Source: an uncultured Acidimicrobiaceae bacterium (GTDB taxonomy: Bacteria; Actinomycetota; Acidimicrobiia; Acidimicrobiales; RAAP-2). Taken from it: DNA of 64,000 nucleotides. This document shows positions 1-64,000 of the stretch, piece by piece (the stretch's first letter is position 1; each line of letters begins with the position of its first letter). The position numbers and the translations under genes are program-made. Under the pieces are notes generated by a model that did not search any database, was not told the origin of the DNA, and worked only from the letters and a program-made list of their open reading frames with translations. The stretch is from NCBI GenBank assembly GCA_937975915.1, contig CALJTY010000030.1, positions 144,413-208,412 of the forward strand, written 5' to 3'.

Positions 1-7
1 CACGCCA

Positions 8-1105
8 GTGCGTGGACTCGATCTCTATCGCAATCCAGATCCATTCCGCCTTCCAGCGTTGAGTGAGTTCACTTCGTTTGCTGACCTCGCAGAGTTTGCG
101 GTGATGTGCACAGGTGGATTTGGTGAACCGCTTGCGTATTCACTTCGCATTAAGAAAATTTTGAAGAAGCGTCGCGCAGACTTTGACATTATTCATGACA
201 ACCAGTGCATTGGCACTGGCATCATGAGCCTGCACAATGATGGATGGCCACTTCTTGAAACGTTGCACCACCCAATTACTGTTGACCGCTCTATTGCCCT
301 GGACCACGCCGAAGGAATGTGGAAGCGCTACACCACAAGACGTTGGTTCGGCTTCCTTCGCATGCAGGTGCGCACTGTTAAGCGACTTCCAGCAGTGCTC
401 ACTGTTTCACATAACTCGAAGAAAGACATCAACGCTCAGATGAAAGTCCCTCTCGAGCGACTAACTGTCGTTCCTGTAGGTGTTGATCACACAGTCTTTA
501 AGCCATACGCCGATGTGGTGAAGAAGAAGGGTCGCCTCATGGTGACGACAAGTAGTGACGTTCCAATGAAGGGACTTGTTCCACTTCTTGAAGCAGTCGC
601 CAAACTTCGCACCGAACGAGACATTGACCTCATTGTTATTGGAAAGCCCAAGGCGAAGGGCCGTGTTCAAGAAACTATGGACCGCCTCGGACTAAATGAC
701 ATCGTGACAACTATTTCAGGAGTAACTGACGAAGAACTGGCTCGCCTGTATGGCGAAGCTGAAGTTGCAGTGGTTCCGAGTCTCTACGAAGGTTTCTCAC
801 TTCCAGCCATTGAAGCAATGAGCTGTGCAGTTCCAGTAATTGCAACGACTGGTGGAGCACTTCCTGAAGTCGTTGGTGTAAGCGGTGAAACAGGAATTCT
901 CGTTGAGCCAAACAACCCAGAAGCTCTAGTAACAGCAATTCGCAACCTGCTCGACGACGCTCCACTTCGCAAGAAGCTCGGTGACGCTGGTCGAGTGCGC
1001 GTTACTGAGCGCTTCACGTGGGAAGTAACAGCACGCGGAACTGCAGCTTGCTACGACGCAATTCTCAACAACAAACCACTACCAGACTCGATGGACTTTG
1101 ACTGA
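8..1105 (+). CDS. Glycosyltransferase family 4 (GT-B fold), probably 5'-truncated by the window edge
   Basis: The ORF runs to the window start, with the first in-frame GTG at 8. The C-terminal motif EGFSLPAIEAMSCAVPVIATTGGALPEVV is typical of GT4/GT1 enzymes. Confidence 0.8.
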   Translation: MRGLDLYRNPDPFRLPALSEFTSFADLAEFAVMCTGGFGEPLAYSLRIKKILKKRRADFDIIHDNQCIGTGIMSLHNDGWPLLETLHHPITVDRSIALDHAEGMWKRYTTRRWFGFLRMQVRTVKRLPAVLTVSHNSKKDINAQMKVPLERLTVVPVGVDHTVFKPYADVVKKKGRLMVTTSSDVPMKGLVPLLEAVAKLRTERDIDLIVIGKPKAKGRVQETMDRLGLNDIVTTISGVTDEELARLYGEAEVAVVPSLYEGFSLPAIEAMSCAVPVIATTGGALPEVVGVSGETGILVEPNNPEALVTAIRNLLDDAPLRKKLGDAGRVRVTERFTWEVTARGTAACYDAILNNKPLPDSMDFD

Positions 1106-1821
1106 TGCTTACAGCTAATTACGACATTCTCGGACTGAAGTCCGGTGACAAGATTCTTGACCTTGGATGCGGCTTTGGTCGTCACGCCTTTGAAGCTGCT
1201 CGCAGAGGAGCCAACGTGGTCGCCCTCGATGCAGGTCGCGACGAAGTTGAAGGTGTAGCCGCAACATTTGCAGCCATGGTTGAAGCAGGCGAGCTTTCAC
1301 TTGAGAACTTGCATGTTGCAGCTGTGCAAGGTGACGCACTCGCCATTCCATTCCCCGATGGAACATTCGATCGTGTCATTTGCTCTGAAGTTCTAGAGCA
1401 CATTCCTGACGACATTGGCGCAATGCGCGAACTCGCTCGTGTACTTCGACCCGGCGGCACTATGGCCATTACTGTTCCTCGTTTTGGACCAGAGCTCATT
1501 AACTGGGCACTATCTGATGCATATCACAACGTTCCTGGCGGACACATTCGAATCTTTAGAAAGTCGCAGATTAAGAAGCGTCTCACTTCAGTCGGAATGA
1601 AAGTCACGAGTCACCACTACGCGCACGGGCTTCACAGCCCCTACTGGTGGTTGAAGTGCTTGGTCGGAACTAAGAATGACCAGAACTGGTTTGTTCGCCA
1701 GTATCACAAGCTTCTCGTGTGGGACATCGTGAAGGGTCCTCGAACAACTCGCATCTTGGAAAAAGTCCTTGCTCCAATTATGGGTAAGTCCATCATCATT
1801 TACCTAGTGAAGCCTCTGTAG
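1105..1821 (+). CDS. Class I SAM-dependent methyltransferase (Methyltransf_11-like)
   Basis: SAM motif I ILDLGCGFGRH, followed by VVALD and RPGG motifs. The ATG overlaps the upstream stop (TGATG). Confidence 0.8.
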   Translation: MLTANYDILGLKSGDKILDLGCGFGRHAFEAARRGANVVALDAGRDEVEGVAATFAAMVEAGELSLENLHVAAVQGDALAIPFPDGTFDRVICSEVLEHIPDDIGAMRELARVLRPGGTMAITVPRFGPELINWALSDAYHNVPGGHIRIFRKSQIKKRLTSVGMKVTSHHYAHGLHSPYWWLKCLVGTKNDQNWFVRQYHKLLVWDIVKGPRTTRILEKVLAPIMGKSIIIYLVKPL

Positions 1822-1823
1822 CC

Positions 1824-2897
1824 ATGTCACTTACGTCTCAGCACATGTCGGGAGTTCCGGGAATTCTTACCTCGGAGCAAATTGCTCAAACTGCGAAGCA
1901 GCTCAGCACCTTGCAAGTGAAGAGCGGACAGATCCCTTGGTTCCCTGGCGGTCACTGTGACCCGTGGAACCACGTTGAAGCAGCCATGGCACTCACTATT
2001 ACTGGGTACCAAGATGAAGCGCGCGCTGCGTACAAGTGGCTAGCGGACATGCAGCTGAAAGATGGAAGCTGGTTCAACTACTACGTAGGTGCTCACGTCA
2101 AAGATGCACGACTAGACACAAATGTCTGTGCCTACATCGCTGCTGGGATTTATCACTACTTACTCGTGACTGAAGATGTTGACTTCTGTGCACAAATGTG
2201 GCCGACCGTTGAAGCAGCGATTGATTTCGTTCTGCGCTGGCAATTAGGTGACGGCACTATTCGCTGGTCGCTCGATTCACTCGGTCACCCAGAAACGTAC
2301 GCATTGCTAACGGGCTCATCGTCAATTTTTCACTCACTGCGATGCGCTGTGGCACTTGGTGAGCGTCTCGGTCACGCTAAGCCAGCGTGGGAACTTGCTG
2401 CTGGGCGCCTGGGCCACGTGGTTGCTCATCACCCTGGAGCATTTGCTCCAAAGAACGAATTCGCCATGGACTGGTACTACCCAATTTTTAGTGGCGCCCT
2501 TCACGGAAGCGCGGGGGAGAAGCGCATTAACGATGGCTGGGAGCGCCACGTAATGGCTGACTTCGGAGTTCGCTGCGTTTCTACAAACGACTGGGTTACT
2601 GCAGCAGAGACTGCAGAATGTGTACTTTCACTGGACGCACTCGGACTTACCACTCAGGCGCTGGATCTCTTTTCTTGCACAACTCGTCACCGTCGCGAAG
2701 ATGGTGCGTACTGGACAGGCATTGCGTACCCTGAGGCAGTTACGTTCCCACACGCAGAAACTTCGAGTTACACATCGGCTGCAATTATTTTGGCTGCGGA
2801 TGCCCTGACCTCTTCGTCGCCTGCCGCTGGACTATTTCGCCACGAAGTACTGGGCGAGCCGCTTGATCTTCCTGAACCAGGTTGTCGAATTAACTAA
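1824..2897 (+). CDS. Prenyltransferase/squalene-oxidase repeat (alpha/alpha-toroid) protein
   Basis: Four QW-like repeats: QVKSGQIPWF, QLKDGSWFNY, QLGDGTIRWS, RREDGAYWTG. I saw no DxDD or DDxxD catalytic motif. Confidence 0.65.
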   Translation: MSLTSQHMSGVPGILTSEQIAQTAKQLSTLQVKSGQIPWFPGGHCDPWNHVEAAMALTITGYQDEARAAYKWLADMQLKDGSWFNYYVGAHVKDARLDTNVCAYIAAGIYHYLLVTEDVDFCAQMWPTVEAAIDFVLRWQLGDGTIRWSLDSLGHPETYALLTGSSSIFHSLRCAVALGERLGHAKPAWELAAGRLGHVVAHHPGAFAPKNEFAMDWYYPIFSGALHGSAGEKRINDGWERHVMADFGVRCVSTNDWVTAAETAECVLSLDALGLTTQALDLFSCTTRHRREDGAYWTGIAYPEAVTFPHAETSSYTSAAIILAADALTSSSPAAGLFRHEVLGEPLDLPEPGCRIN

Positions 2898-3525
2898 CTC
2901 GGCGAAGTACGCGAAGCGATCCTTCGTCACCGATCTCTTCGAATTTTCCACTCTCTAGAGCGGCAAGATAAATCTCGTATGGCGGACGTCCGCCATCTGC
3001 AGGATTTGGAAAGACATCGTGAATGAGCAGTAGTCCTCCAGCAGCGACCTTTGGAGTCCACGCTTCGTAATCTGCCCACGCAACTTCTTTGCCGTGACCT
3101 CCGTCAATAAAAAGGACGTCAAGTGGCTGGGCAAAATGTTCTGCAACAACTAGTGATGGTCCAACTAGTCCAATCACTGTTGATTCGAGTTTGGCGTCAG
3201 CAATTGTTCGCTGCCAGGTAGGAAGAGTATTGAGCCTGCCATCGACTGGGTCGACGAGCAATGGGTCAAAGTGTTCCCATCCCGCCTGGTTCTCTTCGCT
3301 GCCGTGGTGGTGGTCAAGTGAATAAAGGACTGCACCAGTTTCTTCGGCGGCGCTTCCGATGTAGACAGCTGATTTTCCGCACCAGGCCCCAACCTCGAGC
3401 CACGTTCCACCAGAATTACGTTCTCCATGAGAACGGGTGTATTCATGCAGAGCGAGACCTTCGTTGGTCGGCATAAATCCCTTTACGCCTTCAGCGAAAT
3501 TAAGCAGTTCTGATCGACGACTCAT
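2890..3525 (-). CDS. Class I SAM-dependent methyltransferase (Methyltransf_24/CmcI-like)
   Basis: LEVGAWCGKSAVYIG (motif I) and VLFIDGGH. The 3' end overlaps convergent ORF 1824..2897 by 8 nt. The start overlaps the upstream stop (ATGA). Confidence 0.7.
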   Translation of the reverse strand: MSRRSELLNFAEGVKGFMPTNEGLALHEYTRSHGERNSGGTWLEVGAWCGKSAVYIGSAAEETGAVLYSLDHHHGSEENQAGWEHFDPLLVDPVDGRLNTLPTWQRTIADAKLESTVIGLVGPSLVVAEHFAQPLDVLFIDGGHGKEVAWADYEAWTPKVAAGGLLLIHDVFPNPADGGRPPYEIYLAALESGKFEEIGDEGSLRVLRRVS

Positions 3526-4115
3526 TCAGCGATTAGTTGGAATACTGAATAAATTCCCAGACCCGCAAAGATGAGTCCTCCGGCATAACGAATTTTTTGA
3601 AGTGAGAACTTTTTGACAAGAAACTGCCCACCGTATACACCGACAATTTCAACAAGAATTAGACCAATTGAAGAAGCAAAGAATACTGCGATTGGTAGGT
3701 GAGTCTTGGCGGTCAAGTTGGCGGCCTGGATTTGTGTGATGTCACCGAATTCGCCGACGAAAATAACACTGAAAGCCACAGTGAATTCTTTCCACCACGT
3801 CGCTGATTTTTCAGCCGATGCCTCTTCTTCACCTTTTTCCAGTTCCACTTTTTCTGGAACAAAAAGCAAGTAAGCGGCACCACCTAAAAACAAAATAGCG
3901 ATGACTATCTCTTTGATCGTTGTGGGAAACGTTGCAATGAGTTGACCTGCAGCACAGGCAATCCCCATGTGAATCACAAGCGCGAGGCATGCTCCAAAAA
4001 GTACGGGTATTGGCCGAGCCTTTGTGGCCATAACAATTGTTGCAATAAATGATTTATCGGGTAGTTCAATTATAAAAAACAGTCCAATAATGAATAAGAA
4101 ATATCCGATGCTCAT
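3522..4115 (-). CDS. UPF0016/GDT1 (TMEM165, MneA-like) family cation transporter
   Basis: Two copies of the E-x-G-D-[KR]-[ST]-like signature (ELPDKSF, EFGDITQ). These sit in a two-half polytopic membrane protein with an acidic central loop. Confidence 0.7.
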   Translation of the reverse strand: MSIGYFLFIIGLFFIIELPDKSFIATIVMATKARPIPVLFGACLALVIHMGIACAAGQLIATFPTTIKEIVIAILFLGGAAYLLFVPEKVELEKGEEEASAEKSATWWKEFTVAFSVIFVGEFGDITQIQAANLTAKTHLPIAVFFASSIGLILVEIVGVYGGQFLVKKFSLQKIRYAGGLIFAGLGIYSVFQLIAE

Positions 4116-4124
4116 TTACTAAGC

Positions 4125-6650
4125 CTAGAACTGCGAACGCATTGCTTTGGTGAATGCAATTCCAACGTGCATGCGCTCAATTTCCTGGTCGACAGTCTTT
4201 TGGCGACCAGCAAGTGCGTGCTCATTGTGGAATTTCTCAACTTCACGTGAGAATGCTTCATCAGTAACGTACGTCGATACTCCAACAGCGAGGCGCGCGT
4301 GTGCGCTCGAAGGGAAGCGGTCCATTGCTTCGTCCCAACGCTTTGCGATGACCTTCCACACTGCTGGACCTGAGACACGATTACGACTGTAGAAACCAAG
4401 CATCATTCCACCGTCTTGGTTACGGAATGTTGAGTAACACATTTCGGTGGCGCGAAGTAGCAATGCTTCATCAGTAAAGAATCCAAGTGCCATGCGGTAA
4501 TTGTTTTCATCCTGTGGAGTGGCAGCATTCTGACAACGCTTCCAGAACTCATCGAAGTCTGCAGCTTGACCTTGCTCTCCAATGACGCGAAGTACAGGGA
4601 TCAAAATGTCACCGTGAATGTTGCCGGCATCAAAACGCTTACGAGCTTCTGCAATCACCGCTGGGTTCTTGGCAACACTTCCCAGTGTTCCAATTGCGAG
4701 ACCACGGGCCTTGCCATCAAAGGTGTCTTCATTGGCCTTAGGGTCCCAACCGAATGCATCAAGAACAGGAGCGAAGATGTCATTAGCGAAAGCGGCAATC
4801 TTTGGAGTCTGCTCAGGAGTTAAAACGCGATTCAGCATTTCAATTGCTGCGGCCACAGTTTCTAAAGAAGCGACTTCTCTAAATGGTGCAGCGCTTCGTG
4901 CGAGCTCTTCAAAGCTGGCCCATGTGATCTGTCCAGCAAAGAGCGCTGCCCATGCATCGAGCAAGATGTTTGCGCGGTCAACTTTTTCAAGTTCACCGAA
5001 TCGAGCTGCGATGGCTGATGATTCTGCGGCGCCGTAGCGGGTACGAAATACTCCAGATGCACCAACATTTACGAGCACGGGTGCAGCATCACTGACCGTG
5101 ATTGGCGTATCGCTCAATAAGTTACGAGTAACAGTTTTTGAATCCAGTGACTTCGTGAGTACTGGCACTAACCACTTCTTTCCGATCTCACTAGAAGGCG
5201 ATGTAGGGGTAGCTACAAGACTTCCGTAAGCGAAAGGTTGCTGAGAGATCTGACCGTTTTCCAGTGTGACCATTGGGTGGCCACCCTGCAAAATGAAGGT
5301 GTTCATGATGTCTCGAACTGGCTTGCCAGATTCTTCTTCGAGCGCGTCCCATAGGTCGGTAGTTACGGTGTTCTTGTAACTGTGCTTCTTCAAGTAACGG
5401 CGAATTCCGTTTCGGTATGTCTCTTCACCGAGGAATTGCTGAAGCATTCGTAGAACTCCACCACCCTTTTCGTAGGTGAGAACATCGAACATTCCTTGTG
5501 TGTCGTCTGGCGAAATGACTTCGTATTCAATTGGTCGAGTCGAGTGAAGTCCGTCAACCTTCATTGCCATTTCACGGTCAATAACTGCGAACCAAGTCCA
5601 GATGTCCCATTCAGGTCGGAAGTCTTCCATTGCGAGTGTGGCGCAGAATGTGGCGAATGCTTCGTTGAGCCAAATTCCTTCCCACCATTCCATGGTTACA
5701 AGGTCACCAAACCACATGTGAGCAATTTCGTGAGCAACAACTTCAGCCACACGTTGCACAGCTGCGAGTCCGGCAACTTCTGGGTCAACGAGCAGTGCAG
5801 TTTCGCGGTATGTCACGAGACCTAAGTTCTCCATCGCACCAGCAGCAAAGTCGGGGATCGCAATCATGTCGAGTTTTTCGCCTGGGTAGGGAATGTCGAA
5901 GTATGAAGAGAAGAAACGAAGTGCGTGCGTACCAGCTTCCATGGCGAGGTCCGTTAGGTGGCCCTTTCCAAGTGGGTAGATCACTCGAAGTGGCACACCA
6001 TCAACATCAACTGCCTCAGTTGATTCGAAAGGTCCCACGCAGAATGCAACGAGATACGTTGACATGATCATGGTTGGTGAGTAAGCAACAGTCTTTTGAC
6101 CATTACCAAGATCAACGTTTGAAGTCTCAGGGTTATTTGAATACACCGCCAAGTGTGAAGGAACCGTGAGGTTCACCTGGTAGGTCGCCTTGAAAGATGG
6201 CTCGTCCCAGCAAGGGAAAGCTTGGCGAGCATAGGAGTGCTCAAACTGCGTAGTCGCAATTCGGTGCTCAGTGCCGCTGGCGTCGGTGTACTTTGAAAGG
6301 TAGAAACCTTGCAGGTGGTCGTTAAGAACTCCGGTAAAGGCAATCTCTAGAACGCCAGCGCCCGTTGGCAAAGCACTCTCGAAGCTAAAGGTTGCAGTCT
6401 CGTATTTGTCGTTAAGGGTCAAGCTCGTTGAGCGAAGCGACGTGGAGCCTGAGGTGATGGTTGCGTCACCCATCTCGAGCGCCTTGGCGTTCAACGTGAA
6501 GGAGGTATTTGACTCTTTTACGTCAATGTCGATCTCTACGCGGCCCGAAAAGGTGGCGGCGTCGAGGTCTGGAGTGATGAAAATTCGATAGGCCGATGGG
6601 ACAATCGAACGGTCGAGGCGGTATGGATTCTTTGCAGTGCTCATAGGCAT
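4125..6650 (-). CDS. pepN: Aminopeptidase N (M1 family zinc metallopeptidase)
   Basis: GAMEN exopeptidase motif and HEIAHMWFGDLVTMEWWEGIWLNEAFA (HExxH-x18-E). Length 841 aa. Confidence 0.95.
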   Translation of the reverse strand: MPMSTAKNPYRLDRSIVPSAYRIFITPDLDAATFSGRVEIDIDVKESNTSFTLNAKALEMGDATITSGSTSLRSTSLTLNDKYETATFSFESALPTGAGVLEIAFTGVLNDHLQGFYLSKYTDASGTEHRIATTQFEHSYARQAFPCWDEPSFKATYQVNLTVPSHLAVYSNNPETSNVDLGNGQKTVAYSPTMIMSTYLVAFCVGPFESTEAVDVDGVPLRVIYPLGKGHLTDLAMEAGTHALRFFSSYFDIPYPGEKLDMIAIPDFAAGAMENLGLVTYRETALLVDPEVAGLAAVQRVAEVVAHEIAHMWFGDLVTMEWWEGIWLNEAFATFCATLAMEDFRPEWDIWTWFAVIDREMAMKVDGLHSTRPIEYEVISPDDTQGMFDVLTYEKGGGVLRMLQQFLGEETYRNGIRRYLKKHSYKNTVTTDLWDALEEESGKPVRDIMNTFILQGGHPMVTLENGQISQQPFAYGSLVATPTSPSSEIGKKWLVPVLTKSLDSKTVTRNLLSDTPITVSDAAPVLVNVGASGVFRTRYGAAESSAIAARFGELEKVDRANILLDAWAALFAGQITWASFEELARSAAPFREVASLETVAAAIEMLNRVLTPEQTPKIAAFANDIFAPVLDAFGWDPKANEDTFDGKARGLAIGTLGSVAKNPAVIAEARKRFDAGNIHGDILIPVLRVIGEQGQAADFDEFWKRCQNAATPQDENNYRMALGFFTDEALLLRATEMCYSTFRNQDGGMMLGFYSRNRVSGPAVWKVIAKRWDEAMDRFPSSAHARLAVGVSTYVTDEAFSREVEKFHNEHALAGRQKTVDQEIERMHVGIAFTKAMRSQF

Positions 6651-6683
6651 CCACCCTAGGGGAAAATCTTCTACGCTCGCTAA

Positions 6684-7721
6684 GTGACAAATTCTCAGAC
6701 GCCAGTTTCCCTTCGTAAAAAGCCCGGCCCAAATCGCCTTGCGGTTACTGGTATTGGCAACGCGATGCTCGACATTATTTCTCGCGACTCAGATGAGGTG
6801 TACGCAGATCTTGGTTTCATCAAAGCCTCGATGAGCCTCGTTGACGTTGACAGACTCGAAACGATTTATAACGCAATGGGACCAACAACACAGATGAGCG
6901 GTGGCTCAGTTGCAAACTCAATCTCTGGTGTTGCCAATCTTGGTGGAACGTGTGGCTTCATTGGAAAAGTCGCCAACGATGAATTCGGCGAACGATTCCA
7001 GCACGACTTGAAATCACTTGGTGCAGAACTCGATGTTGCAATTGCCGCACCTGATGAAGGAGCAACTGGTCGTTGTCACGTTTTTATTACTGATGATGCG
7101 CAGCGCACTATGGCCACGTACTTAGGTGCTGGTAATCAACTTCGTCCAGATGACATTCGCGAAGACCTCATTTCACGTTCAGAAATCACGTACGTTGAGG
7201 GCTACTTGTTTGACCTTCCGCCAGCGAAGGAAGCAATCAAAAAAGTTGTCAACTTCGCACACGAACATGACTCAATGGTTGCCCTTTCTCTTTCTGACAG
7301 TTTTTGCGTAGACCGCCACCGTCGAGACTTCCTTGAGCTCATCACCAACGATGTTGACCTACTGCTTTGCAACAAGGATGAAATACTTTCGCTCTTTCAA
7401 GTTGAGACACTGCCTGAGGCTTATGACCTTATTGATGAACTCGGAATCCTTGCGGTGGTCACCCGTGGACCAGAGGGGGCAGACGTTCTTTCATTCTCTG
7501 AAGTGGTCAATGTTCCAGCAGCTGAAGTTGAGCATGTGGTTGATCAAAATGGTGCGGGCGACATGTTCGCTGCAGGATTTCTTTACGGCATGGCCCTTGG
7601 CTGTGACCCTGTTGAAGCGGCGCAACTCGGATCACTCTGCGCTGGTGAAGTTATTAAGCACCTCGGAGCTCGACCAGAAGTTGATCTGGAAGAACTCGCT
7701 ATCGAAGCAGGACTGCTCTAG
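6684..7721 (+). CDS. PfkB-family carbohydrate/nucleoside kinase (adenosine-kinase-like)
   Basis: C-terminal DQNGAGDMFAAGFLYG (PfkB signature 2) and an N-terminal GG region. GTG start. Confidence 0.8.
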   Translation: MTNSQTPVSLRKKPGPNRLAVTGIGNAMLDIISRDSDEVYADLGFIKASMSLVDVDRLETIYNAMGPTTQMSGGSVANSISGVANLGGTCGFIGKVANDEFGERFQHDLKSLGAELDVAIAAPDEGATGRCHVFITDDAQRTMATYLGAGNQLRPDDIREDLISRSEITYVEGYLFDLPPAKEAIKKVVNFAHEHDSMVALSLSDSFCVDRHRRDFLELITNDVDLLLCNKDEILSLFQVETLPEAYDLIDELGILAVVTRGPEGADVLSFSEVVNVPAAEVEHVVDQNGAGDMFAAGFLYGMALGCDPVEAAQLGSLCAGEVIKHLGARPEVDLEELAIEAGLL

Positions 7722-7724
7722 TTC

Positions 7725-8564
7725 TTAGAGTCCGAGCTCGTCGAGTTCAGAATCGATCTCTCTGGTACGAATCGTTTCCCATTTCACCCACATCACTACG
7801 AGTGGAATGCACGCAAGAAGCATCAGACCGTCGCCGCCAATCCACATGATGGATCCACCAAGTTTGACGTTGTCAAGAATTGAAGTGGGAGTTGATCCCA
7901 TTGGTGCCATTGTGGCGTAACCAGGGAATGGGTTCTTCACCGACATAATTAGCGCGAGTCCAGTGAACGTATCAACAGGAACTGCGGCCATCACGTAGAC
8001 CAGTCGAAGTCCGGGGTGCAGCTTCATGCCTCGCTCGAGTCCAAAAGCCACTCTGAAAAATAAGTATCCAATGACGAGAAAAGCAATCTGCTCTGCATGA
8101 TGAACAAGGGAATACTTCATCATGAGATCAAAGAGCCCCGTGAGGTGCGTGACCGGGATGAACACTACGTACGCGGCAAAACCAAAGAGTGGGTGCAACA
8201 CAACACGCATAAAGCGGCCGTCAATGAAGTTTTTTGCCCAAGGCGGCCCGACCTTGCTGATGAGATCGAGTGGGCGAGCACAAGCGAATAATGGAGCCGC
8301 AGCCATAATCAGAAGCAGGTGCTGGACCATGTGGGCGCTGAAGTACTCCATATCGAAGTAACCAATGACGCTCTGGGTGGCCATAAAGGTGACAACGAGG
8401 CCGAGGTAAAAGAACAACGAAGGCGCTAGCGGCCAGTTCTTTGCCCTTCGAGCTCCAACTGCGTACAAACAGCCAGCACTAAGGAGAAGAACGATTGGCA
8501 CTATGCCTAGATGCCAGAGGTTTAAATGGCCCCACGAGAACTCATTCATTTGCATGTTTGACAC
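7725..8564 (-). CDS. Cytochrome c oxidase assembly factor CtaG-like (Caa3_CtaG family) membrane protein
   Basis: Polytopic membrane protein carrying FSAHMVQHLLLIMAAAPLF, the conserved HMxxH region of the Caa3_CtaG family. Confidence 0.7.
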   Translation of the reverse strand: MSNMQMNEFSWGHLNLWHLGIVPIVLLLSAGCLYAVGARRAKNWPLAPSLFFYLGLVVTFMATQSVIGYFDMEYFSAHMVQHLLLIMAAAPLFACARPLDLISKVGPPWAKNFIDGRFMRVVLHPLFGFAAYVVFIPVTHLTGLFDLMMKYSLVHHAEQIAFLVIGYLFFRVAFGLERGMKLHPGLRLVYVMAAVPVDTFTGLALIMSVKNPFPGYATMAPMGSTPTSILDNVKLGGSIMWIGGDGLMLLACIPLVVMWVKWETIRTREIDSELDELGL

Positions 8565-8619
8565 CAGTTCATCCTAGGGCTGGGCTTAGAAAATGAAGTC
8601 CACTAGGTAGGATGGCAAC

Positions 8620-8994
8620 GTGAAGTCTAAGTATCTAACCAAGCAGGCACTAATTCTGCACGTTTGTTTGATCGCCTGGCTATCTATGTGTGCTTCAGCC
8701 GCGTATTGGCAAGTTGGTCGTGCTATTCAGGGCAACTCACTTAGCTTCCTCTACTCAATTGAGTGGCCTTGTTTCGCAGTTCTTGGATTCTTCGGATGGT
8801 GGGCACTGCTCAATCAAGAAAAAGTCACTGAGCACCAAGAAAAAGCGCGCCGTGATTTTGAAGATAAGCAGCGCGCATTGGCACAGGCCGCTCGAGCTGC
8901 CGAGTCAATGTCAGAAGATCCACAAATGGCCGCGTACAACGATCACCTAGAAAGCATTGCTACAAAACCTAAAAAGAAACTGTTTGGACACTAA
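8620..8994 (+). CDS. Hypothetical small membrane protein
   Basis: Two hydrophobic helices followed by a charged, helix-prone C-terminus. No family recognised. Confidence 0.4.
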   Translation: MKSKYLTKQALILHVCLIAWLSMCASAAYWQVGRAIQGNSLSFLYSIEWPCFAVLGFFGWWALLNQEKVTEHQEKARRDFEDKQRALAQAARAAESMSEDPQMAAYNDHLESIATKPKKKLFGH

Positions 8995-9321
8995 ATGTTA
9001 AAAGCCTTTAATCGATACCGAATTATGTCTTTCATTACTGGAACTACTTTGCTGATGCTTTGTGCAACATTGATTCTTCACAAAGTTGACGCGACCGCGT
9101 GGCACCACATCAAGTGGTTCGTAAGCCTCGTTGGTGTCGGACACGGGATTGTCTTGTACCCGATTTATCTCATTGCATCATTCAACTTGGCTCTGAAGGC
9201 AAAACTTCACGTGGGCTACATCGCTCTCATGCTTCTTTCAGGATTTGTTCCAGGTCTCGCTTTCTACATGGAGAGTCGAATGGAGAAGAAGTTGTTCCCG
9301 CAAGGTCGAACTAACGCGTGA
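8995..9321 (+). CDS. DUF3817-like integral membrane protein
   Basis: About 100 aa with 3 TM helices. The pattern RYRIMSFITGTTLL...GVGHGIVLYPIYL...FVPGLAFYME resembles DUF3817. It starts immediately after the upstream stop. Confidence 0.5.
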   Translation: MLKAFNRYRIMSFITGTTLLMLCATLILHKVDATAWHHIKWFVSLVGVGHGIVLYPIYLIASFNLALKAKLHVGYIALMLLSGFVPGLAFYMESRMEKKLFPQGRTNA

Positions 9322-10175
9322 GTAGTCCTTGGCTCGAGCGCAGAGTAATTTCATTTGCTCACCAAGGCGGGTCCTTCGAAGGGCCATCATCAACAATCTC
9401 AGCAATTTCGAATGCACTAAAGAATGGCGCCACTGCAGTTGAACTTGACGTTCACGCAACAAAAGACCGAAAGATAGTGGTCTGTCACGATGAAACCGTT
9501 GACCGCACCACAAATCACCAGGGGAGCATTGCCAATTTCACCTTGGCCGAGATCCAAGAAATGGATAATGCGTATTGGTGGATTGTGGGAGAAGCAGTTT
9601 CTCCAGGTCACAGTGACAGCGAATACGTGCACCGAGGCAAAGCACCTAAAGACCGTAATTTTGGAATCGCAACGCTAGAAGAAGTGAGCGAAGCGTTCCC
9701 AGGAGTTCTACTCAACATGGACATCAAGCAAACAACTCCTGATGTTGAGCCTTACGAAGAGCTGCTCTACAAAGAACTGCAACGACTTGAGCGAACAAGC
9801 TCAGTGATTGTTGCATCATTTCATGACGATGCGATTCAGAAGTTTCGCTCGCTGGCCCCCGAAGTTGCTACTTCTGCGGCGACAAATGAGACCTCAGCGT
9901 TCTTCTTCTCGATGCTCGAAGGCGGTGAACTTAAAGTCCCGCCGGTGTGCTCATTCCAGGTTCCAGAATCATTCGGAGACATCACGGTTGTAAATGAGCA
10001 ATTTGTTGAGTCAGCTCACAAATCAGGTGTGGCCGTGCACGTATGGACAATTAATGATGTCGAGTCGATGTCCAGATTGGTGGACCTCGGGGTAGATGGC
10101 GTGATAACCGACACGCCTACGCCACTTAGTGCCCTCCTAAAAGAGCGAAACTGTGGGTGGGACGGGAAACTGTAA
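9318..10175 (+). CDS. Glycerophosphodiester phosphodiesterase (GDPD family)
   Basis: FAHQGG ... ELDVHATKDRKIVVCHDETVDRTTN matches the catalytic His/Glu/Asp/His pattern of GlpQ/UgpQ enzymes. Confidence 0.85.
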   Translation: MSSPWLERRVISFAHQGGSFEGPSSTISAISNALKNGATAVELDVHATKDRKIVVCHDETVDRTTNHQGSIANFTLAEIQEMDNAYWWIVGEAVSPGHSDSEYVHRGKAPKDRNFGIATLEEVSEAFPGVLLNMDIKQTTPDVEPYEELLYKELQRLERTSSVIVASFHDDAIQKFRSLAPEVATSAATNETSAFFFSMLEGGELKVPPVCSFQVPESFGDITVVNEQFVESAHKSGVAVHVWTINDVESMSRLVDLGVDGVITDTPTPLSALLKERNCGWDGKL

Positions 10176-10185
10176 GGGTACGGCT

Positions 10186-10269
10186 TTAGCCGCGACCGCA
10201 GTTCGGCTTCTTGCCGTGGTTAGCCTTTTTCTTGGCTCGTAGCTTGCGCTTGTTAGTCCGCTTTGACAT
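10186..10269 (-). CDS. 50S ribosomal protein bL37-like micro-protein (27 aa)
   Basis: Hand translation of the minus strand gives MSKRTNKRKLRAKKKANHGKKPNCGRG. The basic N-terminus and the ANHGKxPN core match my memory of actinobacterial bL37. It is too short for the ORF track. Confidence 0.6.
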   Translation of the reverse strand: MSKRTNKRKLRAKKKANHGKKPNCGRG

Positions 10270-10328
10270 AGGTGACAATGTTAGTAGGTAAATGGCCTAC
10301 TAAGCCAAACGAAGGGAATTACGTGCAG

Positions 10329-11174
10329 ATGCAAGGACAACTTGTAGTGGTAGCAACCCCTCTTGGCAATCTCGGGGACATCTCCCGCCGGGCCCTGGAA
10401 TTACTGGAAAAAGCCGACGTTGTCTACTGCGAAGACACCCGCCACTCGAGCACTCTCTTTAGTGCGAACAACATTCCCGTCAACGGTCGACTGAAAGCCC
10501 TGCATGAGCACAATGAAGCTTCTCAGTGCGAAGAAGTCATTAAGCGAGTCAGCGAAGGCCAAGTTGTCGTTCTTATTAGCGATGCTGGTACTCCGGGCAT
10601 CAGTGACCCGGGCGCACGTGTTGTAGCTGCAGTTGCAGAAGCTGGACTTTTTGTGACCACGGCTCCTGGACCAGCGGCGGTTATTGCCGCTCTCACAATT
10701 AGTGGTCTTCCAACTGAACGTTTCATTATGGAAGGGTTCGTTCCTAGAAAAGCTGGTGAGCGTGAAGCGCTCTACACACAGTGGGCAAAAGAACAACGCA
10801 CAGTTGTCTTTTATGAATCGCCGCAACGACTGGTAACGACGCTTAGCGAACTTGCAGTTCACTACCCTGAGCGCAGGGTGGCTGTTTGTAGAGAAATCAC
10901 CAAGCTCCATGAAGAAGTAATTCGTGGAACTCTGAAAGAAGTGCATGATCGCTATTCATCAAGAGAAGTTCTCGGTGAAATTGTTGTTGTTCTAGACGGC
11001 GCAGAACCGGCACCTGTGGTTGATGATGAAACGGCCAAAAAGGCCATCATTGAGCAGCTGAGTAGCGGGGCCAGCTTGCGAGATGCAGTTTCGTACGTAT
11101 CTGAAACGCTCGGGGTTGCTCACCGAGTTGCGTATCAACTCGGTCTCGATGTTCGAGCCGAGCAGGATTCATAA
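10329..11174 (+). CDS. rsmI: 16S rRNA (cytidine1402-2'-O)-methyltransferase
   Basis: LVVVATPLGNLGDISRRALELLEKADVVYCEDTRHS (TP-methylase fold). The ORF opens at 10272, which would abut the divergent bL37 start. ATG 10329 (or GTG 10323) after GAAGGGA is preferred. Confidence 0.9.
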   Translation: MQGQLVVVATPLGNLGDISRRALELLEKADVVYCEDTRHSSTLFSANNIPVNGRLKALHEHNEASQCEEVIKRVSEGQVVVLISDAGTPGISDPGARVVAAVAEAGLFVTTAPGPAAVIAALTISGLPTERFIMEGFVPRKAGEREALYTQWAKEQRTVVFYESPQRLVTTLSELAVHYPERRVAVCREITKLHEEVIRGTLKEVHDRYSSREVLGEIVVVLDGAEPAPVVDDETAKKAIIEQLSSGASLRDAVSYVSETLGVAHRVAYQLGLDVRAEQDS

Positions 11175-11192
11175 CTTAGTAACCTTTAGTTA

Positions 11193-12722
11193 ATGTCTCG
11201 CTTCTATATCACTACGCCGATTTACTACGTCAATGACGCACCTCACGTCGGCCACGCCTACTGCACAGTGAATGCAGACGCCTTGGCTCGGTGGCACCGA
11301 CTCATTGGTGACGAGACAAAGTTCCTCACCGGAACAGACGAGCACGGCCAAAAGGTTGCTGACGCTGCAGAAAAGAACGGCGTATCACCACAAGCCTGGG
11401 CTGACACCACATCAGCACGCTTCCGTGAAGCCTGGGATGCACTCGGAATCAGTTACGACGACTTCATTCGAACTACCGAGCCTCGCCACTACGAAAGTGT
11501 GCAGAAGTTCCTCACTGCGATTTACGACAACGGTTTTATCTATAAAGACACCTACTCAGGTCTCTACTGCGTTAGCTGTGAGGACTACTTCACCGATGAA
11601 GCAAGTGACAATGGAAAGTGTCCGGTTCACGCGAAACCACTTACGCAGATGGAAGAAGAAAACTGGTTCTTTAAGCTCAGTGCCTTTGAAGACAAATTGC
11701 TTGAGTACTACGCAAAGAATCCAGAGTTCGTAACCCCTGGAACAAAGAGCAATGAAGCGTACGCGTTTATTAAGGGTGGTCTTCGTGACATCTCAATTAC
11801 GCGAACTTCTATTTCGTGGGGTGTTCCAGTTCCGTGGGACGAAAAGCACGTCTTTTACGTTTGGTACGATGCACTGATTAACTACCTCACCGCAATTGGC
11901 TACGGAAGAGAAGATGATGAAGTCGCCAAGTGGTGGCCAAACTCTCACCACCTCATTGGTAAAGAGATCATTCGTTTCCACTGTGTCTGGTGGCCAGCAA
12001 TGTGCATGGCGGCAGGACTTGAACCACCTTCACACGTACAAGTTCACGGCTGGCTACTTGTTGGAGGGCAGAAGCTTTCAAAGACCATGGCCCAAGAAGG
12101 TGGCGTAAAACTCACTGATATTGCCCCAGTTGTCCTTACCAACGAATACGGCGTTGACCCAATTCGTTACTACCTTCTTCGCGAGGCAGTCCTTGGAAAT
12201 GATGGCGATTTCTCACTAGAAGCAATCACTGCTCGCTACAACACTGACCTTGCAAACAACCTCGGAAACCTCGTGGCACGTGTGGCAACTGTGGTGCAGT
12301 CAAAGTGCGATGGAACTTCGCCGGGTGCGAGAAGTGACTCAGTTCTAAGAAGTGATGCAGAGACTGCAGTAAGTGAAACCAGCGCTGCGTGGAACCGCTT
12401 CGCACCACAAGCCGCGCTCGAAGCAACGTGGCGACTCATTGGTGCAACAAATTCATTCCTCGAGCAGAACGCTCCATGGAAAATGGAACCGGGTCCTGAA
12501 GTAGAAGCAGTGATGGGTGACGCGCTCGAAGCAATTCGCATTGTTTCAATTCTTGCAACACCAGCAATGCCAACAGTGTCGGCTGAAATCTGGAAGCGCC
12601 TTGGACTTGATGGACTGCCAACAGATGGCAACTTCAACGACAACACCAAATGGGGACTATTTCCCAAGGGCGTGAAAGTGGAGAAGGGCGATCCTCTTTT
12701 CCCGAGAATCAAGAGTGAGTAA
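11193..12722 (+). CDS. metG: Methionine--tRNA ligase
   Basis: HIGH motif (APHVGHAY), KMSKS-like KLSKT, and a zinc-knuckle region CVSCEDY...CPVH. Confidence 0.95.
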   Translation: MSRFYITTPIYYVNDAPHVGHAYCTVNADALARWHRLIGDETKFLTGTDEHGQKVADAAEKNGVSPQAWADTTSARFREAWDALGISYDDFIRTTEPRHYESVQKFLTAIYDNGFIYKDTYSGLYCVSCEDYFTDEASDNGKCPVHAKPLTQMEEENWFFKLSAFEDKLLEYYAKNPEFVTPGTKSNEAYAFIKGGLRDISITRTSISWGVPVPWDEKHVFYVWYDALINYLTAIGYGREDDEVAKWWPNSHHLIGKEIIRFHCVWWPAMCMAAGLEPPSHVQVHGWLLVGGQKLSKTMAQEGGVKLTDIAPVVLTNEYGVDPIRYYLLREAVLGNDGDFSLEAITARYNTDLANNLGNLVARVATVVQSKCDGTSPGARSDSVLRSDAETAVSETSAAWNRFAPQAALEATWRLIGATNSFLEQNAPWKMEPGPEVEAVMGDALEAIRIVSILATPAMPTVSAEIWKRLGLDGLPTDGNFNDNTKWGLFPKGVKVEKGDPLFPRIKSE

Positions 12723-13513
12723 TGAGTAACTGGACTGACGCGCACTGTCACATTCAAGACAGTTTTTTAACTGATGAAAAAGTTGCACTCAATATTCAAC
12801 AAGTAATGAGTAATGCAGTCGCGGCTGGTGTTGATCGTCTCGTGGTGATTGGCACAGGTGCAGAGACTTCACGTGACGCACTCGCAGTTGCTGAGATTGA
12901 AGGTCCCGTCGAGCTCTACGCAACTGTCGGGCTTCATCCTCACGATTCACTCAGCGACATCCAGCCGATTATTGAAATGGCACGTTCTGGCCACCCCAAG
13001 TTGGTGGGAATTGGCGAGTGTGGTCTCGACTACTTCTACGAACATTCTCCCAGGTCAGAGCAGTTTAAATCCTTTGCCACCCAGATTGGTTTGGCCCATG
13101 AGTTAAACCTGGCGCTGGTGATCCACGCGAGAGATGCATTTGATGACTTGTTCCAGGTTTTTAAGACTGAAGGTGTGCCACCTCGCACAGTCATTCACTG
13201 CTTCACTGGTAATCAAGCTGATGCAGAAGGTTGTCTGGAGTGGGGCTGTGACATTTCGGTTTCTGGAATAGCAACATTCAAAAATGCCGAGTCACTTCGC
13301 GAAGCGGTAAAGATTGTTCCACTTGATCGACTACATGTTGAAACAGATAGTCCATTTCTCGCACCAGTCCCACACCGCGGTCGGCCAAATGAACCGGCGT
13401 ACGTGTCGATAGTTGGTGAATTTGTCGCAAACCTTCGCGGCGAAGAGGTAGCAGTCGTTCGTGATGCAACTGCTGCAAATTCTGCTCGTTTGTTCAATCT
13501 TCCTGTTAAATAA
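12722..13513 (+). CDS. tatD: TatD-family metal-dependent hydrolase
   Basis: N-terminal DAHCH, internal GECGLDY, and C-terminal ETDSPFL. TAATG overlap with metG. Confidence 0.9.
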   Translation: MSNWTDAHCHIQDSFLTDEKVALNIQQVMSNAVAAGVDRLVVIGTGAETSRDALAVAEIEGPVELYATVGLHPHDSLSDIQPIIEMARSGHPKLVGIGECGLDYFYEHSPRSEQFKSFATQIGLAHELNLALVIHARDAFDDLFQVFKTEGVPPRTVIHCFTGNQADAEGCLEWGCDISVSGIATFKNAESLREAVKIVPLDRLHVETDSPFLAPVPHRGRPNEPAYVSIVGEFVANLRGEEVAVVRDATAANSARLFNLPVK

Positions 13514-13669
13514 ATAGCCATTAATCAGGAACTTTAGAGATATACAAATTTCGTATTGCCTTCTTAGTGGTACTTGCCTAGCGTTATAGGGCGAGTTGTT
13601 GCGTAAACGATCGTTGTCCCGACGGAGGGTGGAGATCTGAGGGCATTATTCCAGCGAGTACCACGGTAC

Positions 13670-14536
13670 TTGTTGACGCTTACGGCCGTGAGCAGCATGT
13701 TCGCTGCTTCACTGGTTCTTTCTACGTCTCTCAACGCGGAGGCGTCTACTTCGCACGCTCCAGTTCACATGCCAAACCTCATCGGCACCTCGCGCGCCAA
13801 TGTCTATGCAGTCATGTCGTCAAAGGGTCTCTATTTCACCACCAGCGGCCCGGGATCATCGAATGGAACATGGGTGACGGTTGCTGCACAGAGCCCAGCT
13901 CCTGGCGTTGTGATCGCGTGGCACAGTCAGGCGAAAATTGTGACTTCAATGAAGCCATTTGTCGGTCCCAGAAGGGTCCCAAAGCTCATTGGTCTTTCAA
14001 AAGCCGCTGTGTATAAGGCAATGCACAATGCCGGTCTCTTCTTTGACACCACTGGGCCGGGTGCCTTCAGTGGAACCTGGACCAGGGCCGTTGGGCAAAA
14101 TCCAGCTGCTGGAACGGTTGTCAAATTCGAGTCCGTTGTACTTGTACACGTGGGACTTCCAGTTGTCCCAAAGAAGCCAACTACTCCTTCAACAACGACA
14201 ACTACAACAACAACTCCAGGCGAAACCACAACCACCATCACGGGTGAAACAACAACTGTTCCAGTGACGACAACAACGCTTAAGCCAGCTCCGAAGCGTT
14301 ACGTCATTGGAATTGCCACGTGGTACTCGTATGTTCCTGGACGCTGTGCATCACCAACCTTGCCGTTTGGAACTCACGTTCGTGTGCAGAACATAGCGAC
14401 AGGAAAAACTATTGCGTGCGTTGTTACTGACCGTGAAAATGCATCGTACCCACGCGTTATTGACTTGTCTATGACACAGTTCGCTCAACTGTCACCACTG
14501 TCAAAGGGCGTAATTCGTGTCAGAGTGTCCTGGTGA
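13670..14536 (+). CDS. Exported protein: signal peptide, two PASTA-like domains, Thr-rich linker, RlpA-like double-psi beta-barrel
   Basis: Signal-like N-terminus ending LNAEA. Two PASTA-like repeats. C-terminal GIATWYSY...ASPTLPFGTHVRVQNIATGKTIACVVTDRENASYPRVIDLS matches the RlpA/DPBB pattern. The TTG start is uncertain. Confidence 0.7.
   Translation: MLTLTAVSSMFAASLVLSTSLNAEASTSHAPVHMPNLIGTSRANVYAVMSSKGLYFTTSGPGSSNGTWVTVAAQSPAPGVVIAWHSQAKIVTSMKPFVGPRRVPKLIGLSKAAVYKAMHNAGLFFDTTGPGAFSGTWTRAVGQNPAAGTVVKFESVVLVHVGLPVVPKKPTTPSTTTTTTTTPGETTTTITGETTTVPVTTTTLKPAPKRYVIGIATWYSYVPGRCASPTLPFGTHVRVQNIATGKTIACVVTDRENASYPRVIDLSMTQFAQLSPLSKGVIRVRVSW
13763..14155 (+). repeat. Tandem intragenic duplication encoding two PASTA-like modules
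   Basis: VHMPNLIGTSRANVYAVMSSKGLYFTTSGPGSSNGTWVTVAAQSPAPGVVI aligns with RRVPKLIGLSKAAVYKAMHNAGLFFDTTGPGAFSGTWTRAVGQNPAAGTVV. Confidence 0.7.
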
Positions 14537-15348
14537 CCCACACTAGAACTGACCTCGTTGCGCTTCTTGAAGCGCATGGATTAAAACCATCGCGAGCTCT
14601 CGGGCAAAACTTTGTAGTTGATCCAAACACTGTTCGACGCATTGCCAGGCTCGCCGAAGTCGGACCGGGAGACCTCGTCTTAGAGATTGGAGCAGGACTT
14701 GGTTCTCTGACCCTCGCGCTTATTGAAACAGGTGCCGAAGTGCAGGCAATGGAAGTAGACCGCTATTTGTTAGATCCACTTCGCTCGGTAGTAGAGCCTC
14801 ACGGGGTAACGGTCCATCACGCTGACGCACTGAATGCGAACTACAGCGAAATTCTTGGTGGACGTGAAGCCGCAATTATTGCCAATCTCCCGTACAACGT
14901 TGCAACGCCGCTCGTCCTTCATCTGCTCGAGTCACAGCCTCTCATTAAGCGCATGCTCGTTATGGTGCAAAAAGAAGTGGGAGAGCGCTTTGCGGCCCAA
15001 GCGGGCGATGAGGCATATGGCGCGGCGTCACTTCGTGTTCAATATTTTGCTGATGCGAAAGTTGTAGGCAAGATTGGCCCTTCAGTCTTCTATCCGAAGC
15101 CCAATGTTGACTCAGCACTTGTTTCAATTGTTAGACGCGACAGTGTTCGCATCGATCCAAGCGAAGTCAGTGAAGCTGACCTCTTTGAAGTCATTCGTAT
15201 GTCCTTTGCGCAACGCCGCAAAATGCTTCGACGCTCCCTTAACGGGTGGGCGAGTGAAGGAGTCTTTGAACGCTCTGGAGTGGCTGAAACCAAGCGTCCA
15301 GAAGAGCTCACAATCGAAGAGTTCGCTAAGTTGGTAGCAGCTCGATGA
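14533..15348 (+). CDS. rsmA: 16S rRNA (adenine1518/1519-N6)-dimethyltransferase
   Basis: LGQNFVVD, the SAM motif LEIGAGLGSLT, and NLPYNV. GTGA overlap with the upstream gene. Confidence 0.95.
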   Translation: MTHTRTDLVALLEAHGLKPSRALGQNFVVDPNTVRRIARLAEVGPGDLVLEIGAGLGSLTLALIETGAEVQAMEVDRYLLDPLRSVVEPHGVTVHHADALNANYSEILGGREAAIIANLPYNVATPLVLHLLESQPLIKRMLVMVQKEVGERFAAQAGDEAYGAASLRVQYFADAKVVGKIGPSVFYPKPNVDSALVSIVRRDSVRIDPSEVSEADLFEVIRMSFAQRRKMLRRSLNGWASEGVFERSGVAETKRPEELTIEEFAKLVAAR

Positions 15349-16091
15349 AAGAACTCCTCGCCCCCGCCAAGCTGACCTGGTTCTTAGAAGTCACTGGCGT
15401 GCGCGAAGACGGTTACCACACTCTTCGAAGTGAGATGGTTTCACTGGACTTCAGTGACCGACTGATTATTGAAGAATCAGAAGATTATTTACGACTCACT
15501 CCGGCCAGCATTCGTGTTCCACTTGATGAAACGAATTTAGTTTCTAAAGCACTCAAACTCGTGGGCAGAAAAGCTGGCGTCACGATTGACAAAGTCATTC
15601 CAGCCGGCGGCGGACTCGGCGGCGGAAGCAGTGACGCCGGTGCGATCCTCAGGTGGGTAGGGGGCATAAGTGCAGAGCTCGCAGCAACGCTCGGAGGTGA
15701 TGTTCCGTTTTGCCAACTTGGTGGACGCGCATTAGTGGAAGGTATTGGCGAAGTATTGACGCCACTTCAGTTCGAGAAGCGTGACGTCACGCTCATCATT
15801 CCGAACTTCTCAGTTGATACGAAAGCTTGCTACCAAGCATTTGATGAACTGGGAGAAGTTGGTGAGGGAAGAAATCACCTCGAACGGGCTGCTCGAATAG
15901 TTGAACCACGACTAAATAAGACAATGAATTGGCTGAGCACAGAGTTAGGAAAAGAAGTCCATCTTGCAGGATCGGGTTCAACGATGTTTGTTGAAGGTCA
16001 CTTGGAACCAGGCCAGTCAGTATGGGATGTGCAGGGTCCCGAAGGCACTATTCGGTTCCGCCAGACAAGCACTACGCCACAAGAGGCGTAG
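15345..16091 (+). CDS. ispE: 4-diphosphocytidyl-2-C-methyl-D-erythritol kinase
   Basis: APAKLTWFLEVTGVREDGYH and the GHMP kinase motif PAGGGLGGGSSDAGA. ATGA overlap with rsmA. Compact at 248 aa. Confidence 0.9.
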   Translation: MKELLAPAKLTWFLEVTGVREDGYHTLRSEMVSLDFSDRLIIEESEDYLRLTPASIRVPLDETNLVSKALKLVGRKAGVTIDKVIPAGGGLGGGSSDAGAILRWVGGISAELAATLGGDVPFCQLGGRALVEGIGEVLTPLQFEKRDVTLIIPNFSVDTKACYQAFDELGEVGEGRNHLERAARIVEPRLNKTMNWLSTELGKEVHLAGSGSTMFVEGHLEPGQSVWDVQGPEGTIRFRQTSTTPQEA

Positions 16092-16098
16092 AAACTAG

Positions 16099-16200
16099 TT
16101 ATTTACCGGCGGCGCGACGCTGGAAGCGTGTTCGCTTCAGCATCTTCTTGTGCTTCTTCTTACGCATGCGCTTACGGCGCTTCTTAATTAATGATCCCAT
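16099..16200 (-). CDS. 30S ribosomal protein bS22 (33 aa)
   Basis: Hand translation of the minus strand gives MGSLIKKRRKRMRKKKHKKMLKRTRFQRRAAGK. This matches the actinobacterial bS22 pattern MGSVIKKRRKRM.KKKH.KLL..TR.QRR. It is below the ORF-track cutoff. Confidence 0.7.
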   Translation of the reverse strand: MGSLIKKRRKRMRKKKHKKMLKRTRFQRRAAGK

Positions 16201-16249
16201 GGCTTGTACGACACTACTAGGTTTTCGAAGCGCCCCTCAAATAAACGTT

Positions 16250-16504
16250 TTATTGAGGTTTAACTGTGTCGTTACTTCGCTCGATACTGAGGGCTTGGCG
16301 TGGACATCCGCGAACTGCATAACGAGCTGACTGGAGCAGCCCAGAATTGCTCAAGGGGACGGGTTCGCTTACAACAATGGGATAACCCCACTCGTCCACG
16401 TCTACAAGTTCAGGCGCTAATTCGTGGCAGTGTCCAAATCCGTCACAAAGAATCGGATTTACCTTCAAAACAAATGATCCAGAACGCCTGCGCACTACTC
16501 CCAT
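16250..16504 (-). CDS. Small single-cluster ferredoxin (3Fe-4S/4Fe-4S type)
   Basis: 84 aa with C-D-G-F-G-H-C ... G-C-P, i.e. Cys-x2-X-x2-Cys...Cys-Pro. Phe sits at the second ligand position, which suggests a 3Fe-4S cluster. Overlaps the upstream gene by 10 nt. Confidence 0.75.
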   Translation of the reverse strand: MGVVRRRSGSFVLKVNPILCDGFGHCHELAPELVDVDEWGYPIVVSEPVPLSNSGLLQSARYAVRGCPRQALSIERSNDTVKPQ

Positions 16505-17769
16505 ATAAGTTCGTCCTCATGCTCGATCGTTGGAATAGTAATTGTGTGCTTCGGGCGCTGAGTCCCGGTGCATGGACGTCCAACAATGTGTTGTGAAATG
16601 TCATCTTCAAAAACAACGAGCGCAGATCTCACCAGTCGAATTACACCGTCTGGGTGGCGACAGGCACCGCGACCTTCGATTGAATCGCAGCGGCTTTGTA
16701 GGCGCTCGTATGCGGCCCTCGGATCTTTTGATGAATGCGTAATGCTCATGAGATCTTCAGCAAGTGCAGGAAGACCAAAGGCACATGGTCCGCACTGGCG
16801 AGCACTTTCATTGGCCATCCACCTCACAATTCGAAGTGTCTCATAGACACCACACGCTTCACGTGGAAGCACCGCCATCACACCAGCGCCAACACCCGCC
16901 CCAGGCACGCTCAAGTATTCGTTGGCGTAGGGGGTATCAATGTGTTTTCCGTGCAACCATGTTCCACCGAAGCCACCAAGGAGAAGCGCTTGAGGTGCCA
17001 TGTCGGCGTGACCCGCAGCCAAGATGTCTCTGATTGGCGTGCCAAGAGAAACTTCAAGCACGGTCGATCTCTCAACGGCACCAGAAAGAGACACAAGTGT
17101 CGACCCCGGGCTTTTCTCAGTTCCGAGTTTTCTAAACCACTCAGCACCAAATCGTGCGATCAGTGCAACGTTGGCGCACGTCTCAGCATTATCAACAAGA
17201 GCGGGGTTGCGACCAACACGCAAAATACTTGGACGTTCCGGGCGGTACTGGGGGAGTGATTCATTATCGTTAAGCCAGTGCACAAGAGCTGATTCTTCAC
17301 CTGCCACGTAGCGCCAAGGTGGAGTGTGAAGTTCGATTGTCGCTCCTCGCAGGCTTCGACGCTCTAATTCGTGGATGGCACGATTTAAATGATTAACAAC
17401 AGTTGGATTGTCTCTAGCGACGCAGACGAGAATCCGCTTGGCCCCAATAAGACCCGCCAGGACTTGGGCTCCTTCAAGAATCAAATGAGGGTTCGCACCC
17501 GCGAGGGCGAATTCTTTGTGCGCAGCCGGCTCACCTTCCATGAGGTTCACCACTACAGATTTATTGTTACCTCGCTGCAAGCGCAGGAGATCAACTTTTC
17601 TAAAAGTTGGAAAAGCAGCGCCACCGCGACCAGTTAGCCCCGAGTTTTCGAGCTCGTGCATGACATTAAAAGGTGTTTCAGCAATGAATACTTCTTCATG
17701 TCGCTCGAGCGAAAGAGGGCGCCCTTCAGAGCCGTGAAGTACTCGAGGCAGTGAGCCAGCACTAATCAT
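16495..17769 (-). CDS. NuoF-like (complex I 51-kDa subunit family) FMN/NAD(H)-binding iron-sulfur flavoprotein, stand-alone
   Basis: GLTGRGGAAFPTFRK, NLMEGEPAAHK, YVAGEESALV and NPALVDNAETCANV. SLBB-like GAEWFRKLGTEKSPGSTLVSLSG. The cluster region is ESARQCGPCAFG ... GRGACRHPDG. Confidence 0.8.
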   Translation of the reverse strand: MISAGSLPRVLHGSEGRPLSLERHEEVFIAETPFNVMHELENSGLTGRGGAAFPTFRKVDLLRLQRGNNKSVVVNLMEGEPAAHKEFALAGANPHLILEGAQVLAGLIGAKRILVCVARDNPTVVNHLNRAIHELERRSLRGATIELHTPPWRYVAGEESALVHWLNDNESLPQYRPERPSILRVGRNPALVDNAETCANVALIARFGAEWFRKLGTEKSPGSTLVSLSGAVERSTVLEVSLGTPIRDILAAGHADMAPQALLLGGFGGTWLHGKHIDTPYANEYLSVPGAGVGAGVMAVLPREACGVYETLRIVRWMANESARQCGPCAFGLPALAEDLMSITHSSKDPRAAYERLQSRCDSIEGRGACRHPDGVIRLVRSALVVFEDDISQHIVGRPCTGTQRPKHTITIPTIEHEDELIWE

Positions 17770-18413
17770 TAGCGGCGGCGAGGTTTCACGGTTGGTGCTG
17801 AGCGAGGAGGCGAATCAATCCGCTGTGGAATGGTCTTTGCGCGAGGTAGTGGTGAAAGTGCAGTTCGACCGGCTGCACGCTCGGGACGTGCGAAGTAGCG
17901 CCACAAAGCAACAATAAGGACTAGTCCCGCACATCCTGCGACCACTAACAGCCCGGCTTCATCATGGGTATCGGTACCTGCCATGTAAGCGTGGACAATT
18001 GCTGAGGTGTAGGCCAGCCAGCTGAACCAGTGAATGAATCGCCACGACTCATTTTTAATTCGAACCTTTAGCAAACTTGAAATCCACACACTGAGCAACA
18101 AGTCAAAGCCGACTGCACCGATTGCAATTGGAATTGTTTTATAAGCAGACGTCATGGGAACAAACGCGGAAATTATTCCGGTTGAAACGTAACTATCTAC
18201 GACGGTAGTGAGAATGTGCATGAAGAGAAACAACATTGCGACCATTGAAACTGAACGATGAAGTTCGTTGAGTTCGAAGCGACCGACAAAAGTTCCACCA
18301 ATGCGATTTGACACAAGGGCTCCGAGTACTACAACAAGTGTGAGCAGTAGCAGTGCAACAATGCCCGTTGCTCTAGTGGTGTACCAAAGATAAGTATTAG
18401 TAAACGCAATCAT
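17769..18413 (-). CDS. Ferric-reductase/MsrQ-like transmembrane di-haem protein (no fused FAD/NAD domain)
   Basis: 5-6 TM helices. Two bis-His pairs lie in separate helices: HRSVSMVAMLFLFMH and HWFSWLAYTSAIVH. The start is set at ATG 18413 (ATGA overlap with the ApbE stop) rather than the ORF-track start at 18521. Confidence 0.7.
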   Translation of the reverse strand: MIAFTNTYLWYTTRATGIVALLLLTLVVVLGALVSNRIGGTFVGRFELNELHRSVSMVAMLFLFMHILTTVVDSYVSTGIISAFVPMTSAYKTIPIAIGAVGFDLLLSVWISSLLKVRIKNESWRFIHWFSWLAYTSAIVHAYMAGTDTHDEAGLLVVAGCAGLVLIVALWRYFARPERAAGRTALSPLPRAKTIPQRIDSPPRSAPTVKPRRR

Positions 18414-19345
18414 TCGCCATCCTCGGGCCAACCACCAATGAACTCCACGGCTCCATTGTTGCGCACTAAACGTGCCGACCACCCTGATTGTGCGATGTGA
18501 TACCCAGCGTCTTCTCCCCATAACAGCGCCGCGGTGGCAAAGGCGTTAGCTGTCACACAGTCTGGGGCACTTACGGACGCTGTTGAATAGGGTCCTCGGG
18601 CGTAACTTCCAGTTCGTGGGTCAATGATGTGGTTGGCCGTCTCGCCATTTACCTTCCAGCTTCTTGCACGAAGTGAAGAAGTGGCGATCCCACCACTGCT
18701 CATCGAAACGCTGGGTACTGTCGAGTTGATCGAGAGTGAGTCAGAGATTCCAATGTTCCAAGGATTACGTGGATCAATGCCACGAAGCGCAACATCGCCT
18801 CCTATTTCAACTGCAACCCCACCAAACTTCATTACATCATTCGCTACTAGATCAGCAGTGAGTGCTTTTGCACTTGCGCCAAAATCAATCATGCAATTGT
18901 TCAGCGAAATCTTGTGGCTGCTCTTATCAAAATTGATTGCACTAATTCCAGGTGACGGAACTGATTGGTCGTGATCTATGTATGTTTGACCTACAAGTTC
19001 ATCGAAATCACGGTTGTAACCAAGCTGAAGTAGCGCACTGAGAACTGTCGGGTCACAAAGCCCGCCGGTTATCTCACTCGAGCGAATTGCTGCATCTAAA
19101 GCAACTTCAAAGGTTGGTGAGACTTCGAACGCTTGACCGTTTGAATTATTTAAACGTTGAATTTCAGATTCATCTTTGAAACGGTTGCACGCGCGGTCAA
19201 TTTCACCAATCCAGTACCACAAGCGTTCGTTTGCAAATTCGAAGTGCTCGGCACTCTCAGTTGCAAGCGAGCCAGTAAGTCCCCAAATTTCAAACTTTGC
19301 GGCTGTTAGTGACACGTCACGTGCCCAGACGGAGTCGAGTAGCAA
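18410..19345 (-). CDS. apbE: FAD:protein FMN transferase (ApbE family)
   Basis: N-terminal FEIWGLTGSLA aligns with the ApbE MGT region, and C-terminal DCVTANAFATAALLWG with the DA..TA motif. TTG start at 19345 (alternative GTG at 19315). No signal peptide seen. Confidence 0.8.
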   Translation of the reverse strand: MLLDSVWARDVSLTAAKFEIWGLTGSLATESAEHFEFANERLWYWIGEIDRACNRFKDESEIQRLNNSNGQAFEVSPTFEVALDAAIRSSEITGGLCDPTVLSALLQLGYNRDFDELVGQTYIDHDQSVPSPGISAINFDKSSHKISLNNCMIDFGASAKALTADLVANDVMKFGGVAVEIGGDVALRGIDPRNPWNIGISDSLSINSTVPSVSMSSGGIATSSLRARSWKVNGETANHIIDPRTGSYARGPYSTASVSAPDCVTANAFATAALLWGEDAGYHIAQSGWSARLVRNNGAVEFIGGWPEDGE

Positions 19346-19677
19346 ACCGTGGTGGTTGTGACGGGCCTCTTGGGCGGTGTGTAAACAGTTGTTGGAGTTG
19401 GCGCAACAGTCGTAGGTGTTTGTGGCTGGGTCGTCGGTGTGCCAGGACGTGGACGTGTGGTTGGTGTCAAGGGGTTTGAAACTGTTGTTGTAGGAATTGG
19501 TGTGACGCCAGTAGGTGTTGTAACTACTGGGAAAGTTGTTACGGGCTTTGCCTTTGCTGAGGCGTAGCCAACGAAGAGCACTGAAAGTGTGCTGGCAGCA
19601 AGGAACACTGCCTGGGTGAGTCGTCGTACCCGTATGAACTGACGGTCACGCTGCTGGGGAGTCCTTGCTGTTCTCAT
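19306..19677 (-). CDS. Membrane-anchored Pro/Thr-rich protein with C-terminal Cys/His tail
   Basis: Basic N-terminus, one TM helix (AVFLAASTLSVLFVGYA), about 75 aa of P/T-rich spacer, and the terminal sequence VCYSTPSGHVTCH. It overlaps the ApbE ORF by 40 nt and may instead be the N-terminal part of ApbE. Confidence 0.5.
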   Translation of the reverse strand: MRTARTPQQRDRQFIRVRRLTQAVFLAASTLSVLFVGYASAKAKPVTTFPVVTTPTGVTPIPTTTVSNPLTPTTRPRPGTPTTQPQTPTTVAPTPTTVYTPPKRPVTTTTVCYSTPSGHVTCH

Positions 19678-19701
19678 GTTGTTAATACTGCTACGTCAAT
19701 G

Positions 19702-19725
19702 TATGAAAACGTATTCGTTTTCATA
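19702..19725 (-). promoter_or_regulatory. Perfect 10-bp inverted repeat (candidate operator or weak terminator) between the histidine kinase stop and the redox operon start
   Basis: TATGAAAACG-TATT-CGTTTTCATA. It is AT-rich and has no downstream U-tract on the transcribed strand. Confidence 0.35.
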
Positions 19726-19746
19726 AGAAATTCCTCTGAATTATCC

Positions 19747-21093
19747 TCAGACGCCTTTTATTACAGGAAAATTGATGGTGAATCTGGCTCCACCGAGTTC
19801 TGGGTCTTTGTCAACGACCACCACACCATTGAATTCACGCACGACCTGGGCAACGATTGAAAGGCCAAGTCCTGAACCCGGAAGTGAGCGAGATGATGGT
19901 GCTCTCCAAAAGCGGTCAAAAACAAAAGGTCGATCTTCTTCGTTAACACCCGGACCGCTGTCGCTCACGGTTATTGAACCATTGGAAGTCTTTACGAGGA
20001 TTCGACCATTTTCGGGGGTGAACTTGACTGCGTTCGTCAGCAAATTGCTGACAGCGCGTTCGAGTCGGTCACGACGACCAGAAATTGAAGAAGCTTCGAG
20101 TTCTGAATCAATGGTGATGTGCTTAATTCGTGCGTAGGTTTTTGCAGTGTCAACTGCTTCTTGGACGCAGTCTTCGAGGTGAAGTACGACTACTTCGCCT
20201 TCACTTCGCTCACCTCTTGAAAGCTCGCCTAGATCAGTTACGAGAACTGACAACTCATCCACTTGAGTGATGATGTCGGCTTTCAACTGTTGTAAGTCTT
20301 CGTCAGATAGCTCAGAGGCTCTGGACATAACTTGGGCATTGGTGCGAAGCGAAGTGAGGGGAGTTCGTAGCTCGTGACTTGCATCCAGGACCAGCTGTCT
20401 CTGGAGGAGTTGGCTATCTTCCACTGAGTTCAACAACTTATTGAATACGCTTCTCAAGCGCCCGAGTTCGTCATCACTGCCTTCTGCAATTCTGTAGCTG
20501 AGATCCTGTGTACTCGCCACAGTTTCAATTTCATTCGTTACCGATTCAAGTGGTCGAAGTGCGGTGCGGGCAATGAAAGTACCAAGTATGAAGGCGAGGA
20601 AAACTCCGCCGAGTGCTACCAACAACAACGTTCCAATCAGGTGACGCAGCTGGTTCGTTTCTCCTGAAATGTTGATGACAAAAAGTTGCGCTGAAGTTGA
20701 AGCAACTTTGCAGATTTCGTCACCACAGTTGACTTGTGTGCCGCTGGGGATTGGAACAATAAGTTCTCTAAAGGGTGATTCGTTGATCTCAACTGTTCTC
20801 AGCTGTTCTCCAAGTTGGCCTCTGGCGACTTTCAGAATTACTGAGTCAATCGGCACCGTGGACTTTGGTGTGGTGGTGCCATTGGCGAGGATTAATTCGG
20901 TGAATGCACCACTTAACTTAAATTCTTCGCCAGATGCATGAGGCCGGGCTACGAGCGCAGCGTTATGTAGTGAAGTATCAACTGAGGCGATCAGTGAATT
21001 CTTTGCGGTCAAGAACGATGCGAAGCAGGCGAGTAGAACTGCAACAGTGGCAACACCAACGGTTGAGAAAATGACTCGATTACGAAATGTCAC
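19747..21093 (-). CDS. Sensor histidine kinase (2 TM, extracytoplasmic sensor, HAMP, HisKA, HATPase_c)
   Basis: H-box SHELRTPLTSL, N-box NLLTNAVKFT, G1 DSGPGV, G2 GSGLGLSI. The extracytoplasmic segment of about 120 aa contains CGDEIC. Confidence 0.9.
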   Translation of the reverse strand: MTFRNRVIFSTVGVATVAVLLACFASFLTAKNSLIASVDTSLHNAALVARPHASGEEFKLSGAFTELILANGTTTPKSTVPIDSVILKVARGQLGEQLRTVEINESPFRELIVPIPSGTQVNCGDEICKVASTSAQLFVINISGETNQLRHLIGTLLLVALGGVFLAFILGTFIARTALRPLESVTNEIETVASTQDLSYRIAEGSDDELGRLRSVFNKLLNSVEDSQLLQRQLVLDASHELRTPLTSLRTNAQVMSRASELSDEDLQQLKADIITQVDELSVLVTDLGELSRGERSEGEVVVLHLEDCVQEAVDTAKTYARIKHITIDSELEASSISGRRDRLERAVSNLLTNAVKFTPENGRILVKTSNGSITVSDSGPGVNEEDRPFVFDRFWRAPSSRSLPGSGLGLSIVAQVVREFNGVVVVDKDPELGGARFTINFPVIKGV

Positions 21094-21791
21094 GAGGAGC
21101 GAAGTGCGTATCCAACGCCACGAACAGTTTGGATGAGACGCTTTGTTTCGTCGTCACCTTCAAGTTTGCGGCGTAAATAGCCAATGTAGACAGCAAGAGA
21201 GTTTGTTCCCGAATCAAAGTTGTAGCCCCAAACGAGGTCGAGTATTTGTTCGCGGGTGAGGACTTGACGAGGGTGTTGCAAAAAGAGTTCTAGAAGGTCA
21301 AATTCAATTTTGGTCAAATCAACTGCACGATCACCACGAAACACTTCACGCGTCTGTGGATTAAGCGTGAGGTCTTCGAAGCGCATGACGTCTGCGAGCC
21401 CATCGCCGGCTCCTTGGCGGCGAAGTAGTGCTCGGAGGCGTGCGAGTAGTTCAGCCAAGTCAAATGGCTTTACGAGGTAATCATCAGCTCCTGCGTCAAG
21501 TCCTTCAACGCGGTCATTCACGGCATCTCGAGCGGTGAGCATCAAAATTGGTGTCACGTCTCCGGCTTTTCGAATGCGTCTACACACTTCAAGCCCATCG
21601 ATGTCAGGAAGCTGCAGATCCAAAATGATTGCGTTTGGTGCACGGAGCTGAATGGCTTTGAGTGCGCTCAGTCCATCTTCAAAGAGTTCAACCTCGTAAT
21701 TTTCCATACGAAGCGCGCGCCCCAGGGCAGTGCGAATAGCACCATCATCGTCAATAATTGCGATGTAGTTGTTGGGACTTGCTGCGCTCAT
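21090..21791 (-). CDS. OmpR-family response regulator
   Basis: Receiver domain (IIDDDGAIR, ILDLQLPDIDG, LMLTARD, KPF) and a winged-helix C-terminus (RGVGYALR). Overlaps the kinase start (GTGA). Confidence 0.9.
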   Translation of the reverse strand: MSAASPNNYIAIIDDDGAIRTALGRALRMENYEVELFEDGLSALKAIQLRAPNAIILDLQLPDIDGLEVCRRIRKAGDVTPILMLTARDAVNDRVEGLDAGADDYLVKPFDLAELLARLRALLRRQGAGDGLADVMRFEDLTLNPQTREVFRGDRAVDLTKIEFDLLELFLQHPRQVLTREQILDLVWGYNFDSGTNSLAVYIGYLRRKLEGDDETKRLIQTVRGVGYALRSS

Positions 21792-21898
21792 AATGGGGCT
21801 TTCATTTGGGTGCTTCGTTTCCCTCTATTGTTGTAGGTGGGTATTAAGCGACTTCAGGTATTCAATAAGAATTTCTGAAGATTAAATGTACCTAACAA

Positions 21899-21972
21899 TG
21901 GCGGATCGTCCAATGGCAGGACAACAGACTTTGAATCTGTGAATCTAGGTTCGACCCCTAGTCCGCCAGCCA
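21899..21972 (+). tRNA. tRNA-Gln (anticodon UUG), CCA encoded
   Basis: Hand-folded cloverleaf: acceptor TGGCGGA/TCCGCCA with U1:A72, D arm GTCC-AATGGCA-GGAC, anticodon arm ACAGA-CTTTGAA-TCTGT, T arm CTAGG-TTCGACC-CCTAG, discriminator G, then CCA. Confidence 0.9.
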
Positions 21973-21977
21973 CATAG

Positions 21978-22868
21978 TTATTTTGCAAATCGACCAAGTA
22001 AAGCCGCCAGTTTCAGGGGCTGGTCCCCCTGGACTGAGTGTCCGGCTTCTTGGATATGAACAATCTCAGCGTGGGGAACACGACGCATCAGTTCACTTTC
22101 ATCATCATCATCCACAACTGAGCCAGCGGCCATTCCTCTTATGAGTGTGACTGGCATTGTGAGTTCGCCGAGCTTGTCCCATAGGTTTCCTACTTCTGGA
22201 GCTTGCAGTTCTGACTTTGGATGTTGCTGATGGCGCCACACCCATGAGCCGTCACTTCGCTGCAACGCATTGTGAAGAATGCCTCGACGCAGCGCCGAAA
22301 CTTTTCGAGTCGGGTTGTGCTCGATCGTTCGAGCAAGCAAATCGTCGAAATCATCAAACGACGTTGGACCGTTCACGAATGCAGTGATGTGTTTTGCTTT
22401 TTCAGCATTGACTCCGGGCGTTATGTCAATGAGTGTCAACGAACTAACTAGCTCGGGATGTGCTGATGCAATCAGGATTGAAGTGAGGCCACCCATGGAC
22501 ATGCCGACGAGGGGCGTTGGTTTCATTACGAGTTGAGCAAGCGCGTTCGAAACATCACTTGCGTGCGCACGGATCGCCGACGAACCGTAGGGGCTGGCGT
22601 CAGAGTGTCCATGATTAGGAAGATCTAGGGCAATGAGCGGTTGCTGGAGTGCGAGAGCAACAGTGTCGTAGGTGTGAGCGTTCTGTGCTCCGCCGTGGAG
22701 CAACACCATCGAGGGCACTTCTTCTTGCCACTGCAGTCCGCTTAGTTTGCGTCCAGCGTCTACTTCGACAAAGAAGCGTCGCACCGATGGGACCGTGACA
22801 TCGAGGTCCCATTCTGCAAGGTTTTCCTGAAAGAAGGAAAACTCGTCATAGTTAATTTCACCCACCAC
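21978..22868 (-). CDS. Alpha/beta hydrolase
   Basis: HG oxyanion motif (VLLHGG), nucleophile elbow GMSMGG, and C-terminal AGH. The ORF-track start at 23078 would overlap divergent glmU. GTG 22868 or a later GTG is more plausible, so the start is uncertain. Confidence 0.75.
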   Translation of the reverse strand: MVGEINYDEFSFFQENLAEWDLDVTVPSVRRFFVEVDAGRKLSGLQWQEEVPSMVLLHGGAQNAHTYDTVALALQQPLIALDLPNHGHSDASPYGSSAIRAHASDVSNALAQLVMKPTPLVGMSMGGLTSILIASAHPELVSSLTLIDITPGVNAEKAKHITAFVNGPTSFDDFDDLLARTIEHNPTRKVSALRRGILHNALQRSDGSWVWRHQQHPKSELQAPEVGNLWDKLGELTMPVTLIRGMAAGSVVDDDDESELMRRVPHAEIVHIQEAGHSVQGDQPLKLAALLGRFAK

Positions 22869-22881
22869 CGAATCGTAGAAG

Positions 22882-23994
22882 ATGAATGCTAGAGATGGTG
22901 GAGTGATTCGACCAACTTGTGTAGTGGTGCTCGCCGCCGGTGAGGGAACCAGGATGAGGTCCTCGAGACCTAAGCCCTTGCACCACATTTGCGGTCGACC
23001 AATGGTTCTGTACGTTCTAGATGCCGCCGCCCAGGAAAACGTCATGGCGACAGTGGTCGTAGTTGGACACGGGGCCACGTGGGTTGAGAAGTCAGTAAGT
23101 GAGCGTGCACGTGAAGATGTACGAATAACTTTCGTTGAGCAGCATGAACAACTAGGAACTGGTCACGCTGTGAGTGTGGCACTGCCAAGCATTAGCGATG
23201 CAATGAATGGTGCCGATGGTGACGTGCTCATCATGCCAGGAGATACGCCACTGCTTCGACAAAGCACCATTGCAAGACTGCTCGAGCAACACCGTGAAAA
23301 AGATGCCGCGATAACAGTCCTCACTGCAATAGTTGACGATCCTTCTGGGTACGGCCGGATTGTCCACGCCAAAAATGGCTCGATCTCTCGGATTGTTGAA
23401 GAGAAAGACGCCAGCGTTGAAGAGCGTGCCATCACTGAAATAAATACTTCAATCATGGTGGTGAAGGAAAGTCTCCTCGGTCCGGCGCTTCGACGTGTTG
23501 ATCGGCAAAATGCTCAGAACGAGTACTACCTAACAGATCTAATTTCTCTGCTGTTTGAAACTGGCCACGTCACGCAGTCGTTTGTGCTGAGTGACGCCAC
23601 TGAAGCCCAGGGAGTAAACGACCGCATGCAGCTGGCAACTGCAGAAGTTGCCATGCGAGAGCGAATCAATGAGCGATGGATGAAACGTGGGGTAACGATG
23701 TGGGACCCCGCCCAGACGTACATTGACGCCGACGTTGAACTTGCACAAGAAGTGTCACTGCTACCGGGAACTGTCCTAAAGGGCAAGTGCGTTATTGCCA
23801 GGGGCGCACAAATAGGCCCACACGCGAGTCTGACCAATGTGATGGTGGGTGAAAATGCCCACGTTGGAACCGTCGATGCGCAGGATGCAAAAATTGGCGC
23901 TGACGCCACAGTGAGTTCGTATGTAGTTCTTGGCTCTGGTGCAGAAATTCTTTCGGGCGAGTTTGTGGCTCCCTTTCAGCACCGGAACCGCTAG
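22882..23994 (+). CDS. glmU: GlmU-like UDP-N-acetylglucosamine pyrophosphorylase with C-terminally truncated left-handed beta-helix
   Basis: LAAGEGTRMRS and the full uridyltransferase domain are present. The LbH region stops at ...GSGAEILSGEFVAPFQHRNR, which aligns to about residue 350 of E. coli GlmU as I remember it. Length is 370 aa against roughly 456-495. Confidence 0.8.
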   Translation: MNARDGGVIRPTCVVVLAAGEGTRMRSSRPKPLHHICGRPMVLYVLDAAAQENVMATVVVVGHGATWVEKSVSERAREDVRITFVEQHEQLGTGHAVSVALPSISDAMNGADGDVLIMPGDTPLLRQSTIARLLEQHREKDAAITVLTAIVDDPSGYGRIVHAKNGSISRIVEEKDASVEERAITEINTSIMVVKESLLGPALRRVDRQNAQNEYYLTDLISLLFETGHVTQSFVLSDATEAQGVNDRMQLATAEVAMRERINERWMKRGVTMWDPAQTYIDADVELAQEVSLLPGTVLKGKCVIARGAQIGPHASLTNVMVGENAHVGTVDAQDAKIGADATVSSYVVLGSGAEILSGEFVAPFQHRNR

Positions 23995-24026
23995 TGCGCA
24001 GGTAATAAAAGAACTACGCTGGCTAC

Positions 24027-25001
24027 GTGGAGTCACTCGCTAAGCGTCGCCTTGTCATCGTCTCGGGTCGCTGTCACCCCGCCCTGGCAAAAGACATTGC
24101 TGGCAAATTAGGTGTTGATTTAACCGAAGCCAACCTTCGAGAATTTGCCAATGGAGAAATTCACTGTCGCTTCGATGAATCAATTCGTGGCGCACACGTC
24201 TTCATTGTGCAGACGCACAGCTCGCCGGTAAATGACGCAGTGATGGAACAACTCATCATGATTGATGCAGCCAAGCGCGCATCTGCAAAAAGTATTACTG
24301 CGGTAATTCCAAACTACGGATACGCACGTCAAGACCGAAAGTCAGCTGGTCGCGAACCAATCACGGCGAAGCTGATTGCCGACATGCTCCAAACCGCTGG
24401 CGCCACAAGAGTTCTTTCAGTGGACTTCCACTCTGGCCAGATTCAGGGATTCTTCGACATCCCAGTTGACCACTTGGTTGCGGCTCCAGTTCTTGAGGAT
24501 TATCTAAAGGCGAATGCGGATCCTCGATCACTTGTTGTTGTTGCTCCTGATGCAGGGCGCGTAAAAGTTGCTGAGCGTTACGCCCAACACCTCGGATGTG
24601 ACCTTGCACTTGTTCACAAAACACGTCCAACAGGAACAATGAATACTGTTGAAGCCCGTCACATCATTGGTGATGTTGACGGGCGACACTGCGTGCTTAT
24701 TGACGACATGATTGACACCGCCGGAACAATTGTTGCGAGTTGCGACCTTCTAAAAGAGAGGGGCGCATCTGAAATCTGGGTGATGGCCACTCACGCAGTC
24801 TTCTCACCACCGGCTGTGGACCGCCTCTTTAACGCTCCGGTAAGTCGCGTGATCGTGACCGACACCTTGCCACTCGGCCCCGAGCGTAGGTTTGAAAAGT
24901 TGGAGATTCTTTCAGTTTCATCCATCATTGCCAACGCAATTTCCGCCATTTTCGAGGATGCATCAGTTTCTGACATCTTCGGCGGCGAGAACCTCCTGTA
25001 G
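24027..25001 (+). CDS. prs: Ribose-phosphate pyrophosphokinase
   Basis: ANGEIHCRFDESIRGAHVFIVQ, DFHSGQIQGFFDIPVDHL and the PRPP loop VLIDDMIDTAGT. GTG start. Confidence 0.95.
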   Translation: MESLAKRRLVIVSGRCHPALAKDIAGKLGVDLTEANLREFANGEIHCRFDESIRGAHVFIVQTHSSPVNDAVMEQLIMIDAAKRASAKSITAVIPNYGYARQDRKSAGREPITAKLIADMLQTAGATRVLSVDFHSGQIQGFFDIPVDHLVAAPVLEDYLKANADPRSLVVVAPDAGRVKVAERYAQHLGCDLALVHKTRPTGTMNTVEARHIIGDVDGRHCVLIDDMIDTAGTIVASCDLLKERGASEIWVMATHAVFSPPAVDRLFNAPVSRVIVTDTLPLGPERRFEKLEILSVSSIIANAISAIFEDASVSDIFGGENLL

Positions 25002-25091
25002 CCAAAAACGCCTATCTGGCCTACCGGCTAGACTTATTTCCCGGTGCCCAGCCCAATTTTGGGCGGCAAACCATTCGTAAGAGGAGTTTTC

Positions 25092-25730
25092 ATGACACAG
25101 GCAACGTTGAACGCGCTGACCACTCGAGACAAGGGTTCACGTAACTCACGCCGCCTACGCGCTGCAGGCTCAATTCCTGCCGTTGTATACGGTGAAGGCG
25201 TTGCTCCACTCGTTGTATCTGTTGATGCGAAAGAGTTCCGTACATCAGTTTCTGGCGACCAGGGACTTAACTCACTGATCACCCTTACCGCTGATGGCAA
25301 GAGCTACACAGTGCTCGCACGTGAGCTACAACGCCACAAGGTTCGTGGGACTGTTGCGCACATTGACTTCCAGGTCGTTGACCCTAACAAGCCAGTTATT
25401 GCGACTGTTCCAGTTCACATGATTGGTGACGCTGTAGAAGTTCGTCACGCTGACTGGGAAATTGACCAGCAGTTGTTCAGTGTTGAACTCAAGGCTCGTC
25501 CTGCAGACGTTCCAACGCACGTTGACGCTGACATTTCTCACTTGACACCAGGCGCGACATTGCACGTTGGAGACCTAGTTCTTCCTGCGGGCGTTGAGCC
25601 AGCTGGCGACAAGAACGCAGCTGTTGTCTCAACACGTCAAGGACGTGTTGCACTCGTTGGTGGTGGCCAAGACGCAGCCGCTGCAGCATCAGATGCTGCC
25701 GCAGCTCCAGCAGCTACCCCTTCGGCGTAG
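25092..25730 (+). CDS. rplY: 50S ribosomal protein L25/Ctc
   Basis: RLRAAGSIPAVVYGEG and a long Ctc-type C-terminus with an Ala-rich tail. ATG 25092 lies 7 nt after AAGAGGAG and is preferred over the track start at 25044. Confidence 0.9.
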   Translation: MTQATLNALTTRDKGSRNSRRLRAAGSIPAVVYGEGVAPLVVSVDAKEFRTSVSGDQGLNSLITLTADGKSYTVLARELQRHKVRGTVAHIDFQVVDPNKPVIATVPVHMIGDAVEVRHADWEIDQQLFSVELKARPADVPTHVDADISHLTPGATLHVGDLVLPAGVEPAGDKNAAVVSTRQGRVALVGGGQDAAAAASDAAAAPAATPSA

Positions 25731-25736
25731 TTCGCC

Positions 25737-26360
25737 GTGGCGCTTCGGCGCTCTAAGGATGAAGAACGAAGAGGAAGTGCATCGTCACTTCTTATTGTCG
25801 GTCTCGCCAATCCAGGACCAGAATACGAAGGAACACGCCACAACGTAGGTGGCGATGCAGTTCGACTCGTATGTGAGCGACGCGGTGTGAAATTAACTCT
25901 TGAACGTCGCCAACGTGCAATGACTGCATCAGTGACGACTCCACGGGGCGTCGTCACACTTGCGGTTCCGACTACCTACATGAATGAATCAGGCGCAGCA
26001 CTACCACCACTTCTAAAGCGCACATCGCTCAATGACCTCGAACACTTAGTAATTGCCCACGACGAGCTTGACCTTGAACCAGGGCGCCTGCAGTTCAAAC
26101 AAGGTGGTGGGCTCGCAGGACACAACGGCCTTCGTTCTATTGCGAGCGCACTGGGGACGCAAGATTTTGCGCGACTTCGCATTGGTATTGGAAAACCAAT
26201 CACCAAAGAGCAGGGTGCTGACCACGTTCTTCGAAAGCCAACTGGTGCGCGTAAAGAAGCCTTGCAACGCGACGTGGTGAGTGCGGCTGACGCGATCGAG
26301 ATGCTTCTTGATTATGACTTTATTGATGCCCAAGCTCGAGTGAATGGTGCTCGTGGCTAA
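25737..26360 (+). CDS. pth: Peptidyl-tRNA hydrolase
   Basis: LLIVGLANPGPEYEGTRHNVG and HDELDL...GGGLAGHNGLRS. Confidence 0.9.
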   Translation: MALRRSKDEERRGSASSLLIVGLANPGPEYEGTRHNVGGDAVRLVCERRGVKLTLERRQRAMTASVTTPRGVVTLAVPTTYMNESGAALPPLLKRTSLNDLEHLVIAHDELDLEPGRLQFKQGGGLAGHNGLRSIASALGTQDFARLRIGIGKPITKEQGADHVLRKPTGARKEALQRDVVSAADAIEMLLDYDFIDAQARVNGARG

Positions 26361-29300
26361 TACATCAGGACTCGCGCGTGTCTTAGAACACGTCGCACCC
26401 TCGATTCGAGCCTCGGTCGCATCGGGTTCATTTATTCCGAGCAGCTATGCCACACCTCTAGCGGTAGCCAGTTACGCGCCGCATGATCAGCTCACCTTGG
26501 TGGTGACTGCGACCTCCACTGAAGCTGATGTTCTGCGTGATGCGCTTGGCGCACTGCTCAATGATGATGACTGTGTTGCCTTATGGCCAGGTTGGGACAC
26601 GCACCCCTTAGAGCGAGTGAGTCCCGATAGTTCAGTAATGGCCGCGCGCTCACTTCTTCGTTGGAGACTGCAGAGCAACGATCGACCTCGCATTCTCGTA
26701 GCGTCGGCGAGGTCGGTTGCACAGTTGCTTTCTCCAGAAGAACTTGTCGCACCATTGCATGTTCTGCGAGGGGCATCACTTGAGCGTGACAGTTTCATCT
26801 CCTCGCTTTCCTTAATGGGATATCGACGCGAAAACCTAGTTGAACACCGTGCTGAGTTTGCGGTGCGAGGTGGCATTGTTGACGTTTGGCCCGCACAGGG
26901 AAATGATCCAATTCGCCTCGACTTCTTTGGTGATGACATTGAGCGACTAACGACGTTTGACATTGCCAATCAACGTTCACTGCACGACATTGAACAGGCC
27001 TACATCGCGCCTGCTCGTGAGTGGATCCCAACACAAAAAACAAGAGAGCGTGCTGAAGCGCTGCTGAAGTCGGCGCCATGGGGGCGTGAAACATTTGATC
27101 GAATTGCGACCGGACAACTCTTTGACGGCATGGAAGGTTGGATGCCGCTCTTCATTGATTCTCCGAAAACAATTCTCGACGAACTACAAGACTTTCAGTG
27201 TGTCGTTGTCGAGCCTGCTCGAGTGGAGACTCGCCTCAATGATCTGCTTGATGAGGAGCGAGAGCTGGCCAATGCAGTCGCCCAGACCTGGAAGGCCACA
27301 GAAGAGATAGGACTACTGCACGCAACCTGGGAGCTGTCACTGGCAACACGCATTGACACAGTGCTTAGCTCCGGGGGAACTGGTGAGAGTTCTATGGGAC
27401 TCATTTCGCCTCCAGTTGTTCAAGGTGATGCACCAAGAATTGCTAGTCACGTCAGAAACTGGAGCCCGAAACGACGCGGTGTAGTTCTGACCTCAAACCC
27501 TGCTGCTGTTGAGCGCATGGCGGACCAACTTCGTGGTGAGGGAATTGAAGTCACCACAGACCCAGAAAAAGTTTTAGATGTCCGCATAACAGTGCTTATG
27601 AGCTCACTGCCAGCTGGGTTCAGTATTGATGATCCAGAAATTGTGGTGTGGAGTGAAAGCGACCTCACTGGGCGACGCTCCGTGCACCGTGCCGCTCGCA
27701 CGCGTGCTCGAAATGTTGATGGATTCTTTGATGACCTGGCCATAGGAAGTTATGTTGTTCACCGCCAGCACGGAGTTGCCAAATTCTCTGGCACCACCAC
27801 GAGAGCCATCAATGGCGTAGTTCGTGATTACTTAATTCTTGAGTTCAAAGATGGCCGAAGTTACTGGCCAACTGAGCAAATTGACGCACTCACTCCCTAC
27901 ACCGGAGGCGACGGTCCAGCGTTGTCGAGAATGGGTGGAGCCGAGTGGCAAAAGACTCGCGCCAAAGCTCGCGCAGCGGCATTCTTGGTGGCACAAGAAC
28001 TAGTTGACCTCTATCGTCAGCGAAACATCGCAGTAGGCCATGCCTTTAGCCCGGACACCACGTGGCAGCGAGAGATGGAAGAACTGTTTCCGTACACGCT
28101 TACCGCAGATCAAGCACAAGCGATTGCTGATGTGAAGGCTGATATGGAAATGCTTCGACCCATGGACCGCCTGGTTTGTGCCGACGTTGGATTTGGAAAA
28201 ACGGAAATTGCAATTAGAGCTGTGTTTAAAGCAGTGCAGGACAATAAGCAGGCCGCGGTCTTGGTGCCAACAACATTGCTCGCGAGCCAGCACTTCGCAA
28301 CAATGGTGGACCGTTTCGCAGGATTTCCCGTCAAGGTTGCGCTCATGAGCAGGTTTGTTGATGAGGCAGAAATGAAGGCAACGACGCAGGGCCTAAAAGA
28401 AGGAACCATTGACGTTGTCGTTGGAACTCACCGACTTCTTTCGGAGAATGTTCAATTTAAAGATCTCGGACTCTTGGTCGTTGACGAAGAGCAGCGCTTT
28501 GGTGTCACCCATAAAGAGGCGATCAAAACACGTTCAGTAAATGTTGATGTATTGACGCTTAGCGCTAGTCCGATTCCTCGAACACTAGAGATGGCTTTCG
28601 CGGGAATTCGCGACCTTTCTATGGTCACTACGCCACCAGCTGATCGACGACCAATCCTCACGCACGTAGGCGAATATTCTGAGCCCGCTGTTGTGGAGGC
28701 GATACGTAGAGAATTGTTGCGTGAAGGACAAGTGTTCTTTGTTCACAACCGTGTTTCAGATATTGATCAAGTAGCCAGGCGAATTGGCCAACTTGTTCCA
28801 GATGCACGAATTGCAATTGCGCACGGACAAATGGATGAAGGCACCCTTGAGCGTGTGATGGTTGATTTCTGGGAACGCAAATTTGATGTTTTGGTGTGCA
28901 CCACGATTGTTGAATCTGGCATTGATCTTCCTTCAGTGAACACACTCATTGTTGACCGAGCTGAGCGGCTCGGACTTGGACAAATGCACCAACTTCGAGG
29001 GCGAGTGGGAAGAAGCGGTCAACGTGCGTACGCGTATCTTTTCCACCCAGCTGATCAAGTTATTTCTGAAACTGCCTACGAGAGACTTCGAACCATTGGA
29101 GATAACACCGCACTAGGTAGTGGATTCAAGATTGCCATGCGAGACCTCGAAATCAGAGGAGCCGGAAACTTGCTTGGACACGATCAGTCTGGGCCGGTTG
29201 CTGCGGTTGGCTACGACCTCTACGTTCAACTGGTTGCAGAGGCAGTTGCCGACGCCAAGGGATTCATTGTTCCAGACGTCGTGCCAATCAACTTGGATGT

Positions 29301-29742
29301 TCCTGGTGAAGCGCACCTACCGAAGGAATACGTGCAAGCAGATGACGCTCGTCTCGAAGCGTACCGACGTCTCGCAACAATCAGCACGCTTGAAGAACTC
29401 AGTGATCTTCGTGAAGAATGGCAAGACCGCTACGGCGCACTACCCAAGCCTGCAATTGGCTTGCTAGAGCTGACTGAACTTCGACTGCTCTGCATTGCTG
29501 AAGGAATAACAAATGTGACGGTGTTGCCAGCAAAAGTTGGCGTCCGCTCAAAGCCAGTCGTAAAAGTTACGCCACTGCTTCTGTCGCTCAGCCAGCAAAT
29601 GCGCTTTCGTCGAAAGTACGGATCGAACGCTTACTCAGAAGATTCCAAGGAACTTCGATTAGAAGTTGCTGCAAATGGGGCATCACCAGCAGACATTTTG
29701 CAGCTCCTTCAAGAGGTAACTGAGGTTTCTGCCACTAACTAA
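26344..29742 (+). CDS. mfd: Transcription-repair coupling factor
   Basis: 1132 aa. CarD-like VVHRQHGVAKF, helicase motifs GFGKTE and DEEQRFGV, SASPIPRTL, and QLRGRVGRS. Confidence 0.95.
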   Translation: MVLVANTSGLARVLEHVAPSIRASVASGSFIPSSYATPLAVASYAPHDQLTLVVTATSTEADVLRDALGALLNDDDCVALWPGWDTHPLERVSPDSSVMAARSLLRWRLQSNDRPRILVASARSVAQLLSPEELVAPLHVLRGASLERDSFISSLSLMGYRRENLVEHRAEFAVRGGIVDVWPAQGNDPIRLDFFGDDIERLTTFDIANQRSLHDIEQAYIAPAREWIPTQKTRERAEALLKSAPWGRETFDRIATGQLFDGMEGWMPLFIDSPKTILDELQDFQCVVVEPARVETRLNDLLDEERELANAVAQTWKATEEIGLLHATWELSLATRIDTVLSSGGTGESSMGLISPPVVQGDAPRIASHVRNWSPKRRGVVLTSNPAAVERMADQLRGEGIEVTTDPEKVLDVRITVLMSSLPAGFSIDDPEIVVWSESDLTGRRSVHRAARTRARNVDGFFDDLAIGSYVVHRQHGVAKFSGTTTRAINGVVRDYLILEFKDGRSYWPTEQIDALTPYTGGDGPALSRMGGAEWQKTRAKARAAAFLVAQELVDLYRQRNIAVGHAFSPDTTWQREMEELFPYTLTADQAQAIADVKADMEMLRPMDRLVCADVGFGKTEIAIRAVFKAVQDNKQAAVLVPTTLLASQHFATMVDRFAGFPVKVALMSRFVDEAEMKATTQGLKEGTIDVVVGTHRLLSENVQFKDLGLLVVDEEQRFGVTHKEAIKTRSVNVDVLTLSASPIPRTLEMAFAGIRDLSMVTTPPADRRPILTHVGEYSEPAVVEAIRRELLREGQVFFVHNRVSDIDQVARRIGQLVPDARIAIAHGQMDEGTLERVMVDFWERKFDVLVCTTIVESGIDLPSVNTLIVDRAERLGLGQMHQLRGRVGRSGQRAYAYLFHPADQVISETAYERLRTIGDNTALGSGFKIAMRDLEIRGAGNLLGHDQSGPVAAVGYDLYVQLVAEAVADAKGFIVPDVVPINLDVPGEAHLPKEYVQADDARLEAYRRLATISTLEELSDLREEWQDRYGALPKPAIGLLELTELRLLCIAEGITNVTVLPAKVGVRSKPVVKVTPLLLSLSQQMRFRRKYGSNAYSEDSKELRLEVAANGASPADILQLLQEVTEVSATN

Positions 29743-29758
29743 TCGGTAGCATGGCTCT

Positions 29759-30847
29759 GTGCGTCGTATAACCGTCCTCTTCATAATTGCCCTATTAGGG
29801 GCAGGATTCTTTGGGTTCAGCAATTTGTCTTCAGGCATTTCTGCCAATGGAACAAAAGTTTCATCCAAAGCCTTTCGCGCAGAGATGACTGCAATTACAA
29901 CTAATACAAATCTTCAGTGCTACATATCGGCACTTTCTGCAAGAAACTTCTCAGCTGGTGCTGGAAATGCAACCGTGCCGAGCGCCGCTACCTCAGCGTG
30001 GGCGAACATTCTGATTGAAGGAACAACTATTGATCAGTACGTGACGTCACATTTTCATGTGAACTTTTCTTCGACAGAACAAAAGGCGCGAGCAAAATCT
30101 TCATTAGAAGCTGAGATGGCACAAGCCGCCGCAAGTAATTCGCTCTCTTGCCCGGGAACGTCAGCTGATGCAATCAACGCTATGCCGAGCGAAATGAGAG
30201 CATCATTGATTGAGGCGCAAGCAGCTTCATTGTTCTTGCTGAACAAACTAGACACCACAATCCCAATGACAGTTGCGAACATTAAGGCGTATTACGCGCA
30301 ACACATTTCTGACTACGACACAATCTGTGTAAGCGTTGCGGTTGTTGCGCCGTCTCAAGTGTCTGCGTTCACTGCAGCTCAGTCAAGCGGAGCATCGGTT
30401 GGCGAATTAGCCAAGAAGTTTTCTGTTGACAAGTCAGCAGCAAGTGGTGGGTCCTACGGCTGTTATTCACCTACGTCGTCGAACTACTCATCAGTTCGCT
30501 CTGACACAGTAAAACTTCCACTAAATAAGTATTCAGCCCCACAAGGAATCAACTACGGGGGCCAGACGTACGCACTCTACGTCGCAGCCACAAAGAGAAC
30601 CCCGACTCCATTTGCCAAAGCAGCAAACGCGGTTGTCAGCGATGTTCAGAATGTAAATGCAACATCTGCTTCAACTATTAAAGAAAACATTCTCTACGCA
30701 GCAGCGGTTTCTGTTGATCCAGCATTTGGAAGGTGGGGCCTCAACCAGACCACCGGGCCCGGGGTATTCGCTCCTGCGCTACCGGCAACTACCTCAGTCG
30801 TTTCTCCAGGAACACTAAGCACTGCGAATACGCAGAAGTATCAGTGA
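29759..30847 (+). CDS. Membrane-anchored SurA-N/parvulin-like peptidyl-prolyl isomerase family protein
   Basis: N-terminal TM anchor. The region ...VGELAKKFSVDKSAASGGSYGCY resembles the parvulin core (lAkkyS.D..sa..GG.LG). The match is degenerate, so this call is tentative. Confidence 0.5.
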   Translation: MRRITVLFIIALLGAGFFGFSNLSSGISANGTKVSSKAFRAEMTAITTNTNLQCYISALSARNFSAGAGNATVPSAATSAWANILIEGTTIDQYVTSHFHVNFSSTEQKARAKSSLEAEMAQAAASNSLSCPGTSADAINAMPSEMRASLIEAQAASLFLLNKLDTTIPMTVANIKAYYAQHISDYDTICVSVAVVAPSQVSAFTAAQSSGASVGELAKKFSVDKSAASGGSYGCYSPTSSNYSSVRSDTVKLPLNKYSAPQGINYGGQTYALYVAATKRTPTPFAKAANAVVSDVQNVNATSASTIKENILYAAAVSVDPAFGRWGLNQTTGPGVFAPALPATTSVVSPGTLSTANTQKYQ

Positions 30848-32235
30848 GCAAACCCGTTGTTCGAGTAGTAGGACTTGGTCCAAGCAGCGCGGAGCATCTG
30901 ACAGCTCGCACGACCGAACTTCTCACTTCATCACCTGTTGTGAGACTGCGAACACGAATTCATCCGGCAGCTGATGCATTCAGCACAGTTGTCAGCTATG
31001 ACGATTACTACGACTCCGCAGACTCATTTGAAATCTTGTATCCAAAGATCGTTGATGATTTAGTTCAACTCGCCTCAACATCTCCAAACGGGGAAGTTGT
31101 CTACGCAGTTCCAGGTTCACCAATGGTTGCTGAGCACACTGTTGAACTTCTTAGGCTCCGGAGCGAGGTGGAAGTTATTTGTGAACCAGCTATTTCGGTG
31201 ATCGATGTCTCGTGTGCTCGTCTCGGCAAAGACCCGATGGCGTTAGGGCTACGAGTAGTGGATGCACTCGGCTCAGTTGAACCGTTTCGTGGTCCGGGCC
31301 CGTTGCTGATTCTCCAGACCTACGCTCCAGAAATTCTCGCCAGTGTTGCAGACCGTCTTCCGAGAGAGACAGTGGTGACTGTGTTGCATCACGTGGGTTT
31401 GCATGATGAAGTGATTAAAGAGTTGCCCGCTTTTGAGCTGGTCAGCTTTGATAGCGCTGATCATCTCACCTCACTATGGGTTGAAGGGCTTCGCACCGCC
31501 GGAGAATCCATGGACGACCTCGTTGACTTTATGAGGCGGCTTCGCGCTGAATGTCCATGGGACCAGGAGCAGACTCATGCCTCGCTCACACGCCACCTAC
31601 TTGAAGAAGCGTACGAAACGCTGGACGCGTTAGAAGCTTTTGTTCGAGTTGAATCAGAAGGTGGCGACCACGCCACTGCAGTTGCGCACGTTGAAGAAGA
31701 GCTCGGCGACTTGTTATTTCAAATTGTTTTCCACGCTGAACTGGGTGACGAAGAAGGACACTTCAACTTTGCGACCATTGCCGATGGTGTGAGAGACAAA
31801 CTTACTGGGCGACACCCTCATGTGTTTGGCGATGTGGTGGTGAGTGGATCAGATGAAGTGGCATCACGCTGGGAAGATTTGAAAAAGAAAGAGAAGGGCA
31901 GAGAGAGCGTCACCGACGGCATTGCATGGCAATTACCTGCCCTCACGCTCTACGCAAAACTCTTACGCAAAGCACAACAAATCGATCTTGGCTCTGAGAA
32001 CGCAGAAGGTGCTCGCACGCAAGCGATAAATGCCCTGCAATCGTTGAAATTTAATTCGAGTGGTGCAAGTGATTCTGAATCAACTTCAGACACTGAAAGT
32101 GCGTGGGGCGATGCCTTAAGCGCAATTGCAAAGTGTGCTCAGTGGTCGGGGATAGATCTCGAGGGTGTATTGCGTGATAGAGCGCTGCAACTGAAGAGTG
32201 ACATCCAACGCTTTGAGTCTTCAAAGACGAAATAA
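30844..32235 (+). CDS. mazG: YabN-like fusion: TP-methylase-like N-domain plus MazG nucleoside-triphosphate pyrophosphohydrolase
   Basis: N-domain VRVVGLGPSSAEHLT...VVYAVPGSPMVAEHTV. MazG domain LRAECPWDQEQTHASLTRHLLEEAYETLDA. GTG 30844 (GTGA overlap) is preferred over the track start at 30733. Confidence 0.8.
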   Translation: MSKPVVRVVGLGPSSAEHLTARTTELLTSSPVVRLRTRIHPAADAFSTVVSYDDYYDSADSFEILYPKIVDDLVQLASTSPNGEVVYAVPGSPMVAEHTVELLRLRSEVEVICEPAISVIDVSCARLGKDPMALGLRVVDALGSVEPFRGPGPLLILQTYAPEILASVADRLPRETVVTVLHHVGLHDEVIKELPAFELVSFDSADHLTSLWVEGLRTAGESMDDLVDFMRRLRAECPWDQEQTHASLTRHLLEEAYETLDALEAFVRVESEGGDHATAVAHVEEELGDLLFQIVFHAELGDEEGHFNFATIADGVRDKLTGRHPHVFGDVVVSGSDEVASRWEDLKKKEKGRESVTDGIAWQLPALTLYAKLLRKAQQIDLGSENAEGARTQAINALQSLKFNSSGASDSESTSDTESAWGDALSAIAKCAQWSGIDLEGVLRDRALQLKSDIQRFESSKTK

Positions 32236-32263
32236 TTCCTCTCGTCTTATAGACTTATCGTAA

Positions 32264-34015
<1,752 letters not shown>

Positions 34016-34019
<4 letters not shown>

Positions 34020-34501
34020 GCACATTTCGTGACGCTTCACCTCAAGATGTTGAAGTTGTAGAAGAGCTTCTCGGTCGAACACTCTCAGGTCGCTGCGCGG
34101 TAGTGGTGAGGCGAATTGATGGTCGACCCGTAGTTATTGAGAACGAACCTCACATGCGCGATGGCACTCCAATGCCCACACTGTTTTGGCTAATCGATCC
34201 CGAGATTCACGATGAAGTTAGTCGCATTGAAGGAAACGGTGGCGTTCACAGATTCGAAGACCTTGTGGACCCTGATCAACTAGTTAGAACTCACGCAACC
34301 TATGAAAAGCGTCGCAAAGAAGCAACGGTTCGACTTGATGGTGCTCAACCAAGTGGTGGAGTTGGAGGAACTCGAATCGGAATCAAGTGTCTTCACGCCC
34401 ATCTTGCAAATTTTCTTGTTGGCGCAGATGATCCCGTCGGCGAACTAGTGGCAGAAACAATTGGACTCCCTGAGTTAGTACTCCAAAACGTTCGTGACTG
34501 A
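34016..34501 (+). CDS. DUF501 domain protein
   Basis: PMPTLFWLIDPE and GIKCLHAH motifs. It occupies the conserved position between ftsB-like and ppx. Confidence 0.7.
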
Positions 34502-35417
34502 AGTCGTCTGCGCAATTGATTGTGGAAGTAATTCCACTCGTTTGTTAATTAGCGACTCAAACGGTCAAACACTTTGTCGTGAAATGCGTATCACTCGACT
34601 AAGCCAAGGCGTTGATGCAAACAGAACATTGCAGAAGGATGCGCTGCAGCGAAGTTTTGACGTTCTGAGTGAGTACCGAAAGTTGATGGACTCATTCAAC
34701 GTAAGCTCCGGACTTCTAGTTGCTACATCTGCAGTTCGTGATGCGAGCAATGGCGATGAATTTATTTCGCGCTCAAAAGAAATCACGGGAGTAAATGCGC
34801 GTATCTTGACGGGCAATGAAGAGGCACATTTCTCCTTTAGCGGAGCCACGGCAGGTGTTGCACTGGGCAAAGCACCGATCGCAATTCTTGACATTGGTGG
34901 TGGTTCTACTGAACTCGCTGCAATTATTGATGGATCGCTCGAGAGTTACTCAATGCAACTTGGCTGTGTGCGAGTCACTGAGCGCACGCTAGGGCGTGGA
35001 ATTGTAAGTAGCGAAAATGAGGCTGCTGCGAAAGAAATGATTCAGAGTGAAGTTGAAAAGGCTTTTAGCGCAGTTCCAAGTTTTGAAAAACTTGTTGGGA
35101 ACGTCCAGTTAATGGGACTCGCGGGCACGGTGGCGACTTTGGCGCAACTTGACGCGGGCCTTTCGACATACGACCGAGATGCGGTGCATCTTCGAACGCT
35201 GAGCAGGGAAGTTGTCGAGAAATGGTACGAGACTCTAAAGGTTCTCGCACCCGAAGAACGGCTATCGCTTGCGGGTATGGTCCCTGGTCGCGAGGATGTT
35301 ATGGCCTCTGGACTCCTCATCCTCGGAGCAGTAATGGACCGCCTCGGGGTGAATCAGTTGGTGAGTAGTGAAAATGACATTCTTGACGGGGTTGTTGCTT
35401 CACTACTGGGTGCGTAA
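34494..35417 (+). CDS. ppx: Ppx/GppA-family exopolyphosphatase
   Basis: AIDCGSNSTRLLI and DIGGGSTEL (ASKHA-fold phosphate motifs). Confidence 0.85.
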   Translation: MTEVVCAIDCGSNSTRLLISDSNGQTLCREMRITRLSQGVDANRTLQKDALQRSFDVLSEYRKLMDSFNVSSGLLVATSAVRDASNGDEFISRSKEITGVNARILTGNEEAHFSFSGATAGVALGKAPIAILDIGGGSTELAAIIDGSLESYSMQLGCVRVTERTLGRGIVSSENEAAAKEMIQSEVEKAFSAVPSFEKLVGNVQLMGLAGTVATLAQLDAGLSTYDRDAVHLRTLSREVVEKWYETLKVLAPEERLSLAGMVPGREDVMASGLLILGAVMDRLGVNQLVSSENDILDGVVASLLGA

Positions 35418-35467
35418 CGTGCGCGGAGCGCTCATACCTGTAACGATGGTGGGATGAGGATTACAGC

Positions 35468-36094
35468 ATGGTAACGACACGCAGCGCAATCTTCTCTCCA
35501 ATCACGCTTCATGGAAAGCGTGTTGTTCTTAGGACTCTGGGCGAAGCTGACTACGAAGGTTGGCTTGACGTGCGAACTCGGTGCCGCGATTGGCTGCTTA
35601 AGTGGGAGCCAAGATCGGCTCACGCAACTCACCTTCCTGAAGACAGTCGAAGTTTCATAAGTCGTTGTGCAATCCGCGAACGTGAACGCCAAATGGGCAC
35701 CGGATTTGGATTCGGTATTTTCTTCGAAGGACGTTTTGTCGGTGAAATAACAATCTCTGCAATCCAACGTGGTCCACTCCAGTCCGCTTTCGTTGGCTAC
35801 TGGATAGATGAAGCGGTTGCGGGCCAGGGGCTCATGCCTGAGTCAGTGGTACTTGTTTTGCAATACGCGTTTGAATCATTACGACTTCACCGAGTTGAAA
35901 TAAACATCATCCCTAGAAATGCACCGTCTCGTCGTGTTATTGAAAAATTAGGGATTCGATTCGAAGGAATCGCGGAACGTTATTTAGAAATCGATGGTGC
36001 ATGGGAAGATCACGCTCGCTATGCCATCACATCGGAAGAATGGAACGATCGAGCACCAGAGCTCGTTGCAAACTGGCTGCTAAGTCTTAGCTAG
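35468..36094 (+). CDS. GNAT-family N-acetyltransferase (RimJ/RimL-like)
   Basis: YWIDEAVAGQGLMPESV...LHRVEINIIPRNAPSRRVIEKLGIRFEG. Confidence 0.8.
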   Translation: MVTTRSAIFSPITLHGKRVVLRTLGEADYEGWLDVRTRCRDWLLKWEPRSAHATHLPEDSRSFISRCAIRERERQMGTGFGFGIFFEGRFVGEITISAIQRGPLQSAFVGYWIDEAVAGQGLMPESVVLVLQYAFESLRLHRVEINIIPRNAPSRRVIEKLGIRFEGIAERYLEIDGAWEDHARYAITSEEWNDRAPELVANWLLSLS

Positions 36095-37023
36095 ACCGCT
36101 TCGTAATTTCTGTTCTTAAGTTCTTCAAGTTGTGCAGTGCGCAACGTTCCATTTAACGTTGCAGCAATTCCGAGCCCACCGAGTGAACCATCTCGTGGCA
36201 ACACTACGAGGGTGTTGGTTTCGCCATGTGCCAGTGCGAGCCCCTGCACACGTGCCTTGCGAGCTGCGTCGCTAACGGCTGCTAACTCAATGTTTTTAGA
36301 TAGCTCGACAACGGGGATCTCGTATTTCGTTTTCGAAAGATATCGAAGGTCATGGAGCATTTTTCTTGAATCACTTCCAAGTTTCACGGAAGATCCCCGA
36401 ACGTCGTCCCACGTGACCGCGAGTGGCTCAACGGCAATTTCAAGTAATTGAGCTAAGTAGAAGAACTCAGCATCGTATGCAAACCCATCAATCATTCCCA
36501 ATGCGCCAAGTACTCGCGCAGCACCTCGCTGGAATCCCTTGAAGCCACACTGAGTGTCACGCAGCGTGGTGCCGGTGTAATACTTGACCATTTTGCTGAA
36601 GGTAGATCCGGCAATCGAGCGAAGAGTTGAGTCGTATTCGATTTTTCCATTGACTGTGCGAGAACCTGGAACTAATGCATGAGTTCTCAGCATCTCAATC
36701 ATTTGGGGCATCTGCGCTGGGTTGATGGCCATGTCTGCGTCAGCCACAATGATGTTGTCGCCTTGGGCAACTGCAATGCCGAGTCGAACTGCAGCGCCTT
36801 TTCCGAGATTTTTAGGCTGCTTCATGAGTAGTTTTTCAGGCAGTTCGCCGTAGTACTGATGAGCAACATTCAGAGTTTTATCGGTGGAGCCGTCATCAAT
36901 AAAAATCACTTCCGTAGTAGTTGCTCCGAGCTCATCGAGCACAGGAGCCAGCCGGCTGAAACCTCGAGCCAGGCGTGCCTCTTCGTTATAGGCAGGGATG
37001 ATGATTGACGTTGTTATAGCCAT
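36091..37023 (-). CDS. GT2 polyprenyl-phosphate glycosyltransferase (DPG-synthase/ALG5-like) with about 90-aa C-terminal extension
   Basis: IIIPAYNEE, FIDDGSTDKT, ADADM and DTQCGFKGF. It lies 5 nt downstream of the NlpC/P60 gene. Confidence 0.85.
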   Translation of the reverse strand: MAITTSIIIPAYNEEARLARGFSRLAPVLDELGATTTEVIFIDDGSTDKTLNVAHQYYGELPEKLLMKQPKNLGKGAAVRLGIAVAQGDNIIVADADMAINPAQMPQMIEMLRTHALVPGSRTVNGKIEYDSTLRSIAGSTFSKMVKYYTGTTLRDTQCGFKGFQRGAARVLGALGMIDGFAYDAEFFYLAQLLEIAVEPLAVTWDDVRGSSVKLGSDSRKMLHDLRYLSKTKYEIPVVELSKNIELAAVSDAARKARVQGLALAHGETNTLVVLPRDGSLGGLGIAATLNGTLRTAQLEELKNRNYEAV

Positions 37024-37028
37024 AGTGC

Positions 37029-38198
37029 TTATGGGCGAGCAGCTCCAATGAGCCCAAAGGTGAAGAGAGGTTGGTAGCCAATTTTCGTTCCTGATTTTGC
37101 TGCAGCAAAAATAGTGCTGGTTCCGTATGGCCCACTTCCGATGTACATCACTACGTGGTCAACTTGGTGGTCACCGTCGAGGTTGTAATAGAACAACAAG
37201 TCACCGGGTTGAAGTGCACTCAAGGCAACGTGGCGCATTGCTGGCCACTGGGTCTGGGTGGTTCTAGGGATTTTGAATCCGGCTTGACCCCACGCCCACT
37301 GCACTAGCCCTGAGCAGTCGAAACCTCGTCCTGGGAATGTTCCACCCCAGATGTAGGGGAGGCCAATCTGAGAGAGTGCCGCAGCAACTGCGGCGGCGCC
37401 CTCTTTAGTACCTGCAACTTGTGAGACTGAGGTCGGAACTGCCTTAGCGATTGCTGAAAGCACCGCGTTGCCTGCAGCGGTGCCACCAACGGACTGAGCT
37501 ACTGCAACGGCTTGTTGCTGGCCTGCGTAGTTGTGTGCCTTAGCAGCGGCAATTCCTTGCTGGATTTCATAATTTATAATTTGAGTTTTGAAGGCACCCT
37601 TAATGCTGTTGAGAGTCGCACGCGTTGCATTTTCGTTAGCGATGTTCTGTTGCATCAAAGCTTTCATTCTGTTTGTTTGCTCTTGTGCAGCTGCCTCTTG
37701 GATTGTTACTTCTTTGATCGCGGCATTCAGAGCCTTTTTCTGAGCTTCGTACGTTGATTTGATTTCATCAAGGTTGCCAATCACTTGATCCTGGAATACT
37801 TTTCTTGCATCGCTTGACGTAACGTTCTGATTGAAGAGCGAAAGAATCTGTGCATCTGCTGCTCCATAGACGTATGCATTGACCACCGCGCTTGCCAGCG
37901 CGTGTTCGGTGACGAGAATCGCTGCTTTTTTCGCTGCGACCTGCTTATTCAAACTGTAAATGTTGTATTTAATGTGTTGGAGTTTTTCCATTGCTCCGCC
38001 ATACGCATTTGCAGAAGATTCACTTATCTGTGATTGACGTGAAAGTGTTGCTGAAAGAGTTTTAATTTGCGCTAGGGCGTCCGTAACGGTTCCTGCTTGA
38101 GCTGAAGTTAGCGGTGCCAGAACCGTGACCAGCATTGTGCCAGCCAGTACTAGTGCGGGGATTGACCGAATCGTGCCCCTACGATGCACGCGAATCAT
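37029..38198 (-). CDS. Secreted NlpC/P60 peptidoglycan endopeptidase with long coiled-coil N-domain (RipA-like)
   Basis: Signal peptide and about 230 aa of coiled coil. Catalytic region GLPYIWGG...GFDCSGLVQWAW ... HVVMYIG. Confidence 0.85.
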   Translation of the reverse strand: MIRVHRRGTIRSIPALVLAGTMLVTVLAPLTSAQAGTVTDALAQIKTLSATLSRQSQISESSANAYGGAMEKLQHIKYNIYSLNKQVAAKKAAILVTEHALASAVVNAYVYGAADAQILSLFNQNVTSSDARKVFQDQVIGNLDEIKSTYEAQKKALNAAIKEVTIQEAAAQEQTNRMKALMQQNIANENATRATLNSIKGAFKTQIINYEIQQGIAAAKAHNYAGQQQAVAVAQSVGGTAAGNAVLSAIAKAVPTSVSQVAGTKEGAAAVAAALSQIGLPYIWGGTFPGRGFDCSGLVQWAWGQAGFKIPRTTQTQWPAMRHVALSALQPGDLLFYYNLDGDHQVDHVVMYIGSGPYGTSTIFAAAKSGTKIGYQPLFTFGLIGAARP

Positions 38199-38288
38199 GA
38201 AAACAGCCTAGTTAGTGAACTTAAGAAAATAGCGAGTTTTGGATGGGGTTTGGCTATGAGTTACGGTTACAGCGCACCAATATTGCGT

Positions 38289-38361
38289 GGGGGCGTAGCC
38301 CAATGGCAGAGGCAAGGCGCTTAAACCGCCTCCAGTGTGGGTTCGAGTCCCACCGCCCCTA
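38289..38361 (+). tRNA. tRNA-like gene with class I (short variable loop) shape and anticodon UAA (nominally Leu); no encoded CCA
   Basis: Hand fold: acceptor GGGGGCG/CGCCCCT with G1.U72, D arm GCCC-AATGGCAG-AGGC, anticodon arm AGGCG-CTTAAAC-CGCCT, 5-nt variable loop CCAGT, T arm GTGGG-TTCGAGT-CCCAC, discriminator A. Confidence 0.6.
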
Positions 38362-38401
38362 CGCGGTATTCGGTCGTCTAATTCTTTAGTATCGTTGCTC
38401 C

Positions 38402-39193
38402 GTGGCTAAGAGTTCAACAGGTAAATGGGTAAGCAAGGTTGGAGCATCTGGAGGCGGAAAGGCCTACAAGAAGACTCGACCAGGTAATTACTACGGCGTG
38501 CTCGCCATCATTGTCATCCTTGGACTCGCAATGACTGTTTATTCACGCTACGAATACCAGAACCCATCAGTTGCAACGACCACTGCCGCTGGCGTTCCAC
38601 CTGTGATCGGTACCAGCTGGTACGAAGCAATGAACGTTGATGCATGTGGTGTCAACTACCCACTCACTCCTGACACAACGACGCAACTTGGATTCACTCT
38701 TGGAGCCAACAACGTCCTTCATGTCGCTCCAGTTTCAGAGTCTGAAACTGGCAGCAAGGCAACACTCGCGCTCTTTGTTAGTGAACACCGTGGCATCGTC
38801 GCTACGTCTTCAAGCTTGGCGCTACCAACACCAACTGGAATTGCGAACAAGGCAACAACGTGGAAGAACGGTGACGTCTGTGGTCCAAAGACCAAGTACG
38901 CAGGCAAGACCGGAACGGTTTCGTATGCTTATTGGATGTTTGGCCAAGTCAAGCCAACAGTTGTAACTGACCCTGCAAAGGTTCCATTCTCGGCGAACCA
39001 AATGTACGTAACTATGGCCTTCCTTCCAAGTGGTGTAACGCCATCGAAGCCAACTGCAGAAACAATTGTTGCAATGTCAAAGAGCATTCAGGCTGCTGCA
39101 TCGACAACTACGACGACAACTCCAGGTGGCTCACTAAGCACCATTCCAGTTGGCTCGACAGTTCTTCCTACACCGACGACACCTGCAGGCTGA
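38402..39193 (+). CDS. Membrane-anchored hypothetical protein with Thr-rich C-terminus
   Basis: Basic N-terminus MAKSSTGKWVSKVGASGGGKAYKK, one TM helix, an extracytoplasmic domain, and a TTTTTTPG tail. No family recognised. Confidence 0.4.
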   Translation: MAKSSTGKWVSKVGASGGGKAYKKTRPGNYYGVLAIIVILGLAMTVYSRYEYQNPSVATTTAAGVPPVIGTSWYEAMNVDACGVNYPLTPDTTTQLGFTLGANNVLHVAPVSESETGSKATLALFVSEHRGIVATSSSLALPTPTGIANKATTWKNGDVCGPKTKYAGKTGTVSYAYWMFGQVKPTVVTDPAKVPFSANQMYVTMAFLPSGVTPSKPTAETIVAMSKSIQAAASTTTTTTPGGSLSTIPVGSTVLPTPTTPAG

Positions 39194-39195
39194 TT

Positions 39196-40221
39196 TTGAA
39201 GTCGATCATTCTGGTCGGCGGTAAAGGAACGAGGCTCCGACCTCTTACCTACGAAACCCCTAAGCAGATGCTGCCGCTCATTGGACGTCCAATGATTGAA
39301 TGCGTTTTCGAATCACTGGCAAAACATGGTGTTACTGATGCAGTTCTTTCACTCGGATACCTGCCAGACCGATTTATTGAAAGCTATCCAGACGGCATTA
39401 TCGCCGGGGTTCGAGTTACGTATGCAGTTGAGCCAGAACCTCTTGACACTGCTGGAGCAATTCGCTTTGCCGCCGCACATGCTGGCATTGATGACACTTT
39501 TCTGGTTGTCAATGGAGACGTGTTAACTGATCTTGACGTTACGAGACTTATTAGCTTTCACAGAGCTCACGGGGGAGAGGGCACAATTGCTCTGCACCCA
39601 GTTGGTGATCCTTCAAGGTATGGCGTTGTGCCAACAACACCCGATGGTCGCGTAATTGAGTTCGTAGAGAAGCCTGCTCGTGAAGATGCCCCAACGAATC
39701 TGATTAACGCTGGTACGTATGTCTTTGAGCTAAGCGTGCTCTCTCGTATTGCACCAACTGGGCGAGTAAGCGTTGAGCGTGACACGTTCCCAGCACTCGC
39801 AAAAGACGGGGTTCTCTATGCCATGCCAGATAATGCCTACTGGATTGACACTGGTACGCCTCAGACATATCTGCAATCAAACATTGATGTCCTTACCGGA
39901 CGCGACAAAATAACTTCTTTTAGCGGCATTGTTGATGGAACCTGGATTCACCCGCAAAGCCGAGTTGATGCAACAGCGAAATTTGTTAACTGCGTTATCG
40001 ACAAAGACTGTTACGTGGGCGCAAACGTTGTTATTGAAAACTCAGTCTTGCTTCCTGGTGCCGTGATTGAAGAAGGCTCTGTAATTAAGTGGTCGATCAT
40101 TGGTCCCGAAGCAGTAATTGGAAGCTTCTCAACTCTTGGCGCGACGTGTGTTGTTGGTGCCAAGGAACACGTGGCACCAGGTTCGTCACTTTCGGGTGAT
40201 GTGCGCCTGGGCGGCGTGTAA
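39196..40221 (+). CDS. Sugar-1-phosphate nucleotidyltransferase (mannose-1-phosphate guanylyltransferase-like) with C-terminal LbH
   Basis: LVGGKGTRLRPLT motif and hexapeptide repeats at the C-terminus. Syntenic with manC next to fbiB/fbiA in other actinobacteria. TTG start. Confidence 0.8.
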   Translation: MKSIILVGGKGTRLRPLTYETPKQMLPLIGRPMIECVFESLAKHGVTDAVLSLGYLPDRFIESYPDGIIAGVRVTYAVEPEPLDTAGAIRFAAAHAGIDDTFLVVNGDVLTDLDVTRLISFHRAHGGEGTIALHPVGDPSRYGVVPTTPDGRVIEFVEKPAREDAPTNLINAGTYVFELSVLSRIAPTGRVSVERDTFPALAKDGVLYAMPDNAYWIDTGTPQTYLQSNIDVLTGRDKITSFSGIVDGTWIHPQSRVDATAKFVNCVIDKDCYVGANVVIENSVLLPGAVIEEGSVIKWSIIGPEAVIGSFSTLGATCVVGAKEHVAPGSSLSGDVRLGGV

Positions 40222-40932
40222 CTACCTGAACAAGTCGTTTGAAGCAGGGCGGACGACGTCTTCTTTGACTGAGCCCTCACCAAAGTAAGACTCGTCAAGG
40301 CCGCGAAGTATTGCAAACGGCGTTCCTTCACTTTTGCCGAGCACCAAGTTCGCTGCTCCTGCAATCTCGTCAATGATTGCAACTTCAGTCACTTCTAAGA
40401 CTCTGCCTTCAGCGTCAAGGGTGCCTCGAAGATCGAGGATGGGCTTTAATCCTGCTGAACCAAGTGCCACATCGGTAACGCCAGTTCGCCACACACGGCC
40501 AAAGGTATCCGTCACCACCACGCCAACTTCCACTCCGGTGCGACGCGACAGTTCGGCGCGAAAGCGCCTGGCTGAACGGTCAGAGTCTTTCGGAAGCAGC
40601 ACTGCCGTACCCTCGGCTGTATTTGAGAGGTCGATGCCAGCATTGGCATTGACGAAACCATGGTGCGTTTCAGTGATTCGCATGGGTCCGCGACGGCGGA
40701 TAACGCGTTTTGATTCTCCGCTGATGAGCCGATCCTTGTGTTCGTCAGTTCCGTCAAAAGCGACAACCTGACCTTCGGACTTGGAAACGATTTTGCTCGT
40801 CACGGTCACTAAGTCGTGATGCTGAAGCGTGTGGCCACCCGATGTGAGTGCATCAAGAAAGAGAGTGACTAAATCGTCACCTTCGTTTACTTGTCCGACA
40901 CCAAGAATTGGGAAAATGCGCAGTTCGTTCAT
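40222..40932 (-). CDS. cofE: Coenzyme F420-0:L-glutamate ligase, single-domain (236 aa)
   Basis: VTSKIVSKSEGQVV and VVTDTFGRVWR (CofE core). There is no C-terminal nitroreductase-like domain. Overlaps the cofD stop (ATGA). Confidence 0.85.
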   Translation of the reverse strand: MNELRIFPILGVGQVNEGDDLVTLFLDALTSGGHTLQHHDLVTVTSKIVSKSEGQVVAFDGTDEHKDRLISGESKRVIRRRGPMRITETHHGFVNANAGIDLSNTAEGTAVLLPKDSDRSARRFRAELSRRTGVEVGVVVTDTFGRVWRTGVTDVALGSAGLKPILDLRGTLDAEGRVLEVTEVAIIDEIAGAANLVLGKSEGTPFAILRGLDESYFGEGSVKEDVVRPASNDLFR

Positions 40933-41843
40933 GAAAGCACCGCTGCGGCGAGCTGTTTAGCGTGATCAGGGTTGGCCATGATCGTTGTGGTGACAATGAC
41001 TTTCATTCCGAGTGCTTTGATCTCATCTGCGTGCTTGGCGTCTTGTTCATCAATGATGAATGTTCCAACAAGGTCTTGGTAGTACTTCGCAACTCCCACG
41101 CATGAGACGTCGTGTCCGAGCTCATTTAGCAGGCGGTCAGCAGGTCCCTTAAGTGCGGCTCCGTTGATGATTGGTGAAACAGCGACCACGTCGCTGCGTC
41201 GCTCGCGCAAGATCTCACGAATTCCTGGAACCTGAAGAATTGGTTCAATTGAAATGAGCGGATTTGAGGGAGCGATAACAATTCGAGTCGCAGTTTTTAG
41301 GGCGTCAATAGTTTCTGACGTTGGCTTTGATTCGGCTGCGCCACTAAATGAAATGGAACTGACTGCGACACCGTGGTGGTGGCGGACAAAGTATTCCTGG
41401 AAACTAAGTGTTCCAATTTCTGTACTAAAAACTGTCGAGAGAACATCATTTGTTACGGGCAGTAGTCGAATGTCAACGCCAAACTTCGCACATAATTCTG
41501 CTGCAACTTCCGTCTTCGTTGCGCCTTCGCTAAATCGTTGCGTGCGGTAGAGGTGTGTTGCAAGGTCACGGTCACCGAGACCAAACCAAGATTCTCCACC
41601 GAGCTCGCCGAGCTCTTTCATAACTCGCCACGTCTCGCCGTTAAGCCCCCAGCCGAGTTCTTCGTTGTTGAGTCCGCTGAGCGTGTAACTAATGGTGTCA
41701 AGATCTGGACAGATGCTGAGTCCGTGCAGAACAAGGTCGTCACCGACATTGACAATGGCAGTTAAATCCTTGGCATCGAGGGTGCCACGTAAAGCTCGCA
41801 GGAGTCGTGCGGCGCCTACGCCACCGCTAAGAACAGATATCAC
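40929..41843 (-). CDS. cofD: 2-phospho-L-lactate (or EPPG) transferase
   Basis: N-terminal LSGGVGAARLLRAL and CofD-type GDDLVLHGLSICPDLD. GTG start. Confidence 0.9.
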   Translation of the reverse strand: MISVLSGGVGAARLLRALRGTLDAKDLTAIVNVGDDLVLHGLSICPDLDTISYTLSGLNNEELGWGLNGETWRVMKELGELGGESWFGLGDRDLATHLYRTQRFSEGATKTEVAAELCAKFGVDIRLLPVTNDVLSTVFSTEIGTLSFQEYFVRHHHGVAVSSISFSGAAESKPTSETIDALKTATRIVIAPSNPLISIEPILQVPGIREILRERRSDVVAVSPIINGAALKGPADRLLNELGHDVSCVGVAKYYQDLVGTFIIDEQDAKHADEIKALGMKVIVTTTIMANPDHAKQLAAAVLS

Positions 41844-41873
41844 TCTCGAAACCTTAGGGGCGCTTGGGTAGGA

Positions 41874-42695
41874 TTGAGTGTTGTGAGCAATAATTCGTTA
41901 GTTTCAGGGTGGCCAGGGGCCCCAGCCGCCGTGGCTTTTCGCCTAGATGGCGCAGCAATAACCCGTGTGGTCGAAATTGGTGACCTGAGCGAAGTGCGCC
42001 CCTGGGCTTCAGTTTCAAAGCTGGCAGTCTCGTATGCCTTCGGTGCGGAGTTTGACTGGGAATCTTGCAAGCCATCAACGCACGCTGGCCCAGTTGGGTC
42101 ATTCATTGCAAACATGCTCTCGCACTCAAGTGGACTTGGCCTCGAAGAAGGTGACCCTGTTGCCCAGGTTGGTAAAAAAAGAATCTATTCAAATGTTGCA
42201 ATAAATAAAGTCGTCAAAGAAGTTATTGAAGATCACGATCCGGCGAACTGGCTTCGAATAAGAGTTTTTGAAGGCCTAGGAATGAACAGCACAAGTCTGC
42301 AGGGTCGCCCATCAGACGGTGTCACTGGTTCGACCGAAGACTTAGTCACCTTCGCAAAAGCTTGGCTGCTCGCACAAGGTATCTCTGAAGCATCACGTAA
42401 TCGACTCATAACTCCTTACGCTCCACAACTCGATGGCATCGTTCCAGGTTTTGGCAGCTTCTCTCCATGTCCGTGGGGGCTTGGTCCAGAAGTTCGAGGA
42501 ACGAAAGAACACTGGATGGGTGACTGGCCAGAAGATAGTTTCGGTCACTTTGGCAAAAGTGGTGCACTCATGTTGATGAATGTGCGAGAAAAGATTGCTG
42601 TTGTAGCAACGAGCACTGAAGACTTCGGTCCTTGGGCCGTGGAGCTATGGCCACAGTGGACTAGCGAAATGCGCAAGCGAGCACTTGGCTCGTGA
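41874..42695 (+). CDS. Serine hydrolase (beta-lactamase/transpeptidase-like family)
   Basis: SxxK motif in WASVSKLAVSYA, a later YSN motif, and HFGKSGA (KTG-like). TTG start. GTGA overlap with the next gene. Confidence 0.7.
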   Translation: MSVVSNNSLVSGWPGAPAAVAFRLDGAAITRVVEIGDLSEVRPWASVSKLAVSYAFGAEFDWESCKPSTHAGPVGSFIANMLSHSSGLGLEEGDPVAQVGKKRIYSNVAINKVVKEVIEDHDPANWLRIRVFEGLGMNSTSLQGRPSDGVTGSTEDLVTFAKAWLLAQGISEASRNRLITPYAPQLDGIVPGFGSFSPCPWGLGPEVRGTKEHWMGDWPEDSFGHFGKSGALMLMNVREKIAVVATSTEDFGPWAVELWPQWTSEMRKRALGS

Positions 42696-43765
42696 GCCAA
42701 CAAAGCATGAAGCGAACTATCGCAATTTCAATTGACCAGCTCTACCGTGATCAACCAGGTGGGATTGGCACGTACGTTCGCGGACTGTTGCATGGCCTCA
42801 GCCAAGTGGGGGGTGACGAAATCATAGGAATCGCTCCACGCGGCAAAGTTCCAAGTGGTCTCGAACTGAGTTCAGTATCAAAAGCTCCTTTAGGAGTGAA
42901 ACTTTTAACAAGAACGTGGCCCAATTTCTCATTGGGAGTTCCAAAGAATGCCAGCGTGGTGCACGCAACTTCAATGGCGGGACCTTTCGATGGCGCAATG
43001 AACGCAGTCCATTCAGTTGCGATGCACGACTTGCTATGGCGTGATGAACCAAGTGCAACAACCAGCGCAGGGATTGCCTTTCATGAGCAACGACTAGAAC
43101 TACTCGCACGAAAGAAAAACATCCGAATTTTTACTTCATCACCTGGACTGAAAGAACGACTCGTTGTTGAAGGATTTGAGGCTTCACGCATTGTTCCGAT
43201 CCGTCTTGGCGTTGATGATGAATCTGTTGCGCCGGCGAGCAGTACAGAGGTGCGTGAAATGCTCGCCAATCTGGGCGTTACTGGCCCATTCACTTTTTAC
43301 GCAGGTACGCGTGAACCCAGAAAGAACCTTGCGGCACTCATTGCAGCGCATCGACGAGCTCGCGCCACAGCTCCAGAACTAGGGCCCCTCGTCATCTCTG
43401 GATCAAAGGGGTGGGGAGAAGTTTCTACTGAAGACGCAGTCGTTGTTGGACTCGTTGACTGGAACATGCTGAAAGGTCTCTACCGAGACTGCACAGTGTT
43501 TGCCTATGTTCCTCGTGCGGAGGGCTGGGGGCTATCACCCATCGAGGCGCTTAATGCTGGCGCACGAGTAGTTGCCAGCACTACAACACCAAGCGTTAAT
43601 AAAAATACGAACGTTGTGCTCGTCGATCCACTTAGTGAGGACTCCATTGCCGATGGGCTCATTCGAGCACTCGCCCTAGACGAGCACGATGAAAAAAGAA
43701 AGCAATCGGTCTCTGAGTTCACTTGGAAAAACTGTGCCCTTGATCATCTGGCGGGATGGGCATGA
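42692..43765 (+). CDS. Glycosyltransferase family 4
   Basis: GT-B C-terminal domain: YVPRAEGWGLSPIEALNAGARVVAS. Confidence 0.8.
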   Translation: MSQQSMKRTIAISIDQLYRDQPGGIGTYVRGLLHGLSQVGGDEIIGIAPRGKVPSGLELSSVSKAPLGVKLLTRTWPNFSLGVPKNASVVHATSMAGPFDGAMNAVHSVAMHDLLWRDEPSATTSAGIAFHEQRLELLARKKNIRIFTSSPGLKERLVVEGFEASRIVPIRLGVDDESVAPASSTEVREMLANLGVTGPFTFYAGTREPRKNLAALIAAHRRARATAPELGPLVISGSKGWGEVSTEDAVVVGLVDWNMLKGLYRDCTVFAYVPRAEGWGLSPIEALNAGARVVASTTTPSVNKNTNVVLVDPLSEDSIADGLIRALALDEHDEKRKQSVSEFTWKNCALDHLAGWA

Positions 43766-44871
43766 GAGTAGCTCTTGACGTTTCTGCAGTGCCGCAAAAA
43801 ATTGCGGGAGCGGGGCGTTACATTGCCGAAATCGCCAGACGCCTGCCCGAGGCAGGTGTTGACACCACTCTTGTTACTAGAAAGAATGATGCCCAGCGCT
43901 GGTCGAATACATCAAGTGCCAAGCTGTCGCCAGTTGTTCCTGATAATCGCGTTCAGCGTCTCGCCTACGAAGCATTACTTCTTGGATCAAGTGGCGCTGC
44001 CAAGAATTCAGATGTCTGGCACGGTCCCCACTACACGATGCCTCATGGTTCAAAAACTCCTTGTGTCGTAACAATTCACGACCTGATGTTTTTTACCAAT
44101 CCTGAGTGGCATGAAAAGTCCAAAGTGGCGTTCTTTCGTCGTGCAATTTCATACTCGGCAAAGCACGCCAAAGTTTTAGTGAGCATCAGCGACTTTACGG
44201 CTCGACAAATCGATGAATTTTTACCTGGGCATGCACCAGTTGTTGTTGCACCGCTTGGCGTTGATCTAACTCGCTTTACAACTGATGCTTCTAATGATCG
44301 TTTGCTGTTTGAACAACATGCTCTTCGAAGTGACGTGCCTTATGTTTTCTTTCTCGGGACTATGGAGCCACGAAAAGGTCTCGACGTTCTCCTTCGCTCG
44401 TTCGCTGAACTAGCTGCACTGGACCCAGAAGTCGAGCTTTGGCTAGCTGGTCAGTCTGGTTGGGGACTGAAAGATCTAGAAGCACAAATTGCAGCGCATC
44501 CGGCATCGGCACGTATCAAGCAACTTGGATTTGTTGATGAAGCGGTACTTCCAGCGTTGCTTCGCCAAGCCCGCTGCGTGGCCTACCCATCTCGTGGTGA
44601 GGGCTTCGGACTGCCAGTACTTGAGGCTTTGGCTTGTGGCGCATCAGTGGTCACAAGTCGGGGCACGGTCATGGAAGAAATTGCGGGACCGACGGCACAG
44701 TTGATTCCGATCGGAGATAGCGCCGCGCTCACCGCAGTTCTCAGCGAGGTTGTTGCGAGCAGTGATTCACTGCGTGCACAACGTTCGCATGAAGCGAGAG
44801 AACGTGCACAAACCTTTACGTGGGAACGCTCACTTCGCCAACACTTAGCCGCATACGAGCAGGCTAAATAA
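43756..44871 (+). CDS. Glycosyltransferase family 4
   Basis: YPSRGEGFGLPVLEALACGASVVTS. Adjacent paralogue of 42692..43765. Confidence 0.85.
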   Translation: MGMRVALDVSAVPQKIAGAGRYIAEIARRLPEAGVDTTLVTRKNDAQRWSNTSSAKLSPVVPDNRVQRLAYEALLLGSSGAAKNSDVWHGPHYTMPHGSKTPCVVTIHDLMFFTNPEWHEKSKVAFFRRAISYSAKHAKVLVSISDFTARQIDEFLPGHAPVVVAPLGVDLTRFTTDASNDRLLFEQHALRSDVPYVFFLGTMEPRKGLDVLLRSFAELAALDPEVELWLAGQSGWGLKDLEAQIAAHPASARIKQLGFVDEAVLPALLRQARCVAYPSRGEGFGLPVLEALACGASVVTSRGTVMEEIAGPTAQLIPIGDSAALTAVLSEVVASSDSLRAQRSHEARERAQTFTWERSLRQHLAAYEQAK

Positions 44872-45771
44872 GTGCGCGCTGTAATTACCGGAGCTAATGG
44901 ATTTGTAGGAAGACACCTACGGTCACATCTTGAACTGCACGGAGATGAAGTATTTGGAATTGACCTTGAATGTGACGTTACTGACTTGCAAAGTATTTCT
45001 ACAGTCATTTCTAGTTTCGAACCAGACGCTATTTATCACCTCGCAGCACTCACCCACGTTGGTGATTCTTGGGACCATCCAGAGGAATTCAATAGAGTGA
45101 ACGTCGAGGGCACCAGAAACATTCTTACGAGTGCAGCGATGCTTGCACGACCTGCGAAAGTTTTATTTGTCAGCACAGCTGACGTGTACGGGGTGGTGTC
45201 CGAGTCAGATCTTCCACTTGATGAAGATCGAGTCGCTACTCCTGCAAATCCATATTCCAAGAGCAAGCTTGCGGCGGAGATGCTTTGCAAAGCAGCAGCT
45301 GATTCACAAGAAGTCGTCATTGCTCGACCGTTTAATCACATTGGTCCAGGTCAGTCACCCCAGTTCGTAATTCCTGCGCTGATTTCTCGACTTCTTAATG
45401 CCGCTGCAGCGCAAACTACTGAAATCCCAGTAGGGGATTTGTCGACTCGTCGTGACTTCTGTGATGTTCGTGATGTTGTTAAGGCCTACAGATCACTCTT
45501 TGAGCACGGCAAGAGCGGCGAGGTGTACAACATTGCTTCTGGAAAAGATGTGGCGATTGAAGACATCGCTCAGCAACTTGTTGCACTGCTCGCACCAAAT
45601 GTAGAACTCGTTGTTGATGAATCATTGCTTCGTCCAATTGAGATTCCGGTGATGCGCGGAAGTTACAAAAAAATTCACGCAGCGACAAATTGGAAACCAT
45701 CTATTAGTTTGGAAACTTCATTGGGTGATGCAATAAGCGAACTTCGCAGCATTTCTCCTAAAAATCTTTAA
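44872..45771 (+). CDS. NAD-dependent epimerase/dehydratase (SDR; GDP-sugar reductase/epimerase-like)
   Basis: ITGANGFVGRHL (GxxGxxG) and catalytic YSKSK. GTG start directly after the upstream TAA. Confidence 0.85.
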   Translation: MRAVITGANGFVGRHLRSHLELHGDEVFGIDLECDVTDLQSISTVISSFEPDAIYHLAALTHVGDSWDHPEEFNRVNVEGTRNILTSAAMLARPAKVLFVSTADVYGVVSESDLPLDEDRVATPANPYSKSKLAAEMLCKAAADSQEVVIARPFNHIGPGQSPQFVIPALISRLLNAAAAQTTEIPVGDLSTRRDFCDVRDVVKAYRSLFEHGKSGEVYNIASGKDVAIEDIAQQLVALLAPNVELVVDESLLRPIEIPVMRGSYKKIHAATNWKPSISLETSLGDAISELRSISPKNL

Positions 45772-45848
45772 TTATTTCTTTAGAACACTGTTTTTTCAGT
45801 ATTTAAGCGACTGAATTTTTCGCACAATAGAACTAGCCTTGTTATCTG

Positions 45849-48800
45849 ATGGAATCCCGCGCTCCGGCCGTTGTTGCCGTCGTTGTTACCACTGGCCCAG
45901 GGCCTGGTCTTGAAGTCACTTTGGCTTCACTGGCCGCTCAGGACTACGAGGAATTAAGCCTGCTCGTCATAGCGAACGGGGAGCATGACAACGTCACTGA
46001 AAGAGTTGCTGCGATAGCTCCAAAAGCATTCGTGCGCACCCTTGACGAGAACAAGGGATTTGGTGCAGCCTGTAATGAAGCAGCCCTCATGGTTGATGGC
46101 GCCGCCTTCTTCTTGTTCTGCCATGACGATGTACGTCTCGAGACGAATGTTGTCCAGATGATGGTGGAAGCTGCATTTAGGACGAATGCGGGGATTGTTA
46201 CCCCCAAGGTTGTTCAGTACGAAGACCCCATGGTGCTGGTTCACGTGGGTCAGACCTCTGATCGCTTCGGCGTGGTTCAAGAACGCGTTGATCCAGGAGA
46301 AATTGACCACGGTCAGCAAGACCTAGAGCGAGACGTGTTCGTAGCTCCTGGTGGAGTAACGCTGGTTCGTTACGACCTCTTTACGACCCTTCGCGGGTTT
46401 GATCCACTCATCCCAGTACTCGGAGAAGATCTTGATCTCTGCTGGCGAGCACAGGTCGCTGGAGCTCGTGTTGTTGTAGCGCCAAGTGCAAAGGTTGCTC
46501 ACCGACAAACAATTGCAACGGGAGAGCGCACTGTCAGCGCAGTAGGAACAAGAAGGCGCAGTCGCCAAGACCTCCAGCGTCGTCACCAATTAATGGTCGT
46601 GGCAACTGGCTGGGGAAGGGTTACGACACTCTTGACATTGCCATTACTGGCGGCCATGGACTTGTTCGAATTTCTTATTGCAATTTTCAGTAGAGACACA
46701 GACCGAGCTGGAGCAATTCTCAGTTCTTGGTTATGGCTATTCAACAATCGAAAAAGAATTCGCGAACGTCGACGATTGCGTGGTCAAGTACAGGTGCTTT
46801 CAGACAGCGAACTTCGACGCCTACAAGTTGGCGGCGCTAGTCGACTCAAGCGTTTTGCTACGACTCTGGTTCGTGAAGGTCTAGATAGAGCCCGTGGTGT
46901 TTTGCCAGAAGCTGAAAACCTTCAGGAGTCGATCAGTTCTGGAGAAGATTCTGGAGTTGGATTTGCTGCAGCGTTCTCTGAAAGTGAAGAGTTCGATGAG
47001 ATTGGAGAAAGTGACGAGATTTCTCTTAGGCGTAGGGCCGGTCGAATCCTGACTTCATTTCGAGCGCAAGCCACAGCAATTATTGCTGTGGGAGTGTTCT
47101 GGTTGATCGCAACGAGGAACCTTGCAGTTATGCCACTCCCACTGGTTGGACGATTGGCACCACTTGACTCTTGGTGGTCAACATGGAGACACTTCTTTGC
47201 TTCGTGGTCTCCAAATGGCGTGGGAACGGGCTCTCCGGGGATGCCGGGCTACGGCGTGCTGGGTTTCGCTGGAACTTTCGTCTTCGGTCGTATGGGAATT
47301 CTCCCGCGTCTCGCACTAATTTTTGCCATCCCCGCTGGCTCTATCGGAATTGCTCGCCTTTTAAAGAACCGTGTTTCTAATCGTGCCCGAGTGATTGCAT
47401 CAATTGCCTACCTAGCAATGCCTCTTGGACTGAACATGATTAGCCAAGGTCGCATCGATGTACTTCTTTTCGTTGCCGCAGCACCATTTATTGTTCGACG
47501 CCTTTTCGAATTACTTGCAATTCCAAGTTTCAGAGATGCAGCATATCCAGCTCCTGTTCAGTTTGGTCTGCAAGGTTGGAGAGGGACTGAGGCTGGCCAG
47601 CGCACAATACTTGTGATGATCATTGCGCTGGTAAGCGCAATGGCACCAGCAACATTAATTGCGGTCATTGTGATTTTTCTTGGAGTTAGTGTCGCAAGAT
47701 TCTTTGAATCAGATGAGAACGCTTCACGCGTGCGCCCGTGGAGAACACTCCTTTCGATACTCGGATCTGTTTCAATTTTCCTACTCCCACTCACCATTAA
47801 TGTTGTTTTTGCGGGTCGTCGTGCTTTAGAAACATTCGGAGCTGCGCGAGGAACATGGGCATCACCATCCTTGGGTTCACTTATCCGAGGTGCCGACGGG
47901 AACATCGGTCACTCATGGGCTGCTTGGTTGTTGCCACTGGTTGGAATGCTCAGCTTCTTCGTCTGCCAAGGAATTCGCCGAAACATAGCTAGCAAAGTCG
48001 CTGCTACTGCGACACTCTCGCTAATACTTGCGACCCTTTCGTTGCATCACTGGATGGGACCATTCACGCCCGACGTGGATGTATTGCTAGCGCTGTACAT
48101 GGCAATGATTGCATTGTTGATTGGACTTGGGGTTAGCGCACTGGAGAATGACTTGCGACAAGCAGGTTTTGGTTGGCGTCAAATCTTCGCGGGCTTTCTG
48201 GTTTCGATGTTGGTCATAAGTACAGCACCATTTCTGTTGAGCTCAGCTAGTGGCCGCTTTGATCTTCCGGCCAACAGTGTCGCTCAGTCACTGAGTTCAC
48301 TTGCCCCGAGCAATAGTGGTTCATACCGCGTGCTCTGGCTAGGAGACCCGACAGTTCTTCCAGTAGCGGGTTGGTCAGTGGCCCCAGGACTTGCAGCAGC
48401 AACAACTATGAATGGTCTGCCATCTGGGTCGACACTTTTTACTCCTCCAGATTCGAGCACCAGCGATGTTCTGTTAGCTGATGTGAAGCTCGCGCTGCAA
48501 GGTCGCACTGTTCGACTTGGCTCACTCTTAGCGAACATGGGCATTTCGACCATTGTTGTCATGAACGCATCATCACCGGAGCTTGCTGGAGTCCAGACGG
48601 TCCCACTTCGCCCTGTTCCAAACACTTTGAGCACTTCGCTTCGCCTTCAGTCTGACTTAGCGCTTGAATTAAAAACTGCTTCAGTTGAAGTGTATGGAAA
48701 CACCAAGTTCACAGGACTAATTAGCGCAACGAGCAATGGCTCAAGTCCGGTTCCCGTCGTGGCGAACATTGGAATTCAAGGTCACTTGAAAATGCCTGCA

Positions 48801-49115
48801 TCGACCAACGTGCACGTAGTTGCGGGACTTGCGCCAGCTGGAGCATTTGCACTCACCGTCAATGGCAAAACGGTCCCAAGATCAACTGCTGAAGGATGGA
48901 CGCCAAAGTACCAAGTGGGCTCAGTGCAGGGTAATGAAAATGTTGAACTAGTTCTTCACCAATTTCCGCTCAATGGTCTCCTTGCGCTATTCACACTAGG
49001 TCTATGGGCCATTGTGTGGCTTGGTTTTGGATGGATCCACCGAGTCGAGTGGCTTTTTAATCGAAGGCATCGTCGAGTTGTTGTAGCTGTTAACGAATCG
49101 GTGGAAAATGAATAA
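45849..49115 (+). CDS. Fusion of a GT2 glycosyltransferase domain (about 300 aa) with a large polytopic membrane domain (about 750 aa)
   Basis: GT2 features VVVTTGPGPGLEVTLASLAAQDY, FGAACN, FCHDDV (DxD) and GEDLDLCWR. Many hydrophobic helices follow, to residue 1088. Confidence 0.8.
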   Translation: MESRAPAVVAVVVTTGPGPGLEVTLASLAAQDYEELSLLVIANGEHDNVTERVAAIAPKAFVRTLDENKGFGAACNEAALMVDGAAFFLFCHDDVRLETNVVQMMVEAAFRTNAGIVTPKVVQYEDPMVLVHVGQTSDRFGVVQERVDPGEIDHGQQDLERDVFVAPGGVTLVRYDLFTTLRGFDPLIPVLGEDLDLCWRAQVAGARVVVAPSAKVAHRQTIATGERTVSAVGTRRRSRQDLQRRHQLMVVATGWGRVTTLLTLPLLAAMDLFEFLIAIFSRDTDRAGAILSSWLWLFNNRKRIRERRRLRGQVQVLSDSELRRLQVGGASRLKRFATTLVREGLDRARGVLPEAENLQESISSGEDSGVGFAAAFSESEEFDEIGESDEISLRRRAGRILTSFRAQATAIIAVGVFWLIATRNLAVMPLPLVGRLAPLDSWWSTWRHFFASWSPNGVGTGSPGMPGYGVLGFAGTFVFGRMGILPRLALIFAIPAGSIGIARLLKNRVSNRARVIASIAYLAMPLGLNMISQGRIDVLLFVAAAPFIVRRLFELLAIPSFRDAAYPAPVQFGLQGWRGTEAGQRTILVMIIALVSAMAPATLIAVIVIFLGVSVARFFESDENASRVRPWRTLLSILGSVSIFLLPLTINVVFAGRRALETFGAARGTWASPSLGSLIRGADGNIGHSWAAWLLPLVGMLSFFVCQGIRRNIASKVAATATLSLILATLSLHHWMGPFTPDVDVLLALYMAMIALLIGLGVSALENDLRQAGFGWRQIFAGFLVSMLVISTAPFLLSSASGRFDLPANSVAQSLSSLAPSNSGSYRVLWLGDPTVLPVAGWSVAPGLAAATTMNGLPSGSTLFTPPDSSTSDVLLADVKLALQGRTVRLGSLLANMGISTIVVMNASSPELAGVQTVPLRPVPNTLSTSLRLQSDLALELKTASVEVYGNTKFTGLISATSNGSSPVPVVANIGIQGHLKMPASTNVHVVAGLAPAGAFALTVNGKTVPRSTAEGWTPKYQVGSVQGNENVELVLHQFPLNGLLALFTLGLWAIVWLGFGWIHRVEWLFNRRHRRVVVAVNESVENE

Positions 49116-50421
49116 TCTTCGTCGTCTGCCGCTCGCTGCAGCTCTTGGCGCAGCTCTCGTCCTCACTGCAATCGTGAGCATGACTTTTACGGGATCTAAT
49201 CCTTCACAGTTCGCATCAGGCGCCCTAGAGGCTTCCAATGCAGAGTCAACTGCGCTGCACTGTTCAGGACTCACATCTAGTTCAGTCACATTTTTTAATA
49301 CAACATCAGAAGCACACAAAATTTCAATTACCTGGATAACAAGCAGTGGAAGCGGTGGAAGCTCGACTTCAAAATTGGCTGCCCACGCACACTGGAGAAT
49401 TTCCGAATTTGGAAAGGGCAGTGTTTTTGCAGTTGAGGCAGAAATAAACGGTGGAGGAGTTGTCGCCAGCGTCGATGGAGCTAACGGTCTGCAGAGTACA
49501 TGCAGTTCAGTTGGAACCACCTCGTGGTACGGAGCTGGTTTTGACACCAAGGTTGGTTCTACTGGTGAGCTGAGTATTTACAATCCAACGGCAACCGCTG
49601 CAGTCTTCAATGTCTCTACCTTCACAGCAAAAGGCTTCAATGCCCCAGCTTCATTCCAGGGACTATCAGTAGGTGCGCACAAACTCTTAGTAGTTGACCT
49701 TGGAACTCGTTTGGTAAACACTACGAACATTGGTGTTCACGTCAAAGTACTTCGTGGATCGCTTGAGATTGTTGGAATTCAAAAATCAGGAAGCATTATT
49801 TCGTACTTCCCTGGACAGAATCAACCAAATGTGCAGAACTGGTTCCCACTTGTCACAACAGAGAATAAAGCTGCGGCACAACTTCGCTTCGCAAATCCAA
49901 GTGCAAATCCTATTTCTGTCACTGTAAAAATAAGCTTGCCACCATATTCCGTACAGCCACAAACCGTTATCGTGGCCCCATTCAATGTTGAGTCAATAAC
50001 AATTACCCCTAACACGGCCATTCCGGCGAATGGTTTTGCCTTTGTTAGCTCTTCATCGAGTTCGCCTTTGCTGACAACACTCGCTCTTGGAACTTCAAAA
50101 GGAATAATGCTGAACGCACCTGCATCACCAGCGTCGTCACTTCTGATGGCGAACTTCAATGCCTCGCCAGTTTCACGAGTTGTAATCACGAATGTTTCTA
50201 AGCAAAATGTGGTTGTAAATTCGTCCCCGCTACCTGGATCACAGTCAACTTCGAGAACTTCAAAGATTTCGTTGAAGGCCGGCGAAACGGTTCAGGTGAA
50301 TTTGCTCAATGAGCAGTCCGGTCAGATCTTCAGCACAGAGAGAAACGTGCTGCTGGTAACAGCCGCCTTTACAACGACGCCTGCGGGAACCGCGTTGCTC
50401 TCAAACTTAAACAGTAGGTAA
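49108..50421 (+). CDS. Secreted beta-rich protein, DUF5719-like
   Basis: Signal peptide MNNLRRLPLAAALGAALVLTAIV. Ser/Thr/Asn-rich, beta-strand-like sequence. Overlaps the GT2-membrane gene by 8 nt. The family assignment comes from remembered synteny only. Confidence 0.45.
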   Translation: MNNLRRLPLAAALGAALVLTAIVSMTFTGSNPSQFASGALEASNAESTALHCSGLTSSSVTFFNTTSEAHKISITWITSSGSGGSSTSKLAAHAHWRISEFGKGSVFAVEAEINGGGVVASVDGANGLQSTCSSVGTTSWYGAGFDTKVGSTGELSIYNPTATAAVFNVSTFTAKGFNAPASFQGLSVGAHKLLVVDLGTRLVNTTNIGVHVKVLRGSLEIVGIQKSGSIISYFPGQNQPNVQNWFPLVTTENKAAAQLRFANPSANPISVTVKISLPPYSVQPQTVIVAPFNVESITITPNTAIPANGFAFVSSSSSSPLLTTLALGTSKGIMLNAPASPASSLLMANFNASPVSRVVITNVSKQNVVVNSSPLPGSQSTSRTSKISLKAGETVQVNLLNEQSGQIFSTERNVLLVTAAFTTTPAGTALLSNLNSR

Positions 50422-52428
50422 CGTTGGTGGGTCCCAGTTAGGGGACGGTGCAACTTCCTTGGCTTCAGTCGTAACCTTTGTCGTTCCGATGCCACTGAGT
50501 GCACTTACAGTTTTAGTTCCACTTGGCCACACTGGCTCACCGTGAGCTTCATCGATCAATTTTGCGGCAGTATCACCGTCAATTGTTTCGTGTTCTAGAA
50601 GTGAGCGTGTAAGAGCTTCGAGGCCTCTGCGGTGAAGTGTCAATACCTCGATTGCTCGGGCCTCTTGTTCACGCAAGATCCGTTCAACTTCATCGTCAAC
50701 GATTTCTGCAGTGTGCTCTGAGTAGTCTTTGGTCGACATAAGTCCGTCACCGAGGAAAACCTGCTGGTGTCCACCCCAGGCCATTGGCCCAATTTCCTTA
50801 GACATTCCCCATTCGGTAACCATGCGTCGCGCGAGCTCAGTGTTGCGCTGTAGGTCATCTGCAGCACCTGTTGAAAGGTCGCCGTAGACCAAAAGCTCGG
50901 CCACTCTTCCACCCATGCGCATGCAGAGAGAGTCTTCGAGGTGGTTGCGTCCCATGATGTGGCGGTCTTCTTCAGGAAGGGTCATCGTTACTCCGAGAGC
51001 CATTCCACGAGGAATAATCGTGATCTTGTGCAGTGGGTCAGTCTTTTCGAGAACATAAGCAAGCAGTGCGTGGCCACTTTCGTGAAACGCAATACGCTCG
51101 CGCTCATCATCTTGTAGAACCATTGAATCGCGCTGGGCTCCCATGAGAACACGGTCACGTGCGGATTCAAAGTCCTGCATGTTGATTGTTTTTGAGTCTC
51201 GTCGAACGGCGTGAAGCGCTGATTCATTTACGAGGTTTGCCAGGTCAGCACCACTCATTCCTGGAGTTCCACGAGCCACCATAGAAAGGTCAACTGATCC
51301 GTCCAGTGGCTTGTCCTTTGAGTGCACTTGAAGAATAGGAAGACGTTCATCAAGGTCGGGGAGAGGAACGACGATCTGACGGTCGAATCTACCTGGACGA
51401 AGAAGTGCTGGGTCTAGAACGTCTGGACGGTTTGTTGCCGCCATAACAACGATGCCGACAGTTGGATCGAATCCATCCATCTCGCTCAGCATTTGATTAA
51501 GCGTTTGTTCGCGCTCATCGTGCCCACCACCAACGCCAGCGCCACGCTTGCGGCCGATGGAGTCGATTTCGTCAACGAAAATAATTGCTGGAGCTGCCTT
51601 GCGTGCTGTTGCGAAGAGGTCGCGAACACGTGATGCTCCTACACCGACAAACATCTCCATGAAGTCAGAACCTGAAACTGAGAAGAATGGAACTCCTGCT
51701 TCTCCGGCAACAGCGCGAGCGAGCATGGTCTTCCCGGTTCCGGGAGGGCCAACGAGCAAAATTCCCTTTGGGATCAATGCACCAATTGCCTTATAGCGAT
51801 CTGGGAACTTCAAAAATTCGACGACTTCACTGATTTCTTGCTTCACGCCAAGGTAGCCAGCCACGTCGGCGAACGTCGTTGCAGGGCGGTCCTTGTTGAA
51901 CTGCTTTGCCTTGGACTTACCAACGGACATCATTCCGTTCATTTGTCCTTTGGCTTGGCGGCTTGCGAAGAACATAAAGCCACCGAAAATGATTATCCAA
52001 ATGAGGTAGGGCGCGAACGTTGCGAGGAAACCATTGGAGTTAACGAATACAACGGCCACGTTGTTTGTACGTAGTGTTTCAATTTCAGTTGACAGAACTG
52101 GAATTGGTCCATTCGTCCTGTAATTGGTGCCATTAGTGAGTTGCCCAGTAATAACTCCATTGGTGTTATTTACATTTGCGGAAACCACTTCAGAGCGACT
52201 TGCACTTTGAAGCAACTTTGAATAGTCAATTGTCTTTACTTGCTTGTTCGAAAAGAATGAAGGGATAATCAAGATGCCCAGGATGAAGATCACCATTGCA
52301 ATGGTGATGAATCGCCTACGTGAATCAGGCGTCATTGGCTTCTTGCCCTTAGGCATGAGCTTTGATAGTCCAGTTTTTTCTTTTTCAGGTGTGGTCACGC
52401 CTTCCAATCTAGAGGTCATTTGTGACAT
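50407..52428 (-). CDS. ftsH: ATP-dependent zinc metalloprotease FtsH
   Basis: Walker A GPPGTGKT, Walker [13 protein letters not shown] region, and zinc site HESGHAL. Two N-terminal TM helices. Confidence 0.97.
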
Positions 52429-52475
52429 TCGATTTGGCCCTGTGCATAACTCCAGACTTGTTAGCGTTGTGAGAT

Positions 52476-53225
52476 ATGACTACTGGGCCAACAAAGGAAA
52501 ATAACGCTAATCCCCGCGTTATTACGATTTTGCTGGCCTGTCTCGTTGGCTTCGTCGCTGGCCAGTTGCTTGTGACATTGTTTGCCAGCATCCTCAACGC
52601 GACTCTTCACTTTCCAGGCGGTTTTAGCGCTCTGGTGAAGTCTCCGAAACCGCCGTACTGGTTCACTTTGTGTGGTCTGGTGGGGCTCTGGTGCGGATTT
52701 GGGGCAACAGTGCTCTACGCAAAGTTCTCTGCAGGGCTCTCACTTCCAAGGAGTTTGTTTGTTTTAAAAGCATCAGATGGAATCTACGTAGTACTAGGTA
52801 TTGCGAGCCAGTTACTAATTGATGCTGCGTATTGGCCATTTCATTTTAAAAACATGAATAAACCTGTTGAACACATCTTTGGATCTGTTCATGGTTCGAT
52901 GTTTGTACTTCTTGCTCTTATGACGACATTCGCGGCGCCATTGGTTGAAGAACTTCTTTTTCGAGGTGTGGTGTTTCGATCACTCGACGCCACATTCTCA
53001 AATGTGTCTCAGAAGTTTGGCTCCTACGCCGCAATGGCGATTAGTGCGTTTATTTTTGCAATTGCTCACGCCGAGCTGCTTCAATTCGCTGGTCTCTTTG
53101 CACTTGGAATGGTGCTTTCATACATTGTCAAAAAAACCAGCCGACTCACTCCAAGTATTTTGACGCACATGTCTTTTAACGCCGTTGCTTTAGTGGGCTT
53201 GCTCCTTCAGAGGTCAGGTCACTAG
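52476..53225 (+). CDS. CPBP-family intramembrane glutamic endopeptidase
   Basis: EELLFRG, FAIAHAE and HMSFN motifs in a polytopic protein. Confidence 0.8.
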   Translation: MTTGPTKENNANPRVITILLACLVGFVAGQLLVTLFASILNATLHFPGGFSALVKSPKPPYWFTLCGLVGLWCGFGATVLYAKFSAGLSLPRSLFVLKASDGIYVVLGIASQLLIDAAYWPFHFKNMNKPVEHIFGSVHGSMFVLLALMTTFAAPLVEELLFRGVVFRSLDATFSNVSQKFGSYAAMAISAFIFAIAHAELLQFAGLFALGMVLSYIVKKTSRLTPSILTHMSFNAVALVGLLLQRSGH

Positions 53226-55570
53226 TGGTGAAACAGCTACGTGATTTCTTTACACCGGTGCGAGTGCTTGAAAGTGTTGTCGTGCTCATGGTTATTTTTG
53301 TCACCGTTTGGACAATGCATCCATCACTCATCTTTTCTACTTCAACAGTTACTGGTGGCGACACTGGAGCGCACTTGGCGTTACCAGCTTTTTTGAAGTC
53401 ACAGGGGAGCTTGCTGCATCTAACACCTTGGTATCCAGGTTGGTTTAATGGAATGCCGGCCTACACCTATTACTTTGTCTTGCCTGATTACTTCGCCGTG
53501 CTTGCAAGTTACGTAATTAATTTTGCAATTGCCTTCAAGCTTGTAACGATTCTTGGCTCAGTGTTAATGCCTATTGCTGCATTCATCATGGCCAAGTTAT
53601 TTAGGGCTCCACGACCAGTGCCTGCCGCACTCGCGGTCGCGACGCTGCCCTTCTTATTTGATGCTTCGTTCACCATTGATGGGGGAAACCTCTTTTCAAC
53701 AATGGCCGGTGAGTACGCGTTTTCTTTGTCCCTCGCTCTGTCACTACTAACAATTGGTTTCTTTGCCAAAGGAGTCAGGACTGGCCGAGGGTACTGGAAA
53801 GCAGCCACTGCCCTGAGTGCCACTATGGCTTCTCACGTATTGCCCTGGTTCTTCTGTGTTGCAGCCATTGCAGTCCTTGTTATTTTTGAATTACTTGCTC
53901 GAAGAGGGTTAGGCGCAAAAGAAGAAGATGCCATTGTGCCCGGCGACTTCGCTAGGCCAGTTCGATTCTCATTCTGGGCGGGACTACTTTCACTGCTGAT
54001 TTCTGCTTGGTGGTTAGTGCCATTTTTAACTTCGCAGGCCTACGCGAATTCAATGGGCTACGTGAATGACAACGTCAGCTCTCTTCATGAAATCTTTAGC
54101 CACCTGGGTTGGTTTACGTCCACCGGTGCGCCAGCAGGCGACCGGTGGGTGATCATTATCGCCGCAGTTGCATTCGTTGTTGCATTTATTGTCAGAGACC
54201 GACTCGGAATGATCCTTTCAACACTTGCTGGCGTTTCACTTCTTGGATTTATCTTTGATCCACAGAGTGTCATCTGGAATGAACGAATTGTTCCGTTCTG
54301 GTTTCTAACGATTCACTTAAGTGCCGGCTGGCTTTTTGGTTATCTGCTTTCTAAGTGGATTGAACGAAAGCCGAAACTACGCATCTCCAGCGACATTAGC
54401 GAAGAAGAGATTGAAGAACTAGAAATTGATCATTTCGATGATGGTCAAGAGCGAACCATCAGAAGGACGCTTAACGCTACGTTGCTGGTTGCTCTGCTCG
54501 GACTTGGCACAACGCTTCCAGGACTAATTGCGCCTGTTGCTTCTGCACTTCATCTCAATGTTTCGGGTAATCAAGTTGGCGTATGGGCCCAGTGGAACTA
54601 TTCGGGGTACCAAGCGAAGTCTGGCTGGAATGAATACCAGGACATCATGACAACAATGAAGTCAGTTTCTGCTGAGTATGGATGCGGTAATGCAATGTGG
54701 GAATACGCATCGGGAGAAGATCGCTTCGGAACACCTGAGGCACTCATGCTCTTGCCGTATTGGACAGATAACTGTGTTGGTTCAATGGAAGGTCTGTTCT
54801 TTGAAACCTCCGCAACAACGCCGTATCACTTCATTAACCAATCAGAGCTGAGCGTTGCACCAAGCAACGCTCAGGTTGGACTTAACTACGGATCCGTGAA
54901 TGTTGCTCTCGGTGTGCAGCACTTACAAATGCTTGGTGTGAAGTACTACATGGCCTTTTCACCAACCATCATTGCGCAGGCGAGCGTTAATCCTTCTCTG
55001 AAGTTGATCGCGACTACTAAGTCCTGGCCATCACCAGGTGTGAAGTGGAGCATTTATCTCATCAAGGACAGTCCGGTTGTGCAGTCGCTTGTAACCTCAC
55101 CCGTAGTTGTTGAAAACATTGCAGGTCGTACGCAGTGGCTGGACGCCAGTCAACAGTGGTACAACACACCACTGCTTTGGGGGCAACTAATTGCTAGCAG
55201 CGGTCCAAGTAACTGGCCGCGAGTGAAATCCATGAGTTCACTGCCGGCAATTTCGAATGGTAAGTCAGTGACGCCTACGACCGTTAGCAATGTCGTGCAA
55301 ACGTCACAGTCAATTTCATTCCACGTGAGCAAGATTGGTACACCGGTACTCGTGAAGATTTCATACTTCCCGCGTTGGCATGCAACTGGAGCCACGGGGC
55401 CGTTCCGAGTAAGCCCCAATGAGATGGTTGTGATACCAACATCACATGATGTTTCGCTCGTCTATGGTCAACGAACCGAACTTGGTGCAGTGCTCACGGG
55501 CATAACGATTTTTACTGGACTGGCGAGTGCATTTATTCGTTCAAGATGGCGTCGTAAGTCATCCAAGTAG
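53225..55570 (+). CDS. Large polytopic membrane protein (781 aa), possibly GT-C-like glycosyltransferase
   Basis: About 10 N-terminal TM helices with a first-loop GGDTGAH...PWYPGWFNGMPAYTYYF motif. A large extracytoplasmic C-domain and a terminal TM helix follow. Function is inferred from architecture and context only. Confidence 0.45.
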   Translation: MVKQLRDFFTPVRVLESVVVLMVIFVTVWTMHPSLIFSTSTVTGGDTGAHLALPAFLKSQGSLLHLTPWYPGWFNGMPAYTYYFVLPDYFAVLASYVINFAIAFKLVTILGSVLMPIAAFIMAKLFRAPRPVPAALAVATLPFLFDASFTIDGGNLFSTMAGEYAFSLSLALSLLTIGFFAKGVRTGRGYWKAATALSATMASHVLPWFFCVAAIAVLVIFELLARRGLGAKEEDAIVPGDFARPVRFSFWAGLLSLLISAWWLVPFLTSQAYANSMGYVNDNVSSLHEIFSHLGWFTSTGAPAGDRWVIIIAAVAFVVAFIVRDRLGMILSTLAGVSLLGFIFDPQSVIWNERIVPFWFLTIHLSAGWLFGYLLSKWIERKPKLRISSDISEEEIEELEIDHFDDGQERTIRRTLNATLLVALLGLGTTLPGLIAPVASALHLNVSGNQVGVWAQWNYSGYQAKSGWNEYQDIMTTMKSVSAEYGCGNAMWEYASGEDRFGTPEALMLLPYWTDNCVGSMEGLFFETSATTPYHFINQSELSVAPSNAQVGLNYGSVNVALGVQHLQMLGVKYYMAFSPTIIAQASVNPSLKLIATTKSWPSPGVKWSIYLIKDSPVVQSLVTSPVVVENIAGRTQWLDASQQWYNTPLLWGQLIASSGPSNWPRVKSMSSLPAISNGKSVTPTTVSNVVQTSQSISFHVSKIGTPVLVKISYFPRWHATGATGPFRVSPNEMVVIPTSHDVSLVYGQRTELGAVLTGITIFTGLASAFIRSRWRRKSSK

Positions 55571-55581
55571 AGTGTTAAGTC

Positions 55582-56928
55582 GTGGACACGACGAAAATCT
55601 TCAAGGCGTATGACGTTCGAGGAACTTACCCGGACCAATTAAACGACCGCTTGGCTCGAGCCATTGGCTCAGCATTCGCGAAGTTCGTTAATTCACCACG
55701 CATTGTTATTGCACGCGACATGCGCCCATCTGGTGTGACCATGTGCGCTGCCTTTGCTGAAGGGGCGAGAAGCATGGGGGTCGAAGTGATTGACCTTGGA
55801 CTTGCTTCGACGGACTTTCTATATTTCGCAGCTGGCCACTTGGACGCCCCAGGCGCCATGTTCACTGCTTCGCACAACCCAGCCCAGTACAACGGCATCA
55901 AAATGTGTCTAGCTGGCGCTAAGCCAATTGGCGTTGAGAGTGGGCTCGTTGAGATTGAGGCTTGGGCTAATGAGTTCTACGAGACTCCAGCTACGGGCGC
56001 ACTTGCTTCATATAGCGAACTCGATTTGATGGGTGAGTGGGTGAAGCACGTTCTTTCATTCGCCGATAGTTCAAAATTCCGCCCACTCAAAATTGTGGCT
56101 GATACCGCAAACGGAATGGGTGGTTTTATTGCTCCAAAGATTTTTGCCGGCCTGCCATTTGATGTCGAAATCATCTACGAAGAGCTTGATGGAACCTTCC
56201 CTAATCACCCGGCTGATCCACTTGACGCAAAAAACCTCGTTGACTTACAAAAGCGCGTGCTCGAAGTGGGCGCAGACATTGGACTCGCTTTTGATGGTGA
56301 CGCAGACCGCGTTTTCTTGATCGATGAAAAGGCGCAACCAATCTCTGGTTCAACAACCACAGCAATGGTTGCTGCAGCGATGCTGAGGAAGAATCCAGGC
56401 GCCACAATCCTCTATAACTTGATCTGTTCAAAGTCGGTTCCAGCCGTTATCGCTGAAGGTGGTGGAAAAGCTGTGAGGACTCGCGTGGGTCACAGTTACA
56501 TCAAGCAACAAATGGCTGAAACTGGTGCAGTATTCGGAGGGGAACACTCGGGTCACTATTACTACCGCGACAATTACCGTGCAGATTCAGGCATCATCAC
56601 GGCAATGGTTGTGTTGCAACTACTCAGTGAGTCCGACCTCGCGCTCTCTGAGTTAGTCGCCCCCTTCAACCGCTTCGCCGCTTCTGGGGAAATCAACACC
56701 GTGGTTGCCAGCCCAGCTAACAGCGTGGCAGTAATTGCGCAGAAGCTAAAGGAACAGGGCGTTAACGTTGACATGCTTGACGGAATGACTGCAGATTACG
56801 GAACATGGTGGTTCAATTTACGTCCATCAAATACTGAGCCCCTGCTACGCCTTAATGTTGAAGCACCGAATGAAAAAGAATGTCAACAGCGTGTTGACGA
56901 AGTTCTACAAATGATTAAAGAGGTTTGA
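55582..56928 (+). CDS. manB: Phosphomannomutase/phosphoglucomutase
   Basis: Active-site TASHNPAQYNGIK, metal loop FDGDADRVF, and sugar loop GGEHSGH. GTG start. Confidence 0.9.
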   Translation: MDTTKIFKAYDVRGTYPDQLNDRLARAIGSAFAKFVNSPRIVIARDMRPSGVTMCAAFAEGARSMGVEVIDLGLASTDFLYFAAGHLDAPGAMFTASHNPAQYNGIKMCLAGAKPIGVESGLVEIEAWANEFYETPATGALASYSELDLMGEWVKHVLSFADSSKFRPLKIVADTANGMGGFIAPKIFAGLPFDVEIIYEELDGTFPNHPADPLDAKNLVDLQKRVLEVGADIGLAFDGDADRVFLIDEKAQPISGSTTTAMVAAAMLRKNPGATILYNLICSKSVPAVIAEGGGKAVRTRVGHSYIKQQMAETGAVFGGEHSGHYYYRDNYRADSGIITAMVVLQLLSESDLALSELVAPFNRFAASGEINTVVASPANSVAVIAQKLKEQGVNVDMLDGMTADYGTWWFNLRPSNTEPLLRLNVEAPNEKECQQRVDEVLQMIKEV

Positions 56929-56931
56929 CCA

Positions 56932-57156
56932 ATGGCACTAGATAGTTTCCTTCTTGAAGTACTTGAAGACCCAACTGACCACGGAACACTTCTTTACATT
57001 GAGAGCGCCAGTGTTCTTTACAACCCACGCAAAAAGATTGCTTATGAAGTGCGCGGAGCGATTCCAGTGCTGCTTCCTGACGAATCTCGCCCAGCAACTG
57101 ATGCAGAGGACAACGCGTGGACCAGCGACGCCACTGGCGTTACAACTGGTCGTTAG
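56932..57156 (+). CDS. Trm112-family small protein
   Basis: 74 aa. LLEVLEDP...YEVRGAIPVLLPDESR matches the Trm112p-like pattern, with the Zn-knuckle cysteines lost. Confidence 0.7.
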   Translation: MALDSFLLEVLEDPTDHGTLLYIESASVLYNPRKKIAYEVRGAIPVLLPDESRPATDAEDNAWTSDATGVTTGR

Positions 57157-58379
57157 TTCTTCGTTACCTTTAGTGGGACCGTCTTCGGGCCCCAAATAGC
57201 CAGACGTCCGTGCTTCCATGTTGGTGAAGCATCCGGTGCAACTTCTGACCACGTTTCTACAAAAACCTGCAAAGCCTCTTGAAGTTCTGCGCGAGCAAGA
57301 GCTGCACCCAGACAGTGGTGAATGCCGCTCGAGAAGGTCAAGTGGTTCCGCGCATCAGACCTGGTGACGTCAAAGTCATCAGCAGTGTCAAATTCACTAG
57401 CGTCACGATTCGCTGACGAAAGAGAGAACGTAATTAATTGACCGGGTGAGAAAATGACATCACGGTATTCGAACTCTTCAGCGACTTGGCGAATAACGGT
57501 GCGAATTGGATTCACGTAACGAAGAGATTCTTCAACAGTGTTAGCAATCAACTCGTTATCGTTTCGAAGTTGACTCCAGGTTTCTGGACGCTCCGCCAGA
57601 AGTGAAATCATGATGCCGAGCTGGTTCCTTGTGGTGTCAGTTCCTGCAGCAATCATTCCTTGCACCAGGCCGACGAGCTCGTCAGTTGAGAGTCGGTCGC
57701 CCTCTTCTTCAACTTGGATCAGGGCACTGAGGAGATCGTTACCGAGATTGGCTCTGCGCTCTTCGATGAGGTTGAGACAGTAGGTACGAAAGTCACCCAT
57801 GGCGTCAACGAATTCCTGTTCACGTCCAATGATGAGGGGAGACCATCTAATGAAGAGCAGATCTGCCCAGTAGCTAAAGAGGTCCCAGTCTTTTTCTGCG
57901 ACACCAACTTGGTGACAAATAACAGCAATTGGGTACTCATTAAAGGCTGCTTGAAACTCAAATGATGTCGAGTCTCCAGATTCGTGAACTTTTCCGAGGA
58001 CGTTTTGCACGTAGTCACGCATGAATGGACGGAGCTCATCAATAGCTTTTGCGGAGAACGGGCGAGCAACGAGTCTGCGAAGGCGATTGTGATCTTCGCC
58101 CTCAGCGCTCAAAATTCCATTGCTGTCATCGAGCTGGTCTAGGGCCGTGCCCGTTCCAGCAATCAGCTTTCCAACGAGTTGTGATGCTTGGTGAAGGCGA
58201 CGTTCACGCAGTAATGAAATTGAATCATCGTGCGTTACGACGCTGTAGCCAAAACTGGTTTTTCCAATCCAGTTTTGGCTACGTTGCCGTGCAACTTCTT
58301 CGAGGTATTCCTCGCGTGAAGGGTTGTCGCTTAAGTCTTTGGCTTCAGCTAGGGCTAAATCCTCGACCCGCGTTGCCAT
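57153..58379 (-). CDS. Cytochrome P450
   Basis: Haem loop FSSGIHHCLGAALAR, I-helix AAGTDTT, and ExxR (EESLRY). Confidence 0.9.
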   Translation of the reverse strand: MATRVEDLALAEAKDLSDNPSREEYLEEVARQRSQNWIGKTSFGYSVVTHDDSISLLRERRLHQASQLVGKLIAGTGTALDQLDDSNGILSAEGEDHNRLRRLVARPFSAKAIDELRPFMRDYVQNVLGKVHESGDSTSFEFQAAFNEYPIAVICHQVGVAEKDWDLFSYWADLLFIRWSPLIIGREQEFVDAMGDFRTYCLNLIEERRANLGNDLLSALIQVEEEGDRLSTDELVGLVQGMIAAGTDTTRNQLGIMISLLAERPETWSQLRNDNELIANTVEESLRYVNPIRTVIRQVAEEFEYRDVIFSPGQLITFSLSSANRDASEFDTADDFDVTRSDARNHLTFSSGIHHCLGAALARAELQEALQVFVETWSEVAPDASPTWKHGRLAIWGPKTVPLKVTKN

Positions 58380-59587
58380 TAGTTCAGGCGCTCAACGATC
58401 ATTGCCATTCCTTGGCCACCACCGACGCACATTGTTTCCATTCCGAAACGCTTGCCTGAGTCTTCAAGGGAGTTGATGAGTGTTGTCATGATGCGTGCAC
58501 CAGTCATTCCAAATGGGTGACCAAGAGCAATTCCACCACCGCGGATGTTTAGCTTCTCCATAGGGATTCCGAGGTGCTTGGCACTTGGAAGAACTTGAGC
58601 AGCGAACGCTTCGTTAATTTCAACGAGGTCGATCTGGTCAATTGTCATGCCCGCACGCTTAAGTGCCTGACGGCAAGCTTCGATTGGACCGAGTCCCATT
58701 ATTTCTGGGTTGAGGCCAGAAACACCTGAAGCAACAATGCGAGCAAGTGGCTTAAGTCCAAGTTCCTTGGCGCGAGTGTCGCTCATTACAACTACTGCTG
58801 CGGCACCATCGTTAAGTGGACAAGCGTTACCAGCTGTAACGCTTCCACCTTCGCGGAATACTGGAGCGAGTGAAGAAAGCTTCTCGAGTGTGGTTCCTGC
58901 ACGTGGGCCGTCATCCTTTGACATAACAGTTCCGTCAGGAAGCGTGACTGGAATGATTTCACGACTAAAGAATCCGTTGTCCTGGTGTTGAACGGCGAGT
59001 TCTTGGCTTCGAACTGCGAACTCGTCCATCTCTAGACGAGAAACACCTTCTTGCTCAACAACGTTTTCTGCAGTTTGTCCCATGGCAATGTAAATGTCAG
59101 GAAGACCAGCGGCAGGCTTCCAAGGCTCAGTAAATTTTGCCGAACGAGTTTCGGTGCGAGCAAGGGCGTCTGCGAACACTGGGTTCATTGCCTTGCCGCT
59201 GTCAGATGTGCCTGAGCCGAAACGTGAAACAGTTTCGACACCGGCAGCGATGAATACGTCACCTTCGCCAGAGCGAATTGCGTGTGCAGCCATACGAATG
59301 GTCTGTAGTGATGAAGAGCAGTAACGGTTAACAGTTACTCCAGGAACGTTGTCGAGTCCGGCGAGAATGGCAGAAACACGCGCAATGTTGAAGCCTGCTT
59401 CACCAGCTGGCTGACCGCAACCAAGGATGAGGTCTTCAACAGTATTGGGGTCGAGTTGTGGAACTTTCTTTAGTACTTCACGCACAACAAGTGCGGTGAG
59501 GTCATCTGGACGCATGTCAACGAGTGAACCTTTAAAGGCTCGACCAATTGGGGTACGACCGGTGGCGACGATTACGGCTTCTGGCAT
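58379..59587 (-). CDS. Acetyl-CoA C-acetyltransferase (thiolase II)
   Basis: NRYCSSSLQ (nucleophilic Cys), GHPFGMTGAR and CVGGGQGMAMIVE. TAATG overlap with the P450 start. Confidence 0.95.
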   Translation of the reverse strand: MPEAVIVATGRTPIGRAFKGSLVDMRPDDLTALVVREVLKKVPQLDPNTVEDLILGCGQPAGEAGFNIARVSAILAGLDNVPGVTVNRYCSSSLQTIRMAAHAIRSGEGDVFIAAGVETVSRFGSGTSDSGKAMNPVFADALARTETRSAKFTEPWKPAAGLPDIYIAMGQTAENVVEQEGVSRLEMDEFAVRSQELAVQHQDNGFFSREIIPVTLPDGTVMSKDDGPRAGTTLEKLSSLAPVFREGGSVTAGNACPLNDGAAAVVVMSDTRAKELGLKPLARIVASGVSGLNPEIMGLGPIEACRQALKRAGMTIDQIDLVEINEAFAAQVLPSAKHLGIPMEKLNIRGGGIALGHPFGMTGARIMTTLINSLEDSGKRFGMETMCVGGGQGMAMIVERLN

Positions 59588-59595
59588 GGGGGCTC

Positions 59596-59630
59596 CTCCT
59601 ACAGAGTTACTAATTGGTAACTCGTAGGAG
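59596..59630 (-). promoter_or_regulatory. 14-bp interrupted hairpin overlapping the thiolase Shine-Dalgarno sequence
   Basis: CTCCTAC-A-GAGTTAC-TAATTG-GTAACTC-GTAGGAG. On the mRNA strand the 3' arm ...GTAGGAG runs into GAGCCCCCATG, so GGAGGAG is partly sequestered. Confidence 0.4.
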
Positions 59631-59658
59631 CATACTTAATGCGAAGGGGTGGGTGTGG

Positions 59659-60165
59659 CTACGAAAGTTTGAGGGGGCCAGCGTCTTCAAAACCTTGGCG
59701 AATACCCTGACCAGCGCGCTGGCGGAGCTGTTCTGGATCAAAGAGCATCCAGTAGGCGTTGCGTGCGTGGCTGCGAGAACGGTTCTCAAATACTGAAGCC
59801 AGAATCGCTGGGTCACTGGCCTCATCTTCGTGGACGAATACTTCGAGAATCGGAGTAGACGTAAGTAATTGTGCCTGCATGATCCCGAGAGCTGCTTCGT
59901 GAGCACATTGCTTGTCAATAGCTGCGCTGCCAGGCATTCCAAGCGCGACAACGATTGAGCAACCTTCTTGTTCGATCAAGTTCTTCGCGGCAACGGCCAA
60001 GTCCTTGAATCCAGGGACAGTTTTGGCAATGATTTTGAACGTCTCGTTGTACCCAGGGCACTCGCTGAGCTCAGCAATAGCAGCGCCACCCATGTTGTAT
60101 CTGGCGAACATGGTGTCCACAACGCCGATTTTTACAACCTTTGATTTCTTGTTCTTTTTAGCCAC
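59659..60165 (-). CDS. ribC: Archaeal-type riboflavin synthase (lumazine-synthase-fold RibC, EC 2.5.1.9)
   Basis: Near-collinear match to my memory of Methanocaldococcus jannaschii riboflavin synthase: IGVVDTMFAR, KTVPGFKDL, EGCSIVVALGMPG, KQCAHEA, EVFVHEDEA, GQGIRQGFEDAGP. Confidence 0.85.
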   Translation of the reverse strand: MAKKNKKSKVVKIGVVDTMFARYNMGGAAIAELSECPGYNETFKIIAKTVPGFKDLAVAAKNLIEQEGCSIVVALGMPGSAAIDKQCAHEAALGIMQAQLLTSTPILEVFVHEDEASDPAILASVFENRSRSHARNAYWMLFDPEQLRQRAGQGIRQGFEDAGPLKLS

Positions 60166-60263
60166 GACACTCCGTTCTTGTCTTCAGTCTAGAGAAAGAT
60201 TCGACCCGACAACCCAGGGGGTTTTGCTGGCCTCTAGAGTGGCCATTGAGGAAAGGAGCCCCA

Positions 60264-61568
60264 ATGGCTTGGGACTTTCAGACAGATCCAGCGTTCGAGG
60301 AAAAGCTTGCGTGGATGCGCACGTTTGTAAAGGAAGAAATTTTTCCGATTGAGACGCTAAAAATAAATCGCGAGCAGTTGATGCACGTCATCAAGCCTCT
60401 GCAGGACGAAGTTAAGAAGCGTGGCCTATGGGCAGCACACCTTCCACCAGCACTCGGGGGAATGGGATTCGGTCAATTAGAGCTCGGACTCATGCACGAA
60501 ATTCTTGGACAGTCGCCATACGGTCCTGTCGTATTTGGAAACAATGCTCCAGACAGTGGAAACGCTGAACTACTTGCTGCGGCAATGGAGATGACTGGTC
60601 GCGAAGACATTCGTGAGCGTTGGTTAAACCCACTCCTCAATGGTGAAATTCGTTCGGGCTTTTCAATGACCGAGCCAAACACTGCAGGCTCTGACCCACG
60701 ACTACTTGTTACTCGCGCTGAGAAAGACGGCGAAGAGTGGGTCATCAATGGTCGCAAGTGGTACACCACGAATGGTTCTGTTGCCAACATTCTGATTCTT
60801 ATGGCCGTCACAAACCCTGACGTTCACCCATACCAAGGATCTTCAATGTTTGTTGTTCCGGTTGACACACCAGGTCTAACAATTCTTCGCGACGTTGGAT
60901 CAATGGACGATCCTGAAGTTACCTACGGACGATTCGGCAACCACGCAGAAATCCTTTATGAGGATGTTCGCATTCCTGCTGATCACCTTGTCGGTCCAGA
61001 AGGATCTGGATTCTTGCTCGCACAGACTCGCCTTGGGCCAGGTCGCATTCACCACTGCATGCGCTGGCTCGGACAGTCACAGCGCGCATTCGACATGATG
61101 TGTGAGCGCGCGCTAAGTCGCTTCACCCACGGCTCACTTCTTGCTGACAAGCAAACAGTCCAGAACTGGATTGCTGATTCGAAGGCTGAAATGCACGCTG
61201 CTCGACTAATGACACTTCACGCAGCTTGGAAGATGGACCAAGTTGGAGCGTCTCAGTCACGTGACGAAATTGCGATGATCAAGTACTACGGCGCAACGGT
61301 TCTACACAATGTTGTTGACCGAGCACTTCAGACTTATGGTTCACTCGGCTACTCATCAGACATGCCTATTGAAGGTATGTACCGTGCTGCACGTGCTGCA
61401 CGAATTTATGACGGCCCAGACGAAGTGCACAAGCAGACTGTTGCTCGTCACGTTCTAAAGGAATACACCGCTTCTGAGATTCCGACAGATCACGTACCGA
61501 CGAGAGCTGCTGCAGCTCAAGTGAAGTACGCAGACTTGCTTAAGCAGTTAGGCGTTGCTGCGTCTTAA
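60264..61568 (+). CDS. Acyl-CoA dehydrogenase
   Basis: GFSMTEPNTAGSDP and C-terminal YDGPDEVHKQTVAR. ATG 60264 after AAAGGAG is preferred over the track TTG at 60246. Confidence 0.9.
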   Translation: MAWDFQTDPAFEEKLAWMRTFVKEEIFPIETLKINREQLMHVIKPLQDEVKKRGLWAAHLPPALGGMGFGQLELGLMHEILGQSPYGPVVFGNNAPDSGNAELLAAAMEMTGREDIRERWLNPLLNGEIRSGFSMTEPNTAGSDPRLLVTRAEKDGEEWVINGRKWYTTNGSVANILILMAVTNPDVHPYQGSSMFVVPVDTPGLTILRDVGSMDDPEVTYGRFGNHAEILYEDVRIPADHLVGPEGSGFLLAQTRLGPGRIHHCMRWLGQSQRAFDMMCERALSRFTHGSLLADKQTVQNWIADSKAEMHAARLMTLHAAWKMDQVGASQSRDEIAMIKYYGATVLHNVVDRALQTYGSLGYSSDMPIEGMYRAARAARIYDGPDEVHKQTVARHVLKEYTASEIPTDHVPTRAAAAQVKYADLLKQLGVAAS

Positions 61569-62518
61569 CGAGGAGCTAGTCCCTTGACGGCGTCTTTAAC
61601 ATCGACGCCAACAGGAACTATTGCCAAGGTAGGAATCTGGATGCCATTGTCAATGAACTGTTGAATGTGTTCACGACACTTGTCGTACGAGCCATGGATA
61701 ATCAGCTCGTCACATACTGAGTCAGGAATTAGTTCGTTCGCTAGTTTGCGGTCGCCTGCAGCCCAGGCATCCCACATTGGTTTCAAGATTTCTTCACGAC
61801 CAAGCCATTTGTGAAATTCTGCGTACGTGGAAACGGTGAGATACGAAGAGATCATTCGGCGAGCAATGAAACGAGCAGTGTCGGTGTCCTCTGTAGGAAT
61901 AACAAAGAGTCGTGCGGCGATAGTTTTTCCAGGACCAACTTCGGCGACACACTTCTTCACGTCTTCTGCAGACAGCCAGTTAAGAATTGCACCGTCTGCT
62001 TCACTGCCAGCAAGCTTCAACATACGTGGACGAAGTGCACCTAAAAGAATTGGTGGGCGGTGAGAAATTGGACGGGCAATCTTGAAACCATGAATTTCGA
62101 ATGTGTCATACACGTGGTCAATTTTTTCACCGTCAAGGGCGCGCTTTAAGAAATCAAGCACATCACGAGTACGTGAATACGGCTTGTCGAACTCAATGCC
62201 GTTCCATCGCTGCACTACAGGCATTGACGAAGATCCGAGTCCTACCGTGAAGCGACCACCAGAAGCTTCAGCGAGTGACGCAATACTCATTGCGAGTAGT
62301 CCAGCACCACGCGTATAGGCCGGAAGCACAGCTACTCCGAGGTTGAGTCGTGACTCCCACGCTGCCGCGAGGGTGAGTGGTGTGAAACCGTCGGTGCCGT
62401 CAACTTCTGCAGTCCAGACATCGGTGTAACCAATGTCTGCGAGCATGTGGAACCACTCTTTGTGTTCAGGAAGAGTGACGCCGTCAAATGGGATTGTTAC
62501 TCCGTAGCGTTGTGTCAT
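61565..62518 (-). CDS. Luciferase-like monooxygenase (LLM) class oxidoreductase, possibly F420-dependent
   Basis: TIM-barrel LLM pattern: GYTDVWTAE, RFTVGLGSS and ADGAILNW. The cofactor cannot be assigned from sequence alone. Confidence 0.75.
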   Translation of the reverse strand: MTQRYGVTIPFDGVTLPEHKEWFHMLADIGYTDVWTAEVDGTDGFTPLTLAAAWESRLNLGVAVLPAYTRGAGLLAMSIASLAEASGGRFTVGLGSSSMPVVQRWNGIEFDKPYSRTRDVLDFLKRALDGEKIDHVYDTFEIHGFKIARPISHRPPILLGALRPRMLKLAGSEADGAILNWLSAEDVKKCVAEVGPGKTIAARLFVIPTEDTDTARFIARRMISSYLTVSTYAEFHKWLGREEILKPMWDAWAAGDRKLANELIPDSVCDELIIHGSYDKCREHIQQFIDNGIQIPTLAIVPVGVDVKDAVKGLAPR

Positions 62519-62613
62519 CTTGACAGTGTTTCAGAAAAACGAGCGCCGAACAGCAACCTGTCAGAATTCCCGTAAATTCACGAGTTAGTCCTTAAGATTA
62601 GATAAATCGTTAA

Positions 62614-63579
62614 TTGAGGCGTGTGCGTAAAATTCTGTTGATTTTGATTGCCTTAGCCGCACTAGCTGCTGGGGGCTACGTCGCTCTACCTCGCCATTCC
62701 TCCGCTTCTGAGAATCCAAAAGCTGATGTGGCCACGACTACGACCTTGCCAAGTCCTGCGTCTGTCTGCTCAGCAACTGCGTGTAGTACTTGGAAAAACC
62801 CAGAACCATGGACGGGCAAAACACCTTCAGTGATGACAACAGTATTCACACCAAATAGTGCAGAGCCAACTGTGACTGCCTACGCAGCCTGGATCAATAC
62901 GTCAACTACCAACGTTGCGCTCTATCCCGGATATAAGGGACCAGGGCCATCGACACTTCCACGGGGGCCACAAATGGTTCCTCTCACCGCAAGGTCTCGA
63001 CTGCTTGCCACCTTCAATTCAGGCTTCTATGAGTCTGATGCCGCCGCTGGTTTTTTCACTCATCACACTCTCTACTTTCCAATGGTGAAAGGTTCCGCGA
63101 CTCTTATTCAGTACAAAGATGGATCAGTTGACATCAAGGCGTGGGATGGCGGCAAAAGCCCAGGCGCAAATGTTCTTATGGCACGACAAAATCTTCCGCT
63201 ACTGGTAAATAATTCAGTACCAACGCAGAGCAGCTCCGACAATGCACAGTGGGGACTCACGCTTCATGGTGTGCCAGCCGTTTGGAGAACTGCATTAGGA
63301 ATTGATGCGCAAGGCAACCTTATTTACGCAGCAGCTTCTTCTCAGACTGCTCATAGCTTGGCATTGCTGATGAGCAAGTTACATGTGGTTAGAGCGATGC
63401 AACTCGACATAAATCCTGCATGGCCAATATTTGTAACGTACGCGGATCGTGGCGCGAAAGGGCCGTCACTATTTGTCCCGAACTCAAATCAAATTTCAAC
63501 CAGATTTCTCTACTCGAGTACGAAAGATTTCTTCGCAGTGTTTGCATCAAAGAGTGCCGGTGAGCCACAGCCGTGGTAA
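62614..63579 (+). CDS. Exported protein, phosphodiester-glycosidase (DUF2233/NAGPA)-like
   Basis: TM/signal anchor. The pattern NSGFYES...RQNLPLLVNN...RTALGIDAQGNLIY...AMQLDINPAW resembles DUF2233, but the LDGGGS motif is degenerate. Confidence 0.45.
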   Translation: MRRVRKILLILIALAALAAGGYVALPRHSSASENPKADVATTTTLPSPASVCSATACSTWKNPEPWTGKTPSVMTTVFTPNSAEPTVTAYAAWINTSTTNVALYPGYKGPGPSTLPRGPQMVPLTARSRLLATFNSGFYESDAAAGFFTHHTLYFPMVKGSATLIQYKDGSVDIKAWDGGKSPGANVLMARQNLPLLVNNSVPTQSSSDNAQWGLTLHGVPAVWRTALGIDAQGNLIYAAASSQTAHSLALLMSKLHVVRAMQLDINPAWPIFVTYADRGAKGPSLFVPNSNQISTRFLYSSTKDFFAVFASKSAGEPQPW

Positions 63580-64000
63580 AGGGACGTCATAAGAAAAAGC
63601 GAAGCAAGAAGTTATTGATTTCGTTTTTCGGCGCTCTGATTGTGTTGGCTGTTGCTGGGACAACATTTGTCTTAACTAAAAATCATGTTGCACCCACGAC
63701 AACTACCGTTCCAACAACGGTGGCGACGTCCACGGTAACTATTTCTGCCACTGGTGACATGGAGCTTGGATCCACACCACAACTTCCAAGTAATCCAGAT
63801 TCAATTTTTTCAAACGTTTTATCTGCACTAAAAGCTCAGATTGAATTTGGAAATCTTGAGGGAACATTAACCACACAGACAATGTCAAAATGTGGTGCTA
63901 GTTCTACTAATTGCTACGCGTTTAGAAATCCGCCATCGTTCGCTAACGCCTTCGCAACTGCCGGCTTCAATGTTTTAAATAGCGCTAATAATCACAGCAA
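63573..64000 (+). CDS. CapA-family (PGA_cap, metallophosphatase-like) protein, 3'-truncated by the window edge
   Basis: Hand translation from GTG 63573 (GTGGTAA overlap): basic N-terminus, TM helix, then ISATGDMELG...FGNLEGTLT...AGFNVLNSANNHS. Absent from the ORF track because no stop lies within the window. Confidence 0.7.
   Translation, partial: MVKGRHKKKRSKKLLISFFGALIVLAVAGTTFVLTKNHVAPTTTTVPTTVATSTVTISATGDMELGSTPQLPSNPDSIFSNVLSALKAQIEFGNLEGTLTTQTMSKCGASSTNCYAFRNPPSFANAFATAGFNVLNSANNHS

Follow-up and report, generated by a model that had tools for sequence, protein, structure and literature searches.

The closest described relatives of the locus analysed here are the "MsrQ-like" flavinylation clusters (Méheust et al., 2021, eLife, PMC8238504), found mainly in Actinobacteria, in which a di-haem membrane protein (PF01794) is encoded beside apbE. 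In 31 of these clusters a NuoF-like gene (PF10589) replaces the fused NAD-binding domain, and NAD(P)H was proposed as the donor of electrons passed to an extracytosolic flavinylated acceptor. By the published definition, either ApbE or its substrate must bear a signal peptide or a lipidation site; a typical cluster contains an FMN_bind-domain gene. MsrQ-like systems are bioinformatic classes and are biochemically uncharacterised (PMC8238504; Huang et al., 2024, mSystems, PMC11334425).

Several other systems are similar in part. Enzymes of the NOX/FRE group (bacterial SpNOX, CsNOX5) hold two stacked haems on H-x13-H and H-x12-H pairs and take electrons from a cytoplasmic pyridine nucleotide; in NOX, a six-helix membrane part is fused to an FAD/NADPH dehydrogenase domain. 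MsrPQ with Fre of E. coli, a two-component NOX-like system as cited in PMC8238504 (Juillan-Binard et al., 2017), has a separate soluble cytoplasmic flavin reductase feeding a membrane cytochrome of the Ferric_reduct family, alongside the molybdoenzyme MsrP. In the Gram-positive Listeria (PplA/FmnB/Ndh2/EetAB), electrons from the quinone pool are sent outward by a surface-tethered carrier, PplA, a lipid-anchored protein with ApbE-attached FMN and folded FMN_bind domains; the ApbE homologue FmnB works outside the cytosol, and flavin trafficking, to go by the account in PMC9973259, depends on a dedicated ECF transporter. Finally, a signal-peptide-free ApbE of Klebsiella pneumoniae acts inside the cell on a soluble cytoplasmic fumarate reductase with an FMN_bind domain (PMC12052999).

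Gene order and conservation

The window (the whole stretch of DNA analysed, 64,000 nucleotides) contains five overlapping minus-strand ORFs at 16250-19677, encoding a three-Cys ferredoxin, a NuoF-like flavoprotein, a di-haem Ferric_reduct protein (FRD), ApbE and a small anchored Pro/Thr-rich protein (Table 1). All of them were found in the ORF listing where an earlier note on this DNA had placed them, and three junctions that it described were read directly in the sequence: gaATGAtt at the ApbE stop and FRD start (18410-18413, with GAGGA 9 nt upstream), TAATG at the FRD stop and NuoF-like start (17767-17771), and a 10-nt overlap of the NuoF-like and ferredoxin ORFs (16495-16504). The 40-nt overlap given for the small protein gene and apbE holds with the alternative TTG start at 19345 (311 aa), but shrinks to 10 nt with GTG 19315, the start called in an 89%-identical orthologue with a product of 301 aa.

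Table 1. Features of the proposed electron-transfer locus and the adjacent regulatory genes.
Feature	Position	Strand	Basis
Ferredoxin, 84 aa	16250..16504	-	Fer4_15, 25.5 bits (cut-off 22.4)
Stand-alone NuoF-like NAD(P)H-binding FMN/Fe-S flavoprotein, 424 aa	16495..17769	-	Complex1_51K, NADH_4Fe-4S
Fe-S motif ESARQCGPC, NuoF-like residues 321-329	16783..16809	-	Aligned to ESCGKCTYC of 9bov_B
Ferric_reduct (MsrQ/NOX-like) membrane protein (FRD), 214 aa	17769..18413	-	PF01794, 34.6 bits (cut-off 28)
Second bis-His pair, H128-x12-H141	17991..18032	-	Invariant in 37 and 78 orthologues and plasmid homologues
First bis-His pair, H52-x13-H66	18216..18260	-	Invariant in 37 and 78 orthologues and plasmid homologues
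ApbE-family FAD:protein FMN transferase, 301 aa from GTG 19315	18410..19315	-	PF02424
Small Pro/Thr-rich protein, 123 aa	19306..19677	-	Between kinase gene and apbE in 64/64 Acidimicrobiales loci
Its C-terminal motif, C112-Y-S-T-P-S117-G-H-V-T-C122-H	19309..19344	-	Orthologue alignment
Its N-terminal region, residues 1-42	19552..19677	-	RTPQQRDRQFIRVRRLTQ, hydrophobic segment, ASA-K
HAMP sensor histidine kinase	19747..21093	-	HAMP, HisKA and HATPase_c matches; conservation in 65 orthologues
OmpR-family response regulator	21090..21791	-	Response_reg and Trans_reg_C matches; co-conserved with the module

As the earlier note had stated, no MsrP, FMN_bind or quinone-linked genes occur in the cluster. 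DUF2271 and DUF3570 genes are also absent from it, no MsrP-like molybdoenzyme gene was found in or near it, and a search of its ORFs and profile matches revealed no oxygenase gene. The locus thus differs from a typical MsrQ-like cluster in lacking an FMN_bind gene, and also in including a separate ferredoxin; it differs from MsrPQ in lacking MsrP, whereas MsrPQ has no counterpart of ApbE or of the motif-bearing peptide.

A survey of gene neighbourhoods showed repeated occurrence of the module among Actinomycetota. Of the Acidimicrobiales loci, counting only genomes whose contigs leave room for five genes, every one (60 of 60) has the complete set, and in 64 of 64 loci of this order the small gene lies next to apbE and overlaps it. 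The arrangement small-apbE-frd-nuoF-like-fdx was found on plasmids of Mycobacterium, Rhodococcus, Gordonia, Arthrobacter and Cnuibacter and in the majority of 80 metagenome contigs, and the order frd-nuoF-like-fdx is strict in about 150 loci of distant lineages. The block, described earlier as an insertion, can be called so relative to other actinobacterial orders, but not within Acidimicrobiales, where its position is fixed; on this ground, and because base composition revealed no anomaly, a recent insertion was rejected. Some plasmid copies adjoin genes for a VIT-family iron/manganese transporter and metal resistance. No recurrent partner pointing to an acceptor was found among the neighbouring genes.

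We give roughly even chances to the reading that the region encodes a self-contained electron-export unit with an ApbE-flavinylated small protein as its outer acceptor. Electron export as such had been suggested in the earlier note, and the domains, their co-conservation and the donor pair agree with it; this association is not new in kind, MsrQ-like clusters having been listed already (PMC8238504), and the note had missed the candidate acceptor and the absence of a signal peptide from ApbE.

Proposed cytoplasmic donor and membrane haem protein

Profile matches were judged against Pfam's own cut-offs, and the five domain assignments (Complex1_51K, NADH_4Fe-4S, Fer4_15, Ferric_reduct and ApbE) all scored above them. 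The NuoF-like protein matched Complex1_51K with 105 bits (cut-off 31, E = 3.6e-30) and NADH_4Fe-4S with 54 bits (cut-off 23.5, E = 1.5e-14). Its best solved relatives are the complex I subunits NuoF and Nqo1 and the hydrogenase subunits HydB and HoxF (E = 1e-47 to 1e-40); the alignment with them spans about 380 residues and takes in the FMN- and NADH-binding motifs (GRGGAAFP, EGEP and GEESAL), the SLBB region and the Fe-S domain at the C-terminus. Identity as NuoF proper was rejected, the score of 193 bits falling far short of the 558 required of a NuoF equivalog. Unlike NuoF/Nqo1, the protein stands alone, with no NuoE or NuoG and a small ferredoxin as its partner.

The replacement of the first canonical Cys of the Fe-S motif, pointed out earlier for this protein, is an Ala substitution that runs throughout the actinobacterial NuoF-like family and sets it apart from NuoF/Nqo1; it occurs in homologues from Mycobacterium, Rhodococcus, Streptomyces, Arthrobacter and Gordonia. 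A323, C326, C329 and C370 are invariant in an alignment of 23 sequences and conserved at the 95% level in 83 orthologues, and the remaining cluster ligands would be C326, C329 and C370 (codon 16660-16662). The ferredoxin also has three Cys (C20-x2-F-x2-C26 ... C67-P), a pattern of single-cluster [3Fe-4S]-type ferredoxins, and these residues with their flanks are conserved in 77 orthologues. In the proposed scheme, NAD(P)H would hand its electrons to the FMN of the NuoF-like protein, and they would pass through the three-Cys cluster of that protein to the ferredoxin and on to the cytoplasm-side haem of FRD.

A donor role of the pair, as suggested in the earlier note, is favoured by Streptomyces and Nonomuraea loci, where a ferredoxin domain is fused to the NuoF-like C-terminus, and by two Rhodococcus plasmids, where a NuoF-like gene, with or without a ferredoxin gene, adjoins genes for ring-hydroxylating Rieske oxygenases. 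The latter could also mean that the pair serves a cytoplasmic enzyme and that its adjacency to FRD is incidental, a reading to which we attach hardly any probability: start and stop codons overlap, the frd-nuoF-like-fdx order is strict in distant lineages, and the window's cluster lacks an oxygenase gene.

FRD has no fused FAD/NAD domain. Five helices (7-35, 42-78, 94-118, 121-144 and 153-174), rather than six, were predicted in an AF2 model of low confidence (mean pLDDT 62), and the top fold matches of this model, SpNOX, STEAP1 and DUOX1, were not significant. The two bis-His pairs recognised in the earlier note are invariant among 78 orthologues; they would hold two haems through which electrons may cross the membrane. 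Compared with NOX, one helix fewer is predicted, and in place of the FAD domain the dehydrogenase function would fall to two separate proteins of unrelated fold (NuoF-like and ferredoxin) with FMN and Fe-S centres; the proposed donor likewise differs from the flavin reductase of MsrPQ. The NOX-like spacing of the His residues (x13, x12) and the nearest, though weak, fold matches to SpNOX and DUOX1 would suit a bacterial NADPH-oxidase analogue that reduces O2 at the outer haem or flavin to extracellular superoxide or peroxide. We regard this as very improbable: ApbE and a peptide with a flavin motif are foreign to every known NOX, the fold matches lack significance, and the sequences do not tell oxygen from other acceptors.

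ApbE and the putative flavin carrier

ApbE matched PF02424 with 140 bits (cut-off 25.6, E = 1.3e-40) and aligns with V. cholerae ApbE, the His of HIIDPxTG included, the catalytic motifs being kept. Among the 120 orthologues listed, lengths are 296-319 aa (nearly all 296-304), and the proteins start with the catalytic domain. Neither a signal peptide nor a lipobox was found on the window's ApbE, nor a signal peptide on its orthologues or in other actinobacterial lineages; an ApbE free of signal peptides throughout the family appears to be a new observation, and contrasts with the signal peptide or lipidation site that the MsrQ-like definition allows on ApbE. Extracytoplasmic flavinylation therefore cannot simply be assumed, and the enzyme is predicted to act inside the cell, like that of Klebsiella.

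The small protein matched no Pfam or NCBIfam family, but architectural counterparts are present in every other lineage examined. Its N-terminus is rich in Arg; a weakly hydrophobic segment and a Pro/Thr-rich linker come next, and the C-terminus carries a conserved motif bounded by Cys residues. Of 68 orthologues, 64 have an RR no more than 14 residues from the hydrophobic segment, and the region upstream of the segment has 6.8 K+R versus 1.1 D+E residues; the segment itself is much weaker (maximum KD17 hydropathy 1.8) than the helices of the histidine kinase and FRD (2.6-2.75). The N-terminal region may serve either as a signal anchor or as a signal peptide of the Tat/Sec type; it resembles a twin-arginine signal, the RR region fitting the Tat consensus only loosely. 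By the positive-inside rule, the C-terminus is predicted to lie outside the cell, in conflict with the predicted inside location of ApbE.

At the C-terminus, 66 of 68 orthologues carry C-[YT]-[ST]-[TS]-P-S-G-x-[TV]-[TVI]-C-x, in which the S-G pair never varies. C112 and C122 probably close a disulfide loop, and S117 (or T121) is the candidate flavinylation site. Among 24 small ORFs ending at an apbE start, 15 finish with [ST]G[GAS][ST]-COOH and 19 with the looser [ST]x[GA][ST], against backgrounds of 0.6% and 1.3%, respectively, in all ORF segments of the same loci. This pattern agrees with the published ApbE motif D-x-x-[S/T]-G-A-[S/T], in which the last residue is modified, and FMN_red proteins of Lactococcus provide a published example of a flavin attached within an unstructured C-terminal extension. 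In loci without an upstream apbE, a similar ORF directly precedes frd in six of ten. The comparative data thus point to the small protein, formerly taken for a bystander while the acceptor was left unknown, as probably the ApbE substrate and flavin-carrying acceptor, which also appears to be a new observation. In contrast to MsrQ-like substrates and to PplA with its folded domains and lipid anchor, it has no recognised domain and bears its motif at the extreme C-terminus.

The window's own copy lacks the canonical motif: the invariant S-G is followed by H-V-T, and only about 45% of Acidimicrobiales orthologues have Thr where the canonical motif is modified, so that flavinylation in this lineage would need a non-canonical site. 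The same conduit could, accordingly, operate with a small protein that is not flavinylated here; its Cys-bounded tail would then form a disulfide or bind a metal, or the protein would be an accessory of the histidine kinase, in whose sensor domain a Cys pair is likewise conserved. ApbE would have its target elsewhere or act as an FAD pyrophosphatase, and, as in ferric reductases, electrons would go straight from the outer haem to Fe(III) or another acceptor. Streptomyces and Nonomuraea loci with FRD and the NuoF-like::ferredoxin fusion but no apbE, the transporter and metal-resistance genes near some plasmid copies, and the assimilatory iron reductases proposed among MsrQ-like systems (PMC8238504) are consistent with this alternative. 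It is rather unlikely in view of the invariable overlap of apbE with the small gene in Acidimicrobiales, the retained catalytic motifs, the frequency of the C-terminal motif in relatives, far above chance, and the finding of a flavinylation motif in no other protein of the cluster.

In the preferred electron-export reading, ApbE, working in the cytoplasm with the FAD available there, would place FMN on a Ser or Thr of the C-terminal motif, and the peptide would be exported once modified; held outside on a long flexible linker, the flavin may take electrons from FRD and pass them to a further extracellular acceptor. Attachment before export is the most economical reading, because ApbE has no export signal and the N-terminus of the small protein is twin-arginine-like; it is also the least certain step, and no precedent for it was found. 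The Klebsiella substrate is cytoplasmic, whereas the candidate here is predicted to be exported or anchored, and the outward transfer likened to that of Listeria would be fed by a haem conduit rather than by quinones.

Proteins without a signal of their own can be carried out by the Tat system together with a partner that has one. Folded ApbE might therefore leave the cell on the twin-arginine signal of the small protein, to which it is always translationally coupled, and flavinylate this protein or another substrate outside. We consider such hitch-hiking improbable: the low-complexity mature protein has no obvious domain to hold ApbE, it occurs without an adjacent apbE in six loci, and FAD would still have to be supplied outside, a task for which Listeria uses its dedicated transporter.

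Genes of a response regulator and a histidine kinase, overlapping by 4 nt, lie directly upstream of the five-gene set. The kinase gene adjoins the module in Acidimicrobiales and in many other loci, and the extracytoplasmic domain carries a C-x4-C pair conserved in 65 orthologues. This two-component system probably controls the electron-export unit.

Gene organization and conservation

The module comprises five minus-strand genes (see table below), encoding a small Pro/Thr-rich protein, the flavin transferase ApbE, a membrane protein of the Ferric_reduct family (FRD), a NuoF-like protein and a ferredoxin. All five open reading frames proposed in the earlier note, which had been made from the sequence alone, were found as described. 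The apbE (PF02424) and frd (PF01794) genes are adjacent with a 4-nt overlap, the ApbE stop and FRD start sharing the junction gaATGAtt, which GAGGA precedes by 9 nt; TAATG holds both the FRD stop and the NuoF-like start, and the NuoF-like and ferredoxin genes overlap by 10 nt. The 40-nt overlap claimed for the small-protein gene and apbE holds with a TTG start at 19345; with the GTG at 19315, which yields a 301-aa ApbE and is the start called in an 89%-identical orthologue, it shrinks to 10 nt. In profile searches the claimed domains (Complex1_51K, NADH_4Fe-4S, Ferric_reduct, ApbE and Fer4_15) all exceeded Pfam's own cut-offs. Genes for an OmpR-type response regulator (RR) and a HAMP histidine kinase (HK), recognized by profile matches, lie directly upstream on the same strand. 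Promoter and terminator scans gave counts at or below shuffle expectation.

Features of the module, its surroundings and homologous loci
Feature	Record	Positions	Strand	Remark
PASTA/DPBB_1 protein	window	13670-14536	+	288 aa
Small ORF between ferredoxin gene and ispE	window	16099-16200	-	33 aa
Five-gene module	window	16250-19677	-	
Region scanned for [ST]G[AS][ST]	window	16250-21800		ORFs of at least 100 aa
Cytoplasmic tail of FRD	window	17769-17900	-	residues ~172-189
ApbE stop/FRD start junction	window	18410-18413	-	
Small Pro/Thr-rich protein	window	19306-19677	-	123 aa
Histidine kinase	window	19747-21093	-	
Response regulator	window	21090-21791	-	
Alpha/beta hydrolase ORF	window	21978-23078	-	366 aa, mechanical ORF
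glmU	window	22882-23994	+	
Gene before frd, Streptomyces sp. NBC_00648	L087	4210-4920		236 aa
NuoF-like/ferredoxin fusion	L087	5893-7344		
NuoF-like gene beside Rieske oxygenase genes	L089	5824-7304		Rhodococcus pyridinivorans plasmid
NuoF-like gene beside Rieske oxygenase genes	L095	4833-6212		Rhodococcus opacus plasmid

Homologues of the NuoF-like protein number in the thousands, the closest belonging to uncultured Acidimicrobiales of freshwater, bogs and soil. When one genome per species was scanned, 357 species had a relative. In the best 80 loci from these 357 species (60-96% identity), the order glmU/hydrolase/RR/HK/small/apbE/frd/nuoF-like/fdx/ispE/rsmA was kept wherever the contig was long enough. 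All five genes were present in 60 of the 60 Acidimicrobiales loci with room for them, and the small gene stood between the HK gene and apbE in 64 of 64. As gene order and presence are kept across these loci, the block, which had been taken for an insertion, is a fixed chromosomal feature of the Acidimicrobiales and not a recent insertion; its base composition is ordinary throughout. Outside this order, the module was found on plasmids of Mycobacterium sp. JS623, Rhodococcus, Gordonia, Arthrobacter and Cnuibacter, with the small protein, an ApbE devoid of a signal peptide, FRD, the NuoF-like protein, the ferredoxin and usually the RR/HK pair. Some of these copies are located amid metal-homeostasis genes (VIT family, DUF2231, multicopper oxidase, CDF, P-type ATPase). 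A metagenome scan seeded with the plasmid proteins added 80 further loci, nearly all of which, where sufficiently long, keep apbE-frd-nuoF-like-fdx. Hundreds of species carry the module, among them abundant uncultured Acidimicrobiales from lakes, bogs and thawing permafrost; it is also mobile on plasmids of soil actinomycetes.

Several neighboring genes were annotated along the way. A protein with two PASTA domains, a Thr/Pro-rich linker and a C-terminal DPBB_1 domain (lytic transglycosylase/RlpA-like) is encoded in conserved synteny with the module in Acidimicrobiales. The short ORF between the ferredoxin gene and ispE has an orthologue in another locus (L003) that matches PF08213 (COX24_C); we take it to resemble the small basic actinobacterial ribosomal protein bS22. 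The mechanical alpha/beta hydrolase ORF runs into the glmU start; since its orthologues are called at 295 aa, translation probably begins near 22865, and the overlap with glmU would be an artefact of extending the ORF.

Predicted electron donors and membrane conduit

The NuoF-like protein scores 105 bits against Complex1_51K and 54 bits against NADH_4Fe-4S, both over the curated cut-offs, and conserves the FMN/NADH motifs GRGGAAFP, MEGEP and AGEESAL. Its closest solved relatives are NuoF, Nqo1, HydB and HoxF; against the NuoF equivalogs it falls far below the cut-offs (TIGR01959, 193 bits versus 558; NF008436, 135 versus 749). The four-Cys N3 motif C-x2-C-x2-C...C is incomplete, the first Cys being replaced by Ala323, while C326, C329 and C370 are kept. 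As every actinobacterial member examined has Ala at this position, the replacement is a trait of the actinobacterial NuoF-like family and no peculiarity of the window. Adjacent genes for NuoE and NuoG partners were sought at the locus and were absent; the neighbors of the NuoF-like gene are frd and the ferredoxin gene. The ferredoxin (Fer4_15, 25.5 bits versus a cut-off of 22.4) has exactly three conserved Cys in the pattern C-x2-X-x2-C...C-P (C20, C26, C67-P68).

The NuoF-like protein carries the ferredoxin as a C-terminal fusion in three loci, two from Streptomyces and one from Nonomuraea. On two Rhodococcus plasmids (L089 and L095), the NuoF-like gene adjoins genes for Rieske ring-hydroxylating oxygenases, accompanied by a ferredoxin gene in L089; this adjacency suggests that oxygenase systems, too, use members of the family as their reductase component. 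Taken together, the motifs, the Cys pattern, the fusions and the Rieske neighborhoods indicate that the NuoF-like protein and ferredoxin form a general NAD(P)H:ferredoxin reductase pair, which would have been recruited here to feed FRD. The fusion loci (L087, L093 and L094) come from plasmid records of Streptomyces (two) and from one record of Nonomuraea gerenzanensis that is listed as a plasmid; frd is located directly upstream in them, and no apbE was present within ~5 kb.

FRD matches PF01794 with 34.6 bits (cut-off 28). Two bis-His pairs, H-x13-H (H52/H66) and H-x12-H (H128/H141), are placed in two helices and are invariant in 78 orthologues as well as in distant plasmid homologues; haem b binding is predicted. 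Both features, the profile score and the paired His, are those of the ferric reductase superfamily (NOX/FRE/STEAP/MsrQ). Hydropathy and an AF2 model of mean pLDDT 62 gave five helices instead of the six standard for the superfamily, with no apparent counterpart of NOX TM1. Fold comparison of the same model (pLDDT 62) ranked SpNOX, STEAP1 and DUOX1 at the top, none of them significantly (E-values >0.1). From loop charges read in the sequence, the N-terminus is predicted to lie outside and the C-terminus, which is strongly basic, inside. Whereas NOX/FRE proteins proper carry a fused C-terminal FAD and NAD(P)H dehydrogenase domain, profile search found no FAD or NAD domain in FRD, which ends ~40 residues past the last helix.

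The cytoplasmic tail of FRD contains RPxRAAGRTALSPL, which does not vary among Acidimicrobiales FRD proteins and is lacking in homologues from Mycobacterium, Rhodococcus, Arthrobacter, Cnuibacter and Gordonia. In this lineage, the ferredoxin or the NuoF-like protein may dock there. The same sequence was considered as a general flavinylation site and rejected, being confined to the Acidimicrobiales clade and absent from the plasmid homologues.

The small protein, ApbE and a proposed order of flavinylation and export

ApbE (140 bits) retains the FAD-binding and catalytic motifs: NHIIDPRTG of the window protein aligns with SHIIDPTTG of Vibrio cholerae ApbE (6nxi), which includes the catalytic His, and is kept in 75 orthologues. 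Flavin transferase activity is predicted. Typical bacterial ApbE proteins have an N-terminal lipoprotein or secretion signal, whereas the window protein has none. The 120 orthologues listed are 296-319 aa long, nearly all of them 296-304, and begin at the catalytic domain; as judged from hydropathy, no hydrophobic leader or lipobox was present in the window protein, its orthologues or the plasmid and metagenome versions. Absence of a signal peptide from ApbE across the whole family is thus recognized here beyond the earlier note. Profile searches matched FMN_bind in no protein of the cluster, and the scanned ORFs of the module and its two-component genes contain no [ST]G[AS][ST] motif.

The flavin carrier, again beyond what had been claimed, is probably the small Pro/Thr-rich protein. 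Profile searches matched it to no family. Its sequence is variable, but its layout is constant across the lineages examined: the N-terminus is rich in Arg and is followed by a single Gly/Ala/Thr-rich segment of weak hydrophobicity, then by a Ser/Thr/Pro/Gly linker of low complexity (40 to >100 residues) and finally by a short conserved C-terminus. In the metagenome set, 15 of 24 small ORFs end in [ST]G[GAS][ST]-COOH (typically TSGGS, TSGAS or TTGAS), as against 0.6% of all ORF segments in the same loci; four further ORFs of the 24 fit [ST]x[GA][ST], for which the background is 1.3%. ApbE recognizes D-x-x-[S/T]-G-A-[S/T] and attaches FMN to the last residue, and the C-terminal motif of the metagenome set is, by its sequence, this recognition motif. 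Ten loci have no apbE upstream of frd; since six of them still carry the same type of ORF directly before frd, ending in SSGGS, TSGGS or SSGAS, the small protein is predicted to belong with the conduit, apbE being sometimes encoded elsewhere. The FMN_red proteins of Lactococcus are a demonstrated case of flavinylation within a C-terminal extension that is unstructured; our searches found no description of ApbE substrates lacking a folded domain.

Plasmid small proteins have degenerate endings (SHGS, SAGS, TKGS, TRAS, TAAS). The window protein ends in C-Y-S-T-P-S-G-H-V-T-C-H, in which S-G is present and followed by H-V, so that the canonical motif is not matched. This tail is the variant C-[YT]-[ST]-[TS]-P-S-G-x-[TV]-[TVI]-C-x of 66 of 68 Acidimicrobiales orthologues, with S and G invariant. 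The canonical modification position (G+2) is Thr in ~45% of orthologues and Val in the window, where Thr follows one position later; S117 and T121 are candidate flavinylated residues, if any is modified. A related tail of another lineage, C-H-S-T-P-S-H-P-C, keeps S-T-P-S and loses G. The two Cys of the window tail point to a disulfide loop, whose formation would take place outside the cell.

In the Streptomyces sp. NBC_00648 locus (L087), the protein encoded before frd combines a hydrophobic segment with about ten His-rich repeats of the NPHGTA type and ends in EGASAS; it may be a version of the small protein that binds metal. Genes for DUF1996 and Lipoprotein_15 repeat proteins stand further upstream. 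A third type (L117, L130 and L138) has an internal S-G-V-T in place of a motif at the extreme C-terminus, followed by the conserved tail VTTTTxTVNGKTVVTxVRH..., and its ORFs end 27-41 nt before the start of the apbE domain. Fusion of the small protein to ApbE by frameshift or readthrough, giving anchor, linker and enzyme in one chain, was considered and rejected, as the frame relationship is inconsistent: the frames differ in the window and in Arthrobacter, and in L003 they are the same with an intervening stop codon. The conserved C-terminus of the small protein also counts against it.

The 25 residues before the hydrophobic segment contain on average 6.8 Lys+Arg versus 1.1 Asp+Glu, and the linker has few charges, which predicts an N-in, C-out orientation. 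RR stands just before the segment in 64 of 68 Acidimicrobiales ORFs and in 15 of 24 others. The segment itself is much less hydrophobic (KD17 ~1.8-1.9) than the HK and FRD helices of the same loci (2.6-2.75), and an A-x-A site often follows (ASA-K in the window). Such traits are typical of twin-arginine signal peptides, but the fit to the consensus S/T-R-R-x-F-L-K is loose, and the N-terminus is a candidate for a signal of this type.

There are two ways to reconcile a cytoplasmic ApbE with a substrate that is exported. ApbE could be co-exported with the small protein and act outside; alternatively, the peptide could be flavinylated before export. Since FAD is cytoplasmic, we prefer the latter order. 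For comparison, in Listeria a dedicated transporter is needed to traffic flavin to an extracytosolic ApbE homologue (PMC9973259). In a more far-reaching reading, the small proteins would form a hitherto unrecognized class of ApbE substrate: peptides without a folded domain, in which a signal for export or an anchor, a long and flexible tether rich in Ser/Thr/Pro, and a flavinylation motif located at the C-terminus or close to it are the sole functional parts. The signal-less ApbE would attach FMN in the cytoplasm before the flavopeptide is exported, probably through the Tat pathway; tethered or released, the flavin would take electrons from the outer haem of the split NOX-like conduit through the actinobacterial cell wall. 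As a joint reading, a new class of ApbE substrate, cytoplasmic flavinylation, export of the flavopeptide and a tethered or released electron carrier together are put forward tentatively, as a possibility we consider rather doubtful. If true, it would establish the first route of the "flavinylate, then export" type, with no need to supply FAD outside the cell. All cofactor assignments, the direction in which electrons flow, the flavinylated state of the small protein and its way out of the cell are predictions from sequence.

Relation to known systems and possible function

The module would work like NOX or MsrQ/Fre split into separate proteins. The reading in the earlier note was broadly right, but had been partly anticipated in the literature. 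"MsrQ-like" flavinylation systems, mostly actinobacterial, were described in 1797 clusters, of which 31 include a NuoF-like protein; NAD(P)H was the proposed donor, and iron reduction was proposed for some clusters (Méheust et al., 2021, PMC8238504). Such a cluster is defined by a PF01794 gene alongside apbE, FMN_bind, DUF2271 or DUF3570 (Méheust et al., 2021). The window module has the PF01794 gene together with apbE, while its ApbE, judged by hydropathy, lacks the signal peptide or lipidation site of the definition; an FMN_bind substrate gene, typical of these systems and not obligatory, is absent from the cluster. Several of the features that define NOX, NuoF and the published MsrQ-like systems are thus missing from the module. 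Because the survey discarded ApbE genes without signal peptides, the form seen here would be filtered out unless another gene qualified, and a whole class with signal-less ApbE was probably missed. The 31 NuoF-like clusters were sought in the supplementary tables of the survey; in the portion available, the sole match among the entries listed was an unrelated Desulfitobacterium complex. A 2024 follow-up (PMC11334425) modelled MsrQ-like proteins and did not treat this form, and literature searches on the gene set, cytoplasmic ApbE and NuoF-like reductases found no experimental work on the family among the papers searched.

The module bears on how electrons leave the Gram-positive cells of Actinomycetota. 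If the model is right, it would provide a complete and compact NAD(P)H-to-exterior route from parts not previously known to cooperate, would add a minimal natural "flavin tag" substrate to ApbE biology, and would suggest how a covalent flavin can be placed outside the cell without exporting FAD. As for the acceptor, plasmid copies adjoin VIT-family and metal-resistance genes, which hints at metal redox chemistry. Apart from MFS transporters (9), Pirin (3) and Usp (3), the 123 flanking ORFs of the chromosomal metagenome loci showed no recurrent partner or acceptor. A C-x4-C pair (residues ~122-127, NCGDEIC in the window) in the extracytoplasmic sensor domain of the HK is conserved across 65 orthologues and could be a redox or metal sensing site. 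The presence of a dedicated two-component system, with this Cys pair in its sensor, suggests that the module is induced by an envelope or redox signal.
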